In this document: positions 1-64,000 of the stretch, in pieces
Layout: every line of letters begins with the position of its first letter
Numbering within the stretch: the stretch's first letter is position 1
NCBI GenBank assembly: GCA_013204585.1
Contig: JABMNL010000035.1
Coordinates: 10,803-74,802, forward strand
Length of the DNA: 64,000 nucleotides
From: SAR202 cluster bacterium
GTDB taxonomy: Bacteria > Chloroflexota > Dehalococcoidia > Lucifugimonadales > UBA3495
Direction of reading: 5' to 3'
Program-made: the position numbers and the translations under genes
The notes under the pieces: generated by a model
What the model was told of the DNA's origin: nothing
Seen by the model: the letters and a program-made list of their open reading frames with translations, nothing else
The model's database searches: none

Positions 1-272
1 CAGTTTAGCACAGGGTAGGCTTCAACAAGCCTGCTGACACTTGATTCCCACTCATGAAAAATAGTCCAGGTCCTCGAATCAACATATGAAAGTGTCTGGT
101 ATCACTCATTGCTGTACTGAATAGGGGACGACACTGCACAATCTCTAATGTCAGAATTCGGCGTCTTGGGGATATTGGCACTGTTTCGGGGAAATACGAA
201 GTTGCAAAAAAACTCGGCACCCCGCCGGTCAATCCGAAGTAGGCCAACGCCCCCCGAAGAACTATCTCGCTG

Positions 273-1001
273 TTACCGCCGGATAATCAGTAAGGAAAAG
301 TAGTCCAAGTCTTCCGCAGCTAATTTGGAAATGTCTTCCACTACGCTTTCCCCGGCCGTACTGGCCTGGCGAATATAGGTGGCCTTGCCAGCTAGGCCGA
401 GACTCTCAAGGTTGGCTAAGGCCTCTAGTAGATCGCGGTCAACTTCCATCAACACAGTGGTGTCTGAGTTGGTGATGGCCTCGCGCAGATGGTCGATTCC
501 GTAGACCTTGGGTAAGATGGTCAGCCGTTGGCCGTGGGTGACCAAAGGCATTCCCGTACTGGCGGCCGCTGCCATCACCGACGAGACGCCGGGCACAACC
601 TCAACGTCCACGTTTGGCACCACCGATTTAACGCTCTCCAACACATTGAAGAACTCACTGTAGAGCATGGGGTCGCCCTCGGTGATGAATGCAACGTCTT
701 TGCCTTGGCCCAAGTGAACCGCGATGTCCTTGGCAGCATCACTCCAGGTATCTGGGCTAACCGGCGTATTGTCATCTGACGGAATGGTGATGGCCAGAAA
801 CTCCGGTTTTGCCGCCTCCAACACTCCCCGCACCACACCAAGCGCATAACTCTCTTTACCGTCATCCAATTGGGTGAAGCAGATGACCGCAACACTCTGT
901 AGCATTCGTTGGGCCTTAATGGTTAATAGTTCTGGGTCGCCGGGCCCGACGCCGATGCCGTAGAGGCTACCGTGTTTGTTATTTCCGCCACTAGTTGTCA
1001 T
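273..1001 (-). CDS. cobI: Precorrin-2 C20-methyltransferase (CobI/CbiL)
   Basis: GSLYGIGVGPGDPELLTIKA N-terminus and FITEGDPMLYS, VVPGVSS tetrapyrrole methylase motifs. ATG at 1001 is preferred over the TTG at 1010. Confidence 0.85.
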   Translation of the reverse strand: MTTSGGNNKHGSLYGIGVGPGDPELLTIKAQRMLQSVAVICFTQLDDGKESYALGVVRGVLEAAKPEFLAITIPSDDNTPVSPDTWSDAAKDIAVHLGQGKDVAFITEGDPMLYSEFFNVLESVKSVVPNVDVEVVPGVSSVMAAAASTGMPLVTHGQRLTILPKVYGIDHLREAITNSDTTVLMEVDRDLLEALANLESLGLAGKATYIRQASTAGESVVEDISKLAAEDLDYFSLLIIRR

Positions 1002-1043
1002 TAAATTCAAACCTAAACTACGCGTTTCGCAGCAAATACCAAA

Positions 1044-1173
1044 TTAGTTCTGCTGGGCCATTACCCAGCCATAGATATGCATGGTAGCAAAACAATCGTC
1101 TTTTATTAGATTAGTTCTGCTGAGCCATAACCCAGTCATAGATATGCATGGTAGCAAAACAATCGTCTTTATT
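1044..1173 (-). repeat. Imperfect tandem duplication (period 67 bp) of the last ~63 nt of the TM0106-like gene
   Basis: 1044-1107 versus 1111-1173 differ by 3 substitutions and a 1-nt indel. Both copies include the TAA stop. Confidence 0.95.
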
Positions 1174-2601
1174 GTAGAGAACAATCTTGTCCTTGGCGGT
1201 CTGATTCGACCCACCGGACTCCACATAGTTCATGTAGAGCGTCATTGAACCGACACCCGTGACATCGTCTTGACTCCAACTGAAGCCCAACGACTTTGCG
1301 ATGGCTTTCAACCCTTCCCCGTATGCAGGAAAGGCATATCCTTTGGTGGCCCAGGGCGACAGGTCTTCCATACGGTCCAACACTCCCTCCGCCAACTCTC
1401 GGTCGACGCCGTATCGTTCGACCATTTTGTTGAGATGGGTGCGTTCGTAGTGGTGCCAATGATAGAAGACCGGGTCTTCCAACGAGTTGGCCCACGCCAA
1501 GAATTCTTTCAAGTTTTCGTCTTCCCGGTCAAAAGACTCAGCGAAGAATGGAATGTACTTGGCCTCGCTACCGGGGCTGCGGTAGACCGCGCCAATTAGG
1601 TAATTAACCAACTCCAAGCCGTCAATTTCTTCGCCTTCCGGAGCGCCTTCGAAATCGAAGAAAACCTCGGTTTTCCCACGGCGTAATTCTGCCAATTCCT
1701 CGCGCCGCAACGGTTTTTTCCCCAGTATGGCCTGAGCCGACACCACCATTTTTGTAGCCGTGGTTGGTCCGACGCGTTTAACACTGACCAGTTCTGTCTC
1801 GTTTGCCTTAGCGATGCTTTCCAATGTCGCAAACCCAGCTTCTACTAGGTTGCTACGGGTAGCCGCGCCGACACCCGATAACAAAGACACGTCGTTGGCT
1901 GCGACGGCGAGGCTGTCCACATAGGAGGTCCAAGGCCATTTGGCCGCACCGTGGCAGGGGTCTACTCCCTTGCCGAGCATGATTTCCCTAACCTCGGCCA
2001 GCACTTGGTCCAGTCGCTCTTCAAAGTCTGCCATAGCCACCGGAGTGATCTCCAAGTCCCGATTAATCATATGGAACTCGGGCGGTTCGTATTCCTGGAT
2101 CATTCCCAGTACTCGGTTGTATAGCGCTGCCTGTAGTATCTGAGACTCCCGCAATTTCCGGGAGGATTTAACCTCGATGACGCGGTAACTGAAATCGCCA
2201 AAAACCGACGGCACACCATCCACTCGCTCAAGAACATCGGGGCGTCCAGTGAGACCATGGGGCCAACACAGCAGGGGCATATCTTTTAGGTATTCCCCAC
2301 CCTCGGTCATCACTTCCAAAGTGCGGCGAAAACCTATTCGATCATCGATGTGGAATTCTTGAATGCCGCCGGGGTACATCTGTTCGTTGACCCGTTCTTG
2401 ATGAATTTTGCCAACGTCGAAGATGTACTGCTGATGGTCATTCATCGGGTCTTGCTCGCCTGGAGGGGCGTGAAGGCTGCACCAAAAGGTGATGGGCGAG
2501 TCGAGGTATTCGCCAACCCAAGTGGCCCTTACGGCGCCACTACGGCTGCCACTGGTGAACTGACGAAAGATTGCTTCTATTTTCATTTCCGCACCGTTCA
2601 T
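1111..2601 (-). CDS. TM0106-family RecB-like putative nuclease (PD-(D/E)xK + HhH + RNase H-like domain)
   Basis: GRPDVL...YRVIEVKSS nuclease motif, HhH-like LLSGVGAATRSNL and VKRVGPTTA, C-terminal FFDFEG...YHWHHYE...YNKDDCFAT. Start taken as ATG 2601 (2586 is the alternative). Confidence 0.8.
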   Translation of the reverse strand: MNGAEMKIEAIFRQFTSGSRSGAVRATWVGEYLDSPITFWCSLHAPPGEQDPMNDHQQYIFDVGKIHQERVNEQMYPGGIQEFHIDDRIGFRRTLEVMTEGGEYLKDMPLLCWPHGLTGRPDVLERVDGVPSVFGDFSYRVIEVKSSRKLRESQILQAALYNRVLGMIQEYEPPEFHMINRDLEITPVAMADFEERLDQVLAEVREIMLGKGVDPCHGAAKWPWTSYVDSLAVAANDVSLLSGVGAATRSNLVEAGFATLESIAKANETELVSVKRVGPTTATKMVVSAQAILGKKPLRREELAELRRGKTEVFFDFEGAPEGEEIDGLELVNYLIGAVYRSPGSEAKYIPFFAESFDREDENLKEFLAWANSLEDPVFYHWHHYERTHLNKMVERYGVDRELAEGVLDRMEDLSPWATKGYAFPAYGEGLKAIAKSLGFSWSQDDVTGVGSMTLYMNYVESGGSNQTAKDKIVLYNKDDCFATMHIYDWVMAQQN

Positions 2602-2629
2602 AACCGCACCGACCCACCCTCGATTAACC

Positions 2630-2654
2630 ACTGGTAACAACTGGTAACAACTGG
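2630..2654. repeat. 10-bp tandem repeat (actggtaaca x2.5)
   Basis: actggtaaca-actggtaaca-actgg read directly, between the leuS stop and the nuclease start. Confidence 0.85.
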
Positions 2655-2676
2655 CTGCGAAAACCCAGGCGCTAGA

Positions 2677-5154
2677 CTAGCTAAGCACCACGTTGACCAA
2701 GCGGCCAGGAACGTAGATTATTTTGGCCACCGACTTGTCCTCAATAAAGCTCTGTATCTTGGGGCTGGACAAGGCCAACTCCTTGGCTTCGGCCTCCTCA
2801 ATCCCCGCCGAGACCTCAATCTTGTCCCGCACCTTGCCGTTGACCTGCACCACAAGGGTGACAATGTCTTCGGCCGTCAGAACCTCGTCCCAACTGGGAA
2901 ACGACTGCTGATGGATGCTATAGGGATGACCGTTCATCTCCCAAAGCTCTTCGGTCATGTGTGGCGCTATGGGAGCGAGCATCAACAACAACTTCTCGGT
3001 GCATTCGCGCCATGTCTTCACATCAACGCTGCGATCGGCCCAGACCTTGTTCAGATGGTTGGTCAACTCCATCAGCGAGGCGATGGCGGTATTGAATTTG
3101 AACCGGTCCAAGTCGTTGTAGCACTTACGAATCGTTTGATGCAGCAGCCGATTGGTATCCCGAACTGCACCTTCATCATTTAGGCTGCCAGCCAATGAAC
3201 TTGAATCGCGGGCCGCAATATCCCAGACCCGGTTAAGCCAGCGGGCGGTGCCATTAATATTGTCGTCGCTCCAGGGGCCGCCCTGATCCCAAGGGCCGAT
3301 GAACATCAGGAAACAACGCACCGCGTCTGCGCCCAATTGGCCCACAACATCGTCTGGGTTCACCACGTTGCCCCGACTCTTGCTCATCTTTTCGTGGTCT
3401 TCGCCCAAGATTACGCCCTGGTTGAAGAGCCGAAGGAATGGCTCGTCGTAGTCCACCACGCCCATGTCATGCAAACTCTTGGTGAAAAAGCGGGAGTAGA
3501 GCAGGTGCATTACCGCGTGCTCGGCACCGCCGGTGTACTGGTCAACGGCCATCCAATGCCTGAGTAGCTTGGGGTCGGCCGGGCCGTCAGTGTAATGAGG
3601 GTTCAAGTAACGCATCATGTACCAAGACGAGTCCATAAATGTGTCCATGGTGTCGGTCTCGCGGCGGGCGTCCGTACCGCATTTGGGACACTTGGTATTA
3701 ACGAAGTCATGGTTGGCCGCCAGTGGAGACTCGCCAGTCGGCCTAAAGTCTGCATCTTGGGGCAACAATACCGGCAGGTCGGACTCGGGCACGGGCACAA
3801 TTCCACAGGCATCGCAGTAGACCATGGGAATGGGTGTGCCCCAGTACCGCTGCCTGGAAATCAGCCAATCCCTGATGCGGAACGATATGGTCCGCTTGCC
3901 CCAGCCCTTTTTCTCTAGGTCGTCGGCAATGGCCGATTTGCCCTCCACGTTGGTCATGCCGTCGTAGGGGCCGGAGTTCGTCATAAAGCCTTCGCCCAAA
4001 TAGGCGTCGGACAGCTCTTTCCCGTCCCACTCAATGGGGGCAACTACAACGCGAATGGACAATTTGTACTTCTGGGCGAACACGAAGTCCCTGGAATCGT
4101 GGGCCGGAACGCCCATCACGGCCCCGGTGCCATAGGTTGTCAGCACGTAGTCGCCGATATAGACCGGTACACGTTCGCCGTTCAATCGGTTCACCGCGTA
4201 ACTGCCAGTGAACACCCCAGTCTTTTCCTTATCGGTGGACAGCCGGTCAATTTCCGTCGCCTGGCGCGCGTCGCTGATGTAGTCGTCAACCGCTTGCTGA
4301 TTCTCAGGGGTCGTCAATTGGGGGACCAACGAGTGCTCGGGGGCCAACACGATAAACGTCACACCGAATATTGTGTCGATGCGGGTGGTGAAGGTGCGTA
4401 TCTCTTTGGCGTCGAGACTCGCCTCGGAAATATCGAAGGCTATCTCCACGCCCTCACTACGCCCAATCCAGTTGGTCTGCATAGTGAGGATTTTTTCTGG
4501 CCATTCTTCAAGGCCGCTGAAATCCAGCAGCCGGTCGGCGTAGTCGGTAATCTTGAAGAACCATTGCTCCAAATCACGGCGGGTAATCTCGGAATCACAA
4601 CGTTCGCAAGCCCCGTTCAGCACTTGCTCGTTGGCCAGCACAGTTTGACACGACGGGCACCAGACCACTGGCGCTTTGGCCCGGTAGGCCAAGCCCTTTT
4701 CAAAGAACTTTAGAAAGAACCATTGGTTCCATTGGTAATACTCGGGTAGGCAGCAGACTACTTCACGGTCCCAGTCGTAGATTGCGCCAAGAGAACGCAA
4801 CTGCCGTCGCATGTTTTCGATATTGCTGATGGTCCACTCGTATGGGTGGATACCACGGCTGATAGCGGCGTTCTCGGCAGGCAAGCCAAAGGCATCGAAA
4901 CCGATGGGATGGAGTACGTTATAGCCCTGCATTCTGCGGAAACGGGCGTGGCAGTCTGCCGGGGCCATAGCATACCAGTGGCCGATGTGGAGGTCGCCCG
5001 AGGGGTACGGGTACATGGTCATCTCGTACCACTTGGGGCGGGGGTCGTCGTCCGAGACTTTGTGCAGGCCGTCTTTTTCCCAACGTGCCTGCCATTTGGT
5101 GTCGATTGCAATGGGATCGAATGCTAGTTCGACCTGCCGGTGGCTCCTCGCCAT
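2677..5154 (-). CDS. leuS: Leucine--tRNA ligase
   Basis: PYPSGDLHIGH (HIGH), KMSKS, DWLISRQRYWG and VVQVNGKVR motifs. GAGGTGA SD upstream. Confidence 0.98.
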   Translation of the reverse strand: MARSHRQVELAFDPIAIDTKWQARWEKDGLHKVSDDDPRPKWYEMTMYPYPSGDLHIGHWYAMAPADCHARFRRMQGYNVLHPIGFDAFGLPAENAAISRGIHPYEWTISNIENMRRQLRSLGAIYDWDREVVCCLPEYYQWNQWFFLKFFEKGLAYRAKAPVVWCPSCQTVLANEQVLNGACERCDSEITRRDLEQWFFKITDYADRLLDFSGLEEWPEKILTMQTNWIGRSEGVEIAFDISEASLDAKEIRTFTTRIDTIFGVTFIVLAPEHSLVPQLTTPENQQAVDDYISDARQATEIDRLSTDKEKTGVFTGSYAVNRLNGERVPVYIGDYVLTTYGTGAVMGVPAHDSRDFVFAQKYKLSIRVVVAPIEWDGKELSDAYLGEGFMTNSGPYDGMTNVEGKSAIADDLEKKGWGKRTISFRIRDWLISRQRYWGTPIPMVYCDACGIVPVPESDLPVLLPQDADFRPTGESPLAANHDFVNTKCPKCGTDARRETDTMDTFMDSSWYMMRYLNPHYTDGPADPKLLRHWMAVDQYTGGAEHAVMHLLYSRFFTKSLHDMGVVDYDEPFLRLFNQGVILGEDHEKMSKSRGNVVNPDDVVGQLGADAVRCFLMFIGPWDQGGPWSDDNINGTARWLNRVWDIAARDSSSLAGSLNDEGAVRDTNRLLHQTIRKCYNDLDRFKFNTAIASLMELTNHLNKVWADRSVDVKTWRECTEKLLLMLAPIAPHMTEELWEMNGHPYSIHQQSFPSWDEVLTAEDIVTLVVQVNGKVRDKIEVSAGIEEAEAKELALSSPKIQSFIEDKSVAKIIYVPGRLVNVVLS

Positions 5155-5212
5155 CTATTGTCACCTCAAGACCGGGGCGCTGGCAGACTCTTATCTAAAG
5201 CCAGCTATACTT

Positions 5213-5278
5213 GCGCCAATTATCTTAGCCTGCGGACCATCGTCCGGAACCAAGTGTGTGCGCGCCAATTATCTTAGC
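5213..5278 (-). repeat. 17-bp direct repeat gcgccaattatcttagc upstream of leuS, containing a TAAGAT -10-like hexamer on the minus strand
   Basis: Exact copies at 5213-5229 and 5262-5278. Confidence 0.85.
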
Positions 5279-5352
5279 ATAGAAGCTAGTCTAGTCTCGA
5301 AAACACAGTAGCCGGTACCTACGTTTTCGGCACAAACGAACCACCGTGTTCA

Positions 5353-5381
5353 TTGACACAAGAAAGGGCAAATCCTAGAAT
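5353..5381 (+). promoter_or_regulatory. Sigma70-type promoter for trkH-trkA
   Basis: TTGACA (5353-5358), 17-nt spacer, TAGAAT (5376-5381). Confidence 0.75.
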
Positions 5382-5585
5382 CCAGATTGCCCTATATCTT
5401 CCGTTTGGATAACCGCTTTGGATGATCTTCTTCTCAAGAGGGTCCATTCAAAGTCACTCTCATGACTCTTCCTACGGATTTCTCCGCGTTGTGCAGATGC
5501 CAATAGCTTTTTCATATTTACCCGTTGCCCTTAACCAAGCCTCTCATCAGAGGCTAGATTTTGGGCGTCCTGAATACCAGTAAAC

Positions 5586-7043
5586 ATGGTTTCTAATCGG
5601 CGGCGTAGACCCATTCACAACATTATCCGGCTTAGAAGACGCCGTGAACTGTCACCAACAGTTACCGAATTCGAACCACCCAGGGCACCACGAAAAGTAT
5701 TTGGCACCAACACAATCCTTTTGATTGGGTTTGCCTTATTGATTTTGGGTGGAGGCAGCCTACTTACCCTGCCCGTGGCCCACAACGGTGAAGGCTTCAC
5801 ATCTATGGAGACTGCCTACTTCACCTCTGTATCTGCGGTAACCGTCACCGGCCATACGGTGGTTGACACCAGTACCTACTGGTCCGAGTTCGGCCAGGCG
5901 GTAATTTTTGTCTTGATGTTGGTCGGCGGATTGGGGTTCATGGTAATCAGCACGTTTATATTGTTGTTGATTGGACAGCGCTCGACTCTAGAAGAACGGC
6001 TTTTCTCCCGTGCGCTAATGCGCGACACCGTAGGCGTCGACCAACTGCGGGGATTGCGCCAAATGAGCCGATTAATAATTATCATGGTGTTCCTGCTCTA
6101 CGCCGCAGGAGCAATGATGATATTTTGGCAAATTCACAATATCGACGAATCCGGAACCCTTAAGGCCCTGTGGCACTCTCTCTTCCTATCAGTGGCTTCT
6201 TTCAACAACGCCGGGTTTAACATTATTCCAGAGTTGCCCGGCGGGAGCAGCGTCGCCCGGTTTATCTCCAAGCCCATATTGCTAATGACGATGACGGTGC
6301 TAACAATATTGGGTGGGCTGGGCTGGGTTTTGGTATTAGACGTTTGGCGCAAACGTCGGTTTGCCCGCTTCTCTTTAGAGACCAAACTCGTTCTTGTTAC
6401 TAGCATGTTGCTCTGGGCATCCGGCGCTGGCGTCTTGTATCTTGCCGAATTTGCTAACGCCGAAACCATGGGTGATTTCAGTTGGATGGACAAGATCGTG
6501 GGTGCTGTTTTCCAGTCGGTTAGTGTTCGAACCGCTGGTTTTTCGGTTATTGACTTCGGCCAGGTAAAAGACGTCACGAAATCAACATTTTCTGGGTTGA
6601 TGTTCATCGGCGGAGCTGCAGGTTCGGTGGCCGGAGGCATCAAGGTTGGCACGTTTGCCGTTTTAATGGCGGCGGTGATTTCTTCTCTTAGGGGCCGCGC
6701 GCACGCCGAGGCGTTTGGGCGTGAGATACATCAATCCCAACTACACCGAGCGTTAACCGTCGCGGTCCTTGGTCTGGCGACAATTGCCATTGCGGCAACG
6801 ATGCTAACCACCATGGAACCCACTATTCCATTTCTCGATATTTTATTCGATACAGTATCGGCATTTGCCACCAGCGGTACTTCCACCGGGATACTTCAGG
6901 AAACAGGATCGGGTGCCAAGTACGTCTTTATGGCGTTGATGTGCATCGGCAGGCTGGGGCCGGTGGTTTTAGCCCTCGCTTTAGTCCCTGAAGAAGACAC
7001 GGCTGTGTACCGTTTTGCACAAGAAAGAGTTAGAATAGGCTGA
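5586..7043 (+). CDS. trkH: Trk/Ktr potassium uptake membrane subunit
   Basis: Repeated pore-loop motifs SAVTVTG, ASFNNAGF, SVRTAGF and SAFATSG, and MCIGRLGP. Confidence 0.9.
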   Translation: MVSNRRRRPIHNIIRLRRRRELSPTVTEFEPPRAPRKVFGTNTILLIGFALLILGGGSLLTLPVAHNGEGFTSMETAYFTSVSAVTVTGHTVVDTSTYWSEFGQAVIFVLMLVGGLGFMVISTFILLLIGQRSTLEERLFSRALMRDTVGVDQLRGLRQMSRLIIIMVFLLYAAGAMMIFWQIHNIDESGTLKALWHSLFLSVASFNNAGFNIIPELPGGSSVARFISKPILLMTMTVLTILGGLGWVLVLDVWRKRRFARFSLETKLVLVTSMLLWASGAGVLYLAEFANAETMGDFSWMDKIVGAVFQSVSVRTAGFSVIDFGQVKDVTKSTFSGLMFIGGAAGSVAGGIKVGTFAVLMAAVISSLRGRAHAEAFGREIHQSQLHRALTVAVLGLATIAIAATMLTTMEPTIPFLDILFDTVSAFATSGTSTGILQETGSGAKYVFMALMCIGRLGPVVLALALVPEEDTAVYRFAQERVRIG

Positions 7044-7056
7044 CGAGAGTGATGCA

Positions 7057-7773
7057 TTGAAAAAACAAGTCTGTGTGATTGGACTCGGTCGGTTCGGGTC
7101 TACATTAGCCCAAGAGCTCTACCAGAGCGGTCACGATGTGCTGGCGATTGACGTTGATGAGGCCAAGGTCCAGGACCAACTTGGTAGCGCAACCTACTCC
7201 GTTCGAGCCGACGCCACCAGCGAGTCGATTTTGAAAGAACTCGACGTGGCCGCATACGATGTATGCATCGTGTCTCTAGGCAGTGACAACGTTCAGGCGA
7301 GCATATTGGTCTCCGTGCTTCTAAAAAGCCTGGGAGTCCCATTCATCATCGCCCGTGCCGCCAACGAACTTCACGGTGTCACACTCGAGAGGGTTGGCGT
7401 TGACCGAGTGGTCTACCCCGAAGCCGAGAGCGCCCGACGCACCGCCCACGTTGGTTTCGATACCGGCGTCATTGATTACATGCCAATCGTGCCTGACTTT
7501 GGAATCAGCAAGATCCGCCCCCCCGAAGAAATGCTGGGGCATACCCTCGAGGAAGCCGGACTGGCTGGCTCGACTGACCGTCACGGAATATCCGTGCTAG
7601 CAATTCGCAGAGGCCGCACCTCGTTCCTCCACCCGGCCAAGGACGAAGAAATTAAGGCTGGCGACGTTTTGATTGTAGCCGCCACCAACGAACAATTAGG
7701 CAAGATATCGGATCTAGCTCGCCACTTAGAACCGGCTTCCGCCGACACCCACACTCACCGCAACAGCGCATAA
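7057..7773 (+). CDS. trkA: TrkA/KtrA RCK regulatory subunit
   Basis: VIGLGRFG Rossmann motif and a C-terminal TrkA_C domain. Confidence 0.9.
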   Translation: MKKQVCVIGLGRFGSTLAQELYQSGHDVLAIDVDEAKVQDQLGSATYSVRADATSESILKELDVAAYDVCIVSLGSDNVQASILVSVLLKSLGVPFIIARAANELHGVTLERVGVDRVVYPEAESARRTAHVGFDTGVIDYMPIVPDFGISKIRPPEEMLGHTLEEAGLAGSTDRHGISVLAIRRGRTSFLHPAKDEEIKAGDVLIVAATNEQLGKISDLARHLEPASADTHTHRNSA

Positions 7774-7954
7774 ATTTAAGATGTCCTAATCTTTTATCCC
7801 ACCCACATTCCTCCCGAATCTCCCTTTATGCGTGGCTTGACCCAAATGACCCACAAACGCACACTAGGAGTCGTCTGGAGGACTCGAACCCAGACTGCGC
7901 CCCAAACCCGTAAATCCGGGATTTAGGTGCCGTCATAGATACACAAAAATCTTA

Positions 7955-7983
7955 TTGTGTTGAGTTAACGTTGCCCGTATAAT
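7955..7983 (+). promoter_or_regulatory. Probable sigma70 promoter for the USP-trkA-trkA-pheA unit
   Basis: TTGTGT (7955-7960), 17 nt, TATAAT (7978-7983). Confidence 0.55.
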
Positions 7984-8084
7984 CCGCCACTGACAATTGG
8001 TCACGGTATCTTAGCCGGTGCCCAGACTATCAGCTCGTTTGGTAGTGGCTCATCCTAGTTAGCTCAAACACGCGGTGTATTTAA

Positions 8085-8540
8085 ATGCGATTGGACGCGA
8101 AAAAACTCCTGGTGCCAGTAAACGGCACGGCCTATAGCGAACGGACCTTCCGATGGGCGTGTCAGATGGCGCGGGAGTCCAAAACAGAACTCCACGCGGT
8201 CTACGTGATTGAAGTCCCCCTTGAATTGTCGTTGGAGTCCGAAATCTCCGACGATATTAACCGGGGTGAAGAAATTTTGGCCCGTATTGAAGCCATAGCC
8301 CAAGAAGAGAAATACAAAGGCCTCCAGGCCCGGTTCTTAAGGGCCAGGCAGGCAGGCCCGGCGGTGGTCTTGGAATCCGAAGACCGGTTCATGGACTTGC
8401 TCATCGTAGGTGTGCCTTACGAGCGCCGGTTCGGCTCGTGCACCCTGGGAACCACGGCGTCGTATATCTTCCACAACGCCTCATGCCAGGTGATGTTCTG
8501 GCGGGAACAGGCCCCGTCCCCCATTTTCCCAAGAGACTAA
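8085..8540 (+). CDS. Universal stress protein
   Basis: LLVPVNGT...LHAVYVIE and DLLIVG...LGTTASYIFHNASCQV USP pattern. Confidence 0.88.
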   Translation: MRLDAKKLLVPVNGTAYSERTFRWACQMARESKTELHAVYVIEVPLELSLESEISDDINRGEEILARIEAIAQEEKYKGLQARFLRARQAGPAVVLESEDRFMDLLIVGVPYERRFGSCTLGTTASYIFHNASCQVMFWREQAPSPIFPRD

Positions 8541-8558
8541 ACCCGGAGAGACTAGACC

Positions 8559-8960
8559 ATGCGGGTCTTGATATACGGCTGTAACCGCCTCACGACCAGC
8601 TTGGTGCCCGACCTAACCGGGGAAGGCATCGAAATTACGGTGCTGGGCGCGGAGCGGGACTGCCTCGAAAGTGTGGCCACGCACCCAGGTGTCCGTGTCG
8701 TGCTTACTGCTGAACCCATGATGCAAGACTATCTTCAGGAAGGCGGCATCAACCACTCCGATGTTTTCCTGGCGATGTCCTCAGACGACCACCAAAACAT
8801 ATTGGTCGCCCAGATTGCCAAACACATCTACAACGTCCCCAAAGTGGTCTGCCATCTCGGCAATCCCCAATTACAGGTCCTGTATGCAGCCCTCGGTCTG
8901 GACGTGGTAGGCTACTCTTTTGGCATACTGCAGGATGTCCGTCAGGCCATAGAGGGGTAG
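8559..8960 (+). CDS. Stand-alone TrkA_N (RCK N-terminal) domain protein
   Basis: GGINHSDVFLAMSSDDHQNILVAQIAKHIYNVPKVV is typical of TrkA_N. There is no TrkA_C, and the GxGxxG motif is degenerate (YGCNRL). Confidence 0.75.
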   Translation: MRVLIYGCNRLTTSLVPDLTGEGIEITVLGAERDCLESVATHPGVRVVLTAEPMMQDYLQEGGINHSDVFLAMSSDDHQNILVAQIAKHIYNVPKVVCHLGNPQLQVLYAALGLDVVGYSFGILQDVRQAIEG

Positions 8961-8972
8961 GCGAAACTCCAG

Positions 8973-9632
8973 ATGTACGTAGTAATTGTTGGTTGTAGCG
9001 AGTCGGGTTACCACCTGTCCAAGGCGCTTATCGCCGGTGGGCATGAAGTGGTCGTCATCGAGAAAGACACCAAACGGTTCCAACTTCTCACCGAAGAATT
9101 GGGTAGCGTAGCCCTGCTGGGCGACGGCACCGACGAAGTTACTTTGAAACGCGCCGGGGTCTCCCGGGCCGACGTGGTCGTGAGCCTGACCGGGATAGAC
9201 GCTACCAACCTCGTAATTTCTCAGATGACCAAGCATATCTTCAAGGTTCCCCGGACCATGGCGCTCATCAAGGACCCCAAGAACGAACCCATTTTCCACG
9301 AAGTCGGCGTCGATTTGGTGGTGAACTCCACTCACTTAGCGTTGGCCAGCCTGGAAGAAGGCGTGCCAGGGCGTCCTTTGGTGCACCTGATGAACTTGCG
9401 AGTGCCCGGAATGGAGTTGGTGAGCGTTTCCATTCCGGCTGACTCCAACATCGTCGGCAAGCGCCTCAGTGAGATTGAGCTTCCGCCCAACAGCTTCATA
9501 TCACTGATGATTAAGAAAAGTGGCGCAACGTTGCCCACCGGGCGTTCTGTGGTGGAGGCTGAAGATGAGCTGGTAGCGGTAACTCCGGCCGGCGATGAAC
9601 AGATTCTCTACGACATCTTAACCGGAGTCTAG
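8973..9632 (+). CDS. TrkA-family potassium uptake protein
   Basis: GDGTDEVTLKRAGVSRADVVV and a TrkA_C domain. Confidence 0.85.
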   Translation: MYVVIVGCSESGYHLSKALIAGGHEVVVIEKDTKRFQLLTEELGSVALLGDGTDEVTLKRAGVSRADVVVSLTGIDATNLVISQMTKHIFKVPRTMALIKDPKNEPIFHEVGVDLVVNSTHLALASLEEGVPGRPLVHLMNLRVPGMELVSVSIPADSNIVGKRLSEIELPPNSFISLMIKKSGATLPTGRSVVEAEDELVAVTPAGDEQILYDILTGV

Positions 9633-9634
9633 TC

Positions 9635-10480
9635 ATGGCACGCACCATCGGATTTCTCGGCCCGGCAGGGACTTATTCGGAAGAAGCTGCCCTGCTTTAC
9701 GACCCCACCGCTGATTGCACTTTCCCAACCATCTCATCGGTGGGGGAAGCCGTGGCTTCGGGCGAAGTCGAAGAAGGCATCGTCCCAATAGAAAACAGCC
9801 TGGCTGGCTCGGTGATTCCCACGTTGGACCTGCTGCTTAGTCAGCCTTCGCTCTACATCCGGGGTGAAATAGATCTTCCAATCGAGCATTACTTGTTGAC
9901 CAAACCCGGGACCAATCCGGCTGATATCAAAGTGATTTACTCGCACCCTCAGGCCTTGTCCCAATGCATCAACTATCTTGAGAAAAACTACCCTCAGGCC
10001 GAGCAAATGGCGTCGCTCAGCACTGTGCTGTGCGTGTCGGATATGTTCGCCAGTTCAGTGCCAGCCGCAGCAATATCGCCACGCCGGGCATCGGAACTAT
10101 ACGATGTAGAAATCTTGGACAAGGGCATACAGGACGTGGCAAGCAACGTGACCCGATTTGCGGTGCTCGGCCTCTCGGATCACACACCCACGGGACGGGA
10201 CAAAACGTCGATGGCCTTTACCTTTGAGAAAGATTCTCCGGGGCTGCTCTACATGGTATTGGGGGAGTTCGCGCGGCGGGACATTAACCTATTCAAGGTT
10301 GAATCACGGCCCACCAAGCAATTGCTTGGCGAGTACATTTTCATGGTCGATTGTGCCGGTCACCGCGAAGAATCACCGATGAAAGAAGCCCTGGCTGCGC
10401 TGTCAGACCCAATCAGTATGCTGCGGGTCTTAGGTTCTTACCCACGCTGGAATCCCAATACTTCGACGCCAAAGGGCTAA
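9635..10480 (+). CDS. pheA: Prephenate dehydratase
   Basis: FLGPAGTYSE, VPIENS, SHPQALSQC, NVTRF, KTS and ESRP motifs, with an ACT domain. Confidence 0.95.
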   Translation: MARTIGFLGPAGTYSEEAALLYDPTADCTFPTISSVGEAVASGEVEEGIVPIENSLAGSVIPTLDLLLSQPSLYIRGEIDLPIEHYLLTKPGTNPADIKVIYSHPQALSQCINYLEKNYPQAEQMASLSTVLCVSDMFASSVPAAAISPRRASELYDVEILDKGIQDVASNVTRFAVLGLSDHTPTGRDKTSMAFTFEKDSPGLLYMVLGEFARRDINLFKVESRPTKQLLGEYIFMVDCAGHREESPMKEALAALSDPISMLRVLGSYPRWNPNTSTPKG

Positions 10481-10502
10481 GAAAAGTTTAAAACCTTGCC
10501 GG

Positions 10503-10812
10503 AAAAAGCGTTAGCCCTCCCCCAGCGGCTTCACTAAGAACACACAAACACCACAACACACACTTCTTAGATCATCTTCCGATTGGAGAAGGGCTAACCG
10601 GGACGGGCCCTATGCTGTCAGACCACCCGGTAAACGCCCTCCATGGCGGCTCTGACATTAAGGACACGGGGCCCATGCACCCGTCTTATTTATTGGCTTC
10701 TACTTTTATCTAAGCAGATGCCTCCTTTGGTTATCGGCGCAAAAACTACGCCTTGTTTAATCATTGATATTTTCTTTGTTTAAACATATGTCTAACAAAG
10801 TATTTAGAATAT
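10503..10812 (-). ncRNA. Candidate structured small RNA (unassigned)
   Basis: Minus-strand consensus promoter upstream, two multi-helix domains whose G-U pairs work only on the minus strand, and a 3' stem followed by a U-run. Confidence 0.4.
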
Positions 10813-10818
10813 TTTTAT

Positions 10819-10847
10819 ATTTTAACCAAAGAAAGTCTTTATGTCAA
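10819..10847 (-). promoter_or_regulatory. Near-consensus sigma70 promoter with no annotated gene downstream
   Basis: Minus strand TTGACA (10847-10842), 17 nt, TAAAAT (10824-10819), in an AT-rich context. Confidence 0.75.
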
Positions 10848-10926
10848 ATTCCGTGCTTTCCCTGCCTAAATACACCCACCAGACCTATTGACAAGCGCTT
10901 AAAGAACTTTCGAAGCGCCACTCTCG

Positions 10927-13900
10927 CTAATTCCGTTCGATGGCATAGATGGTAGTGCCAGCATTTTCGAACACCTTTTGGCCCAATTCATCGAACTTTT
11001 GCAAACCCTCAACGCCATAGGTGATGCGTTCCAAGTCTCCGACCACCACGTAACTCACCCTATATTTGTTCAGTAGGGCCAGGGTTCGCCCGACGTCAGT
11101 GGTCTTATACATTTCTTTAATATCCAGGGCCCGCTCTTGGATGGCCGAAGTATAGGCCTCCCGTTGCTGTGTCTGGTGCCAAGGCCAGCCCAGCACCGTG
11201 GGCAGTCCGGTGTAGCTGGCGAAACGCGCGCCCCAACGGTATTGCTCCAGATGGGCTTCCAATACCACCGGTGAACCCTCCACATTGTCCTGTAGCCACT
11301 CAATTGCCTCCAGGTCCCATTTCAGTTCAATGGGTTGTCCCTGCTCATGGTGAACCGCCGTTGCCATATATGCCGTGCCGTCCTGTGTCGACGGGCCATC
11401 GGTGAACCGGTCTGAAAGCCGGGCCCGGCTGCCCAAAACCGTGTAGACAAGACTGGAGCCAATGAGGACCGCCAGTATGACCAGCCAGGCCCCAGACCGC
11501 CAACCCAGAGTCGGCCTTAAGAATCCCAACGACCCCAGGTGCCAGAGCATGTAGGCCGAAACAATACTGAGCAGCACCCATATCTCCAAGTAATACTTGA
11601 AGAAGCTGTTCATCCGGCCAATGTCACCCTCCACCCGCACCAGATCCACACCGATGCCAAGGATTAGCGCCAATACCAGCAAGACCAAGGGAACAGTTAA
11701 GAAAGATCGCTCGCCATCGTCGGATGACAATATTCGCCAGCCAACTATGCCCGTCATCGTCAAGAAGAAAACCAGCATAACGGCGTTCCAATACCCGGCG
11801 GCCCCAAAGAAGACCGCGCTCAATAGACCGATTGCCACACATAATTTTAGCCACGGCATTCCCGGCACTGAGCTACTATACTCGCGAAGCCTGACGCTCC
11901 AGAACAATTCCCTCAAAGTACCCTTGGCCTGATAGATTAGGGAGGATGCGATGATGAACAAGAATAGTCCGTGAATCCCGAGGAAGCGGTCAACCGGAGT
12001 CCGCCATAGCGAAACATCCAAGCCGGTATTGAATGTTTCGTAGGCTTGATGAAACGGTAGGAACGCCAATAAGCTGAAACCAACCACTCCGAAAGCCAGC
12101 ACCAGAAACATCGCCAACCTTTCCGCTGCCGAGCCTTCGGTGAAATAGGCAGCCAACGCCAGCAGTCCAACCGTCAGAATGACGTAGGACGGAAAATCCC
12201 AGCTATTAACGGCCCATAACGCGCCCAGACCCAGTGCCAAGGCCGCTGCCGACACAATTGTCCACAGCCAACCGCCGTCCCTTAAACCAGCCACCACATT
12301 TAAGCCCAGTCCAATCACCAATAGCGTGAATGGAATGACCATCATGTGAGCGTGCAAATCGGCAAACAAGAAGGTGAAGAACGGAAACTCGGTGATATGG
12401 AATGAGACATCCGCGAAACCCGGTATTCGCTCCGGCACCCAAAAAGCCAGCGGGTTGGGGTCAAAGTTCTCCAGATTGGGTAACATGCGGCTGCTGCGCC
12501 AGAAATCGAAGGCGGGATATGGCACGCCACCAACAAATCGGTGCCAAGAGTTCTGGACTACCTGAACCATCCCGTCCAAGTTACCGATTACAGCAATAAA
12601 TAATCCGCCCGTAAGCCCCGCCGCAACCGGACTCCAGAGCCACTGCCGCCATAAAGGACGGCTATCGCCAAAGGGCAGCGGAGGCAGGGTACCTAAGCCT
12701 GGCAGCGTAATGACGTGGGATGCAGCCCGACGCTGTCGCACCCCTTCGGTCAAGTTGTAGACCAGCGAGTAGGCCCCGGTAACGGTGAGGGCAAAGAACA
12801 TGGGCACGGCCAGATTGAAGGCGGTGGTGGGCAATATCCCAGTGACCCGCACGATGCTGGAAATTACGAAATAGCCCCAGTAGTAATAGTTAAGATAACC
12901 ACCGGCGAACCAGGGGTCGAAAGGCGGCAAAGTGGTGGAGCGGACCACCGCCGTCAGGTAGGCTAACTCCATGGGCTTCTCGCCGCCACGGTACGGGTGC
13001 CACAGGTCCGGGTTGGCGTGACGAAGCAGGACGAATCCCAGGAAAGCGGTCAGGAATAAGACTTCCGCAAAGAGCAACAGCAGCCAATTTTCTTGCAAAA
13101 ATTCAATTATCTCTTCCCGGCGGAAGACTAGGGTAATTGCCGATAACCCGGCAACCACGCCCAGACCGACGTACACCGCGTACCGGGAGTAGTCCATCCA
13201 CCCCAACGACACCGACAGCCAAGCAACGTAGCTGACCGCCAACAGGCCCAGAATTCGTGCCAGGACGATTCCACGGTCGGGCAATGGCCGGAAGATAAAC
13301 ATGGCCAGGGGCAAGGCCGCCAGGTAAATGAGCTCCACCAAAAGCAGCCAGACCAAGACCGGCACGTCATTGGTCCAACTGTCTCGGTCCGCAATATCAG
13401 AGAAGGTGCCGCCTTCTTGTTGGGCAACTAGGTCTTCCCCGGACAGCATCAGCCCTTCTTGTTCCAATCCAGCAGCCAGAGGTGGGCTCCTGAGTTGGTA
13501 CCGAATATCAAGTTCCGTCAGATGGGCCACGTTCTTAAACAACATGACTTGGGGATGGTCGTAGCCAACGACGTTGTCATCGGCGTAACCCAGATTAAGT
13601 CCAATGAGTGAGCCATCTTCCGGGGCTAACGGGTCTGGCCGCTCTAGACCTGCTCGCCCAATCGCATCATCACGGAACGACACACCCAACAGCTCTGGGA
13701 AATTAGTAAAGGTACGGTCGAGTTCGTAGCCCAAATCGCCGGAGAATAGCTCTTGATAATACTGGTTGCTGAAAGGGAAACGCTCGGGGTCGCGGGCGGC
13801 GCTGGTGTAGGGCCGGCTGCTGTAGAAAACTAGGTACTCTGATGTAGCTAACTTCTCGGCCAGCGTTTCCATCTTTTCGAGTGTGTCAGCATCGTAGACC

Positions 13901-15396
13901 GGGTACTGCCAAACGTTGTAGGAGTACAGGTTGGGCACAAACTCGTCCCAGTGGTTGTCGCTAACGATGGCTGTACCTTTGGGTATGTTTTCGTTAATCC
14001 ACGCCGACGCCGTAACCGCCGGATGGTCATTCGAATAGACCTTCTGAAATGCCAACGCATAGAAAGCGGTCGCTCCGACTACAAAAACCACTACCGCCAA
14101 AGAGATTCCGGGCAGAAACCGCGCCGGGTCGCCCTTCTGCCACACCAGATGCGTCGACAACGGACGGTAGGCCTGCACCATCCAAACCAGCATCCGGGCG
14201 GCCATGATAATCATGACCGGAATCAATGGGAAAATGTATCGGAGGAAGTGGACCTCGAAGGTTTCTAGGAAGATGAACCCGGGAACCACCCAAGCCAACA
14301 AAAACAGGTCGGCCCTCCGGTTCCCTTTGCTAATCACAGCAAACATCGCCGTAAACGGGATGGCAAACCAGGCCGCGACCCCCAGCGGAATTCCCAGCCC
14401 CCAGACCGTTGACTGCTGTATCTGATAGAAGAAGGACGGTGTCCCAACATATTGGATGGTGAACGGCCATAGACCGGCGGTCCGAGCCATCCGAGTCTGG
14501 GCCGCCAGGTCGCCCACGAAAGCGCCGATGTCCAACAGGGCGTAGGGAGCAGTAATGAAGAACACTCCGGCTGCAATCGCACCGGCAAGGGCGGCATGGC
14601 CCAATATCCGTTGCACCATTTCCGGCGTGATGTCAGACCAATAGCCTTTGGCATCGTCCAACACCCGGTAGCCATAGACCAAGACCAAGGGGGCCAAGAT
14701 GGGGAGGATGCTCACTTTGGGGGCGAGAGCCAGCCCCAGCATCAACCCCAATAACGCCGAGTCCTGCAGCCGCTTACGTTCCACCATCCGCAACATGGCC
14801 CAGAAACTGGCCAGGGTGAAGAACACAGAAAATGTCTCGGGCCGGAAGAAGTGGCTGTTCTGGATGTTGATTACCGACAAAGCCGTCAGACCGGCCGCCA
14901 ACAGGCCCACTTCTTTGCCGTAAAGCTTCCTGCCCAATACGAACACCATGGCCACCGAACCGACATCGGCCAAAGCAGACAACGGCCGGCCGATGTAGCG
15001 CATGTCCAGGGCGCTGATATCGGTAAAGAGCTCTACTATCCACCGGAAGAACACCATCAAGTAAATGAGGATGCTGCCCAACGGAAACCAATGGGGATTT
15101 AGGGGGCTACGGTCCGCATCGAACAAAGTTACGATGCCCGGAAGTCCAGCTTGGGCGTCCGGCTCCCCGCGGAGATAGCCACAGTCTTGGGCGTTGAGCG
15201 CGTTGGTCAGCAGGTCGTACATGCAACCAGAACGCATGTAGATGTCCCGTTCGTCGGGGTGGAACCCGTAGCCCTGGTCCCAGTTGACGCCGTTCAGCCG
15301 CAGACCAAGGGCCACCACCAAAATGAACAGCAACAAATAGAACGACCAGGACACCCGGCCACCAAAGCTCAGAAAATGTTGCTCCCTAAACGCCAA
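10927..15396 (-). CDS. Large GT-C membrane protein: N-terminal PMT-like glycosyltransferase fused to a DUF2298/Chlor_Arch_YYY domain
   Basis: N-terminal GFHPDER and HFFRPET (PMT_2-like), then GGEKPME...FDPWFAGGYLNYYYWG...ITEFPFFTFLFADLHAH and YTGLPTVLGW. Confidence 0.8.
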   Translation of the reverse strand: MAFREQHFLSFGGRVSWSFYLLLFILVVALGLRLNGVNWDQGYGFHPDERDIYMRSGCMYDLLTNALNAQDCGYLRGEPDAQAGLPGIVTLFDADRSPLNPHWFPLGSILIYLMVFFRWIVELFTDISALDMRYIGRPLSALADVGSVAMVFVLGRKLYGKEVGLLAAGLTALSVINIQNSHFFRPETFSVFFTLASFWAMLRMVERKRLQDSALLGLMLGLALAPKVSILPILAPLVLVYGYRVLDDAKGYWSDITPEMVQRILGHAALAGAIAAGVFFITAPYALLDIGAFVGDLAAQTRMARTAGLWPFTIQYVGTPSFFYQIQQSTVWGLGIPLGVAAWFAIPFTAMFAVISKGNRRADLFLLAWVVPGFIFLETFEVHFLRYIFPLIPVMIIMAARMLVWMVQAYRPLSTHLVWQKGDPARFLPGISLAVVVFVVGATAFYALAFQKVYSNDHPAVTASAWINENIPKGTAIVSDNHWDEFVPNLYSYNVWQYPVYDADTLEKMETLAEKLATSEYLVFYSSRPYTSAARDPERFPFSNQYYQELFSGDLGYELDRTFTNFPELLGVSFRDDAIGRAGLERPDPLAPEDGSLIGLNLGYADDNVVGYDHPQVMLFKNVAHLTELDIRYQLRSPPLAAGLEQEGLMLSGEDLVAQQEGGTFSDIADRDSWTNDVPVLVWLLLVELIYLAALPLAMFIFRPLPDRGIVLARILGLLAVSYVAWLSVSLGWMDYSRYAVYVGLGVVAGLSAITLVFRREEIIEFLQENWLLLLFAEVLFLTAFLGFVLLRHANPDLWHPYRGGEKPMELAYLTAVVRSTTLPPFDPWFAGGYLNYYYWGYFVISSIVRVTGILPTTAFNLAVPMFFALTVTGAYSLVYNLTEGVRQRRAASHVITLPGLGTLPPLPFGDSRPLWRQWLWSPVAAGLTGGLFIAVIGNLDGMVQVVQNSWHRFVGGVPYPAFDFWRSSRMLPNLENFDPNPLAFWVPERIPGFADVSFHITEFPFFTFLFADLHAHMMVIPFTLLVIGLGLNVVAGLRDGGWLWTIVSAAALALGLGALWAVNSWDFPSYVILTVGLLALAAYFTEGSAAERLAMFLVLAFGVVGFSLLAFLPFHQAYETFNTGLDVSLWRTPVDRFLGIHGLFLFIIASSLIYQAKGTLRELFWSVRLREYSSSVPGMPWLKLCVAIGLLSAVFFGAAGYWNAVMLVFFLTMTGIVGWRILSSDDGERSFLTVPLVLLVLALILGIGVDLVRVEGDIGRMNSFFKYYLEIWVLLSIVSAYMLWHLGSLGFLRPTLGWRSGAWLVILAVLIGSSLVYTVLGSRARLSDRFTDGPSTQDGTAYMATAVHHEQGQPIELKWDLEAIEWLQDNVEGSPVVLEAHLEQYRWGARFASYTGLPTVLGWPWHQTQQREAYTSAIQERALDIKEMYKTTDVGRTLALLNKYRVSYVVVGDLERITYGVEGLQKFDELGQKVFENAGTTIYAIERN

Positions 15397-15496
15397 GACT
15401 AGTCATGCGCTCCAAATTGATTGACTGGGGATTGTAATCGAATCCAGGACAATGTTGCTTTGCATTATATTTGCCGGTGCCGAATACTCCGCGTAT

Positions 15497-15542
15497 AAAA
15501 AAGTCCCCCAGCTCTCCATTTTTCGGAGCCGGGGGACTTTTT
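15497..15542. terminator. Intrinsic terminator downstream of gap
   Basis: aaaaaagtccccc ... gggggacttttt inverted repeat with A/T tails on both sides. Confidence 0.85.
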
Positions 15543-15597
15543 AAAGCCTAACGGAGCTACCGAAAGCCCCGCTCTAGTTTACGGTTTAACCTGAAGT

Positions 15598-16614
<1,017 letters not shown>

Positions 16615-16805
16615 CTACCTCTCAATTATTCGCTATTTTATAGTAAGCACCGGGCAGAACCTGCAGCGGCGACGTGCCCAAATGCTCAATGTTGCCGGTA
16701 CATAATAACTGTCACCAAGGCGGTTGGAAAGCGCAGCTAGCCTCCATTAGGAGCATATACAGCAACGCACAAGAAAACGACGCCTAGATGGATCTGAAAA
16801 AGACC

Positions 16806-18125
16806 CTAGGAGCGGTGCAAATAATCGAAAGCCGACTCGCCAGCGTAATGGGCTTTATTGCCCAATTCAGCCTCAATCCTCAGGAGTCGATTATATTTGG
16901 CCACCCGTTCCGAGCGGGCAGGCGCGCCGGTCTTAATCTGCCGCACGTCCCAAGCCACCGCCAAGTCGGCGATGGTCGTGTCTTCGGTCTCGCCGGAACG
17001 GTGGCTCATAACGGCACCCCAACCAGCTTCCCGGGCCATTTTGTAGGCAGCGTGGGTCTCGGACAGGGTGCCGATTTGGTTGGGCTTGAGCAATACAGCA
17101 TTACTGGCTTTTTCGTCGATACCCTTCTTGATTCGGTCGATGTTGGTGACCAGTAAATCGTCGCCCAATATTTGGATCGAACCGCCGAGACGGTCATGCA
17201 AATCCGTCCAGCCTGCCCAGTCGTCCTCGAAAAGACCGTCTTCTATGGAAATAATGGGGTATTGGCGCGCCCACTCCTGGTACAACTTAACCAGGTCGGC
17301 GGAGGTTAGACTGGTTCCTTCACGCTCCAGCACGTACATGCCGTGACCTTTCTGGTATAGCTCGGAGGCGGCAACGTCCAAAGCGATGTAAACATCTTTA
17401 CCAGGAGTGTAGCCAGCTTTTTCCACGGCTTTCAGCACCATTTCCAGGGCGTCTCGATTGGACGGCAGACTGGGGGCGAACCCGCCCTCGTCACCAACGT
17501 TAGTATTATGACCGCCGCTGCTTAGCAGAATTTTCAGTGCCTGGTAAATTTCTGCCCCGGCGCGGAGGGCGTCACTAAACGTCTGCACTCCAACGGGCAT
17601 AACCATGAATTCTTGGATATCGGCCGAGTTTGAAGCGTGCTTCCCGCCGTTCAGAATATTAAACATGGGAACCGGCAGACTGACTTCAGCCCCGTTTGCC
17701 AAGTAATGCCACAGTGAGCCGTTCTTGCTATCGACGCCAGCAGCAGCCCTCGCTACCGCCAAGGACACTGCCAGTATCGCGTTAGCCCCCAGGTTGCTCT
17801 TATCGCTGGTGCCATCCAGTTCAATCAGTCCGGCGTCGATGGCTCCCTGGTCCAAGGGCGAGCGGCCCAGCAGCCATGGCCCAATAATGTCATTCACATT
17901 GGCAACAGCCTTAAGCACGCCGCCACCGTTAAACCTGGAGGGATCCCTGTCTCTTAATTCCAGGGCCTCGTGGCTGCCGGTGCTGGCGCCGGACGGCACG
18001 GCGACGTGAGCTTTCAGGCCGGTTGATAGGACAACCTCGGCTTCAACAGTTGGGTTGCCGCGTGAGTCCAGGGTTTCACGACCCCGGACAGCAGTAATGG
18101 TCACGTCGTTACTAGCGCTGCTCAT
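16806..18125 (-). CDS. eno: Enolase
   Basis: [34 protein letters not shown] and KYNRLLRIE. Confidence 0.98.
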
Positions 18126-18160
18126 AACACCCTTTTGTCTTGAAATCGATTTGCGGGGGA

Positions 18161-18664
18161 CTAACTATCTTTACGATGGTTGCTGCGTGCGGCCACGGCG
18201 GCTATAGCCTTCTCAACCGCGTCAACTGGATCCAAGGCCTGGATGATGGAGCCATTAATATCGACGCCGTCACCATTGGAGGTCAGGGGCCAAGTTTTGA
18301 GGCCAATCACCGGTATGCCGTCGCTCAAGGCGTGGCCAATCTCGGAAAGGGTACCAAAGGCCCCGCCAATCGCAATCACTGCTGCTCCGGTGTGAACGAC
18401 GATTACGTTTCTGGAATAACCCATGCTGGTCACAATCGGGATGTCCACGTAGCTATTGGCCTCGGCGGCGGCCCGGCCCGGCAGAATTCCGATGGTGGTC
18501 CCGCCTTCGGACTTGGCTCCCCGGCAGACAGCCTCCATGATTCCGCTGAGTCCACCGCAGACAACCTTGATATCTCTGCGAGCCAGTTCGCGGTCGACCT
18601 CTTCCGCCAATTCCACATGCTCACGGTTGGCGGGATTACTGCTGCCAATCACTGAAATTATCAT
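18161..18664 (-). CDS. TIGR00725 / LOG (SLOG) family protein
   Basis: [17 protein letters not shown]...TIGILPG, SRNVIVV and [10 protein letters not shown]. Confidence 0.85.
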
Positions 18665-18760
18665 CTAATAACAATAGCCTTTATAGGGGCAATTACGCCT
18701 CACAGATAGCCCAATGGGGAGCGGGACAAGTATATCAGACCGTACCATTTATCCATTAGA

Positions 18761-18792
18761 AGCCGAGCCAAAGGTAGCAGCCGAGCCAAAGG
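18761..18792. repeat. 14-bp direct repeat agccgagccaaagg (period 18) just downstream of nuoN
   Basis: Copies at 18761-18774 and 18779-18792. Confidence 0.8.
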
Positions 18793-18813
18793 CAAAGGTT
18801 ATCGAGCCTAGGT

Positions 18814-20313
18814 CTAAGGCAAGATGGCGCGGCTGGCAGCTTGAATGGTGTCAATCAGCGGCTTGGGATAAACGCCCAGCCAAATAATGGCCGCCATACC
18901 AGAACCCAACACCGTCAACAACGTAAGGGATGGCCGCTGCGTCAGGGCGGGGTGCGCTTGCAAGAGGTCTCCGCCGCCATCGGCGGCCGGGGCCGGCTCG
19001 ATGTACATCTGGCGAATAATCTGCAGGTAGTAATACAGGGAGATTAGGCTGCTAAAAATCGCCAAGCCAGCCAGCCAGAGCAAGCCCTCAGTCGCCACGG
19101 CGGTAAAGAGGTAAAACTTGATGGTGAACCCAGCGAAGATGGGCAAACCTGCCAGGGAGAACATGCCCATGGCCATTGACGCCGCCAAGAATGGCTGATG
19201 GTCTGCCAGGCCGCCCAGGTCGGCAATCATCTCTTTGCCAGTCATGTTAAAGAAAGAAATTATTGCCGCGAAGACCACCAGGTTGGTGATTGAGTAGCCG
19301 ACCAAATAGAACATCACACCGTTGGAGGCCAGGTCAGAACTTGATGAAAGCGCAGCGATACCGGCCAGAATAAAACCGACGTGGCCGATGCTGGAATAGG
19401 CCATTAACCGTTTCAGGTTTTTCTGGGCTAGGGCCACGAAATTACCCACTAGCATGGAAGCGCCAGCCAACACCGCGATAATTAGCTGCCACTGTTCCCA
19501 GCGGTCTCCAGCGGGGACAAACCCTTCCGCAACCAACCGCAAAATCAGGGCAAATGCCGCCGCCTTAGAGCCGATGGCCAGATAGGCGGTTACCGGATAG
19601 GGCGCTCCCTCATAAACGTCGGGGGCCCACATATGGAAGGGCACTGCGGAGACCTTGAACATTAGCCCCACCAGTATCAATGCCACGCCAACCCAGAGGG
19701 CCGGGCTAACCTCTGCGGCCAACGCCAGCGCAGAGGCGATGTCGTCGAATTTGGTCACGCCCACCGTGCTGTAAACCATGCTCACGCCGTAGAGCAATAT
19801 GGCCGAGGAAACCGCGCCGATGATGATGTACTTCAGTGCGCTTTCGTTGGATCTGGCATCGCCTTTGGCATATGCCGCTAGCACATAAAGGCTGAAGCTG
19901 AGCAGTTCCAAAGCGATGTAGGCCGTCAGCAGTTCCCGCGACTGGGCCATGATGTTCATACCCAGGATTGAGAACAGCAGAATTCCGTAGAACTCGCCCT
20001 GGTGGTCAAGTTTGTTCTTAACGAAATCCATGGAACTGAGGATGATGAACACGCCCAGACCCATGAAAAAGATTTTGAAGAAAAGGGCAAAAGCGTCCAC
20101 AGCCAACAGGCCGTCGTAGAGTAGCTCCTCCTCGTCCCACAACATGACCAGAGACCCAGCGATTAAGGCCAGGAGACCGGCGATGGAAAGCCACGGCAAG
20201 AATCCCTTCCGGTCTTTGGGTAGGAAAAGGTCAACTACAAAAACCAGAAACGCCAAGCCTGCCAGAGCAAATTCCGGCGTCAGTAATTCAAGATTGTCGG
20301 TGAGGTTATTCAA
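18814..20313 (-). CDS. nuoN: NADH-quinone oxidoreductase subunit N
   Basis: ALELLS, ALKYIIIG, FKVSAVPFHMWAPDVYEGAP and KRLMAYSSIGH. Confidence 0.95.
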   Translation of the reverse strand: MNNLTDNLELLTPEFALAGLAFLVFVVDLFLPKDRKGFLPWLSIAGLLALIAGSLVMLWDEEELLYDGLLAVDAFALFFKIFFMGLGVFIILSSMDFVKNKLDHQGEFYGILLFSILGMNIMAQSRELLTAYIALELLSFSLYVLAAYAKGDARSNESALKYIIIGAVSSAILLYGVSMVYSTVGVTKFDDIASALALAAEVSPALWVGVALILVGLMFKVSAVPFHMWAPDVYEGAPYPVTAYLAIGSKAAAFALILRLVAEGFVPAGDRWEQWQLIIAVLAGASMLVGNFVALAQKNLKRLMAYSSIGHVGFILAGIAALSSSSDLASNGVMFYLVGYSITNLVVFAAIISFFNMTGKEMIADLGGLADHQPFLAASMAMGMFSLAGLPIFAGFTIKFYLFTAVATEGLLWLAGLAIFSSLISLYYYLQIIRQMYIEPAPAADGGGDLLQAHPALTQRPSLTLLTVLGSGMAAIIWLGVYPKPLIDTIQAASRAILP

Positions 20314-20319
20314 TGGCGG

Positions 20320-21831
20320 CTACACCCCTGGAATCGTCTGGACGCCAACGTTGATGACTCGCATCAACGGTTCCGGCCAGACGCCGACAAAGATAATGAT
20401 TCCCACAAAGGCTGCGCCAACAGACATTTCGATGGGGCTGGCATCCTTAAGATCGGGCCACTGAGGGTCTGCCTCGCCCAAGAAAGTGCGCGCAAGTAGA
20501 CGCAGAATATAAACCGCAGTCAGCGCTGCGCCTATGACGGCAATAATAGCCAATGGCATATAGGTACGGAACGCGCCGACAAACACCATGAACTCGGCAA
20601 CGAACCCACTTAGCCCTGGCAAGCCCAAAGAAGCCAGACCGGCTATGGCGAAGAAGAAACTGTTGACCGGCATCCGGCCGACGAGACCTTTGAGTACCAT
20701 GATGTCTCTGGTGTGAGTCTGATGATAAATCGCTCCAACCAGTAGGAACATCAGGCCCGTCATGACGCCATGGGAGAACATCTGGAGCACCGCGCCGCCC
20801 ATGCCGACATTGTCCAGGGTGGCGATACCAATAATCACATAGCCCATATGGCTAACGCTGGAATATCCGATGATGTACTTCAGGTCCTTCTGAGACATGG
20901 CCGAAACCGCGCCATAGATGACGTTCACCGCGCCCAAGCTGACCAACACCGGCATCCAGTTGTCGGCGCCCTCGGGCAGCAGGAATATGCCAACCCGGAT
21001 GATGCCGTAGGCCCCCAGTTTCATCAGTACGCCAGCATGGAGCATGCTTACCGCAGTGGGTGCGGCCACGTGGCCGTCGGGCGACCAAGTATGGAAGGGC
21101 CAAAGGCCAGCCAGCACGCCAAAGCCCACCATGAACAGTGGGAACACCCAGGTCTGGAACGTAGGATCGAATTGGCCGGTCTGGGCGAGTACCCCCAAGC
21201 CCTGGAGCGAGAATGTCGCCGCGCCGTTGTTGGCAGCCTCGACGTACACCGCCAAGATGCCCACCCAAACTAGGATGCTACCTGCCACCAAGAACAATAT
21301 TAGCTTCATCGCCCCGTATTCTTTGGTGCGCAGGAAGGTCCCGAAATCGGTGCTGCTGCCCCAAACGCCAATCAACAGGTACATGGGCAGCACGGCCAGT
21401 TCGTAGAAGAAGAATAGGAAGAACAAGTCGCGAACGGCGAACACGCCATAGACTCCAGCGGACAAGGCCAAGAGCAGCACAAAGAAGTCCCGGGTGCGGT
21501 GCTTAATGGTCTGGGAAATCAGCACTCCGCCGAACAGAATGATGCCATTCAGCAGTACCAGCGGGGCCGAGATTCCGTCAATACCAAGGGACAGGTTGAT
21601 GTCCAGCGGGCCGGGCAGCCATTCGTAGGTTCTAATGAACTGGAACCCACCCAAGTCGTAGTCGTACCGGGCGAATATGATTAGCGACAGGGCCAGTGAA
21701 ATACCAGATACGAAGATGGCGAAATACCAGGCTTCTTTCTTATCTTCGCCCGGCATAAACATCATCAACAGCGACCCAGCAAGTGGCACCATTATCAGCA
21801 GCAGCAGCGCTACTTGATTGAAATCATTCAT
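20320..21831 (-). CDS. nuoM: NADH-quinone oxidoreductase subunit M
   Basis: FFFYELAVLP, PFHTWSPDGHVAAP, KLGAYG and SLGLPGLSGFVAEF. Confidence 0.95.
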   Translation of the reverse strand: MNDFNQVALLLLIMVPLAGSLLMMFMPGEDKKEAWYFAIFVSGISLALSLIIFARYDYDLGGFQFIRTYEWLPGPLDINLSLGIDGISAPLVLLNGIILFGGVLISQTIKHRTRDFFVLLLALSAGVYGVFAVRDLFFLFFFYELAVLPMYLLIGVWGSSTDFGTFLRTKEYGAMKLILFLVAGSILVWVGILAVYVEAANNGAATFSLQGLGVLAQTGQFDPTFQTWVFPLFMVGFGVLAGLWPFHTWSPDGHVAAPTAVSMLHAGVLMKLGAYGIIRVGIFLLPEGADNWMPVLVSLGAVNVIYGAVSAMSQKDLKYIIGYSSVSHMGYVIIGIATLDNVGMGGAVLQMFSHGVMTGLMFLLVGAIYHQTHTRDIMVLKGLVGRMPVNSFFFAIAGLASLGLPGLSGFVAEFMVFVGAFRTYMPLAIIAVIGAALTAVYILRLLARTFLGEADPQWPDLKDASPIEMSVGAAFVGIIIFVGVWPEPLMRVINVGVQTIPGV

Positions 21832-21899
21832 GATAGACAGTCCGTCACCAGATGCGCAGAGCCGAAGTTAGCAATTGTTATGAAGAGTTCAGCGCACAT

Positions 21900-23843
21900 T
21901 TACACTGTCCTCAACCAAACAAAAATGCTCAAGCCAATCGTCCCCAGGGCCATTCCCAGCACATAGGCATAAACGTGTCCGGTAATATGCAGCCGCATCT
22001 TGATGCCGACCTCTCGCGCCACATCGGCGGGGCCGTTCACGATAATGTCATTAACGATTGCCCGGTCGAAATACGCGATGAAGCCAGAGATACCTAACAC
22101 CACTCGGTCGATGGTCCACTGATAGACCTCATCGAAGTAATATTTGTTTTCGATAACGTTGAGAATCCAGGAAAAACGCGAACGCGCGTAGTCGAGATCT
22201 ATGCTCCGTTTGGCGTAGGTCAGATAAGCGAAGATGAAGGCACCAACGGCCAGGACAATGGAAACCGCGCCCAGCCAGACCTCGAAGTGGAACTCTTCCC
22301 CGTGGCCAAAGAACACGAAGGTGCCTATTCCGCCGAAATCGCCGGGCCAGTTGAAACTGATGAGACCGAACCCTAAGGCGAGCACTCCCAACAACGCCAT
22401 CGGCATGGTCATTCCGATGGGCGATTCGTGGGCGTGGTTGTTCTTTTCCTTCAAGTCACCGAAGAACACGATGAACATCGCCCGCCCCATGTAGAGCGCG
22501 CTCAGCAGGGCGGTGAATAAGGCCATTACCAAGAACGCGGTGTTCCGATTGTCACTCACTGCCAGCAATATCTCATCCTTGCTCCAGAAGCCGGCCAAGA
22601 TGGGAATACCGCCAAGGGACAATGCGCCAATGGAGAAGACCAGGGCAGTCAAGGGCATGACCTTCCTGAGTCCGCCCATTTCGCCAGTGTCTTGAAATTC
22701 AGTGCTGTGTAGGACGCTGCCTGCTCCCAGGAACAACAGCGCCTTGGAGAACCCGTGGGCCATCAGATGGAATATGGCAGCGGTGTAGCCGAACGCTCCC
22801 AAGGACAGCATCATCAAACCCAGGTGGCTAATGGTGGAGTAGGCCAGTATCCGCTTTAGGTCGGTGGAAACCAGGGCGATGGAAGCGGCCATCAGCGCAG
22901 TAACCAAGCCAACGATAGCCACAATCAGTAACGGGTCGGCGTCGTAGGCCGAGAAGATGGGGTAGGTGCGGGCCACCAGGTAAACTCCCGCCACCACCAT
23001 CGTCGCAGCATGAATCAGCGCGCTAACCGGGGTCGGGCCTTCCATGGCGTCGGGCAACCAAACGTGGAACGGTACTTGGGCCGACTTTCCCATTGCGCCC
23101 AAGAACAGCAGCAGCGCAGCTGCGGTGGCCACTCCTTGACTCATACCTTCTTGTCCATGGGTCATTACCCCAACACGTACGGCCTCGAAGGCGTCCGTCA
23201 TGCCAAAGCTACCCACGTCCCGCCAGATGAGCAAAATGCCAATCAACAGCCCAACATCGCCTATTCTGGTGACGATAAATGCTTTCTTGGCCGCTTCCCT
23301 CGGCTCGGGCCGTTCGTGCCAGAACCCAATCAACAGATACGAGCAGATTCCCACCAGCTCCCAGGCGATGTAGAGCAGCAGGAAGTTGTCGGCCAGCACC
23401 AGGGTCAACATGGCGGCGGCAAACATGGAATGGACGGCGAAATACCAGCCAAAACGAGGGTCGCCTTCCATGTAGACCATGGAGTAAATCTGGACCATCA
23501 GGGCTACAAAGGTCACCAAGCCCAGCATCACGATGGTCAGCGGATCAATTAGTATTCCCCAGTGCAGACTGACGCTGCCGACCGCCCCGATTACTCCGGC
23601 GTTGAACCAACTCCGGTCATAATCGCAGGTCAGCATTCCGGAGTTTTCGCTGATGAAACAACCCATGGTGGCGACATCGGCATTCAGCCAAGAATTGAGC
23701 ACGAACCAGAAGACGACAAACCCACCGGCGATGGCCAAAATTGACAGCCACGAGCCACGCTCGGGCAGATATCTGCCAAAGACCACAATCACCGGCGCGG
23801 CGGCGAAGCAGAACACTGGTATCAGCCAAGCCCATTGCATCAA
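21900..23843 (-). CDS. nuoL: NADH-quinone oxidoreductase subunit L
   Basis: GKSAQVPFHVWLPDAMEGPTPVSALIHAATMV and GFWSKDEIL. Confidence 0.96.
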   Translation of the reverse strand: MMQWAWLIPVFCFAAAPVIVVFGRYLPERGSWLSILAIAGGFVVFWFVLNSWLNADVATMGCFISENSGMLTCDYDRSWFNAGVIGAVGSVSLHWGILIDPLTIVMLGLVTFVALMVQIYSMVYMEGDPRFGWYFAVHSMFAAAMLTLVLADNFLLLYIAWELVGICSYLLIGFWHERPEPREAAKKAFIVTRIGDVGLLIGILLIWRDVGSFGMTDAFEAVRVGVMTHGQEGMSQGVATAAALLLFLGAMGKSAQVPFHVWLPDAMEGPTPVSALIHAATMVVAGVYLVARTYPIFSAYDADPLLIVAIVGLVTALMAASIALVSTDLKRILAYSTISHLGLMMLSLGAFGYTAAIFHLMAHGFSKALLFLGAGSVLHSTEFQDTGEMGGLRKVMPLTALVFSIGALSLGGIPILAGFWSKDEILLAVSDNRNTAFLVMALFTALLSALYMGRAMFIVFFGDLKEKNNHAHESPIGMTMPMALLGVLALGFGLISFNWPGDFGGIGTFVFFGHGEEFHFEVWLGAVSIVLAVGAFIFAYLTYAKRSIDLDYARSRFSWILNVIENKYYFDEVYQWTIDRVVLGISGFIAYFDRAIVNDIIVNGPADVAREVGIKMRLHITGHVYAYVLGMALGTIGLSIFVWLRTV

Positions 23844-23868
23844 ACGGTCACCCTATGTGCTTGGGCAT

Positions 23869-24189
23869 TTACCATTTCATCAAATCAATCTCATCGACGT
23901 TGACCGTCGACTTGTTACGGAACATTCGCAGAATTATGGCCAACGCCAAGCCGACCTCGGCCGCAGCCACGGTGATGATAAAAATCGCAATTAACTGACC
24001 ATCGAAGTTGGCAAAGCTGCCGATACCTTCCATGTGGGAGGCGGCGGCAATGAGGTTGATGTTCACCGCGTTCAGCATTAGCTCGATGGACATCACAATG
24101 AGCACTGCGGAGCGTCGGGCCATGACGCCGTAGATGCCGATGGCGAATAGGGCGGCGCTGAGGAGTTGGAACCAGACCAAATCAACCAT
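23869..24189 (-). CDS. nuoK: NADH-quinone oxidoreductase subunit K
   Basis: MSIELMLNAVNINL and VAAAEVGLALAI. Confidence 0.95.
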   Translation of the reverse strand: MVDLVWFQLLSAALFAIGIYGVMARRSAVLIVMSIELMLNAVNINLIAAASHMEGIGSFANFDGQLIAIFIITVAAAEVGLALAIILRMFRNKSTVNVDEIDLMKW

Positions 24190-24192
24190 CGT

Positions 24193-24717
24193 CTAGTTAT
24201 CTCCGTCGTCTGGGCTGGCCGCGTCGTCGGAACGCGCCCCGTCATCGGAACGCGCAATAATAATCGCCCCAATTAAGGCCACCAAGAGAACCAAGGACGC
24301 AATTTCAAAGGGGACGGCCCAAGTGGTGAAAAGTGCTTCGCCAATGCCGGTCAAAGAAGCGCTCTGGGAATGAGTTCCCTCAACTGAGTTGATGGCGAAG
24401 GCCGGGACAAGGATCCCCATTAGCGCCAATGCGGCGATTGCGGCCAAGGGCCACTGTTTGTTGTCGGTGATGCGGGGATACTCGTCGTTCCGGGTCATCA
24501 TGATGGCAAACAGAAGGACGATGATTATCGCCCCGCCGTAAATCAATACTTGCACCAGAGCGAGGAACTCGGCGAACAGCACCAAATAGATGCCGGCCAC
24601 TGCCACCAAAGAGACCAATAGGGACAACGCTGCGTGCACTACATTACGGGTAGCGACTACACCCAGCCCGCCGCCAATGGTCAATACGGCCAATAATATG
24701 AAAACGAACCAAGCCAT
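24193..24717 (-). CDS. nuoJ: NADH-quinone oxidoreductase subunit J
   Basis: AEFLALVQVLIYGGAI and PFEIASLVLLVALIGAI. Confidence 0.93.
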   Translation of the reverse strand: MAWFVFILLAVLTIGGGLGVVATRNVVHAALSLLVSLVAVAGIYLVLFAEFLALVQVLIYGGAIIIVLLFAIMMTRNDEYPRITDNKQWPLAAIAALALMGILVPAFAINSVEGTHSQSASLTGIGEALFTTWAVPFEIASLVLLVALIGAIIIARSDDGARSDDAASPDDGDN

Positions 24718-25284
24718 CTACTTGGACTCAGCCTCGGCAGCCGCTGGCCCGGTGCCCGTGTCACCGCCCGTTACTGCTTTCACCCGTTTGGTCGGCGGTA
24801 TCCAGTCCGTTGCCTTCTGATGCTTCTGTCCAATTTCCAGCAAAGCCGACAAGTCGACACGGTCTCCGTTGCGGTTGTAAGTGCTCATTTCGTGTTCATG
24901 GGTCATCACGATTGCATCGAAATTACACACCTCGACGCAAATCCCGCAAAGTATACACCGGTTGAGATTGATCTCGAACGTATCAACGATCTTTCTACGG
25001 GTACTTTTTTCCTCTATGAAGAGAGGATTATCTTTCATCACCGCCGACATGCATTGGGTCGGGCAACCCCGTATACAGACCATGCAACTGGTGCAGTAGG
25101 GTTCACCCACAGTCTCATCCCAAGTCAGCGCCGGAAAGCCCATGAACCGGTCTTTCACCGGGGTTGGCTCGTCATGACGTTTCAGCAGATTGCCGGTGGA
25201 CGGATATTGGCGCGTCACCGGCGCCCGCAACCCATGCATGGTCGACACCAGAGTCACAACCAACCCTTTCAGGCTGTTAAACAT
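24718..25284 (-). CDS. nuoI: NADH-quinone oxidoreductase subunit I
   Basis: Two CxxCxxCxxxC motifs (CTSCMVCIRGCP and CILCGICVEVC). Confidence 0.92.
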   Translation of the reverse strand: MFNSLKGLVVTLVSTMHGLRAPVTRQYPSTGNLLKRHDEPTPVKDRFMGFPALTWDETVGEPYCTSCMVCIRGCPTQCMSAVMKDNPLFIEEKSTRRKIVDTFEINLNRCILCGICVEVCNFDAIVMTHEHEMSTYNRNGDRVDLSALLEIGQKHQKATDWIPPTKRVKAVTGGDTGTGPAAAEAESK

Positions 25285-25287
25285 CTG

Positions 25288-26448
25288 TTAGTCTCCTCCT
25301 GCCGGGGCATTCGCCGCTGCTTTGCGTTGGGCTTGCAACGCCTCCTGCCTGCTCCGAACCTGAGCCACCAACCGTGTGGAGCCGGTCATCCGCTTGTATA
25401 TCAAGTAGCCAACCACTAATAGAGCTGTTGACGACATGGCGGTGAGAGACCAGGCTGGCCATTCGTAGAACTGGTACACGGCGGTCATCACCACTGACAG
25501 GAAGGACATTGGCACCATTACTTTCCAGGCAAAGGCCATTAATTGGTCGATACGCAGCCGTGGGAAGGTACCCCGAATCCAGAAGATGACCATGATGACC
25601 ATGTAGACCTTGAACAGGAACCAGATGATTTCCCAGTTGCCAGACAGTCCAGGCCCGGACCAGCCACCGAAGAACAGGATTACGGTGAGCGCGGCAACGG
25701 CAAAGGTATTGATGTATTCAGCCAGGAAGAAGACCGACCAGTGGGCACCGCTGTATTCGACGAAAGGCCCGCCGACAATTTCAGACTCGGCGAAGTAAAT
25801 ATCAAAGGGTGTCCGGCCTACTTCCGCCAGCCCGGCGATGAAGAACAGTACCAGTCCCAAAGGCTGCACCAGCAAGAAAATGTATTCGTCTTGCGCGCTG
25901 ACTATCTCTCTTAAGTCCAGCGACTGGGCCAGCATGGCCACCGAGACTGCCACCATGATGATAGGTATCTCGTAGCTGATTAGTTGGGCCGCTGCCCTCA
26001 GTCCGCCCAGGGTTCCATATTTGTTGGCCGAACCCCAGCCCGCCAACACTAGGCCCAGAATGCCCACCACCGAGAAGGCGATGATGTAGAACAGCCCCAT
26101 ATTCAGGTTCTGTATCACCGCGCTCTGAGTGCCGGGGATGGTCACCCAAATCATGAACGCCGAAACAACAACTATGATGGGCGCAGCCCAGAAGATGGCC
26201 TTGTCCGACGAGGCCGGGATGATGTCTTCTTTGAGGATAAGTTTCAGGGCGTCGGCCACCGGCTGCATCAAGCCCATGGGGCCGGTGCGAGTGGGCCCCA
26301 AACGCAGTTGAAGCCGCCCCAGTACCTTGCGCTCCAGCCAGGTCAATGACAGCACCACAATGGACAGAGTGGTGAACATGACCAGCAGACCAACCACTAT
26401 CCAGATGAAATCAGACAGGGCTATTGTTAAGAGAATGGTGGCCGGCAT
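25288..26448 (-). CDS. nuoH: NADH-quinone oxidoreductase subunit H
   Basis: WLERKVLGRLQLRLGP, QPVADALKL, SYEIP and RGTFPRLRIDQL. The ATG at 26448 overlaps the nuoD stop, so the track's 26514 start is an overextension. Confidence 0.95.
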   Translation of the reverse strand: MPATILLTIALSDFIWIVVGLLVMFTTLSIVVLSLTWLERKVLGRLQLRLGPTRTGPMGLMQPVADALKLILKEDIIPASSDKAIFWAAPIIVVVSAFMIWVTIPGTQSAVIQNLNMGLFYIIAFSVVGILGLVLAGWGSANKYGTLGGLRAAAQLISYEIPIIMVAVSVAMLAQSLDLREIVSAQDEYIFLLVQPLGLVLFFIAGLAEVGRTPFDIYFAESEIVGGPFVEYSGAHWSVFFLAEYINTFAVAALTVILFFGGWSGPGLSGNWEIIWFLFKVYMVIMVIFWIRGTFPRLRIDQLMAFAWKVMVPMSFLSVVMTAVYQFYEWPAWSLTAMSSTALLVVGYLIYKRMTGSTRLVAQVRSRQEALQAQRKAAANAPAGGD

Positions 26449-27578
26449 TAGCGGTCCACCTCGCCCAGCACGATGTCCAACGCGCCGAGAATCACCACGC
26501 AATCGGCGATCCAACAGTCTTTCAACATGTGCTTCAACGCCGAAAGGTTGCAGAAAGAGGGTGGTCGCACTTTGACCCTATAGGGCTTGTCGCTGCCATC
26601 GCTAATCAGGTAAACGCCAATCTCCCCCCTCGGGTTCTCAGCCCGCACGTAGACCTCGCCAGCGGGTGGGCGGAGTAGTCGCCGTCCCAGGGATGACTCC
26701 ACGCTGCCTTCCGGCAATTGGTCCAGCGCTTGCTCGACGATTCGGATCGACTGGTAAATCTCTTGAACACGCAGGTAATACCGGTCCCAGCAATCGCCAT
26801 CTAAGCCTATCGGCACGTCAAAGTCGAGCCGGTCATAGACCGAGTACGGGGCGGCTTTTCTGACGTCGTAGTCCACGCCAGAAGCACGAAGACAAGGCCC
26901 GGTTAGCCCGTAGTCAATTGCGTCCTCAGCCGTCATTACTGCGATGCCCTTCAAACGGGCCAGGAATATTTCATTGAAACTGAGGAGTTTGTCCGACTCA
27001 TCGGTGTCCGCTTTTACCAGCTCTAATAATTCTCTAACCTGCGGGACGAAGTCGTCTGGCACATCTTCTTTCAAACCGCCGAACCGGAAGTAATTGTGCA
27101 TCATCCGGGCGCCGGAAACGGCCTCGAACAGGCCTTGGATGCGCTCCCTGCCCCGGAAACAAAACATGGAAGGAGTCATTGCGCCAGCGTCCAATCCCAT
27201 GGTGGCAATGAACAGCATGTGGCTGGCAATTCGGTTTAATTCGCAGAGGATGACTCGGATGTACTCGGAGCGTTCCGAGACCTCCAGTCCCATGAGCTTC
27301 TCAACCGCGCGACAGTAAATTTGCTCGTTGTTGAAGTTGGCAATGTAGTCCATGCGGTCAAACAGGGTGATGACCTGGTTGTACTGTTCGCCTTCGCACA
27401 GTTTTTCCGAACCCCGATGGAGATAGCCGATGTGAGGTTCCACATCCACTATCTTTTCCCCGTCCACCCACAGCACCATTCGAAAGACGCCATGAGTCGA
27501 GGGGTGCTGCGGTCCCATATTCAGCAGCATCTCGATTGGTTCGCCGTTACGGTTTGTTGTTTTTGAAACCTGGGCCAT
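26448..27578 (-). CDS. nuoD: NADH-quinone oxidoreductase subunit D
   Basis: NMGPQHPSTHGVFR, GYLHRG, DRMDY and DIVLGEVDR. Confidence 0.97.
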   Translation of the reverse strand: MAQVSKTTNRNGEPIEMLLNMGPQHPSTHGVFRMVLWVDGEKIVDVEPHIGYLHRGSEKLCEGEQYNQVITLFDRMDYIANFNNEQIYCRAVEKLMGLEVSERSEYIRVILCELNRIASHMLFIATMGLDAGAMTPSMFCFRGRERIQGLFEAVSGARMMHNYFRFGGLKEDVPDDFVPQVRELLELVKADTDESDKLLSFNEIFLARLKGIAVMTAEDAIDYGLTGPCLRASGVDYDVRKAAPYSVYDRLDFDVPIGLDGDCWDRYYLRVQEIYQSIRIVEQALDQLPEGSVESSLGRRLLRPPAGEVYVRAENPRGEIGVYLISDGSDKPYRVKVRPPSFCNLSALKHMLKDCWIADCVVILGALDIVLGEVDR

Positions 27579-27580
27579 TT

Positions 27581-27913
27581 TTATTCCGGTTGGCTGTCGA
27601 TTGGACGACCGATAAACCTGATTTTCGGCTCCTGGGGCGGCTCAACTTCACTACTCATCCAGACCTCGTCGTTGAAGTAAAAACCGGCATCAATCAGGGT
27701 CGCTTCCAAAACCCCCATCTTTTCGCAATCTTCTAGATATTCCGATACCTGGCGGCGCAGCGAATTTTTTGCATCTTCAGCCGTGTCGCCAAACCCGGTA
27801 ATTACCAACTCAGGACAAACCGCCTGGTAGCCAGTCCCGGCCTTGGACTCTTCAATCTGATAAACAATCCGGTCGAAAGGCGCTTTCTTCCCGCGCTTGG
27901 GTTTATTGGCCAC
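27581..27913 (-). CDS. HicB-like fold protein (orphan, inside the nuo operon)
   Basis: GYQAVCPELVITGFGDTAEDAKNSLRRQVSEYLE matches the HicB N-terminal pattern (Y-x-A-x-x-P-x-L...G-x-T-x-E-x-A). Confidence 0.6.
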   Translation of the reverse strand: MANKPKRGKKAPFDRIVYQIEESKAGTGYQAVCPELVITGFGDTAEDAKNSLRRQVSEYLEDCEKMGVLEATLIDAGFYFNDEVWMSSEVEPPQEPKIRFIGRPIDSQPE

Positions 27914-27925
27914 GTGCAGTTGCCT

Positions 27926-28207
27926 TTATTCGCCTTCGCCTTCAAACGATACGGCGGCTTCCATGAACTCCAATTGGACTTCAGTCTCTTCGTCAACGCC
28001 CAAATACCCGGCGTCGGCTAGGACTGCGGCCAACGTATCAGTGCCGTCGTGGGACTCAATCCAGGCCCGCATGATTTGTATCAGTTCATCCTGGGCGGCT
28101 TCCAGTGTTTCGCCTTCCCCTTCCAGGTTCAGGTCGTCGATACGAGCGACAACCCGGGCCTCATCACGGTCTATCTTGGCGGTCAAGACCACTGTCTCCA
28201 TAATCAT
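27926..28207 (-). CDS. HicB-like fold protein, paralog of the neighbouring gene
   Basis: VVARIDDLNLEGEGETLEAAQDELIQIMRAWIE. AGGAGG SD upstream. Shares an L-x-DAG-[YF] motif with 27581-27913. Confidence 0.55.
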   Translation of the reverse strand: MIMETVVLTAKIDRDEARVVARIDDLNLEGEGETLEAAQDELIQIMRAWIESHDGTDTLAAVLADAGYLGVDEETEVQLEFMEAAVSFEGEGE

Positions 28208-28219
28208 CTAGCCTCCTGG

Positions 28220-28831
28220 CTAAAACTCTTCATATTCATTGAACGGAAATTCCTTGCGCCCTGGGTACCCTTCGAACCCTTCATAGAGCAGCAGCGGCGA
28301 AAGGTCAGGATGGCCGTCGAAGCTAACGCCAAACAGGTCGTGGGCCTCGCGCTCATACCAATCTGCCGCCCGCCACACGGCAGTCACAGACGGAACGATG
28401 GCATCGGAGTATGGCACATTAGTCCGAAGAGCAAAGGTGCGCTCGGGCTCTAGGGACTGAAAAACGTAGACCATTTCAAAATATTCGGAATAGTCCACGC
28501 AGGACATACAAAGCAGCATTTTGGCCGCAATGCGCGGGTCGTCTTTGATTAGTTGACAGACTTGCCGGGTGTTTTGCTTCGCAACGCTGACCTGGGGGAT
28601 GTCGTCTAAAGCGCCAGCTTGAGGATCAAATTCTTTGAGAACCTCTAGCGAAACGTCCAGCAATTCTCGCCCTGCCGGGGTCAGTGCTGCCAGCGGGTCA
28701 GCGGGGGGGCCGTCGTCAGCATGGCCGTGGCCAGCAGCTGCCGGTTTTGCCGGGGCGTCCATTATAGGCTCCGGCGGGGCATCTTTTATAGGCTCCGCCG
28801 GGGCTTCGTGATTCTCTTCTTGCTCGGCCAT
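28220..28831 (-). CDS. nuoC: NADH-quinone oxidoreductase subunit C
   Basis: ADWYEREAHDLFGVSFDGHPDL and GYPGRKEFP, with an acidic/Pro-rich N-terminal extension. Confidence 0.92.
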   Translation of the reverse strand: MAEQEENHEAPAEPIKDAPPEPIMDAPAKPAAAGHGHADDGPPADPLAALTPAGRELLDVSLEVLKEFDPQAGALDDIPQVSVAKQNTRQVCQLIKDDPRIAAKMLLCMSCVDYSEYFEMVYVFQSLEPERTFALRTNVPYSDAIVPSVTAVWRAADWYEREAHDLFGVSFDGHPDLSPLLLYEGFEGYPGRKEFPFNEYEEF

Positions 28832-29370
28832 TATTTTTTGGCGTCGCGCATGATTTTTTCTTGGAGCTTTAGTATGCCAAACATCAGCGCTTCTGGCCGT
28901 GGTGGACAGCCCGGCACATAGACGTCAACGGGCACGATGTGGTCTACGCCCATCACCACCGAATACGAGCGGTAATAGGGACCGCCGTTGGTGGCGCAGC
29001 TTCCCATGGCAATAACCCACTTGGGCTCTGGCATTTGTTCGTAGAGCAGGCGAATGGGGTCGGCCATTTTCTTGACCACCGTGCCCGCCACAATCATCAC
29101 GTCCGACTGACGCGGCGACGGCCAAGTGACCACACCGAAGCGATCAAAATCGTAGTGGGCCATGTAGGTCGAAATCATCTCGATGGCGCAGCAGGCAAGG
29201 CCAAACGACAGGGTCCAAAGGGACGACTTACGTGCCATGGCAAATAATTGGTCGGTGGAGGTGGTAATAACCCCAGGCACTTTTCCAGCGGTGGCCTGGT
29301 CAAACAAACTGGAACCTGGAACGTTGCCCCGCCCGTCTGGCATCCCCGGCCCTACTATTATTTCTGCCAT
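28831..29370 (-). CDS. nuoB: NADH-quinone oxidoreductase subunit B
   Basis: [20 protein letters not shown] and [13 protein letters not shown]. Confidence 0.97.
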
Positions 29371-29780
29371 TCAAGGACCCCTTTCTTCCAGGCGTAAACA
29401 ATGGCGAAAAATAGCACTCCCAAGAACATCATCATAGCGTAGAAGGGAAGTGCGTTGGCCTCGTTTATCTTTTCTTGCATGAAAATCACCGCCCAAGGAA
29501 ACAAGAACACTGCTTCAACGTCAAAAATTAGGAACAAAATCGCGAAGATATAGAACCGTACGTTAATGTTGGACCAGGCATAAGGAGTGGGCGGGATACC
29601 ACATTCGTAAGTGGTGAATTTAGCTTCGGAGTAACGCCTGGCGGAGAGGACGCGCGAAGCGGAGAACATGCCACCAATTGCCAATGTGGCGACCACCGCG
29701 GAAATTGCAACCGCGGTCCAGTTCTCCGTGAACAGTTCTGGGTTAAATGCTTGAAGTATTATCGTGGGGAAAAAAGACAT
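29358..29780 (-). CDS. nuoA: NADH-quinone oxidoreductase subunit A
   Basis: [27 protein letters not shown] and [10 protein letters not shown]. Confidence 0.95.
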
Positions 29781-29820
29781 ACCACCGCAGTGTCCGAAGG
29801 GCGTCGGTGGACAGGTTGAC

Positions 29821-29871
29821 TTACACTCGAATTACGCTCGAAATATATCACTGGCCGCAGAGGGGTGTCAA
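29821..29871 (-). promoter_or_regulatory. nuo operon promoter with an adjacent 11-bp tandem repeat
   Basis: Minus strand TTGACA (29871-29866), 18 nt, TG-n-TATATT (29847-29842), followed by ttacactcgaa/ttacgctcgaa (29821-29842, plus-strand letters). Confidence 0.6.
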
Positions 29872-29950
29872 CGAAATTCGACGCCCGCCCGCAGGAGAAA
29901 TCAGTCGTCAAAATTCAGGTTCCCTTACTTGATAGACCGGTCAACATATG

Positions 29951-31099
29951 TCAGTTACCTTCGGCGGCCCTAAGTTGGGTTGATGAGACATCTTCCCTAA
30001 ACAGACTCTCGGGCACATCGCTGAACAGCGATTCGAATGCCGGGGGAATCAATACATCGCTCAACGTCTTGAAGGTGCCCTGGTCTTCTCTACCAGCAAC
30101 CAGGAACCTAGTTCCTCCGGCCCACATCTCCGCCAGAGCGGCCAACATGGCGACTTGGTTGTCTTCGAAACCGTCTCCGTAATACCTGGGGGCGACAATC
30201 CGAACGGCGGTGTCCCATCCGACAACAAAAGTCCGACCCGAGAAGAGTCTGGCTTTCTTGAAGAAAGTCTCAGCCCTGGTTAACACCACGGTCTCTTCTG
30301 GGGTGAACTGCGCCAGTCTTTTCAGTATCTCCGCCTCTTCCAGCGCTGGCTTATCAACGTTGGTTACCGATAGCTCAAAGCCTACTTCGGTACCCAACAC
30401 TTCCCTCGCCGCCTGTGCCAGACCTCGGTGCCCTTGATGCACTGGACTGAATGAGCCAGGCAGTAAAGCTCCGGGCGCAGTTCCTTCGACTTCCAAAACC
30501 CCAGCACGGGCAACAATCCAAGCGGCCTCGCCGGAGAGCAGTTGGGCTAATGGCGAGGGGTGTTCTGTCCGGTCAATCTCCAAAGAGTCGCCAGGAGTCA
30601 GGCCCAGTTCTACATCTGAATCCAGGCTCGACAGCAGCATCAGGGCATGGACCAAGAGTCGGCTGACCAACTCTTCTTCACCGGCCCGGTCTCGCAAACC
30701 TTTGTGCAGAATCAGCGAGTAGGTGGTACTGGAGTCTTGGTCCCAAGCGGATACAAAGGCCCGGTGCTCGCCGCGTTTGGGCCGGTCGGTGGCGATGGTG
30801 GCGGCACAGGCTAGGCCAACAGCAGGGGAGTCGTCTTCAAGTTGGGACTTGGCTTTGCGGTAGGCCGCTCTGGCCATGTCTTTGGCCGTCTGGGCCGACG
30901 CCGATTGTTCTGGCTCGAACCCCAGGAACGAGTTCATCGATTCCCGACCGTAGGGCACCAAAGCCTCCAACACGGTACGGGAAGCACCGGCAACTCCCAG
31001 CAGCCAAGCCACGGCTTGAGTGCCTGCGCCCGACACAGCAACCACCGCCTTGTGGGGCGTGGCGTGAATTTTTTCTATATGTGGTCGCATCTCTTCCAT
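29951..31099 (-). CDS. CinA-like domain fused to an HxGH nucleotidyltransferase (NMN adenylyltransferase-like)
   Basis: VSGAG...GASRTVLEALVPY...TDRPKRGEHR N-terminal domain, then PGSFSPVHQGH, NVDKP, VVGWDT and VSSTQLR. Confidence 0.7.
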   Translation of the reverse strand: MEEMRPHIEKIHATPHKAVVAVSGAGTQAVAWLLGVAGASRTVLEALVPYGRESMNSFLGFEPEQSASAQTAKDMARAAYRKAKSQLEDDSPAVGLACAATIATDRPKRGEHRAFVSAWDQDSSTTYSLILHKGLRDRAGEEELVSRLLVHALMLLSSLDSDVELGLTPGDSLEIDRTEHPSPLAQLLSGEAAWIVARAGVLEVEGTAPGALLPGSFSPVHQGHRGLAQAAREVLGTEVGFELSVTNVDKPALEEAEILKRLAQFTPEETVVLTRAETFFKKARLFSGRTFVVGWDTAVRIVAPRYYGDGFEDNQVAMLAALAEMWAGGTRFLVAGREDQGTFKTLSDVLIPPAFESLFSDVPESLFREDVSSTQLRAAEGN

Positions 31100-31128
31100 G
31101 TAGTAATTGGTCGGCGTTAAAGAAACGC

Positions 31129-31163
31129 CCCCATCCTAACCTTCCCCCTTGCGAGGGGGAAGG
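31129..31163. repeat. REP-like palindromic element
   Basis: cccatcctaa followed by ccttccccct-tgcg-agggggaagg, a perfect 10-bp stem. Confidence 0.55.
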
Positions 31164-31168
31164 AACTT

Positions 31169-31747
31169 CTAGCTTGGCTGCCAGACTGTACGGTTAATAT
31201 TGTCCATGGTGGCGCGGGAAGTTTCTACCTCGGTCGATTGTTTTTGATCCCAGCGGGTCATCCATTCGGTTGGCAGTTTGCGGCGAGCGTCCCGCCACCA
31301 GAGCGGATTACCTTTAGCCAGCGTCTTGCCATCTAACACATCGGCAAGGAAGCAGGTCATGTCGCCGCCGTCCATGGCGTTAATCACCCGGCAGTCCAGG
31401 TAGCCAAAGCAATCGGTCAACAGTGGGCTGCCAGATGTTCCAGCAGCCTTGTCCACCTCAGCTAGCTTGTCTTTTTCACGCCCGGATACCAGGCCGAAAT
31501 CGCCAATCAAATCCAATTGGTCTGACTTCAAGAAGTTTAGGGCAAACGCCCCGCTGGCGAGGACCATATCGTGGCTGAGATTGGTTTTATAAAGTTGGAG
31601 GGCCACCCTGGGGCGGTCCGGAACTATCGACGCCGCTGCAATTGCCACCGCTATTTGCACATTGTCACGGCCCTGCCACTGGCTGGTGACCGCCGCTAAG
31701 GGTGACCAAAGCGTACCCATCATTGGGGCAATTTCGGCATAGTCCAT
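31169..31747 (-). CDS. Flavin reductase-like family protein
   Basis: FALNFL...FGLVSGREKDK...GSPLLTDCFGYLDCRV. The MDYAE start is preferred over the track's upstream start. Confidence 0.8.
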   Translation of the reverse strand: MDYAEIAPMMGTLWSPLAAVTSQWQGRDNVQIAVAIAAASIVPDRPRVALQLYKTNLSHDMVLASGAFALNFLKSDQLDLIGDFGLVSGREKDKLAEVDKAAGTSGSPLLTDCFGYLDCRVINAMDGGDMTCFLADVLDGKTLAKGNPLWWRDARRKLPTEWMTRWDQKQSTEVETSRATMDNINRTVWQPS

Positions 31748-31830
31748 GCTAATCGTCCAGCATTTAAGCGGCCCAACTCTGGTATACGGCCCCATTCCAG
31801 CGCGGAGAGTGTAGCACCGCCGACCGGTGG

Positions 31831-32871
31831 CTACCAGTCAGGAGAATGGTCCTCTGCGTCGTTGGTCGTCAAGCGGCGTTGGTTAGCCCCGTCGTCATCC
31901 ATAACGAATATCTCGCCCTGTCCGTACAGGTGAGAAACAAAGGCCATCTGGCGGCCGTCGGGAGACCAGACCGGATCCAGGTCATCGGCCTCGTTGGTGG
32001 TCAAGCGAAGCTGCTTGGAGCCGTCGTCGTCCATAACAAATATCTCGCCGTTGCCGAACCGATCAGAAACAAAGGCAATGGTTTTGCTATCAGGAGACCA
32101 AGCTGGCGCAATATCGTAACTCGGGTGTTGGGTCAGCTGCGTCTGCTCTACTTCATCCTGCCAAGTGCCGTCCTTCAAGCGACTAATCAAAAACAGGTCC
32201 GAGTTCCCATCGGTCTGTCGAACAAAGACTATGTGATCGCCGTTGGGCGACCAGGCCGGGTCGGAATCCTCTTCTTGGGTCAGGTGGACCAGGTTCACGC
32301 CGTCTGGGTTGCGCAACCAGAGGCCTCGTTCTTCAGCCGAGCCGGTCCGGACAAATGCCAGCCACTCCCCATTGGGAGACCAGTCGCCCATGCTGTCATC
32401 GGCCGACTTGGCGGTAATCCGGGTCGGTTGGCTGCCTTCGAGGTCCAACAAATAGACTTCGGAGTTGCCGTCCTGGTTGGAAATGAAAGCCAAGTTCTTT
32501 CCGTTGGGAGACCAAAGCGGAGATTCATCGTTGCCTGCGATGTGGGTTAAGCGGATAATGGTCTCGCCTTTGCGATCGACCAGGTTAATCTCCAAATCTC
32601 CCGATTCGTCGGAAACATAGGCAATCTCTTTGCCGTCGGGAGACCAGACTGGGTTGTAATCCTTACTGCGGTTGTCAGTGAGAGGCCGGGCTTTGCCTGA
32701 CTTAGGGTCAATAACGTAAATCTCGGCATCGCCATCCACTTCGGACACGAAGACAATCTCATCGCCGCTGGACGAACCGCAGCCGACGAGCAATGCCATC
32801 AGACCTACCAAAGCCAAGGCAAGGCCCAAGGTAAAGATTTTTGCCGGAAGGTTATTTTTCAATCCGCCCAT
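31831..32871 (-). CDS. TolB-like PD40 beta-propeller lipoprotein
   Basis: LLVGC lipobox and repeated P-x-WSPDG-x-x-IA[FY]VS units. Confidence 0.85.
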   Translation of the reverse strand: MGGLKNNLPAKIFTLGLALALVGLMALLVGCGSSSGDEIVFVSEVDGDAEIYVIDPKSGKARPLTDNRSKDYNPVWSPDGKEIAYVSDESGDLEINLVDRKGETIIRLTHIAGNDESPLWSPNGKNLAFISNQDGNSEVYLLDLEGSQPTRITAKSADDSMGDWSPNGEWLAFVRTGSAEERGLWLRNPDGVNLVHLTQEEDSDPAWSPNGDHIVFVRQTDGNSDLFLISRLKDGTWQDEVEQTQLTQHPSYDIAPAWSPDSKTIAFVSDRFGNGEIFVMDDDGSKQLRLTTNEADDLDPVWSPDGRQMAFVSHLYGQGEIFVMDDDGANQRRLTTNDAEDHSPDW

Positions 32872-33051
32872 TCCCCAAGACCATTATCGTTCCTGCCGGA
32901 ATGACAGGCCTGCCTGGATGACATGGCTCGAACACCTGTCCCACACTCGGCTGATTATAGTCAAAATTAGACATTTGTTGGTCTGGTAGAAAGTGCCGGA
33001 TTAGGGCAAAGTTTTTGCATCGCCACGGGACGTCCGAACTGGCAGCAACTC

Positions 33052-33080
33052 TTGACACTGGGACAGGGCTTGTCTAGCAT
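33052..33080 (+). promoter_or_regulatory. Probable sigma70 promoter of the amidohydrolase
   Basis: TTGACA, 17 nt, TAGCAT. Confidence 0.6.
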
Positions 33081-33162
33081 CTGCCCAACCTGCGGAGACG
33101 CCGCACTTCCATCCAACAGACACCGCTAACAAACAGCAACCTAACAAATAGCGAGGTAGGCC

Positions 33163-34419
33163 ATGAAAGTTCTACTCGGGGCCGACTTAATTGACGGCAA
33201 CGGCGGCCCAGTGTTGAAAGACTCGGCCATCTTGATAGACGGCGAGCGTATCAAAGAGGTTGGCCCACGGGCTGCGGTCACCTTGCCGCCGGGCACGGAA
33301 GAAATTGACCTAACCGGCTTGACCCTGCTTCCCGGCCTGATTGACACCCACGACCACCTGGCCCACAAAAACTACAGCCTGGTTAGCCGCTGGGAAATTG
33401 AAGACCCAGCCTCGCTAAACACTCTAAAAACAGCCAAGGCCATCGAAGCTTCCCTGGCCGCGGGTTACACCTGTATCCGCGACGCTGGAGGCTTGGACGC
33501 CGGATTCAAGTTCGCGGTCGAAGAGGGTTTGCTAGATGGCCCCAGGCTACTCACCGCTGTCAGCATCGTCTCCCCCACGGGAGGTATCGGTGACCGAGTC
33601 GCCCCATCAGGCCACCGAAACACTTTCAACCACGACCCCATGCACCCGTCTGGAGTAGCCAACGGCCCCGACGCCGTACGGGCCCTCGTCCGGGAATTGG
33701 TGCGCGTGGGGGCCGACGTTATTAAGTTCGCCACCACCGGCGGGGCCAGTTCCCGCTCCGGCCACGGCCCCAAAGACATCGCCTTTGGCCCCGACGAAGT
33801 CAAAGCCCTAATTGACGAGGCCCGTTCCCAAGAGAAACTCACCATGTGCCACGCCGTCGGCGGCCCCGGGCTGCGCATGTGCATCGAAGCCGGTGTCGGC
33901 TCGGTGGAACACGGCTGTTACCTGGCCGAAGACCCAGACCTAGTCAAGATAATGGCCGACAAGGGCACCTATTTCGCGCCAACCTTCGACGTTTACGAGT
34001 TCCATTCCACCGTCAGCGCACCCCATGTGATTGCGCGCACCAAACAATTGATGCAGATACACCAAGAAAGCATGCACCAGGCCATTAGCGCCGGGGTCAA
34101 GGTGGTCTCGGGCACCGATGCTGGCGGGTTCGTCCACGGCGACAACGCCAGGGAGATTGAATTGATGGTCGAGCGTGGTCTGTCCAACATGCAGGCAATC
34201 CAGACCGGCACCATCTGGGCGGCGGAGTGCGTCGGCCAAGAAAAGCACATTGGCAGCGTCCAGGCTGGCAAGTACGCCGACTTCCTAGTGGTGGACGGCG
34301 ACCCTCTTAAGGACATCGGCGTCCTTCGGGGCGAAGGACGAATTAAGATGGTGATGAAGGGTGGCAAGACCTACATTGACAATCTGCCCGTTGGTCGCCC
34401 CCAGGCTGTGGGGGATTAG
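33163..34419 (+). CDS. Metal-dependent amidohydrolase (Xaa-Pro dipeptidase-like subgroup)
   Basis: PGLIDTHDH, GADVIKFATTGG, CHA, SVEHG, GTDAG and ADFLVVDGDP. Confidence 0.9.
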   Translation: MKVLLGADLIDGNGGPVLKDSAILIDGERIKEVGPRAAVTLPPGTEEIDLTGLTLLPGLIDTHDHLAHKNYSLVSRWEIEDPASLNTLKTAKAIEASLAAGYTCIRDAGGLDAGFKFAVEEGLLDGPRLLTAVSIVSPTGGIGDRVAPSGHRNTFNHDPMHPSGVANGPDAVRALVRELVRVGADVIKFATTGGASSRSGHGPKDIAFGPDEVKALIDEARSQEKLTMCHAVGGPGLRMCIEAGVGSVEHGCYLAEDPDLVKIMADKGTYFAPTFDVYEFHSTVSAPHVIARTKQLMQIHQESMHQAISAGVKVVSGTDAGGFVHGDNAREIELMVERGLSNMQAIQTGTIWAAECVGQEKHIGSVQAGKYADFLVVDGDPLKDIGVLRGEGRIKMVMKGGKTYIDNLPVGRPQAVGD

Positions 34420-34467
34420 CCAACAGGAATAAAAAGTTAGATCAACGACCGCGAAGGGGAATAGAAT

Positions 34468-35181
34468 TTATCTCGATTGGTTTTTTGCTCCAAACATATT
34501 GGCTATCTGACCAATCAGCTCCGTTTTTACCAAGTCCGGGGATAGGAAATACACCAAGAGAATCAGACTGTTTCCACGTTTGCCCACGAGAATTTTCTCG
34601 TCGAATTCTGGCTTGAAATCGACGCCGTAAAAAATTTCCTTGTAATACCGCCAGTTGCCTTTGCCGTAACAGATCACGAAGGGTGGCTGGAACTTGGACA
34701 TCTCCGAGCGTAGCCATTCGATGCGGTTTGGACGCACTTCTGCGATGTACTCGGCTTTTGTCGGATAAATCGCGTCATAAGGCCATTCGTTCAGCCTAGG
34801 GCATGGCAGCGGCATTAAATCTGTAAGGAAGGTGTCCCCGCCAAAACGTCCCAAATTCTTAGCCTGATACCGTTTGGCGCGATCTTTCTCCTGCCACTCG
34901 GCCACTCCATCCATTGCCAATACCAACTTTGACATAACACGCCAAGTCGGAACGTAAATATCGATATCAAAGCCAAGCTTTATAATCGCCGATTCAAGCT
35001 CTTCAACAGGGTCGAATGAACAAACCCTTTTCCTCAACTGGTCCATTGACCCGCCGCCCTCTTCCATCCCAAGAAACCAATAACGCCCAGATTTGTTTCC
35101 GTATCCTTTGAATTTAAGAACGCGTTCTATATCTTCCTTGGATAACCTCGGTTCTTCCACGTATTCAAGCTTCCTTTGCAC
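34468..35181 (-). CDS. Hypothetical protein, possibly uracil-DNA-glycosylase superfamily fold; low GC
   Basis: KGYGN...YWFLGMEEGGG, TDLMPLPCP and PPFVICYGK resemble the UDG-superfamily motif order. Confidence 0.45.
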   Translation of the reverse strand: MQRKLEYVEEPRLSKEDIERVLKFKGYGNKSGRYWFLGMEEGGGSMDQLRKRVCSFDPVEELESAIIKLGFDIDIYVPTWRVMSKLVLAMDGVAEWQEKDRAKRYQAKNLGRFGGDTFLTDLMPLPCPRLNEWPYDAIYPTKAEYIAEVRPNRIEWLRSEMSKFQPPFVICYGKGNWRYYKEIFYGVDFKPEFDEKILVGKRGNSLILLVYFLSPDLVKTELIGQIANMFGAKNQSR

Positions 35182-35290
35182 ATCGCGGTGCTCAATATAA
35201 GTATCGACCCGTGGGTATTATAGCTAACCTCCAGCCAACCTATGCCAGTGGATGCACTGCCTTGAACAAGTTTTCTAGTATCATTGACCA

Positions 35291-36049
35291 ATGCGCTTTC
35301 ACGTCCTAACCCTGTTCCCGGACGCGTTCCGGGAGCCCCTTGAATACAGCATGTTGGCCCTGGCCCTAAAACGGGGCCTGGTGTCGATTGATGTCACCGA
35401 CATCCGCGATTATTCCCACGACCTGCACCACACGGCCGACGACTACCAGTTCGGCGGCGGTCACGGCATGGTGCTGAAACCCGAGCCAGTGTTCGAAGCC
35501 TCCGAGGCCGCACTATCCGGCTACACCGATGCCGAGCGGGCCGCCATTCCCATCATTTTGTTCACTCCCCAAGGAGAAATACTGACTCAAAAATTGGTTG
35601 AGGAGTTGGCACAAGCCCCCGCAGTGGCCATGATTTGCGCCCACTACGCGGGCATCGACAACCGCGTGCCCGAACACTTGGCCACCCGAGAAATAAGCCT
35701 GGGCGATTTCGTTCTGACCGGCGGCGAACTACCGGCAATGGCCCTGATCGACTCCATGTCGCGCCTGGTGCCGGGGGTGATTGGCTCGCCGGAGAATGTG
35801 GCCGAAGACTCAATTTCTTCTGGCCTGCTACAACACCCGCTCTACACTCGCCCGGCAGAATTTAACGGCATGGAAGTGCCGGAAATCCTGCTATCCGGCC
35901 ACCACGCCAACATCGACAAGTGGCGTCGGGAGCAATCACTGCGCCGCACCTTAGAACGCCGCCCCGACATGCTTTTGACCGCCGAACTTAGCCCTGCCGA
36001 CTTCAAATACCTGGAATCCTTAGGCTATATACCGCCGGAGCAGCGCTAG
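35291..36049 (+). CDS. trmD: tRNA (guanine37-N1)-methyltransferase
   Basis: LTLFPD, DDYQFGGGHGMVLKPEP, SLGDFVLTGGEL, YTRP and LLSGHH. Confidence 0.96.
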   Translation: MRFHVLTLFPDAFREPLEYSMLALALKRGLVSIDVTDIRDYSHDLHHTADDYQFGGGHGMVLKPEPVFEASEAALSGYTDAERAAIPIILFTPQGEILTQKLVEELAQAPAVAMICAHYAGIDNRVPEHLATREISLGDFVLTGGELPAMALIDSMSRLVPGVIGSPENVAEDSISSGLLQHPLYTRPAEFNGMEVPEILLSGHHANIDKWRREQSLRRTLERRPDMLLTAELSPADFKYLESLGYIPPEQR

Positions 36050-36061
36050 CATTGAGGACTA

Positions 36062-36553
36062 ATGGCTAAAGCCGACTTCAAGTTCAAAACCTCGGTACGC
36101 GTCCGCTGGATGGAGTGCGACGCCCAGGGAATCGTCTACAACGGTGCCTACTTGGGCTATTTGGAGATTGGACAGTCGGAGTATTACCGAAACCTGGGCT
36201 TCGCCATCTATGTCATCCCCCAAAGCGGATACTTCGACTTCGCCGTGGTGAAGAGTACTTTGGAATTCAAAGCGCCCGCCAGGGTAGACCAAATCATCGA
36301 ACTCCACGTCCGGGTGTCCAACATCGGAAACGCCAGCCTGACGTTGAACATGGAAATCTACCCCGCAGGCAGCGACCGTTTGCTGAGTTCCGTCGAGGCC
36401 ATCTACGTGGGTTATGACGCCGTCACCGAAACCAGCAAACGAGTGCCGGATGACATCCGCCAACTGGTCAACCACTTCGAGGAAACGGGTGAGGTGTTGC
36501 CCATCGCGCAGTTCCCAGACCTAGCCAAAGCAACCGCGTACCGGCAAGAGTAA
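36062..36553 (+). CDS. Acyl-CoA thioesterase (YbgC/4HBT hot-dog fold)
   Basis: VRWMECDAQGIVYNGAYLGYLE and FKAPARVD. Confidence 0.85.
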   Translation: MAKADFKFKTSVRVRWMECDAQGIVYNGAYLGYLEIGQSEYYRNLGFAIYVIPQSGYFDFAVVKSTLEFKAPARVDQIIELHVRVSNIGNASLTLNMEIYPAGSDRLLSSVEAIYVGYDAVTETSKRVPDDIRQLVNHFEETGEVLPIAQFPDLAKATAYRQE

Positions 36554-36566
36554 CCACCCCAAAGCG

Positions 36567-36595
36567 TTGACGATAATCGTAACCCTGACTAGACT
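36567..36595 (+). promoter_or_regulatory. Probable promoter of the PHP gene
   Basis: TTGACG, 17 nt, TAGACT. Confidence 0.5.
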
Positions 36596-36652
36596 GGAAA
36601 CACCCCATTTGCCGCCAAGCGGCGGCTGACCGCTGAGAGCTTACCTCTATTT

Positions 36653-37351
36653 ATGGCCAAGTTATTTGACCTCCATATCCATACCACCAAAGGCAGCAGC
36701 GATAGCAGCCTGACCCCGGAAGACCTGATTCTGGAAGCCGACCGCCTGGGTCTACGCGGCCTCTGCCTTACTGAACACTCCGGCCCCTGGGATCGACACG
36801 AATTCAAGAAGTTCGCCAGCCTGCACAACGTCGTGTTAATACGCGCCATGGAAGTGGAAACCGACATGGGCCACATGCTGGCCTTCGGTATGGACAGCTA
36901 CCAGGCCGGATACAACAAGGCGGCGCAACTGCGCAAGGCCGCCACCGCCGCCGGTGGGTTCGTGGTTTCCGCCCATCCATTTCGGGGTGTGCTCAGTAAT
37001 GGAAGCAGTCGCAGTCGGGCGCTCATTTACCAATCAATCCCCGACCCGCTACCCGAGGTGCCTGAGGATGCCCTGGACCATCCGCTATTCAAACTGGCCG
37101 ACGCGGTAGAAGTTGCCAACGGCGGCACCGTTGACCGGGAAAACGACTTCGCGATGCAAGTCGCCGGACTCCTAAAGCTGCCGGTGACCGGTGGCAGCGA
37201 CGCCCATTCGGTCCACGGCCTGGGCAAATTCCTAACCGAGTTTCACGACGAAGTTACAAACGAAACCGAGTTCTTAAAGGCCCTCCATTCGAAGCAGTTC
37301 CACCCAATGAAGGGGCTCCGCACTGGCAATCTAAAGCAATACACCGCCTAG
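36653..37351 (+). CDS. PHP domain metallophosphoesterase
   Basis: DLHIHT, LTEH, SAHPFR and GGSDAH. Confidence 0.9.
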   Translation: MAKLFDLHIHTTKGSSDSSLTPEDLILEADRLGLRGLCLTEHSGPWDRHEFKKFASLHNVVLIRAMEVETDMGHMLAFGMDSYQAGYNKAAQLRKAATAAGGFVVSAHPFRGVLSNGSSRSRALIYQSIPDPLPEVPEDALDHPLFKLADAVEVANGGTVDRENDFAMQVAGLLKLPVTGGSDAHSVHGLGKFLTEFHDEVTNETEFLKALHSKQFHPMKGLRTGNLKQYTA

Positions 37352-37421
37352 CCAATCAGTTCCATCCGGTAACTGGCTACAAACCGGAAACGTCAATGCT
37401 TACTCAAATGAGCGATACGAC

Positions 37422-37449
37422 TCTTCAGAAGTTAATTTCCTTCTGAAGA
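37422..37449. promoter_or_regulatory. Perfect 10-bp inverted repeat (terminator or operator)
   Basis: tcttcagaag-N8-cttctgaaga followed by acgcttttt. Confidence 0.5.
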
Positions 37450-37495
37450 ACGCTTTTTCAGACCAACTAGCCCAAAAGGGAGACACGAAGTAACT

Positions 37496-37933
37496 ATGAG
37501 CGAATACATTCCTAGCCCCACAGATTGGGTCGCAGAACAGGTAGAACTATATGAAGGAAGCCAGGGAACCAAGGGTTTCACGTTGCGCGACACCGGTCTC
37601 CCCGTCGTCATCGTGACTAATCGAGGGGTGAAAACTGGTGCGGTCCGTAAGACGCCTTTGATGCGAGTGGTCGACGGAGACAATTACATCCTCGTCGGAT
37701 CTCAGGGCGGGTCGCCAAAGCATCCCCATTGGGTTCACAACCTAAAGGCGGATTCAAAGGTTGAAATTCGCGATGAGGCAGCCGTTTATTCGATGAAGGT
37801 TCGCGAGGTAGTGGACTCAGTAGAGCGACAGCGCCTCTGGGATATCGCCGTCGCAACATTTCCTAATTACAAGTTGTACCAGGAGAAAACTGACCGCGTC
37901 ATCCCAGTCTTCCTCGCAGAACCAACCCACTAA
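37496..37933 (+). CDS. Deazaflavin (F420)-dependent nitroreductase family protein
   Basis: RGVKTGAVRKTPL, VGSQGGSPKHPHWVHNL and YQEKTDRVIPV. Confidence 0.9.
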   Translation: MSEYIPSPTDWVAEQVELYEGSQGTKGFTLRDTGLPVVIVTNRGVKTGAVRKTPLMRVVDGDNYILVGSQGGSPKHPHWVHNLKADSKVEIRDEAAVYSMKVREVVDSVERQRLWDIAVATFPNYKLYQEKTDRVIPVFLAEPTH

Positions 37934-38076
37934 GTCGGACACTGCCCAATTCACGCCTTAAAACTGTAACTCTCAGGTCGAACCAGCGTCCCTGCTCGTG
38001 CTAAACTGCCCCAGTCATAACCCAGCCATAACTACGGGTTATGACAATCAACGTGTGAGGTTGTGACGGGAAATAC

Positions 38077-40896
38077 ATGGCCCTTTTTGACATCGACATC
38101 TCCCCATTTGACCAGGTCAACGTCGCCCTAGATTTGGAGACAACTGGCCTCGACTCATCCCGCCACGCAATCATGGAAATCGGCGCCGTGCGGTTTCGCG
38201 GCGACGAGGTCATCGAGACCTATCAGACCCTGGTCAACCCCGGCCAACCCATACCCGAGTTCATCCAGCGCCTCACCCATATCTCCCCCCAGCAGGTAAA
38301 GCGCGCGCCATTTTTCTCGTCAGTCGCTTCGGAGATTGAGGAATTTCTCGGGGCGGATCCCATAATCGGCCACAATATTTCCTTCGACATCGGATTTTTG
38401 GCCAACAACGGAGTTCCCCTCAACAACCCCTCCTATGACACCTGGGACTTGGCCTCGATTTTCTTGCCCAATTCCCGGCAGTACTCCCTCAAGTACCTGA
38501 CCAGCTACTTTGAGGTCGAGCATGCCGACGCCCACCGGGCCTTGGCCGATGCAATGGCTACCAAGAACGTCTACATCAAGTTGTTACGGCTGGCCGCGGA
38601 GCAGGACTCTGGCCTGTTGAACTATATATCCAACCTGGCCGCCCGTAGCCGGTGGTCCATCAGCGGCATCTTGGCCGGTCTTGAGGGCGCAAGTGGCAGC
38701 ACAACCTCCACCGTGGGGCTTACAGGCCTCGACTTGCAGCAAATGGCCGCACGGCTGGGAGCGCCAGAAAAACGCCGGGCCGACCCGTCCCTCAGCGACC
38801 TAAGCGAGGAAAAAGTCGCTGGGTTGCTGGCCACCAACGGCCCCTTTGCCAAGGTCTTTTCCGGGTTTGAACACCGGGCCGAACAAGAACAGATGCTGGC
38901 CGGCGTCACCAAAGCCTTCTACCACAACGAACATTTGGTGGTCGAAGGCGGCACTGGCGTCGGTAAATCCATGGCCTACCTGCTGCCAGCGGCGCTCTTC
39001 GCCATCTCCAAGGGACAGCGGGTGGTCATCTCCACCAACACCATCAACCTGCAAGAACAGTTGATGAACAAGGACATTCCCGCGCTAACCGAGGTGCTGG
39101 AAGAATCGGGACTGGTGCAGAAGGGAGTCCTCAAGGCCGCGCTGCTCAAGGGCCGCTCCAACTACCTATGCCTGCGACGGTGGAACCATCTGGCCCGCAG
39201 CGAATCGCCGACGGTGGACGACGCTCGACTCCTATCCAAGACCTCAGTCTGGATGCAATACACCCTCAGCGGCGACCGGGCAGAGATAAATCTTTCGGGA
39301 CGCGACTTCGGCACATGGAACCACGTTTCCGCTGGCGAAAAGGGGTTCTGCCCCGGATTGCGGGACGGCTCGCCGTGTTTCCTCCGGGCCTCCAGAGAGC
39401 GCGCGGAGCAGGCGCATATTGTTGTTGTCAACCACGCGTTGCTCCTGTCCGACCTAGCCCGAGGCGGCGGTCTCATCCCCGATTACCAACATCTGGTCAT
39501 CGACGAGGCCCACAACCTGGAAGATGAAGCAACCAGACAATTTGGCTTTAAGGTCGCTCAAGACAAACTGGACGAAATCTGGGAGCCCCAAACCCGATTG
39601 ACCACCCAAGTGCGGCAGGCCATGGCTGCCGAAGGCATGGACTCGGCAGTTCGCGGCGAGGCTGAGAAGGCGGTATCCGATGTTGAGGGCGAAGGCGCGC
39701 GAATTCGACAGATTTGGGGCCGTCTCTGGGGCGAAGTAGAGCGATTCCAAGCCAACCAGAAGTCCGGCTCCCAAGACAACGGCAACCAACTGCTGGTGAC
39801 ACCCCAGATTAGGAGCACTCCCAGTTGGGCAGAGTTGCATCTAGGTTGGGAGAACCTGGATGTTGGCCTGCAACAGGCAGCCCAGAACGTGGGCCGTTTG
39901 CATCGCTTTTTGGATTCGACCAAACTCCCTGGGGCCAACGACCAGCCAGCACTGGTGATGGAAGCCGCCAACCTGATGGACGACGTGGAATCCCTAAGGG
40001 GGCAGTTCGACTCCATCTTGGGCAACCCGCTGGACGACAACATTCACTGGATCAGCAACGACCAGGTGCGGGGCAACTTCACTGTCTCTCTAAATTCTGC
40101 GCCCCTGGACATCAGCGGCACCCTGTCCGCCAATCTGTTCCAGCACAAAGACAGCGTGGTTCTGACCAGCGCCACCCTCAGCGCCGAGAGCAGCTTTGAG
40201 TACTTCAAGAACCGCGTCGGGGTGGGCAGCGATGCCACAGAACTGCTGGTCGGTTCGCCGTTTGATTATCAGAAAGCGGCCCTCCTGTTGATACCCGAGG
40301 ACATGCCGCCGCCCAACTCAGACCAATATGTCGATGCCATGGTCCGAGTCTTGACCGACTTGGGCACAAGCATGAAAGGCCACACAATGGCCCTGTTCAC
40401 CTCCTACGCTTCGCTGAGGGCAGTGGCCCAACGGCTCCGTGCGCCACTGATGGGTGAGGGCATCCAGGTGCTGGCCCAGAGTGTTGACGGTTCGCCCCAA
40501 CAGTTGATGACCCGGTTCACCGAAGAACCTAACAGTGTGCTCTTGGGAACCGCCAGTTTCTGGGAGGGAGTCGACCTGCCATCGGGGGTACTAAAGGCCT
40601 TGGTCTTGACCAGACTGCCCTTCCAGGTACCCACCGACCCAGTGGTTAAGGCGCGGTCGGAGCAATATGACGATGCCTTTAGCCAGTACTCCATACCCCA
40701 GGCCGTGCTGCGATTCCGCCAGGGATTTGGCCGACTCATTCGCAACAAAGAAGACCGCGGAACCGTCGTCATAATGGACAACCGCATTACGGCGCGCGGC
40801 TACGGGAAGTCCTTCATACGATCCATTCCCCCCTGCACCCTGCAACCCAGCAGATTGGCCGATGTCGGCCAACTAGCCGCCAAGTGGATTGCCTAG
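38077..40896 (+). CDS. dinG: DinG-family helicase with an N-terminal DEDDh 3'-5' exonuclease
   Basis: ALDLETTG...GHNISFD...HRALADA, EGGTGVGKS, LKGRSNYLC, VIDEAH and QGFGRLIR. Confidence 0.9.
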   Translation: MALFDIDISPFDQVNVALDLETTGLDSSRHAIMEIGAVRFRGDEVIETYQTLVNPGQPIPEFIQRLTHISPQQVKRAPFFSSVASEIEEFLGADPIIGHNISFDIGFLANNGVPLNNPSYDTWDLASIFLPNSRQYSLKYLTSYFEVEHADAHRALADAMATKNVYIKLLRLAAEQDSGLLNYISNLAARSRWSISGILAGLEGASGSTTSTVGLTGLDLQQMAARLGAPEKRRADPSLSDLSEEKVAGLLATNGPFAKVFSGFEHRAEQEQMLAGVTKAFYHNEHLVVEGGTGVGKSMAYLLPAALFAISKGQRVVISTNTINLQEQLMNKDIPALTEVLEESGLVQKGVLKAALLKGRSNYLCLRRWNHLARSESPTVDDARLLSKTSVWMQYTLSGDRAEINLSGRDFGTWNHVSAGEKGFCPGLRDGSPCFLRASRERAEQAHIVVVNHALLLSDLARGGGLIPDYQHLVIDEAHNLEDEATRQFGFKVAQDKLDEIWEPQTRLTTQVRQAMAAEGMDSAVRGEAEKAVSDVEGEGARIRQIWGRLWGEVERFQANQKSGSQDNGNQLLVTPQIRSTPSWAELHLGWENLDVGLQQAAQNVGRLHRFLDSTKLPGANDQPALVMEAANLMDDVESLRGQFDSILGNPLDDNIHWISNDQVRGNFTVSLNSAPLDISGTLSANLFQHKDSVVLTSATLSAESSFEYFKNRVGVGSDATELLVGSPFDYQKAALLLIPEDMPPPNSDQYVDAMVRVLTDLGTSMKGHTMALFTSYASLRAVAQRLRAPLMGEGIQVLAQSVDGSPQQLMTRFTEEPNSVLLGTASFWEGVDLPSGVLKALVLTRLPFQVPTDPVVKARSEQYDDAFSQYSIPQAVLRFRQGFGRLIRNKEDRGTVVIMDNRITARGYGKSFIRSIPPCTLQPSRLADVGQLAAKWIA

Positions 40897-41791
40897 CCAG
40901 CTTTTATCAAACGACTTTAGCGACTTTGAGGTGGAGAAAACCTTGGAACTGACCATCGACCAGCCATTTGACTTGGGATCCAGCCTGGAAAGCGGCCAAG
41001 CCCACCGGTGGAAAAAGTTGGACGACTGGTATTCCGGAGTGGTTCGAGGCGAATTTATTCAGATTCGCCAGAAGGGCCAAGTGGTGGAGTTTTCCTCTGG
41101 GCCTTCCCCTGAAGCGTCAGCCGCCGCCATGCTGCGCGACTACTTCCGGTTGGACGACGATATTGATGCCATCTACTCGGACATCAACCGAGACGACCGA
41201 GTAGCGGCGATGGTCAGCAAGTATCCGGGCCTGCGTATCCTGCGCACCGAACCTTGGGAATGCTTAGTGGCGTTTATCTGTTCGGCCAACAACAACATCG
41301 CCCGCATCCACCAAATCATGGAACGCATGTCCGAGGAGTTTGGCCGCCCGCTCTCCCTCAACGGCCAAACACGGTACACCTTCCCCACTCCGGCCGACCT
41401 TGCCGAGGCTGGTGAAGGAGAACTGAGGCGGTTAGGGTTAGGGTTTCGCGCGCCCTACGTGGACCTGGCTGCGCGGGCCGTATTGGATGGCGTTTTGGAC
41501 CTGCCAGCCCTGGTTCGGATGCCCTACTTGGAAGCCAAGGCGGCATTAATGGAGCGCAAGGGAATCGGATCCAAGATTGCTGACTGCGTCGCAGTGTTCT
41601 CCCTGGAAAAATTAGAAGCGTTCCCCATCGACGTGTGGATTCGTCGGGCACTGGGGGAATGGTATTTCCCCGACCAAAAAGTCCCGCCCGATCGAGTGCT
41701 GCTGGAGTGGGCGATGGACCACTTTGGCCGTTACGGCGGCTACGCCCAGCAATACCTGTTCCACGGCCAAAGGCTCAGAAACAAAAGCTGA
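40889..41791 (+). CDS. 8-oxoguanine DNA glycosylase (OGG1-like)
   Basis: SLESGQAHRW, FICSANNNIARI, LGLGFRA and the HhH motif KGIGSKIADCV...FPIDVW. Confidence 0.88.
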   Translation: MPSQLLSNDFSDFEVEKTLELTIDQPFDLGSSLESGQAHRWKKLDDWYSGVVRGEFIQIRQKGQVVEFSSGPSPEASAAAMLRDYFRLDDDIDAIYSDINRDDRVAAMVSKYPGLRILRTEPWECLVAFICSANNNIARIHQIMERMSEEFGRPLSLNGQTRYTFPTPADLAEAGEGELRRLGLGFRAPYVDLAARAVLDGVLDLPALVRMPYLEAKAALMERKGIGSKIADCVAVFSLEKLEAFPIDVWIRRALGEWYFPDQKVPPDRVLLEWAMDHFGRYGGYAQQYLFHGQRLRNKS

Positions 41792-41812
41792 CCGCCATCG
41801 ACCATCAGCTTT
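41784..41812. terminator. Inverted repeat joining two convergent stop codons
   Basis: aaagctga-N13-tcagcttt. Confidence 0.45.
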
Positions 41813-42848
41813 ATTGGGTCAGAATTAACTTTCCGAAGAAGCTAGTCGCTTCCATTGCTGCATGGGCGGCAGCAGCTTCGGCCAGCGGGAATGTTCGGTC
41901 AACCACCGGCTTAACGATGCCCCGATTCAACATCTCTACAATTTCCCGCATATCCTCTTTCGTTCCCATAAACGCGCCGTAAATCTCTTTCTGCTGACTA
42001 AAGAGCAGGCCCAAATGTAACTCGGTCCGCAGACCGGTGGTGGCCCCGCAGATGCCGTACCGCCCGCCAGTGCGCAACGAAGCGAACGCCGGAGCAAAAA
42101 AGTCGGCTCCTACGTGGTCGACCACACAGTCGACACCCGCGCCGCCGGTAATCTCCCGCACCCGCTCCCGAATATCCTCGTCCGTGTAGTTAATCACCAC
42201 GTCGGCGCCCAGGGCTGTGGCCTTGGCGGCTTTCTCAGGGCTGCTGGTGGTGGCGATAACCGTGGCTCCGATAACATCTTTGGCCACCTGGATGGCGGCG
42301 GTTCCCACACCGGCGGAAGCCGACAGCACCAAGACCGTCTGCCAAGCTTTTAACTGGAGTCGCCGAACCAACATGTTCCAAACTGGGAGATAGGTGGTGG
42401 GAGCCGCAGCAGCCTGTTCAAAGGACACACTGTCTGCCAACAGATGGGCGTTGGCCGCTGGGACAGAAATGAATTCCGCGTAGCTGCCATCAATGGCGCT
42501 ACCCAGGAAACGAGACCGGCGGCAAAGGTCGTCTTGACCTGCCAAGCACGGTGCGCACTGCATGCAACTGAGCCGAGGGTTGACCACGACTCGGTCGCCG
42601 GGTTTGAATCCCGCCACGCCATCGGCGCATTCCACTACCTCTCCGGCACAATCTCCGCCGAGAATCAACGGCGGTGGAAATTCCTTTTCCAGGCCGCGAC
42701 CGCCTTCTCTGGTGTAGAGATCGAGGCGGTTAAGGGCCGTCGCCTTCACCCTAATCTTGACCTCGCCTGCTTGCACTTCAGGCTCGGGCCGCTCTCCGTA
42801 GGTCAGTACCTCGGGGCCGCCGTGGGCTTCGATATACACCGCTTTCAT
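41811..42848 (-). CDS. Zinc-binding (MDR) dehydrogenase/reductase
   Basis: MKAVYIEAHGGPEVL, structural Zn motif CMQCAPC...C, and ASAGVGTAAIQVAK. Confidence 0.88.
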   Translation of the reverse strand: MKAVYIEAHGGPEVLTYGERPEPEVQAGEVKIRVKATALNRLDLYTREGGRGLEKEFPPPLILGGDCAGEVVECADGVAGFKPGDRVVVNPRLSCMQCAPCLAGQDDLCRRSRFLGSAIDGSYAEFISVPAANAHLLADSVSFEQAAAAPTTYLPVWNMLVRRLQLKAWQTVLVLSASAGVGTAAIQVAKDVIGATVIATTSSPEKAAKATALGADVVINYTDEDIRERVREITGGAGVDCVVDHVGADFFAPAFASLRTGGRYGICGATTGLRTELHLGLLFSQQKEIYGAFMGTKEDMREIVEMLNRGIVKPVVDRTFPLAEAAAAHAAMEATSFFGKLILTQ

Positions 42849-42939
42849 GGCCGCGTTCTCCTTGGGCATTAGCTTTCAGCCATCAGCTGTCAGCATTTAG
42901 AATTTCAGGGAATAGAAAACCGGGGGTCGATTGAATCGC

Positions 42940-43185
42940 TTAGGGTCGGCGACCATAGTAGCAGTCGTCGCAGAGGAACACTATTGCCAGGGCGTCCTCA
43001 TGACTGCCGATGCGGCCGCATTGGGGTATAACGCTGTCCTGGCTCCACGGCTGATGAAACTTCCCACCGCACATCTGGCAAGAAGTCTCTTGGACGCCGT
43101 CCAAGGCTTCGCCGCAGATAACGCAGGACTCCAATTCGTTTTCAGGAGTTTCCAGATTCTCGGGGATGCCGGTCTGTTCTGCCAT
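42940..43185 (-). CDS. Small Cys/His-rich zinc-finger protein (PHD-like C4HC3 pattern)
   Basis: CVIC-x11-CQMC-x4-H-x11-C-x15-CDDC. The ATG at 43185 lies just after the cca stop. Confidence 0.65.
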   Translation of the reverse strand: MAEQTGIPENLETPENELESCVICGEALDGVQETSCQMCGGKFHQPWSQDSVIPQCGRIGSHEDALAIVFLCDDCYYGRRP

Positions 43186-43195
43186 GTGTTGGGGA

Positions 43196-44446
43196 TTAAC
43201 TCCCTCGCGAGATAATCTGATTGACCAAGGCCCGCTCTTCGTCTTCATTGCCGACCAGGCCATCTTGTTTCGCTGTGTTTAGTTCCCTAAGGACCTCGCC
43301 AATTTTAGGCCCCGCTGGCACGCCCATCGCCAGCAAATCGTCGCCGGTTAATATCGGCCCAATCAGCCGCCATTCATCCAAATACTGTTGCAGCCGCGCG
43401 GCAACCTGATCGTCCTGGGAGAGCCGAACTGACGCTGCGATGGCATCCGAATCCAACCCATCCAGCACTCGGCAAATGGCCGATGGACGGACGGACGAGC
43501 CAGAAATAGCCGGTGCCAAATCTGCCAAAGCAATAGTATCACGTACCACCCGCGCCCAGGCAGCGGGCAGGTTCAGGCGGCTGGTCACCGAGTTGCCATC
43601 CGCAGCAGATAAAGACACAACCAAAGCAGCCAAATAGTCGACGGAGCCAAGATTCAGCTCAGCGGCAAGTCTGGCCAACCCTTGGCTGTCCGAGAGAGAG
43701 GGATGCACTGCCGCCAGAATTCCCAGTTCCACAGCGCGGACCAGCATACCAACTGCACGGTCTTCATCAAAGATTTTTTGAAGCTCTTGCCGCCAACGGT
43801 CGCCAGTGACCGCCGCTACGTGCCCTCCGGTTAAAGCTTCTTTCAATTCGGCTAACGTGCTGTCGGCGATTTGAAAACCCAGCCGTTGCTCGTACCGAAC
43901 GGCCCTGAGCATCCTAGTTGGGTCGTCAGGGAAACTACCTGTATGGAGGGTGCGGACCGACTTGCTGTATAAATCTTGGATACCACCCTGCGGGTCGATA
44001 ACTGCGGGCGAATCACCAGACAACGGGAGGGCCAAGCTGTTAATCGAAAAGTCCCGCCGGGCCAAATCATCCTCAAGGCCGCTGGCCGAGACCTCTGGCA
44101 GAGAACCGGAGAAGGGATAGACCTCTTTTCGGGCAGTGACCACGTCCACACGGTCGCCCTCAATCTCCACCGTCGCAGTGCCGAATCGGGGATGAACGGT
44201 TACCTCGCCACCAAGTTCTTTCGCCAAGTCCTCGGCCAAAGCAGGGGCGTCGCCCAACAGAACAAAGTCCAGGTCCTTTACCGGCATACCGAGCAGGAAA
44301 TCTCTGACTGGGCCTCCCACTAAGTAGACCGCAAGTCCGTCGTTGGTCGCCCGTCGGCGCAGGGCCTGAAAAACCGCCAACTGGCCTCCGCTGACACCGG
44401 CGGCGACTTGGTCTAATGAGATACTAATTGAAGATGAATCTGGCGT
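43196..44446 (-). CDS. cca: CCA-adding enzyme / tRNA nucleotidyltransferase
   Basis: YLVGGPVRD, KDLDF, RFGTA, DLARRDFSIN and DDPTRMLRAVR. The start is uncertain: ACG 44446 after an SD, or TTG 44380. Confidence 0.9.
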   Translation of the reverse strand, partial: TPDSSSISISLDQVAAGVSGGQLAVFQALRRRATNDGLAVYLVGGPVRDFLLGMPVKDLDFVLLGDAPALAEDLAKELGGEVTVHPRFGTATVEIEGDRVDVVTARKEVYPFSGSLPEVSASGLEDDLARRDFSINSLALPLSGDSPAVIDPQGGIQDLYSKSVRTLHTGSFPDDPTRMLRAVRYEQRLGFQIADSTLAELKEALTGGHVAAVTGDRWRQELQKIFDEDRAVGMLVRAVELGILAAVHPSLSDSQGLARLAAELNLGSVDYLAALVVSLSAADGNSVTSRLNLPAAWARVVRDTIALADLAPAISGSSVRPSAICRVLDGLDSDAIAASVRLSQDDQVAARLQQYLDEWRLIGPILTGDDLLAMGVPAGPKIGEVLRELNTAKQDGLVGNEDEERALVNQIISRGS

Positions 44447-44569
44447 TGAGTGCCTCCTGGAAATGGGGAGTCCAGAGTCAAAATTATAGCACCGCGACTC
44501 CTTACGTCGGGCGCGTACTTAGTGCAGAAAACCTGAGTCCAAAGCCGAGTAAAATCTGTCTGGTGCGCT

Positions 44570-44598
44570 TTGACAACATGTAGGCCGGTCGATACAAT
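44570..44598 (+). promoter_or_regulatory. Sigma70 promoter for the DsbA-like/rnc/ftsY unit
   Basis: TTGACA (44570-44575), 17 nt, TACAAT (44593-44598). Confidence 0.75.
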
Positions 44599-44649
44599 CC
44601 AGACGTGCACAGGCGTAAGACGCGCCCAGCCGATTTGGGAGGTAACACC

Positions 44650-45282
44650 ATGGCCGATGCCCAGTTCACCACCTTTTACGACTTCCGTTGACCCTTCGTC
44701 TATAACGCAGCCGTGTGGCTGTCGAAAGTAGAAGAGTCCACCGGAGAGAAGATTCAAGTCGATTGGCAACCCTTTTCCTTGGCCCAGGTCAACAGCGACA
44801 AAGAGCAAGACATCAAGCTCTGGGACCAACCTGGGGTTAAAGACGGCTCCGACCACACCTTCTTGGCCCATATGTCCGGTTTGGCCGCCAAACGCCAGGG
44901 CGATGAGGCCTTCCGGTCATTCTTCATGACCTTGCTTCGGGCCCGTCACGAAGACAAGAAGGACCTGCTCGACCCGGCTGTCATGGAAGAAGCCGCCGTT
45001 GCCGCTGGTCTGGACATGGCCCGCTTCCGTGAGGACCAAGCAGACCCTGAATTGCTAAAAGATATCGGCGAGTCCCATACCATCGCCGTGGAAGAGCACG
45101 GGGCCTTCGGTGTGCCGACATTTGTTTTTGGCGAGGGCAAAGCCGCCTTCTTGAAAATGTTTATACCCCCAGATGAACAGGCCGCCGAAATTTACGAGAC
45201 GATGACAAAGTCCATGAGCCAGTTCGACCACGTCGGCGAGTTCAAGCGGCCTCAGCCCCCTTGGCCTCATGGGGTTATCTAA
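44650..45282 (+). CDS. DsbA/FrnE-like thioredoxin-fold protein, probable selenoprotein (TGA at 44689-44691)
   Basis: GGGAGG SD, then ATG 44650 reads MADAQFTTFYDFR-U-PFVYNAAVWL in frame with the track ORF 44713. Cis-Pro loop GAFGVPTF is present, with a SECIS-like hairpin at 44707-44722. Confidence 0.82.
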
Positions 45283-45988
45283 AGCAAACAATGCCTCGAT
45301 TAAGGCTCTCGAATCTGTGCTGGGGTTTCCATTCAAGGACCCCAGCCTGCTTCGTCTCGCCCTAGTCCACGCCTCCTACTGCAACGAAAACGGCCTCGAT
45401 CCGTCCGAGTCCTACGAGCGACTCGAGTTCTTGGGCGATGCTGTCTTGGAACTGGCCATCTCCACCGAGCTTTACCGCCGCTTCCCGGACGCTGACGAAG
45501 GCGAACTAACCAAGACTCGCTCGTCCCTGGTTCGCCGCGAAACCCTCGCCCAGATAGCCCGCCGCATTGACTTGGGCTCTTTTTTGATCGTGGGCAAGGG
45601 CGTCGAGGTCACCAACGGGCACCAACAGGACTCGGTCTTGGCGGCAGCATTCGAGTCCCTGGTCGCTGCAATCTACCTGGACCAAGGCAACGAATTCACC
45701 CGACAATTCATACTCAACCTGATGGACGCCGAACTCAACCAGGCCGAACAAGCCGGTGGGCCTCCGGAGAACCCCAAGTCCCGCCTTCAAGAGGTGGTGC
45801 AAGGACAGGGACTTAATCCGCCCACGTACCGTCTCGTAAGCAGTGATGGGCCCGACCACGACCCGGTGTTTACTGTCGAGGTTTTGGTGAACGACCTGGT
45901 CGTTGGCACCGGGACGGGAGGCAAGAAGTCCGATGCTGAAGGCGCCGCCGCACGGGCCGCCTTGGCCGCGCTGTCCGGCAACGTGTAG
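45269..45988 (+). CDS. rnc: Ribonuclease III
   Basis: ERLEFLGDAVL signature and a dsRBD (NPKSRLQE...GPDHDPVF). Confidence 0.96.
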   Translation: MGLSKANNASIKALESVLGFPFKDPSLLRLALVHASYCNENGLDPSESYERLEFLGDAVLELAISTELYRRFPDADEGELTKTRSSLVRRETLAQIARRIDLGSFLIVGKGVEVTNGHQQDSVLAAAFESLVAAIYLDQGNEFTRQFILNLMDAELNQAEQAGGPPENPKSRLQEVVQGQGLNPPTYRLVSSDGPDHDPVFTVEVLVNDLVVGTGTGGKKSDAEGAAARAALAALSGNV

Positions 45989-46047
45989 CCCAACCAATTA
46001 ATTCCGGTTGATTCCCCCTAGCTCCCGATTCGCCCACAGGACCATAA

Positions 46048-47004
46048 ATGCTCAAATTCTTCAAACGGAACCGCCAAGAGAACATTGAACACACCAAAGA
46101 CGCGGTGAAACCCAGCCGCGAGCGGTGGTTTGGGCGGATTCTTAGTGTGCTCCGGACATCCAAGCTTGACGATTCCGTCTGGGAAGAACTAGAAGAAATT
46201 CTGATTTCCTCGGACGTTGGCGTGGAAACATCGATGCGCATAATTGAAGAATTGAAGGCCAAGGTAAAGGAAGGGGGACTGGAATCAGGCGAAGAGATAT
46301 TCGAGTCGCTAAAAGAGTCTCTGGTCGCCGGGATAGAGTCTGAAAACGCCGAATCTCTATGGATGGACGATACTGAGGTCACCGGTCCGTATGTGATACT
46401 GATGGTGGGCGTCAACGGCGTGGGCAAAACCACTAGCATCGCCAAGTTGGCCTACCATTTCACACAAGAGGGCAAGAAGGTGATTTTGGGCGCGGCGGAC
46501 ACCTTTAGGGCCGCTGCCGCCGAGCAACTGGAAATCCTCGGAAAGCAGATTGGCGTCGAAGTAATACGCCACGAATCCGGGGCCGACCCTGGCGCGGTGG
46601 CCTATGACGCCTACCAAGCAGCCAAAGCGCGGGGCGCCGACGTGTTAATCGTCGATACCGCTGGCAGGCTGCACACCAAGTCCAACTTGATGGAGGAACT
46701 GCGTAAGGTACACCGGGTATTGGCCCGGTTGGAACCCAAAGCCCCCCACCAAGTTATTCTGACCCTCGACGCCACCACCGGCCACAACGGCCTGGCCCAA
46801 GCCAAGTCATTCAAGGAAGCAGTGGATTGTACCGGCATATTCTTGGCCAAATTGGACGGCACAGCCCGGGGCGGCATAGTTCTTGCCATCAATCAGGAAC
46901 TACAGGTGCCCATTTTGTTTATCGGCACCGGCGAAGGTGTTACGGACTTGGCCCCCTTCGACACCCGAGACTTCGTGGAATCACTACTGGCACCCGTCTC
47001 CTGA
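46048..47004 (+). CDS. ftsY: Signal recognition particle receptor
   Basis: [21 protein letters not shown] and [10 protein letters not shown]. Confidence 0.97.
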
Positions 47005-47042
47005 CTCTGACCAACTATTCCTCGGCCGTCGGCGAATAACCC

Positions 47043-49442
47043 ATGCTAGAGGCCCTTAGCTGGTTCATCGCCATCGAGGCCCTGGGCATCTTGGCCCTTC
47101 CTGCGGCCTTCGTGTTATTCAAGCGGCTGCCCGACCGGGGATTCACCCTGGCCAAACCGGCGGCCATGGTCTTCTTCTCCTACGTCCTCTGGGTTCTTGG
47201 CCTGTCTCATATCGCACCCAACACGCAGCTGACCGTTGTCCTAATCCTCTTGGTGGCCGCCATCCCCAGCGCCTACTTATTCCGCCGAGTCTTGCCCGAG
47301 TTCAAGGACTTCGTCAAAGACCATTGGCCCGCGCTGGTGTTGGCCGAGGTGTTGTTCATCGGGTTCTTCCTGATGTGGCTGGGCATCATCTCCGAGGCCG
47401 CAGCCATCAACCACACCGAAAAACCCATGGACTTTGGGTTCATGAACGCCGTGCTCCAGAGTCGGTTCTTCCCGCCGGAGGATCCTTGGCTCTCAGGAAA
47501 TTCCATCAGCTACTACTACTTCGGCCATTTCATGATGGCCTTCTTGGCCCAGTTGACCGGCGTAACGTCCAGTGTGGGCTACAACCTAAGCGTGGCCCTG
47601 GTTCCCGCGCTGGTGGCCATGGGAGCTTTCGGCCTGGTCTACAACCTGGTGCGGCTTTCGGGGGGAACCCGCATGTCCGGCATGGTCTTTGGCGGCGCAG
47701 CCCCGGCGTTGATACTCCTGGCTGGCAACCTGGAGGGAGCCATGGAGTTCGTGCATCTCCAGGGCTGGGGTAGCAGCGGATTCTGGGAGTGGGTCGGCAT
47801 CAAGGAACTAACGGGAGCCGAAACAGGCTCAGGAGGGTTCCCTGACGGGCATTTGTGGTGGTTTAGGGCTAGCCGGGTCATCGACACCCTGTCGGGCGGC
47901 CAAAGCCTGGATTACACGATTACCGAGTTCCCCATCTTCAGCTTCATCCTGGGCGACCTGCACCCCCATGTGATGAACCTGCCCTTCGTAATCTTGGGCC
48001 TAGGCCTATGTCTCAATCTGTTCCAGTCGCCAGAGCGATTGGGGCTGAGTTGGTTAAAGGCCCATCCAGTGGAGGCAGCGGCCATCGCTCTGTTCATTGG
48101 GTCGTTGGCCTTCATCAACCTCTGGGACTTCCCAGTAATAGCGGCAATGCTGGCGGCCGTGGCGCTGGTGAAAGCCTACGGAGACCATGACGGCAGAATG
48201 ACATTGGCAGCGCGAGATGCCGCCGTGATAGTAGTTCCCGTTCTGGTCTTGGCTGTGATTCTGTTCCTGCCGTTCTATAACGGGTTCGATGCTCCGACGT
48301 CGGGCATCCTACCCCTACGGGACGTGAACACCCGACCTTTCTTGTTGTTCTTGGTGCTGGGGCTGTTCATCTTGCTGGCTGTTTCATTCCTATTCCGGCA
48401 GCTAACAAGTCTCAAGCGGCCGTCCGATGACGATAGCTCGGCAGCGGTTTTGATAATGGTGGTCGCATTGACGCCGTTCTTGGCCTGGGTTGGCCTGGCG
48501 TTCTTTATGACCTGGATTGACGATGGCACCCAGGCGGCGTTCAGCGAGATCGGCGGTCGTACGATTCTGGTCGTTCCGGGGCTGGCTCTGGTCGCATTAG
48601 CGGGGTTCAGCGCCATGCAGCGGGCCAGGCTCAAACTAGAGCCCGTGACCGCGTTTCCGCTCCTGCTCGCTGGATTGGCCTTTTACCTAATCGTCGGGGC
48701 CGAACTCTTTTATATCGTCGACCAGTTCGGCGGCGGGTTCCGGAGGATGAACACGGTTTTCAAAACCTACTACCAGGCCTGGCTGCTATTGGGCATTGTC
48801 AGTTCTTACGGGCTGTATTACCTATGGTCGGCCCGCTCCACGCTCAAGACCTCCGCCCAAATCTCGCGGGTATTGCGCGGTGGCCGGTACCTGTGGGCCG
48901 GAGCCGTAGCGGTGCTGCTGGTGGCGTCTTTTTACTACCCGGTTGGCGCAGTCCAAGACCGCACCGGAATCCTTGATGACAGTCACACTGTGGCTGACAA
49001 CACGCTGAACGGACTGGCCTTTTTACAACAGCCAGCGCCCGGAGAATACGCGGCGATTGAGTGGCTGCGGGACGCTGCCCCCTGGGGCCGGATGGTCGAG
49101 GCCGTTGGCGACGATTACTCCGACTATGGCCGTATATCTTCTAGCACTGGATTGCCGACTATCCTGGGCTGGAAGGGGCATGAACTACAGTGGCGTAGTT
49201 CTGCCGCGTCGTTCCAGGGCCGGGAGGAAGACGTCGAGGCAATCTACACAAGTAACGATTCCCAGGAAGTGCGCCGGTTGCTGAACAACTACGATGTGCG
49301 CTACGTTTACCTGGGTTCGCGTGAGCGTCAAAGTTACGGAGGCGAGAACCTGGCAAACTTCGGCGAATTTCTTAAAACCGCCTTCGAGCAAGACGGCGTA
49401 ATAATCTACGAGATGTTCCAACCAACGGCTGACAACAAATGA
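47043..49442 (+). CDS. DUF2298 / Chlor_Arch_YYY membrane protein (GT-C-like)
   Basis: TEKPMDFGF, DPWLSGNSISYYYFGH, ITEFPIFSFILGDLHPH, NTVFK and TGLPTILGW. Confidence 0.85.
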   Translation: MLEALSWFIAIEALGILALPAAFVLFKRLPDRGFTLAKPAAMVFFSYVLWVLGLSHIAPNTQLTVVLILLVAAIPSAYLFRRVLPEFKDFVKDHWPALVLAEVLFIGFFLMWLGIISEAAAINHTEKPMDFGFMNAVLQSRFFPPEDPWLSGNSISYYYFGHFMMAFLAQLTGVTSSVGYNLSVALVPALVAMGAFGLVYNLVRLSGGTRMSGMVFGGAAPALILLAGNLEGAMEFVHLQGWGSSGFWEWVGIKELTGAETGSGGFPDGHLWWFRASRVIDTLSGGQSLDYTITEFPIFSFILGDLHPHVMNLPFVILGLGLCLNLFQSPERLGLSWLKAHPVEAAAIALFIGSLAFINLWDFPVIAAMLAAVALVKAYGDHDGRMTLAARDAAVIVVPVLVLAVILFLPFYNGFDAPTSGILPLRDVNTRPFLLFLVLGLFILLAVSFLFRQLTSLKRPSDDDSSAAVLIMVVALTPFLAWVGLAFFMTWIDDGTQAAFSEIGGRTILVVPGLALVALAGFSAMQRARLKLEPVTAFPLLLAGLAFYLIVGAELFYIVDQFGGGFRRMNTVFKTYYQAWLLLGIVSSYGLYYLWSARSTLKTSAQISRVLRGGRYLWAGAVAVLLVASFYYPVGAVQDRTGILDDSHTVADNTLNGLAFLQQPAPGEYAAIEWLRDAAPWGRMVEAVGDDYSDYGRISSSTGLPTILGWKGHELQWRSSAASFQGREEDVEAIYTSNDSQEVRRLLNNYDVRYVYLGSRERQSYGGENLANFGEFLKTAFEQDGVIIYEMFQPTADNK

Positions 49443-52141
49443 GCCCGGAAAGAGCAGCGGCCCGGCTCCAAACGACTCTCTCTCCTAAAACCTTAATTCC
49501 CCGACTTTGGGCTGGCCGCACCTTCGGCCCTTTGGAAGCGGGGTTCTTGGCCGTGGTCATCTTGGCTTTGGTCATGCGCCTTTGGGAACTGGGTGGCCGC
49601 ACCATGCACTACGACGAGGCCATCCACCTCCACTTTGCCTGGCGTTTGGCCGAAAGCAGCGGCGGCTTTCTCGGCTGGCCCTGGGTGTTCGGCACCGACT
49701 ACATCCACTCGCCCTGGATGCACGGCCCGTTCCAAATCGAGTTCACGGCCCTGATATTCCGCATCTTCGGCGACACTGATTTCACCGCCCGGCTGGGTTA
49801 CGTACTCTTTGGCACGGCGTTGGTGGCCGTGCCCTACTTCTTCCGCGACTACCTGGGTCGCTCTGGCGCGTTCCTGGCGGCGGTGATGCTGGCCCTTTCG
49901 CCAACCCTCCTTTACTTCAGTCGGTTCGGGCGCAACGACATCATCATGGCCTTCTTCGCCGCATCCTTATTGGTGTTGATGTGGCGGTACGTAAACGAGG
50001 GACACCGCCGCTACCTCTATTTGGCGTCAGCCATTTTGGCTTTCATGTTCGCCACCAAAGAGACCGCCTACCTAGTGGTCGCCGTGTTCGGACTGCTGCT
50101 CTTTGTCCTCTCCATCAGTGACCTGGTGCCCTGGGCGTTGGGCCGCATAAAGCTCTCCCAAGTTGGCCTGCCAACCGGGTTTTTCTTACTGCTGGTAACA
50201 ATCAGCCTGCCCCAATGGTCGGCTCTATCTGGGATGTTCCAGAACGTTCTGGGTCTGACCCTGACCAATCCCGACCCGCAGACGGGCAATAACATTGCCA
50301 ATGTTGACGGCGCCATCGGGCTGGTTGGCGCTCCGGCTTGGGCGGGTAAAACCTTGCTGCTCCCCGTGCAAGACTTTCCACTTGGCGTGCATATCGCAGT
50401 TGTTGTCCTGGGCCTGGCGTTGTTGGCTTGGCTGCTCCGCCGAGGGCCTTTAACGCCCCAGCGTATTGCCTGCATAGTTGGAGCGCCACTGGCGGCAACT
50501 GCCGGGGTTGCCCTATTGCTCTTCCGACCGTTAGCCGACCTAATCAGCACCGGTGGAGTGCCAGCCCTTGATTTATCGCTGGCTATTATTCTCCTCGTCG
50601 GAGGAGTTACTACCCTGTTCTACCACCGTTATCCCGCCCAGCGCAGCGCCTTGCTACTATTCCTGCCGGCCTTGGTGACGGCCCTTTACGCAATCCTGTT
50701 CACTCCGGCACTCGACCTCCAAGCGGTGGTGGACGCAATTCTGCCCAGGGAGGTGACCATCGGAGCGGCGTCCAATGGGCTACCCGCCAACTACGTGGTT
50801 GCCTTGGGCATCTTGTCCGGCACAATCATCGTATCCATCGTCATCGGGGTGCGCTGGCTCGGCGGAGCTTGGTTGGTCTGCGCGGGTATTTTTTATTTCA
50901 TTTGGGCCGCCCTCTATACGACTCTGTTCACCAACTTATCTGGGTTGTTCAGCGGGTCTTGGCAGGGCATGGGCTACTGGGTTGCCCAGCAGGATGTGGC
51001 AAGGGGAAACCAACCTTGGTACTACTACTTCGTGGGCCTGCCGGTGTACGAGTTGCTGCCAGTGGTCTTTGGCATCGCCGGGGCCGTTTATTTCATCAAA
51101 CGCGGCGACATCCTAGGGCTGGCCCTCACCATGTGGGCCGGTGTGACTTTCCTCGCCTACTCCATGGCCAGCGAGAAGATGCCCTGGTTGCTGGTCAACA
51201 TCACCTTGCCGATGATTTTCCTGTCGGCCAAATTCTTGGGCGAGTTGGTTGAGTCCGTCCGCTGGAACCGGGCCGTGCGTCTGGAAGCTGCGGGCCTGTT
51301 TATTCTGTTTATTCTGACGCCATTGGCGCTTCTTGGAGGACTCTATTTCCTGTACACCTATACCGGAGGTGGCGGCAGCATATCCGCCCAACATTGGATA
51401 GTCCTGGCTGGCTCGGTCATGGTTTTGGCAACGGCAGCCTACCTGGCCCGAGTAACCACTCCCGCACGGGGCGGGGCAGTGGCAGCCCTGGGTCTAGCGG
51501 CCCTACTTTTGGGATTCGGAACGTGGAGCGCCCTACGCGCCAGCTACACCTATGACGACTCCAACCCCGAGATTTTGGTTTACGCCCAAGGAGGCTCCGA
51601 CCTGCGCGAGACCTTTGCATCTATGGAGGAGCAGGTTTTTTCCGCAGAACTCGATGTGGCAGGAAACATTATCGAAGCTCGGCGGGCGGTGGAGGTGGAC
51701 TATGACGTTTGGTACCCCTTCCAGTGGTACGTCCGGAACGTCGAACGGGACGGGCTACTACGGTTTACTTGCTTCAAGCAAAAGGACGACGAAGGCTGGA
51801 ATGACGGCTGTAATTCCTTGGAAGAACCACGTGGAGAAGATGAATTCACACCGACCACATTAATGCTGACCTCGTCCCACGCCAACCGGAATGGGGCCGA
51901 GCTGCAGGCATACGAGAAGAGCGAACAGCTCCATAGCCTGCTGTGGTTTCCCGAGACCTACCGCAGACCGTCGGAAGCCAGACTCGATGAAGCGTGGCAG
52001 GACGAACTCGCTTATGACCTGGGGTTCTTCAAAGACGTGGCGGCCAGCCGAGAAGCATGGCGTAGCATCCTGGACTATTGGATCTTCCGCGAACTGGAAC
52101 AAACCTGGTTCACTGGCGACTATTATCTATTCAAGCGATGA
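49439..52141 (+). CDS. TIGR03663-family (Agl23-like) GT-C membrane protein
   Basis: MHYDEAIH, MHGPFQ, YFSRFGRND, FATKETAY, QQDVARGNQPWYYY and EKMPWL. Confidence 0.82.
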   Translation: MSPERAAARLQTTLSPKTLIPRLWAGRTFGPLEAGFLAVVILALVMRLWELGGRTMHYDEAIHLHFAWRLAESSGGFLGWPWVFGTDYIHSPWMHGPFQIEFTALIFRIFGDTDFTARLGYVLFGTALVAVPYFFRDYLGRSGAFLAAVMLALSPTLLYFSRFGRNDIIMAFFAASLLVLMWRYVNEGHRRYLYLASAILAFMFATKETAYLVVAVFGLLLFVLSISDLVPWALGRIKLSQVGLPTGFFLLLVTISLPQWSALSGMFQNVLGLTLTNPDPQTGNNIANVDGAIGLVGAPAWAGKTLLLPVQDFPLGVHIAVVVLGLALLAWLLRRGPLTPQRIACIVGAPLAATAGVALLLFRPLADLISTGGVPALDLSLAIILLVGGVTTLFYHRYPAQRSALLLFLPALVTALYAILFTPALDLQAVVDAILPREVTIGAASNGLPANYVVALGILSGTIIVSIVIGVRWLGGAWLVCAGIFYFIWAALYTTLFTNLSGLFSGSWQGMGYWVAQQDVARGNQPWYYYFVGLPVYELLPVVFGIAGAVYFIKRGDILGLALTMWAGVTFLAYSMASEKMPWLLVNITLPMIFLSAKFLGELVESVRWNRAVRLEAAGLFILFILTPLALLGGLYFLYTYTGGGGSISAQHWIVLAGSVMVLATAAYLARVTTPARGGAVAALGLAALLLGFGTWSALRASYTYDDSNPEILVYAQGGSDLRETFASMEEQVFSAELDVAGNIIEARRAVEVDYDVWYPFQWYVRNVERDGLLRFTCFKQKDDEGWNDGCNSLEEPRGEDEFTPTTLMLTSSHANRNGAELQAYEKSEQLHSLLWFPETYRRPSEARLDEAWQDELAYDLGFFKDVAASREAWRSILDYWIFRELEQTWFTGDYYLFKR

Positions 52142-52158
52142 CCGGTTCAAGCGATGAC
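52130..52158 (+). repeat. 13-bp duplication of the gene's final codons and stop (ttcaagcgatgac)
   Basis: Copies at 52130-52142 and 52146-52158. Confidence 0.85.
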
Positions 52159-52228
52159 TGGCGACCGGGCTAGCTGGTTGTCCGGGCGGGTATACTGGTT
52201 CCCAGCCCAAGAACAAGGATCAGGTTAG

Positions 52229-53320
52229 TTGAAATCCAATAAATGGCAGTTCTGGCTGGGCGCAGGTGTCAGCCTGTCATTGCTGCTCATCCTGCTGTAC
52301 CAGGTGGACCTGGGCGAACTTAAAGACGTCCTCCGGGACGCCAATTACACCCTGCTTGCCCCGTCGATAGCAATCTACTTCGTGGCTGTGTTTTTCCGCG
52401 CCGCCCGCTGGCGTTACCTACTATCCCCAATGGCTTCGATTCCAGTCCGCCGCCTCTACCCCGTGGTGGTAATCGGCTACATGGCGAACAACCTGCTGCC
52501 GGTGCGCCTGGGCGAGGTTGTCCGTTCCTACTACCTGGCCCGCCAAGAGAACCTGAACACCAGCTCGGCCCTGGCGACCATCGTCGTAGAGCGAGTCTAC
52601 GACGGTGTCACCCTGCTGGCCTTTGCCGCCCTATCGGCGCCCTGGTTGCTGTTGCTGGGCGAATTTGACGGGGCAGCCAACGTTTCCCGAACCACCGGAA
52701 TCATCTTTCTAATCGCAACCGTCTCGGCATTCTCGGTCTTGCTGACATTCTTCACACTCCTGGGCAGTTCGGCGTCCTTCGCCAACCGCATGGAGAATTG
52801 GCTGAACATCTTTCCCCCTGGCCCTCGGCCGAAAATTAAGGGAATATTCCGAACCTTCGTCACCGGTCTAGCAGTGCTAAACTCCCCAGCCAAGCACCTT
52901 GGGTTATTCATCTACTCGCTGCCGGTGTGGTTGTTGGAAGGGTCCATGTATTTCCTGCTGGCCTACTCCTTTGGCATCGACGACCACTTCAGTTCTGTGT
53001 GGGTTCTGCTGCTGGTGGTGATGCTGCTAACCGCCACGTCCAACCTGGCAACTTCGGTGCCCAGCGCCATTGGCGGAATCGGCCCCTTCGAAGTCGTGGC
53101 CCAGCAGACATTGATGGCCCTGGGCGTGGGGGCTTCCCTGGCGGGAGCCTACAGCGGGTTCGTCCATTTGATCGCGCTCTGGTTGCCAGTCAACATAGCC
53201 GGGCTAATCCTCTTATGGAAGAGCAACCTGTCGCTACGAGAAATCACCCAGTCCCCGCGATCCGACAGCTTGGAAATAGCCCCAGGACTGGCCGGGGACA
53301 CCGTTGGAGATGGCAGCTGA
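52229..53320 (+). CDS. Lysylphosphatidylglycerol-synthase-TM / flippase-like (UPF0104) membrane protein
   Basis: RAARWRYLL, GYMANNLLPVRLGEVVR, VERVYD and PSAIGGIGPFE. Confidence 0.85.
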   Translation: MKSNKWQFWLGAGVSLSLLLILLYQVDLGELKDVLRDANYTLLAPSIAIYFVAVFFRAARWRYLLSPMASIPVRRLYPVVVIGYMANNLLPVRLGEVVRSYYLARQENLNTSSALATIVVERVYDGVTLLAFAALSAPWLLLLGEFDGAANVSRTTGIIFLIATVSAFSVLLTFFTLLGSSASFANRMENWLNIFPPGPRPKIKGIFRTFVTGLAVLNSPAKHLGLFIYSLPVWLLEGSMYFLLAYSFGIDDHFSSVWVLLLVVMLLTATSNLATSVPSAIGGIGPFEVVAQQTLMALGVGASLAGAYSGFVHLIALWLPVNIAGLILLWKSNLSLREITQSPRSDSLEIAPGLAGDTVGDGS

Positions 53321-54651
53321 TGCGAGTGGGCATCATCGGCGGGGGCGTGGCCGGACTGGCCGCCGCCTACCAATTAACCAAGCAAGGACACTTCGTAGAG
53401 GTGTTCGAGCAAGCGCCTTTCCTCGGCGGCCAAGCGTCAACTTTCGACGTGTTTGGTGGCCGCTTGGAGCGGGGCTACCATCACCTTTTCGTCAGCGACA
53501 CCGACATCACCGAGTTAATCCACGAGCTGGGTCTGGGCGACAGGTTGGCCTGGTTGGAATCCAGTGTCGGGTTTTATTACGGCGGCAAGATTTGGGACTT
53601 CGCCACACCCATGGACCTGCTCCGGTTCAAACCACTGTCCATCTTCCAGCGCGTCAGAGTCGGCCTTTGGACTCTGTTATTGCAGAAGACCCAAAACTAC
53701 CGCAAGTTCGAGAATATTACCGCCAAAGACTGGCTGAGCCGCAGAATGGGCCAGAATGCCTACAAGGTAATCTGGGAGCCAATGCTCCGGGGAAAGTTCG
53801 GCGAATTTTACGACCGCATCAGCATGACCTGGATTTGGGGCAAGGTGCGACTCCGGGTGGCCTCCCGAAGCAAGGGAGGCCAGCGCGAACGGCTGGGCTA
53901 CCCTATGGGCAGCTTTGGGGAGGTGATTGACGTTCTCGCCCAGCGGATAACTGAACAAGGCGGACAAATTCAATCCTCCGCCACCGTGACCCAGATAGTG
54001 CAATCTGGCGGAGCGGCAACCGCGCTGGACGTGCAATTAGAGGACTCCCAAAGCGAACGCCGGGAGTATGACGCTGTCATCGCCACCACCCCGTCCTACG
54101 TGTTCACCAAACTAGCACCGCCCATGCCCAAGGAGTACCAGGACAAGCTGGAAGGCACCAACTACTTATCGGCGGTGCTGATGGTGCTGGTGATGGACCG
54201 GCCTTTCACCAACAAGTACTGGCTGAATATCGCCGACTCGGACATGCCATTTGTCGCTTTAATTGAGCACACCAACTTGATTGACCGAAATTTGTACGGC
54301 GGCAAGCACATCCTCTACATCAGTAACTACCCCAGCCGTGACAGTGAGCTGTACCGGAAATCGGCGGAAGAACTGATGGAGTTGTTCGTGCCTCACTTAC
54401 AGAAAATCAACCCCGACTTTGACCGGTCTTGGGTGATTGAACACCATCATCACCGGGTCGACGGTGCCCAGCCGATAGTGGGCATAAACTACGGTGCAGG
54501 CATTCCCGACCACCGCACGCCGCATAAGGGCCTGTACCTAGCCAACACCACCCAGATATATCCCGAAGACCGGGGCACCAACTATTCGGTGCGCATGGGC
54601 AAGCAGGTGGCCCAGATGGTGATGGACGATGCCGAGTCCAAGACTCCTTAA
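53320..54651 (+). CDS. NAD(P)/FAD-dependent oxidoreductase (amine oxidase/HemY-like fold)
   Basis: MRVGIIGGGVAGLAAA, LERGYHHLF and IYPEDRGTNYSV. The ATG overlaps the upstream TGA, so the track start at 52927 is spurious. Confidence 0.85.
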   Translation: MRVGIIGGGVAGLAAAYQLTKQGHFVEVFEQAPFLGGQASTFDVFGGRLERGYHHLFVSDTDITELIHELGLGDRLAWLESSVGFYYGGKIWDFATPMDLLRFKPLSIFQRVRVGLWTLLLQKTQNYRKFENITAKDWLSRRMGQNAYKVIWEPMLRGKFGEFYDRISMTWIWGKVRLRVASRSKGGQRERLGYPMGSFGEVIDVLAQRITEQGGQIQSSATVTQIVQSGGAATALDVQLEDSQSERREYDAVIATTPSYVFTKLAPPMPKEYQDKLEGTNYLSAVLMVLVMDRPFTNKYWLNIADSDMPFVALIEHTNLIDRNLYGGKHILYISNYPSRDSELYRKSAEELMELFVPHLQKINPDFDRSWVIEHHHHRVDGAQPIVGINYGAGIPDHRTPHKGLYLANTTQIYPEDRGTNYSVRMGKQVAQMVMDDAESKTP

Positions 54652-54752
54652 TTCGGTCTGGATTCCAGTGTTGCAAATCCCGGCCGGTCTTGTACAATCT
54701 ATCTGAACGCGGCAAAACCGCGCCCACGAGGGGCGGACCACAGGAGAATACC

Positions 54753-54989
54753 TTGGCCAACGAGATTGAAAATACAAACAAATCCGGGAAGTCCGGCGAG
54801 TCCCGCCGTAGCTTTCTAGGGAAAATGGGCTTGGGCGTAGCCGCCTTGGCAATTGCAGGCGGACCGTTGGGTATGCTGGGCCGTTTCCGCAGCAAGCAGG
54901 AAACCGCCGCCTCCCAGGACTTCGCTAGTGAAGACTCCATCTTCCGTCCGGCCTCGGACCCCCGAAAAGACCCCCGCCGCAACGCGTAA
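54753..54989 (+). CDS. Small twin-arginine (Tat) signal-containing protein
   Basis: AGGAG SD before TTG 54753, then SRRSFL followed by a hydrophobic stretch and a short polar C-terminus. Confidence 0.65.
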   Translation: MANEIENTNKSGKSGESRRSFLGKMGLGVAALAIAGGPLGMLGRFRSKQETAASQDFASEDSIFRPASDPRKDPRRNA

Positions 54990-55024
54990 ACTTCGGTCTT
55001 AGCCTTGCGGGGAAGCAATGTCCC

Positions 55025-55118
55025 CCTAGCGGCGGCCAAACTCCCTTTCCATCTAAAACACTCGCATATTACGCGTTCTTCTGGAAACTACCTAGCGGCG
55101 GCCAAACTCCCTTTCCAT
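55025..55118 (-). repeat. Exact 28-bp direct repeat of the mutL 3' end, separated by 38 bp
   Basis: cctagcggcggccaaactccctttccat at 55025-55052 and 55091-55118. Confidence 0.95.
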
Positions 55119-56810
55119 GTGAAATGAACTGAAATGCACCATGGTGGGACGGCCATGGGGGCAAGTGTGGGGATTGGGCGTAGCCTCCAATTGCTCTAGC
55201 AGCGCAACCATCTCCGGTTCAGTCAACGACTTCCCCGCCCGTATCGCTCCGTGACAGGCTATCGATGCCGCCATCACGTCTTCTTTCTGCCGCACCAACC
55301 CCTCAAAGGCCGTCATATCCAGCACGTCCAACAACGCCTTGGCTGGGTCGCCCTCGCCGAATATTGCAGGAACCGCTCGTAGCAGGTAGCTGCCATCTCC
55401 GAAGGGCTCCAATTGAAACCCATAATTCTCCAACGCTTCTAGATTGGTCCTGAGGGTGTCTCCCTGGCCCGGAGTTAGTTCAACGGACACCGGCTCCAAC
55501 AGCGGTTGAGACTGCGGTTCTTGTTCTGAGGTCTTCTGGCAGATGCGGTCGAACAGTACTCGCTCGTGGGCCGCGTGCTGGTCCACGAGGAACATTCCTT
55601 CCGACCCCTCAGCCACGATATAAGTAAGCTTAAGCTGTCCCACCACTTTCAATGGCGGGGCTGGTTGACGAGACACGGCTGCATCCGCCGGTGCGCTTCC
55701 CGAGAAGTCGGACATACCGCCGCCGTGTCGAACGCCGCCAAAGGCGCTACGCGGGAAGAACGACGATGCTGCTGGCTCGGCGTAGTCTGGGGACGGCGAA
55801 GCAAGTGACGGCACCGGAGAATCGGCCACCAATACGGCTCTAACAGCGCGCTGCACCGTGGAGAACACCCGGCTTTCGTCCCTAAACCGCACTTCCCGTT
55901 TTGCCGGGTGGGCGTTAACGTCCACGTCCTCGTAGGGGATGCTAATGTTCAGCGAGGCCAGCGGGTAGCGTCGCACTTGCAGCAGGCCCGTGTAGGCTTC
56001 TTCCACGGCGAAGGAAAGCATTCGACTCTGTACCCACCGGCGGTTTACGAAGAAGGTCATGTAGGTGCGGTTGGCCCGGGTCAGACTGGGTGCACTGGCA
56101 AAGCCGTCCACTTGGTAACCGCTCGCCGAGTCCTCACTGTGGACCTCCAACATGCCAGTGGCCGCCTGGGGCCCGTAGACCGCCAGCAGTGCTTCTCTGG
56201 GGACGCCGTTGCCGGGGCTGGTGAACGATGTGCGACCGTCCACAACCAACTGAAAGCGTATACCAGGAAAGACCAAGGCGTAACGGCTGACCAGTTCTTG
56301 GATGCGGGAGGTTTCTGCCGATGCGGAACGCAGGAACTTACGCCGGGCGGGTAGATTGCCAAAGAGGTCGAAGACCTCAACGGTGGTGCCTGGAGGACTA
56401 CCCTGACTACCCGATGACACCAGTTCACCCCAAAGCAGTTCCATGCGGAACCCACCGGGCTCAAGGGGTTGGCGGGTGGTCAAAACGGTGCGAGAGACGG
56501 CGGCGATGCTGGGCAGGGCCTCGCCCCTGAATCCCATGGTGGCGATGGCGTCCAGCTGCTCTTGGCTGTCTATCTTACTGGTGGCGTGCCGTTGGAAAGC
56601 TACCGCCACTTCTTCGGGAGGGATGCCGTGACCGTCGTCAATAACCTTGAGCAGTTCCACCCCACCGGACTTAATCTCGACGGTAATCTGGCTGGCCCCG
56701 GCATCAATGGAATTCTCGACCAATTCCTTAATCACCGAAGCAGGCCGTTCCACCACTTCGCCAGCGGCAATCTTAGCGGCCAAGTCTGGAGATAAGACTT
56801 TAATTGGCAT
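55092..56810 (-). CDS. mutL: DNA mismatch repair endonuclease MutL
   Basis: AAGEVVERPASVIKELVENSIDAGA, GFRGEAL, DQHAAHER, ACH and CPHGRP. Confidence 0.97.
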   Translation of the reverse strand: MPIKVLSPDLAAKIAAGEVVERPASVIKELVENSIDAGASQITVEIKSGGVELLKVIDDGHGIPPEEVAVAFQRHATSKIDSQEQLDAIATMGFRGEALPSIAAVSRTVLTTRQPLEPGGFRMELLWGELVSSGSQGSPPGTTVEVFDLFGNLPARRKFLRSASAETSRIQELVSRYALVFPGIRFQLVVDGRTSFTSPGNGVPREALLAVYGPQAATGMLEVHSEDSASGYQVDGFASAPSLTRANRTYMTFFVNRRWVQSRMLSFAVEEAYTGLLQVRRYPLASLNISIPYEDVDVNAHPAKREVRFRDESRVFSTVQRAVRAVLVADSPVPSLASPSPDYAEPAASSFFPRSAFGGVRHGGGMSDFSGSAPADAAVSRQPAPPLKVVGQLKLTYIVAEGSEGMFLVDQHAAHERVLFDRICQKTSEQEPQSQPLLEPVSVELTPGQGDTLRTNLEALENYGFQLEPFGDGSYLLRAVPAIFGEGDPAKALLDVLDMTAFEGLVRQKEDVMAASIACHGAIRAGKSLTEPEMVALLEQLEATPNPHTCPHGRPTMVHFSSFHMEREFGRR

Positions 56811-56862
56811 TATTTAGGCCCCGTCGGAAGAAAGCCACCAAATGTAATTAGTGGAAAGCTGG

Positions 56863-57300
56863 TCAGAAGAGGGGAACGACGGTACCCTTCTTGCGGTACT
56901 GTTTGTCTTCGGACGTGCCGGTGGCGGCAAAGTCGCAGACGATGCGGTAAATGCGCTCCATCTCTTTGTCCACAGACCGTTTGAAGAAGTAGGGCGGAAC
57001 CCATACGCCGCCGAAGGCTGCAACAACCTCGGGATAGTCGTCGATGACAAAATCCGGTTCAAAGGGCACGCCCAGCTCTTCCAGTCGTTCGTGGAAGTGG
57101 TGAGTGGGCTTTTCGTAGACACCGCTCACAAAGGGGTTCAATTCGAATTTGTTGACGACTTCCCAACGCTCACCCATTCCGGACCAGATATAAATCTCGT
57201 GCTTTTCGTCCAACAGCGCTTGAAAGGTTTCTTTAGTTTCCGGCCTCAGGCTATTGTCCAAACCGAGGATGGTGTAGTCCACATCGAAGAATATCTTCAT
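56863..57300 (-). CDS. Small HAD-superfamily-like protein
   Basis: FFDVDYTI (DxDxT), IWSG, KP and VIDD motifs in HAD order. Confidence 0.65.
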   Translation of the reverse strand: MKIFFDVDYTILGLDNSLRPETKETFQALLDEKHEIYIWSGMGERWEVVNKFELNPFVSGVYEKPTHHFHERLEELGVPFEPDFVIDDYPEVVAAFGGVWVPPYFFKRSVDKEMERIYRIVCDFAATGTSEDKQYRKKGTVVPLF

Positions 57301-57424
57301 GGGCAGGTATTGGGCCTTCTTTGTCTAGATTTTCTAGAAGAAAGATGATTACGATTCTGGATTATAGAGCAGACGGGTCGCAGATTCATTGTTGAAACAT
57401 ATCAATTATGTCAAATAATCAGTG

Positions 57425-57438
57425 CTGGACCGGTCCAG
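57425..57438. other. Perfect 14-bp palindrome ctggaccggtccag just after the ArsC-like stop
   Basis: Read directly from the sequence; function unknown. Confidence 0.5.
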
Positions 57439-57439
57439 G

Positions 57440-57799
57440 CTAACTAGCCTCGGCGATGGCCTCTTCGACTACGGCGTTCCCGGCTCCGACCATCAATTTA
57501 TTCCCTACTTTAATCAGCGGCCGACGCACTAATTTGGGTTCTTCCAGCATCAGCTTGACCATTTCGTCATCCGACAGTGCTTGGTCGGCAAGTCCCATTT
57601 TCTTTAGGCTGGGACTGCGTCGGGCGAAGATATTTTCCGTTCCAACCATGGCCGCCAATTCCCTAACCTCAGCCTCGCTGAAGATTTCTTTGAAGAAATC
57701 CCGGTCAGTGACCTCAAGTCCTTTCTGTAAGAGTAACTCCCTTACTTTGCGGCAGGTCGATCAACGGGGCCACCAGTAAAATTCGACGGTCTGGGCCAA
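57440..57799 (-). CDS. ArsC/Spx-family protein, probable selenoprotein (U-S-T-C; TGA at 57763-57761)
   Basis: AGGAGG SD, then TTG 57799 reads MAQTVEFYWWPR-U-STCRKVRELL, in frame with the track ORF 57440-57658 (RRSPSL, PKLVRRPL). SECIS-like hairpin at 57727-57745. Confidence 0.85.
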
Positions 57800-57889
57800 C
57801 GAGGCCTCCTAGGGTAACTTCCCCAATCGGGATTAAAAATCCCCGGCGTATTCTATACCCAAGGCGAGCCAGAGGAAAGAGGGGCGAGT

Positions 57890-60484
57890 TTAACCACCTT
57901 CCTGGGCTTCTTTTTGCAACTCGTAAAGCTTATTTATCGCCTCGATGGGCGTCAAGTTTGGAACATCCAGGTCTTGAAGCAATTTCTGCAATTTCTGGTC
58001 GCTGCTAAACAATGCCATCTGCTGCGAAGGCTGACCCTTTGTCCGGTTGCTCGGCCTGACGCTGCCAGCGCTTTGGGCCTCCAGTTCGGCCAGCACCTCC
58101 CAGGCCCGGTTGATTACTCCCTGGGGCAGCCCGGCCAATTGGGCCACATGCACGCCGTAGCTCTTGTCCGCGCCGCCGGGAACTATCTTATGCAAGAAGA
58201 CCACGCTATTGCCTTCTTCTGTCACCGCCACGCTTTGGTTCCGCACGCCGGGCAAGCTCGCTGCCAGCCGGGTTAGCTCATGGTAGTGGGTGGCAAAAAG
58301 GGTCTTGCAGCCCAACCTGGGGTCGTTGTGAATGTGTTCAATCACCGAGCGGGCAATGGACAATCCGTCGTAGGTGCTGGTTCCCCGGCCAATTTCGTCC
58401 AAAATCACCAGGGAGCGGGGAGTGGCCTGGTTTAATATGGCCGCCGTCTCCACCATCTCGACCATAAACGTGGACTGGCCAGTAGCCAAGTCGTCCTGCA
58501 AACCGACTCGAGTGAAAATACGGTCAACCAACCCAATCGTAGCCTCTGACGCTGGAACGAAGCTGCCAATCTGGGCCATTAGGGTGATGATGGCTACCTG
58601 CCGGATGTAGGTGGACTTGCCGGCCATGTTGGGCCCAGTCAGCACCACTACTCGGGTTTCGTCGTTGGACAGGTCCACGTCATTGGGGACATATATCCCA
58701 GCGCCCAACACCCGCTCCACCACCGGATGGCGGCCATTAGTAATCTTGATGGCGTTGCCCATATCCAGCACAGGACGGACGTAGCCATTCTCCACAGCGA
58801 CGTCGGCCAGGCCAGAGAAAACGTCAGCCCTGGCAATGGCAGTGGCAACGCGAGTGATTGCACTGGCGGATTCAGCCAGTTGGGCGCAGACCCGGTGGTA
58901 GACGGCCCGCTCTGCCTCTTCAAGACGCTCTCGGGCGTTCAGCACCAGGGACTCGTACTCCTTCAATTCAGGGACGATATACCGCTCGGCATTGGTCAGG
59001 GTCTGGCGGCGTATGTAGTCCTCGGGAACTTGGTCTGAGTAAAGCTTGCTGACCTCGATGTAGTAGCCAAAGACCTGGTTATAGCCAACTTTCAGACCCT
59101 TAATCGACGTGCGCTTCCGTTCCCGTTGCTCCAGTCCGGCAATGAACTGCCGGGCGTTGGACGATGCGCTCTTCAGCTCGTCCATCTCCGGCGCAAACCC
59201 AGGCTTGATTACATTGCCATCACCCACGTTACCCACCGGGTCCGGGGAAATGGACTCTTCGATAAGAGAACAGATGTCGGCCAATGGGGTGAGTTGGGCG
59301 TTAAGCCAGTCCAACTTGGGGCCGTCCAGTAATTCCCGCAGGCCGGGCACAGCAGCCAAGCCGTCCTTCAAGGCAATTAACTCCCTGGGGGCAACTGTTC
59401 CAGAGACGACACGCCCGACGATGCGTTCCAAGTCTGAGACTTTGCCCAGAGCCGAAATGGCAGTTGTGCGCTTGAGGCCGTCCTGATAGAAGTGGTCCAC
59501 CGCGTCGAGCCGCTGCTGTAGCCCAGGCAGGTCAAGCAGCGGTTGGCCCAGCCATTGCCGCAACAACCGACCGCCCATGGGGGTCTTGGTGCGGTCCAGC
59601 GCCGCCAGCAGTGACAGTGCTTTGCTCTCGTTACGCCCGGCAGCAAATAGTTCCAGGTTGCGGCGCGTTTGGGAGTCCAGGGCCATAAAGCTGGCGGTGG
59701 AATAAATGGCCAGGTTGGAAAGCTTAAGTTTGGCAGCCTTCTGGGTTCTGGCCAGGTAATCGACGATGGCCCCAGCGGCCCCAACGGCCAGGTTCATGCC
59801 CTCGCAGCCAAAGGACTCCAAGGTCAAGATACCGAAGTGGGATAGCAACGCCTGTCGGGCTTCGTCTGGATGGAAGGCGCTCGGTTCTACGGTGGTTAGT
59901 TCATAACCCGGCCCAGCCCCGTTAATCGCCCCACCCGCCCACGACAGCGAGTCGTCCGAACGAGCGATTAGCACCTCGGCGGCGGCGATGCGCTCTAGCT
60001 CTAGGAGAAGTTCAACCTGGCCCAGTTCGGTGGCCGAGAACTCGCCAGTGCTAATGTCCACGTAGGCCAAACCCACCCGACCGTCATTGTTGGAACCCTC
60101 GGCTACGGCGGCCAGGTAGTTGTTGGTCTTCTGGTCGAGTATTGAAGATTCGAGCACGGTGCCAGGGGTGATTACTCGGACCACGCCTCGGTCAACCAAC
60201 CCTTTGGAGGCAGCTGGGTCGGTCAACTGCTCGCAGATGGCGACTTTGTGGCCTTTTTTGACCAGCCGGGCCAGATAGTTGTCCAGGGAATGGGCAGGCA
60301 CTCCGGCCAATGGCACTCGCAGGTCTTTGCCCATGCTGCGGGAGGTAAGAGTAATCTCAAGCTCTTTGGCAAAGAGCTTGGCGTCCTCATCGAAGGTCTC
60401 GTAAAAATCGCCCATTCGGAACAGCAAAATAGCGTCCGGATGGGCGTTCTTAATCTTGAGATATTGGCGGCGTATCGGCGTCAC
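57890..60484 (-). CDS. mutS: DNA mismatch repair protein MutS
   Basis: FRMGDFYE, TGPNMAGKST, GQSTFMVEM, DEIGRGTST and SYGVHVA. Confidence 0.98.
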   Translation of the reverse strand: MTPIRRQYLKIKNAHPDAILLFRMGDFYETFDEDAKLFAKELEITLTSRSMGKDLRVPLAGVPAHSLDNYLARLVKKGHKVAICEQLTDPAASKGLVDRGVVRVITPGTVLESSILDQKTNNYLAAVAEGSNNDGRVGLAYVDISTGEFSATELGQVELLLELERIAAAEVLIARSDDSLSWAGGAINGAGPGYELTTVEPSAFHPDEARQALLSHFGILTLESFGCEGMNLAVGAAGAIVDYLARTQKAAKLKLSNLAIYSTASFMALDSQTRRNLELFAAGRNESKALSLLAALDRTKTPMGGRLLRQWLGQPLLDLPGLQQRLDAVDHFYQDGLKRTTAISALGKVSDLERIVGRVVSGTVAPRELIALKDGLAAVPGLRELLDGPKLDWLNAQLTPLADICSLIEESISPDPVGNVGDGNVIKPGFAPEMDELKSASSNARQFIAGLEQRERKRTSIKGLKVGYNQVFGYYIEVSKLYSDQVPEDYIRRQTLTNAERYIVPELKEYESLVLNARERLEEAERAVYHRVCAQLAESASAITRVATAIARADVFSGLADVAVENGYVRPVLDMGNAIKITNGRHPVVERVLGAGIYVPNDVDLSNDETRVVVLTGPNMAGKSTYIRQVAIITLMAQIGSFVPASEATIGLVDRIFTRVGLQDDLATGQSTFMVEMVETAAILNQATPRSLVILDEIGRGTSTYDGLSIARSVIEHIHNDPRLGCKTLFATHYHELTRLAASLPGVRNQSVAVTEEGNSVVFLHKIVPGGADKSYGVHVAQLAGLPQGVINRAWEVLAELEAQSAGSVRPSNRTKGQPSQQMALFSSDQKLQKLLQDLDVPNLTPIEAINKLYELQKEAQEGG

Positions 60485-60563
60485 TACCCAACCCTGCCCT
60501 GTGGATTACACCGGCCATTCTACTCCCAATTGTTATCCGATGGGAGCAATCGCTAACTGGAAA

Positions 60564-61331
60564 TTAGGGTTTCCAGAAACGTTCTTCGATAAAATTCCAG
60601 CCCTTGGGCAGGAGTTTCCCTTTCATCTCTTCAATCATCCCAGGGTGACCGCAGGCGTAGACCTTGGTGTCGTCCTTGGGAAGGTTGAACTTCGCCAAGT
60701 ATTCCTCCGCAATGGCATTGACCCGTCCGGTTACGCCTTTCCAACCGGCGTTTCTGGACTCGGTGGGACGGCTGACCGTGGGCACGAATTTGACCGTCTC
60801 AGGATACTTGGCAGCCAATTCGTAGAGTTCTTTGTCGAAGGCGAATTCATCGACGTAGCTGGCGCCGTACATGATGTAGAAAACGTGCCCTTCATCCACA
60901 CCGTCATGAAGGTACTGGCGGAGCATACTGACCGAAGGCGCCAAACCGGTGACGGTGGACAGCATGAAGTGGTGGTGGAACTTCGGGTCCAGGGTGAAAA
61001 TGCCCTTGGCCCTGGGCCGGACGGACATTTGGTCGCCAATCTTCAGGGCGAACATCTTGGGAGTTAGTTCACCGTCGGGCACCAACTCGACAAAAATCTC
61101 CAAGTCCTTTTCGTAGGGCGCGGAGACGATGGAATAGGCCCGTTCGATTTTGCCCAGGCCCAGCGTGCAATATTGGCCAGGCTTAAACGAGAAATCTTCG
61201 GACGGTCTCAGCTTGATGACCATCAGGTCATCTGTCACGTCCCGACGCTCCACCAATGTCGCCGTGGGAAACGCTGGGTTGGGGGTCAGGTCCGGTCCAC
61301 CGGCCTGGTCCGTTGTGGTTACCTCTGCCAT
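60564..61331 (-). CDS. fpr: Ferredoxin--NADP(+) reductase (bacterial FPR type)
   Basis: FKPGQY, RAYSIVS, TVTGLAP, PTVSRP and YACGHPGMI...EERFW. The AAGGAG SD favours ATG 61331. Confidence 0.85.
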   Translation of the reverse strand: MAEVTTTDQAGGPDLTPNPAFPTATLVERRDVTDDLMVIKLRPSEDFSFKPGQYCTLGLGKIERAYSIVSAPYEKDLEIFVELVPDGELTPKMFALKIGDQMSVRPRAKGIFTLDPKFHHHFMLSTVTGLAPSVSMLRQYLHDGVDEGHVFYIMYGASYVDEFAFDKELYELAAKYPETVKFVPTVSRPTESRNAGWKGVTGRVNAIAEEYLAKFNLPKDDTKVYACGHPGMIEEMKGKLLPKGWNFIEERFWKP

Positions 61332-61356
61332 TGTTACTCCTTGGTCCTGTGCCATT

Positions 61357-61386
61357 GATTAACGCTACTCGGATTAACGCCACTCG
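61357..61386. repeat. 15-bp tandem repeat upstream of fpr
   Basis: gattaacgctactcg / gattaacgccactcg (one mismatch). Confidence 0.8.
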
Positions 61387-61452
61387 GCTCGGAGGCCAAG
61401 ATTCGATCTATCAAATTCTAGTTATTTTTCGCTGCTTTCTTCTGGGCCACGT

Positions 61453-64000
61453 CTAGTCTATTTTGTTAATACGCGCCCTGCAGATATTAAGTCCCGGCAC
61501 CCGTGATGCGGGCTCCATGTCTTCGCTGTTTTGCAGGTCTATCGCCAACTGTCCGAAGAGCGAAGTGGAGGCGACAACCCCGATTGGAACGGACTCGTTA
61601 ATCCGGGCCAAACCGGCTAGCCTACCCGTGCCAATATTCATCGACATTTCAACCTGCACCTTGCCGCCATCCTCAATTGACCATGAGGCGGCGTCGGCGG
61701 GGTTCATCTCAACAAATTCATCTCGTTGGATGGTATTGCGGCGTCCTTTGACGATTTTAATTTCTCTTTCTTGCTGCAAGAGCACCCGTCCCGGCACGAA
61801 CCAGAGCGGGAAGTCGGCATTCGCCGCTTCTTCAACCACCGCAAAGGCCGGGGTAATGGGCTCGGCTCTGCGCTCTTTGAACCCGCCTTCGTAGAGAATT
61901 GGCGAACCCTTGCCGTCGCTCTGTATCGGCCATTGCAGTCCCCGTTCTTCTCGGCTGGCGTACAGCACCTGAGTCGGCTGGGGACTCTCCATTTGAGTTT
62001 TTAAAACAAGTCCGCCTTGACCCGCCAGTTTCCGGTAGGAAACCTCGGCGTAAATAGGCGCCACACGGGCTATCTCATCCATTGTCTCAGAGGGTGATGT
62101 TAGTAGAAAGCCTGGCGCTCCCATCTTGCGGGCCACCTCACAAATCACCCGCAACTCAGGGCGCGCGCCTCCCTCGGGTAGGCTCTTGCCAGGCTTGATC
62201 CGCTGAATACGCCGTTCGAGGTTGGTGTAGGTGCCGTCTTTTTCCGCGAAGGTCGCCCTGGGGAATACCACGTCGGCCCGTTGGGCTGTGGCGCTCAAGA
62301 AAGAGTCGCTGACCGCCAAGAATTCCAGGTTGTCCAGGGCGGCTAGTCCATCACCCAGCTTGCCATTACTGAAATTGGGGCTATCCCCAATAACGAATGC
62401 GGCCTTAACCCGACCGTTTGCGGCCCCTTCGATAATCTCGGCCAACCCTAATCCTGGAGCATCGGGGATAGATGAGTCCCAGATGGCTTCGACTTCTTGC
62501 CGATCTTTCGCGTTCGACACACTCCGGTATCCCGGCAATCGGTCGGGCACGCAGCCCACGTCCCAAGCGCCCTGCTCGTTGGCTCCGGCCCTCATGGGGT
62601 AGATACCCGCGCCTTCTTTGCCCAGGTTGCCGGTAACCAATGCCAGGTTAGTCAGGGATAAGACACAGCCTCGGGCCATTTCCGGCAGTATGTTGTCCAA
62701 AGCGTAGACCAGCGCTCCGGTTTCAGCTTCACCATACAGGCGTGCCGCTTCGGCGATGTCGGCAGCGGGAACCTGGGTCGCCACGGAGACTTCGTCCAAG
62801 TCGAGGGCGTTGAGGGCGTATTGAAGGGTAGCCGGGCTTTCGCAGTTCTCATTTAGCCAATCGTCGTCTTGGAATCCCTGGTCGATGACCGACTTGAGCA
62901 ACCCGCCCAGCAACAGCCGTTCGGTGCCCGGAGCGGGCCGCAGCCAAACATGGGCGTAGCGAGTCAGCTCCACTTCCCTGGAGTCAATGACTACCAACTT
63001 GGTGTTCTTACGGGCTGCTCGCTTGATTGGCACGCCCACCACGTTGTGTTCTTCAGTGACATTGCTACTGAATACTATGATGCAGCCGGCTTCTTCCAGG
63101 TCCCAGATGGGATTGGTGGCCCCGGCGTAACCCAATGACTGCTCCAGACCCCGGGTAAGTTCTGGCTGGGTGTTGGAGGTCTGGTCTACGTTGTTGGACT
63201 TCATGGCCGTTCGGGCAAACTTCTGGGCCAGGTAATGCTCTTCGTTGGTACTGTTCGGGGAGGTCAGGAAGGCGAAAGACTCGCCGGAATATTCAGCGAA
63301 ACGATTGGCCACGACTTCCAATGCTTCGTCCCAAGTCGCTGCCACTAATTCGCCGTCGCGACGCACCAGAGGAGTCTGCAACCTGCTGGCGTCGTTCACA
63401 AATTGCAGGCCAAATTTGCCCTTGAAGCAGGCTTGGCCGTGATTAGCCGGAGAATTGAACTCGGGAACGGCCCGGATTAGGACACCGTCATCATTGTACT
63501 CCACATTCATCTGGCAGCCGACGGGGCAGAGGGGACAGATAGTGCGCTCGACCTTGCGGGGTTTTTCCCACTTGTTGTCCCGCTCGACCAACGCGCCCAC
63601 GGGGCAAACGTCGATGCAGGCACCACAAAACTCGCAGCCCGACTCGAGAAGGGAGGTGCCAAACGAGGTGCCAACCAACGCTTGTCCGCTGCGCATGACG
63701 AACCCGATGGCATCGTCGCCCCGCAGTTCTTCGCAGGCGCGAACACAACGTCCGCAGACAATACAGAGGTTGTAGTCGCGGTCATAAAAGGGGTCGGCCA
63801 CTTCCAGGGGAATCTCCCGGTACTTGTAGTTCAGTGGCGATTCCAGGTTCATACCCAAATAGCGGACGGTGTCTTTTAGCTCACAACGCTCGTTCTTGGG
63901 ACAGGTGACGCAGCGGTCGTTGACCGAGACATGGCGCAGGCATACGTCGGTGGGGCCGCAGATGTCGATTCGGTGACAGGTGAGGCAGCCGCTGGGATGC
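61453..64000 (-). CDS. NuoG/FdhA-like Fe-S molybdopterin-fold protein (5' end beyond the window)
   Basis: The frame is open to the window edge (HPSGCLTCHR...CVTCPKNERCEL). It has CIVCGRCVRAC, CEFCGACIDVCP and CPLCPVGC...C motifs and a MopB-fold body. Confidence 0.85.
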   Translation of the reverse strand, partial: HPSGCLTCHRIDICGPTDVCLRHVSVNDRCVTCPKNERCELKDTVRYLGMNLESPLNYKYREIPLEVADPFYDRDYNLCIVCGRCVRACEELRGDDAIGFVMRSGQALVGTSFGTSLLESGCEFCGACIDVCPVGALVERDNKWEKPRKVERTICPLCPVGCQMNVEYNDDGVLIRAVPEFNSPANHGQACFKGKFGLQFVNDASRLQTPLVRRDGELVAATWDEALEVVANRFAEYSGESFAFLTSPNSTNEEHYLAQKFARTAMKSNNVDQTSNTQPELTRGLEQSLGYAGATNPIWDLEEAGCIIVFSSNVTEEHNVVGVPIKRAARKNTKLVVIDSREVELTRYAHVWLRPAPGTERLLLGGLLKSVIDQGFQDDDWLNENCESPATLQYALNALDLDEVSVATQVPAADIAEAARLYGEAETGALVYALDNILPEMARGCVLSLTNLALVTGNLGKEGAGIYPMRAGANEQGAWDVGCVPDRLPGYRSVSNAKDRQEVEAIWDSSIPDAPGLGLAEIIEGAANGRVKAAFVIGDSPNFSNGKLGDGLAALDNLEFLAVSDSFLSATAQRADVVFPRATFAEKDGTYTNLERRIQRIKPGKSLPEGGARPELRVICEVARKMGAPGFLLTSPSETMDEIARVAPIYAEVSYRKLAGQGGLVLKTQMESPQPTQVLYASREERGLQWPIQSDGKGSPILYEGGFKERRAEPITPAFAVVEEAANADFPLWFVPGRVLLQQEREIKIVKGRRNTIQRDEFVEMNPADAASWSIEDGGKVQVEMSMNIGTGRLAGLARINESVPIGVVASTSLFGQLAIDLQNSEDMEPASRVPGLNICRARINKID

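Follow-up and report, generated by a model that had tools for sequence, protein, structure and literature searches.

A ligand-less formate dehydrogenase-like subunit in a NuoEF-like cassette of SAR202 bacteria, a candidate NADH-input module for 11-subunit complex I

Results

Gene organization

The window analyzed here, a stretch of 64,000 nucleotides of contig JABMNL010000035.1 from a SAR202 cluster bacterium (GCA_013204585.1; genome 92% complete), reaches into a four-gene unit consisting of nuoE-like, nuoF-like, FdsA/NuoG-like (large subunit), and ferredoxin–NADP+ reductase (FNR) genes. The relevant genes in the window are as follows.

18814..29780, minus strand: 11-subunit complex I operon nuoABCD-HIJKLMN, with no nuoEFG inside (candidate acceptor)
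60564..61355, minus strand: Fpr-type FNR, 263 aa (Pfam FAD_binding_6 and NAD_binding_1)
61453..64000, minus strand: FdsA/NuoG-like large subunit (open reading frame and translation), its gene cut by the window end

The full large-subunit gene encodes 960 aa (L002:2256-5138 in locus numbering), of which the window holds the C-terminal 848, the 5′ end lying beyond it at L002:4804-5138. A 97-bp gap separates this gene from the FNR gene, which follows it on the minus strand. Both the FNR gene and the 11-subunit complex I had been recognized in a first-pass annotation of the window, and its suggestion to look for nuoE and nuoF homologs upstream was borne out, both being present directly upstream of the large-subunit gene, just past the window edge. 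The nuoE-like, nuoF-like, and large-subunit genes are contiguous in all 47 loci with upstream sequence in the clade described below.

Loss of the Mo/W ligand residues

In Pfam, the large subunit matches Fer2_4, NADH-G_4Fe-4S_3, Fer4_Nqo3, Molybdop_Fe4S4, Molybdopterin, and Molydop_binding, so that the MopB fold with its N-terminal [4Fe-4S] and C-terminal cap is represented (PF04879, PF00384, and PF01568). Its AF2 model (pLDDT 89.4, pTM 0.92) has FdsA-type formate dehydrogenases (FDHs) as top structural matches in Foldseek (TM about 0.8), and its score against TIGR01591 is 484.1 bits, below the cut-off of 666.25. Two segments of the former active site can be located.

63145..63195, minus strand: former Mo/W-ligand segment NNVDQTSNTQPELTRGL (alignments), with the Sec/Cys position deleted and the His replaced
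62569..62601, minus strand: degenerate catalytic Arg motif of FDHs, YPMRAGANEQG (sequence and alignment)

MAFFT, run with Escherichia coli FdhF (K-12 record) and Sec-containing relatives, leaves SeCys140 opposite a one-residue gap and aligns His141 with Q; in the HMMER alignment with PDB 9t1s, Sec and His are matched by Q and P, the replacement originally read from the segment, and neither alignment has Cys, Sec, or His at the ligand segment. About 110 close homologues share the motif, the residue at the ligand position varying among them, and the His-equivalent position, Q in this protein, is occupied in the clade by R, K, H, N, D, or A. YPMRAGANEQG retains the equivalent of Arg333, as had been pointed out; this Arg is present, however, in just 47% of clade members and, being variable across the clade, carries no weight as an argument. 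Of the remaining motif residues, G, Q, N, and V have been lost in the clade. The conserved Lys following the MopB [4Fe-4S] motif is also present in this protein.

The search for an FdhD-type sulfurtransferase chaperone (PF02634) found none in the genome (92% complete), and MobA (TIGR02665) gave weak matches only, with a model that exceeds its cut-off in a single control genome. MoaC and MoeA were found, and the molybdenum cofactor (Moco) genes therefore cannot decide cofactor loss. Because the catalytic residues are lost, the constraint on the pterin domain is relaxed (see below), and FdhD was not found, the large subunit, judged from its sequence, is not a functional formate dehydrogenase, in agreement with the initial proposal.

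Conservation of the Fe–S clusters

63427..63537, minus strand: MopB-domain [4Fe-4S] motif followed by a conserved Lys (sequence, alignment, and clade conservation), at the A1/N7 position
63604..63765, minus strand: ferredoxin-like domain containing two four-Cys motifs, both complete (Pfam Fer4_Nqo3/Fer4_7; ligands 100% conserved), at the positions of RcFDH clusters A3 and A2
63883..63999, minus strand: His-ligated [4Fe-4S] motif and Cys-rich insert of 26–30 aa (ligands 100% conserved in the clade), at the position of RcFDH cluster A4 and complex I N5

The intact motifs, comprising one [2Fe-2S], two full dicluster motifs, the MopB [4Fe-4S], and the His-ligated cluster, bear out the first count of at least four, and all 24 ligands are invariant (100%) across the clade. 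The stretch 63883..63999 contains one His and seven Cys, sufficient to ligate two clusters; the AF2 model has low confidence over residues 121–143. The extra Cys residues noted earlier are real (C126, C132, C142, C145, and C151 in full-protein numbering) and 100% conserved in the clade; catalytic FDHs belonging to this subfamily have them as well, and have the Cys-rich insert too. The ligands of the NuoG-type N-terminal [2Fe-2S], His-ligated [4Fe-4S], and further [4Fe-4S] clusters are all present and invariant, and the large subunit scores 212.9 bits against the NuoG model TIGR01973 (cut-off 470.05), with the alignment starting at model position 95. The A2 cluster is absent from Thermus Nqo3 (PMC7171172).

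Origin of the clade and shift of constraint

The ligand-less form constitutes one clade found in 47 species-level Dehalococcoidia genomes, monophyletic (support 100) and nested within Sec/Cys FDHs that have a NuoF-like partner of the electron-bifurcating (Bfu) type. Its nearest catalytic relatives (Dehalococcoidales, Kuenenia) combine Sec with an F subunit carrying a C-terminal ferredoxin domain, apparently the ancestral state. Of the columns invariant in catalytic FDHs, the clade keeps 29/31 in the Fe–S domains, 55/107 in the MopB core, and 9/33 in the C-terminal cap; mean pairwise identity in the same three regions is 0.66, 0.46, and 0.36 within the clade, against 0.46, 0.55, and 0.50 within catalytic FDHs. 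The clade also shows invariant residues of its own. Nine clade genomes encode, in addition, another cassette whose FDH has the canonical Cys-His-Arg set, implying a distinct function for the ligand-less cassette. The alignments show, at the level of sequence, that catalysis by the large subunit has been lost. The subunit would have descended from a selenocysteine FDH of the Fdh-Bfu type, shed the Mo/W-pterin active site, and become solely a chain of Fe–S clusters.

Kinship to NuoG, for which a phylogeny with NuoG and FdhA had been proposed as a check, is favored by one tree and opposed by another: canonical NuoG joins the clade in the full-length tree, whereas the Fe–S-domain tree places it outside (support 98), and the AU test does not reject this exclusion (p = 0.23). 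We do not take the full-length grouping at face value, because the equally constrained Fe–S domains exclude NuoG, the AU test tolerates that placement, and parallel relaxation of the MopB domain could pull the two groups together.

The NuoF-like partner

The F subunit has an extra N-terminal thioredoxin-like domain and an N-terminal [2Fe-2S] domain with three Cys visible (C39, C70, and C74), and its best PDB matches are NfnB, StnB, and HydB (450–544 bits), ahead of FdsB and Nqo1 (320–345 bits). Its tail contains no four-Cys motif in any clade member, as against two in the catalytic relatives; that is, the C-terminal 2×[4Fe-4S] ferredoxin domain (clusters B3/B4), the criterion for a BfuABC B subunit (PMC9304861), is missing. 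For this reason bifurcation by the cassette is unlikely, and the suggestion of a bifurcating module is not upheld.

Genomic context

The genome has a second 11-subunit Nuo (Nuo11) operon on contig C30, and nuoD abuts nuoH in both operons. With these two Nuo11 operons goes a single NuoF gene, and the cassette large subunit is the only FDH-like MopB protein of the genome. Nqr and Rnf were not found in the 92% complete genome, nor was a clear NDH-2, for which E. coli Ndh, the sole query, gave only weak partial matches (best E = 1e-6). A NiFe hydrogenase large subunit was likewise not found in the genome, which makes a hydrogenase partner unlikely. NuoJ is present in all 40 clade genomes searched, in 25 of which the cassette holds the only NuoF; canonical NuoG was not found in 13 genomes of the class and was found in 60/121 genomes of the phylum, one of the 121 being an unpublished genome on which no specific claim depends. 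In none of the 80 loci fetched does the cassette lie beside nuo genes (nuoB, D, H, I, or L).

The FNR is the only Fpr-type gene found in the genome (a single tblastn match) and scores 89.8 bits against NF008178, below the cut-off. An FNR gene lies within 700 bp downstream in 28/40 clade loci but in 0/25 catalytic or intermediate loci, at gaps of about 20 to 330 bp; among five clade genomes without this adjacency it is unlinked in three and was not found in two. No minus-strand terminator was detected in the 97-bp gap, and the promoter and terminator scan gave nothing decisive. PntAB was not found in the genome, and its SthA matches (24–26% identity) are indistinguishable from Lpd-type paralogues.

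Discussion

The results described above suggest that the cassette, after the losses in its large and F subunits, is probably an NADH:Fe–S module. The NuoE-like [2Fe-2S] subunit, the NuoF-like FMN/NADH subunit, and the large subunit would together form an NADH-oxidizing flavoprotein module, in which electrons would pass from NADH via FMN and the NuoF [4Fe-4S] to the large-subunit wire. Like NuoEFG (Nqo2-1-3), it is a three-subunit NADH:Fe–S module, whose large subunit joins an N-terminal hydrogenase-like Fe–S domain to a cofactor-less MopB-like domain and conserves the His-ligated cluster. Most probably it would dock on one or both of the 11-subunit Nuo complexes in place of NuoEFG, with the electron exit at the His-ligated cluster region. 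Our preferred reading, at about even odds, is that the cassette serves complex I as a detached module for NADH input; this is reached by elimination, as the cassette is the sole NuoF-type module beside two Nuo11 operons and other NADH:quinone routes were not found. Related arrangements have been described: nuoEFG is reported to be separate from the 11-subunit Nuo in deep-sea Chloroflexi (PMC5736913), and Nuo-Bfu complexes are known (PMC9304861).

Several features weigh against this assignment. Unlike NuoEFG, the cassette is encoded apart from nuo genes in every locus fetched, scores below the cut-offs of the NuoG and NuoF models, retains cluster A2 as well as a full-length MopB domain that is FDH-like rather than NuoG-like in HMM score and fold, carries the Cys-rich insert at the N5 position, a site that faces NuoI in complex I, and has the N-terminal thioredoxin-like domain on its F subunit. 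The membrane complex of the class may offer no docking surface, since in cultured Dehalococcoidia Nuo11 operates without any N-module (PMC4959651). In addition, the absence of NDH-2 depends on one query and a 92% complete genome, and the FNR adjacency suggests another partner.

That partner is central to the main rival explanation, which we consider unlikely, namely that the cassette works as a soluble NAD(H):NADP(H) oxidoreductase analogous to StnABC/NfnABC (PDB 8OH5, 9BOV) but without bifurcation. The NuoE/NuoF-like pair would oxidize NADH and the dead FDH-like subunit would wire the electrons to the FNR, whose FAD would reduce NADP+, or the reverse. The downstream FNR gene of most clade loci, its absence from that place in catalytic and intermediate loci, the gap without a terminator, the closeness of the F subunit to NfnB, StnB, and HydB, and the failure to find PntAB are all in its favor. 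StnABC and NfnABC, too, have a NuoE/NuoF-type core, an NADP(H) flavoprotein belonging to the system, and an inactive FdhF-like domain in the large subunit; that of StnC is catalytically inactive, and its clusters are required only for assembly (PMC10482914). In those enzymes, however, a GltD-like NADPH module is fused into the large subunit, whereas Pfam finds no GltD-like NADPH/FAD domain in the cassette large subunit and the FNR is separate, with variable linkage; the cassette B subunit also lacks the bifurcation clusters. Against this explanation, moreover, the cassette is equally conserved where the FNR is unlinked or was not found, the intergenic gaps vary, and the FNR, as the only Fpr-type gene of the genome, probably has general duties. 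Such an oxidoreductase would also leave electron flow from NADH to quinone without a route.

Somewhat less probable still is a free-standing NADH diaphorase serving a soluble acceptor, for example the ferredoxin or flavodoxin of the many SAR202 oxygenases, which might in turn feed Nuo11. Ferredoxin feeds cyanobacterial NDH-1, and the conserved extra-cluster insert together with the A1/A2 ligands could be an exit site. By established redox potentials, however, electron transfer from NADH to ferredoxin is uphill unless coupled to bifurcation; the F subunit has lost its ferredoxin domain, and the neighborhood contains no conserved candidate acceptor gene. More readily explained by a diaphorase are the separation of the cassette from nuo genes in all loci fetched and the operation of the class Nuo11 without an N-module in cultured relatives (PMC4959651).

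It is very improbable that the large subunit is still a pterin enzyme, with another ligand (a nearby Ser or Thr) or a different chemistry. Although MoaC and MoeA are encoded in the genome, this particular protein retains the Arg and Lys, and the fold is predicted with confidence, clade members differ in the residues surrounding the former ligand, which leaves no consistent ligand, 48 FDH-invariant columns have been lost across the MopB core and C-terminal cap, and FdhD was not found; other SAR202 molybdoenzyme families would account for the Moco genes. Gene order and domain architecture are shared with FdsGBA of Rhodobacter capsulatus (PDB 6TG9/6TGA), an NAD+-dependent FDH, FdsA-type enzymes are the best structural match class, and clusters A1–A5 are all represented, whereas the cassette has neither Cys/Sec nor His, its Arg motif is degenerate, FdhD/FdsC was not found in its genome, and its F subunit resembles the B subunits of Bfu type more closely than FdsB. 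Pseudogene decay or an assembly artefact, which the lost catalytic residues and nothing else would suggest, has a negligible probability and is already refuted by the conservation of the cassette, with its frame intact in 47 species-level genomes and in proteins from metagenomes numbering thousands, 100% conserved Fe–S ligands, and invariant residues specific to the clade.

Source databases name the large subunit 'formate dehydrogenase alpha subunit' or 'molybdopterin-dependent oxidoreductase', and papers on SAR202 count formate dehydrogenase as one of its capacities for C1 oxidation. For a protein with the predicted losses described here the formate dehydrogenase label is misleading, and the annotation matters, SAR202 being an abundant ocean lineage. 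Returning to the detached NADH-input module, the cassette offers a concrete candidate for the electron input of 11-subunit complex I in aerobic Dehalococcoidia. The Fdh-Bfu enzymes of the BfuABC family (PMC9304861) include its nearest catalytic relatives, from which it differs in having lost the formate site and the ferredoxin domain. A graded natural series, beginning with Sec-FDH paired with a bifurcating partner and ending, via intermediates, in the ligand-less wire, shows a catalytic subunit turning into an electron wire and bears on the origin of NuoG. We further put forward, as a tentative and somewhat unlikely extension, that in this cassette a bifurcating selenocysteine FDH was converted, for a second time and independently, into a complex I NADH-input module; if so, the cassette would be the living counterpart of the step from which NuoEFG once arose, and the FNR might be a second, NADPH-specific entry. 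Such a module would have kept the A2 cluster and the full MopB body, with an extra cluster at the N5 exit.

Results

The large-subunit gene runs past the end of the window, which covers positions 10803-74802 of contig C24, and the full-length protein was obtained by fetching this contig beyond that point (stretch L002). The first-pass annotation had suspected a detached NuoEFG-like module, and homologs of nuoE and nuoF are indeed both present directly upstream on the same strand, forming a cassette with the following layout, in which the gene after the ferredoxin-NADP+ reductase (FNR) is mutS.

61453 to past the window end (full gene L002:2256-5138), minus strand: FdsA/NuoG-like large subunit, 960 aa
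Directly upstream of the large-subunit gene, minus strand: NuoF-like protein (F subunit), 580 aa
Directly upstream with the NuoF-like gene, minus strand: NuoE-like protein, 159 aa
60564-61355, minus strand: Fpr-type FNR, 263 aa, 97 bp downstream of the large-subunit gene

By Pfam and NCBIfam, the NuoF-like protein carries Complex1_51K, SLBB and NADH_4Fe-4S, and the NuoE-like protein a thioredoxin-like [2Fe-2S] fold. The large subunit comprises Fer2_4 [2Fe-2S], a NuoG-type His-ligated cluster motif, a two-cluster ferredoxin domain, the MopB (molybdopterin-binding fold) [4Fe-4S] and all MopB domains, scoring 484 bits against the formate dehydrogenase (FDH)-alpha model (cut-off 666) and 213 bits against the NuoG model (cut-off 470). 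The nearest structural matches of its AF2 model (pLDDT 89.4, pTM 0.92) are FdsA-type FDHs (TM ~0.8), with NuoG ranking behind. Its length exceeds the ~940 aa of relatives because of an N-terminal (TDQI)n run, encoded by a 12-nt tandem repeat (~4.9 copies, L002:5074-5132) at the 5' end of the gene, just beyond the window. A 347-aa protein encoded ~1 kb upstream of nuoE (L002:8381-9424, minus strand), shared at 77-92% identity by the closest relatives only, had no match in Pfam or NCBIfam.

The claim that the active-site Sec/Cys and His are replaced by Gln and Pro was reproduced by HMMER against F420-dependent FDH, which sets Gln under Sec and Pro under His; in the alignment with E. coli FdhF (K-12 record) and Sec-containing relatives, SeCys140 of FdhF lies opposite a one-residue deletion and His141 opposite Gln, the equivalents of Arg333 and Lys44 being retained. 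Whichever alignment is used, these positions hold neither Cys, Sec nor His. About 110 close marine-metagenome homologues, some named SAR202 or Dehalococcoidia, share this segment, and the residue at the old ligand position varies among them. A search of the genome (3.13 Mb, 92% complete) did not find FdhD.

A scan of species-representative genomes gave 80 loci, 47 of which, all Chloroflexota/Dehalococcoidia, have the one-residue deletion in common and form a single clade (support 100). This clade is nested within catalytic enzymes of Dehalococcoidales, Kuenenia, Methanothrix and Desulfobacteraceae, having Sec or Cys, His and an intact Arg motif, and a few Chloroflexota intermediates link the two; judged from sequence, the ligand-less clade descends from real formate dehydrogenases. 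The intermediates L055, L066 and L069 keep the ligand-position Cys but not the His; their Arg motif is partly lost, and their F subunit is already without the ferredoxin domain.

Conservation of large-subunit domains (FDH-invariant columns kept in the clade; mean pairwise identity, clade versus catalytic FDHs)
N-terminal Fe-S domains: 29/31; 0.66 versus 0.46
MopB core: 55/107; 0.46 versus 0.55
C-terminal pterin cap: 9/33; 0.36 versus 0.50

In the clade, conservation reaches 100% at each of the 24 Fe-S ligand residues, and the catalytic Arg is retained in just 47% of its members; selection has evidently shifted from the catalytic domain to the Fe-S wire. Inside the His-ligated cluster motif is a Cys-rich insert of 26-30 aa (63883-63999, minus strand; residues 113-151 of the full protein), with which the motif has one His and seven Cys, potentially enough to ligate two [4Fe-4S] clusters. 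The insert, where AF2 confidence is low, is invariant in the clade and common to the catalytic FDHs of Methanothrix, Kuenenia, Desulfobacteraceae and Dehalococcoidales; none of the solved FdsA/NuoG sequences aligned has it.

Canonical NuoG joins the ligand-less clade in the full-length tree. In the Fe-S-domain-only tree it falls outside the group of catalytic FDHs, intermediates and ligand-less members (support 98), a placement that survives the AU test on the full-length data (p = 0.23). Two features point to a ligand loss that may be independent of NuoG: the Cys-rich insert is shared with the catalytic relatives and lacking in NuoG, and the clade has kept the A2 cluster.

Among solved structures, the F subunit scores best against the B subunits of electron-bifurcating Bfu enzymes, NfnB, StnB and HydB (450-544 bits), versus 320-345 bits for FdsB and Nqo1. 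In catalytic Sec-FDH relatives, this subunit ends in a 77-aa tail containing a pair of four-Cys motifs, the ferredoxin-side domain that defines the bifurcating members (PMC9304861). The tail is missing in every clade member and the formate site is gone, so that the lineage has lost both the ferredoxin and the formate sites while keeping its NADH/FMN site and its Fe-S chain.

Discussion

The electron acceptor of the cassette is worth considering against the two 11-subunit complex I operons (Nuo11) of this genome.

18814-29780: nuo operon 1, 11 subunits, nuoD abutting nuoH, no nuoEFG
Contig C30:7687-18597: nuo operon 2, complete, 11 subunits, nuoD abutting nuoH, no nuoEFG

The two operons are 31-62% identical, and most related genomes have two. 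A 110-aa ORF between nuoC and nuoD of operon 1 (27581-27913, minus strand) had no NCBIfam match. NuoJ was found in 40/40 clade genomes searched (two copies in 28), and canonical NuoG in 60/121 sampled Chloroflexota and 0/13 genomes of this class. The cassette supplies the sole NuoF of this genome and of 25 of the 40 clade genomes. Searches of this genome did not find Nqr/Rnf, NiFe hydrogenase or PntAB, and E. coli Ndh gave weak partial matches only. Besides the cassette's, the sole MopB protein is ACIII/Qrc-like; this QrcB/ActB-like protein (contig C48, L004:607-3586; 253.5 bits versus a cut-off of 440) is encoded beside a QrcA-like multihaem cytochrome. By elimination, the cassette would be the only recognisable route from NADH to quinone, and for this reason we give an even chance to its being the detached NADH-input module of complex I. 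A separate nuoEFG beside an 11-subunit Nuo, remarked in deep-sea Chloroflexi (PMC5736913), agrees with this reading. Against it, no nuo genes adjoin the cassette in any of the 80 loci, and cultured Dehalococcoidia relatives run Nuo11 without such a module (PMC4959651).

A rather unlikely rival reading is that the cassette and FNR constitute a transhydrogenase like StnABC. There, a NuoE/NuoF core and an NADPH flavoprotein act together with a large subunit carrying a dead FdhF-like domain, whose clusters can persist purely for assembly (PMC10482914). A downstream FNR gene no more than 700 bp away occurs in 28/40 clade loci with enough sequence and in 0/25 catalytic or intermediate loci; since mutS is directly downstream already in some of the latter, FNR looks like an insertion between the large-subunit gene and mutS. 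However, among clade genomes without this adjacency, an orthologue occurs elsewhere in 3/5 and was not found in 2/5.

A second NuoF is present in 15/40 clade genomes, and in 9/12 examined it belongs to a second cassette with a canonical Cys-His and Arg large subunit. These second NuoE/NuoF/FdhA cassettes (L100-L107 and L109, from other Dehalococcoidia genomes) showed no His/Cys cluster motif within the stretch inspected. The ligand-less cassette is maintained alongside a true FDH and therefore does a different job; this persistence rules out a dying FDH.
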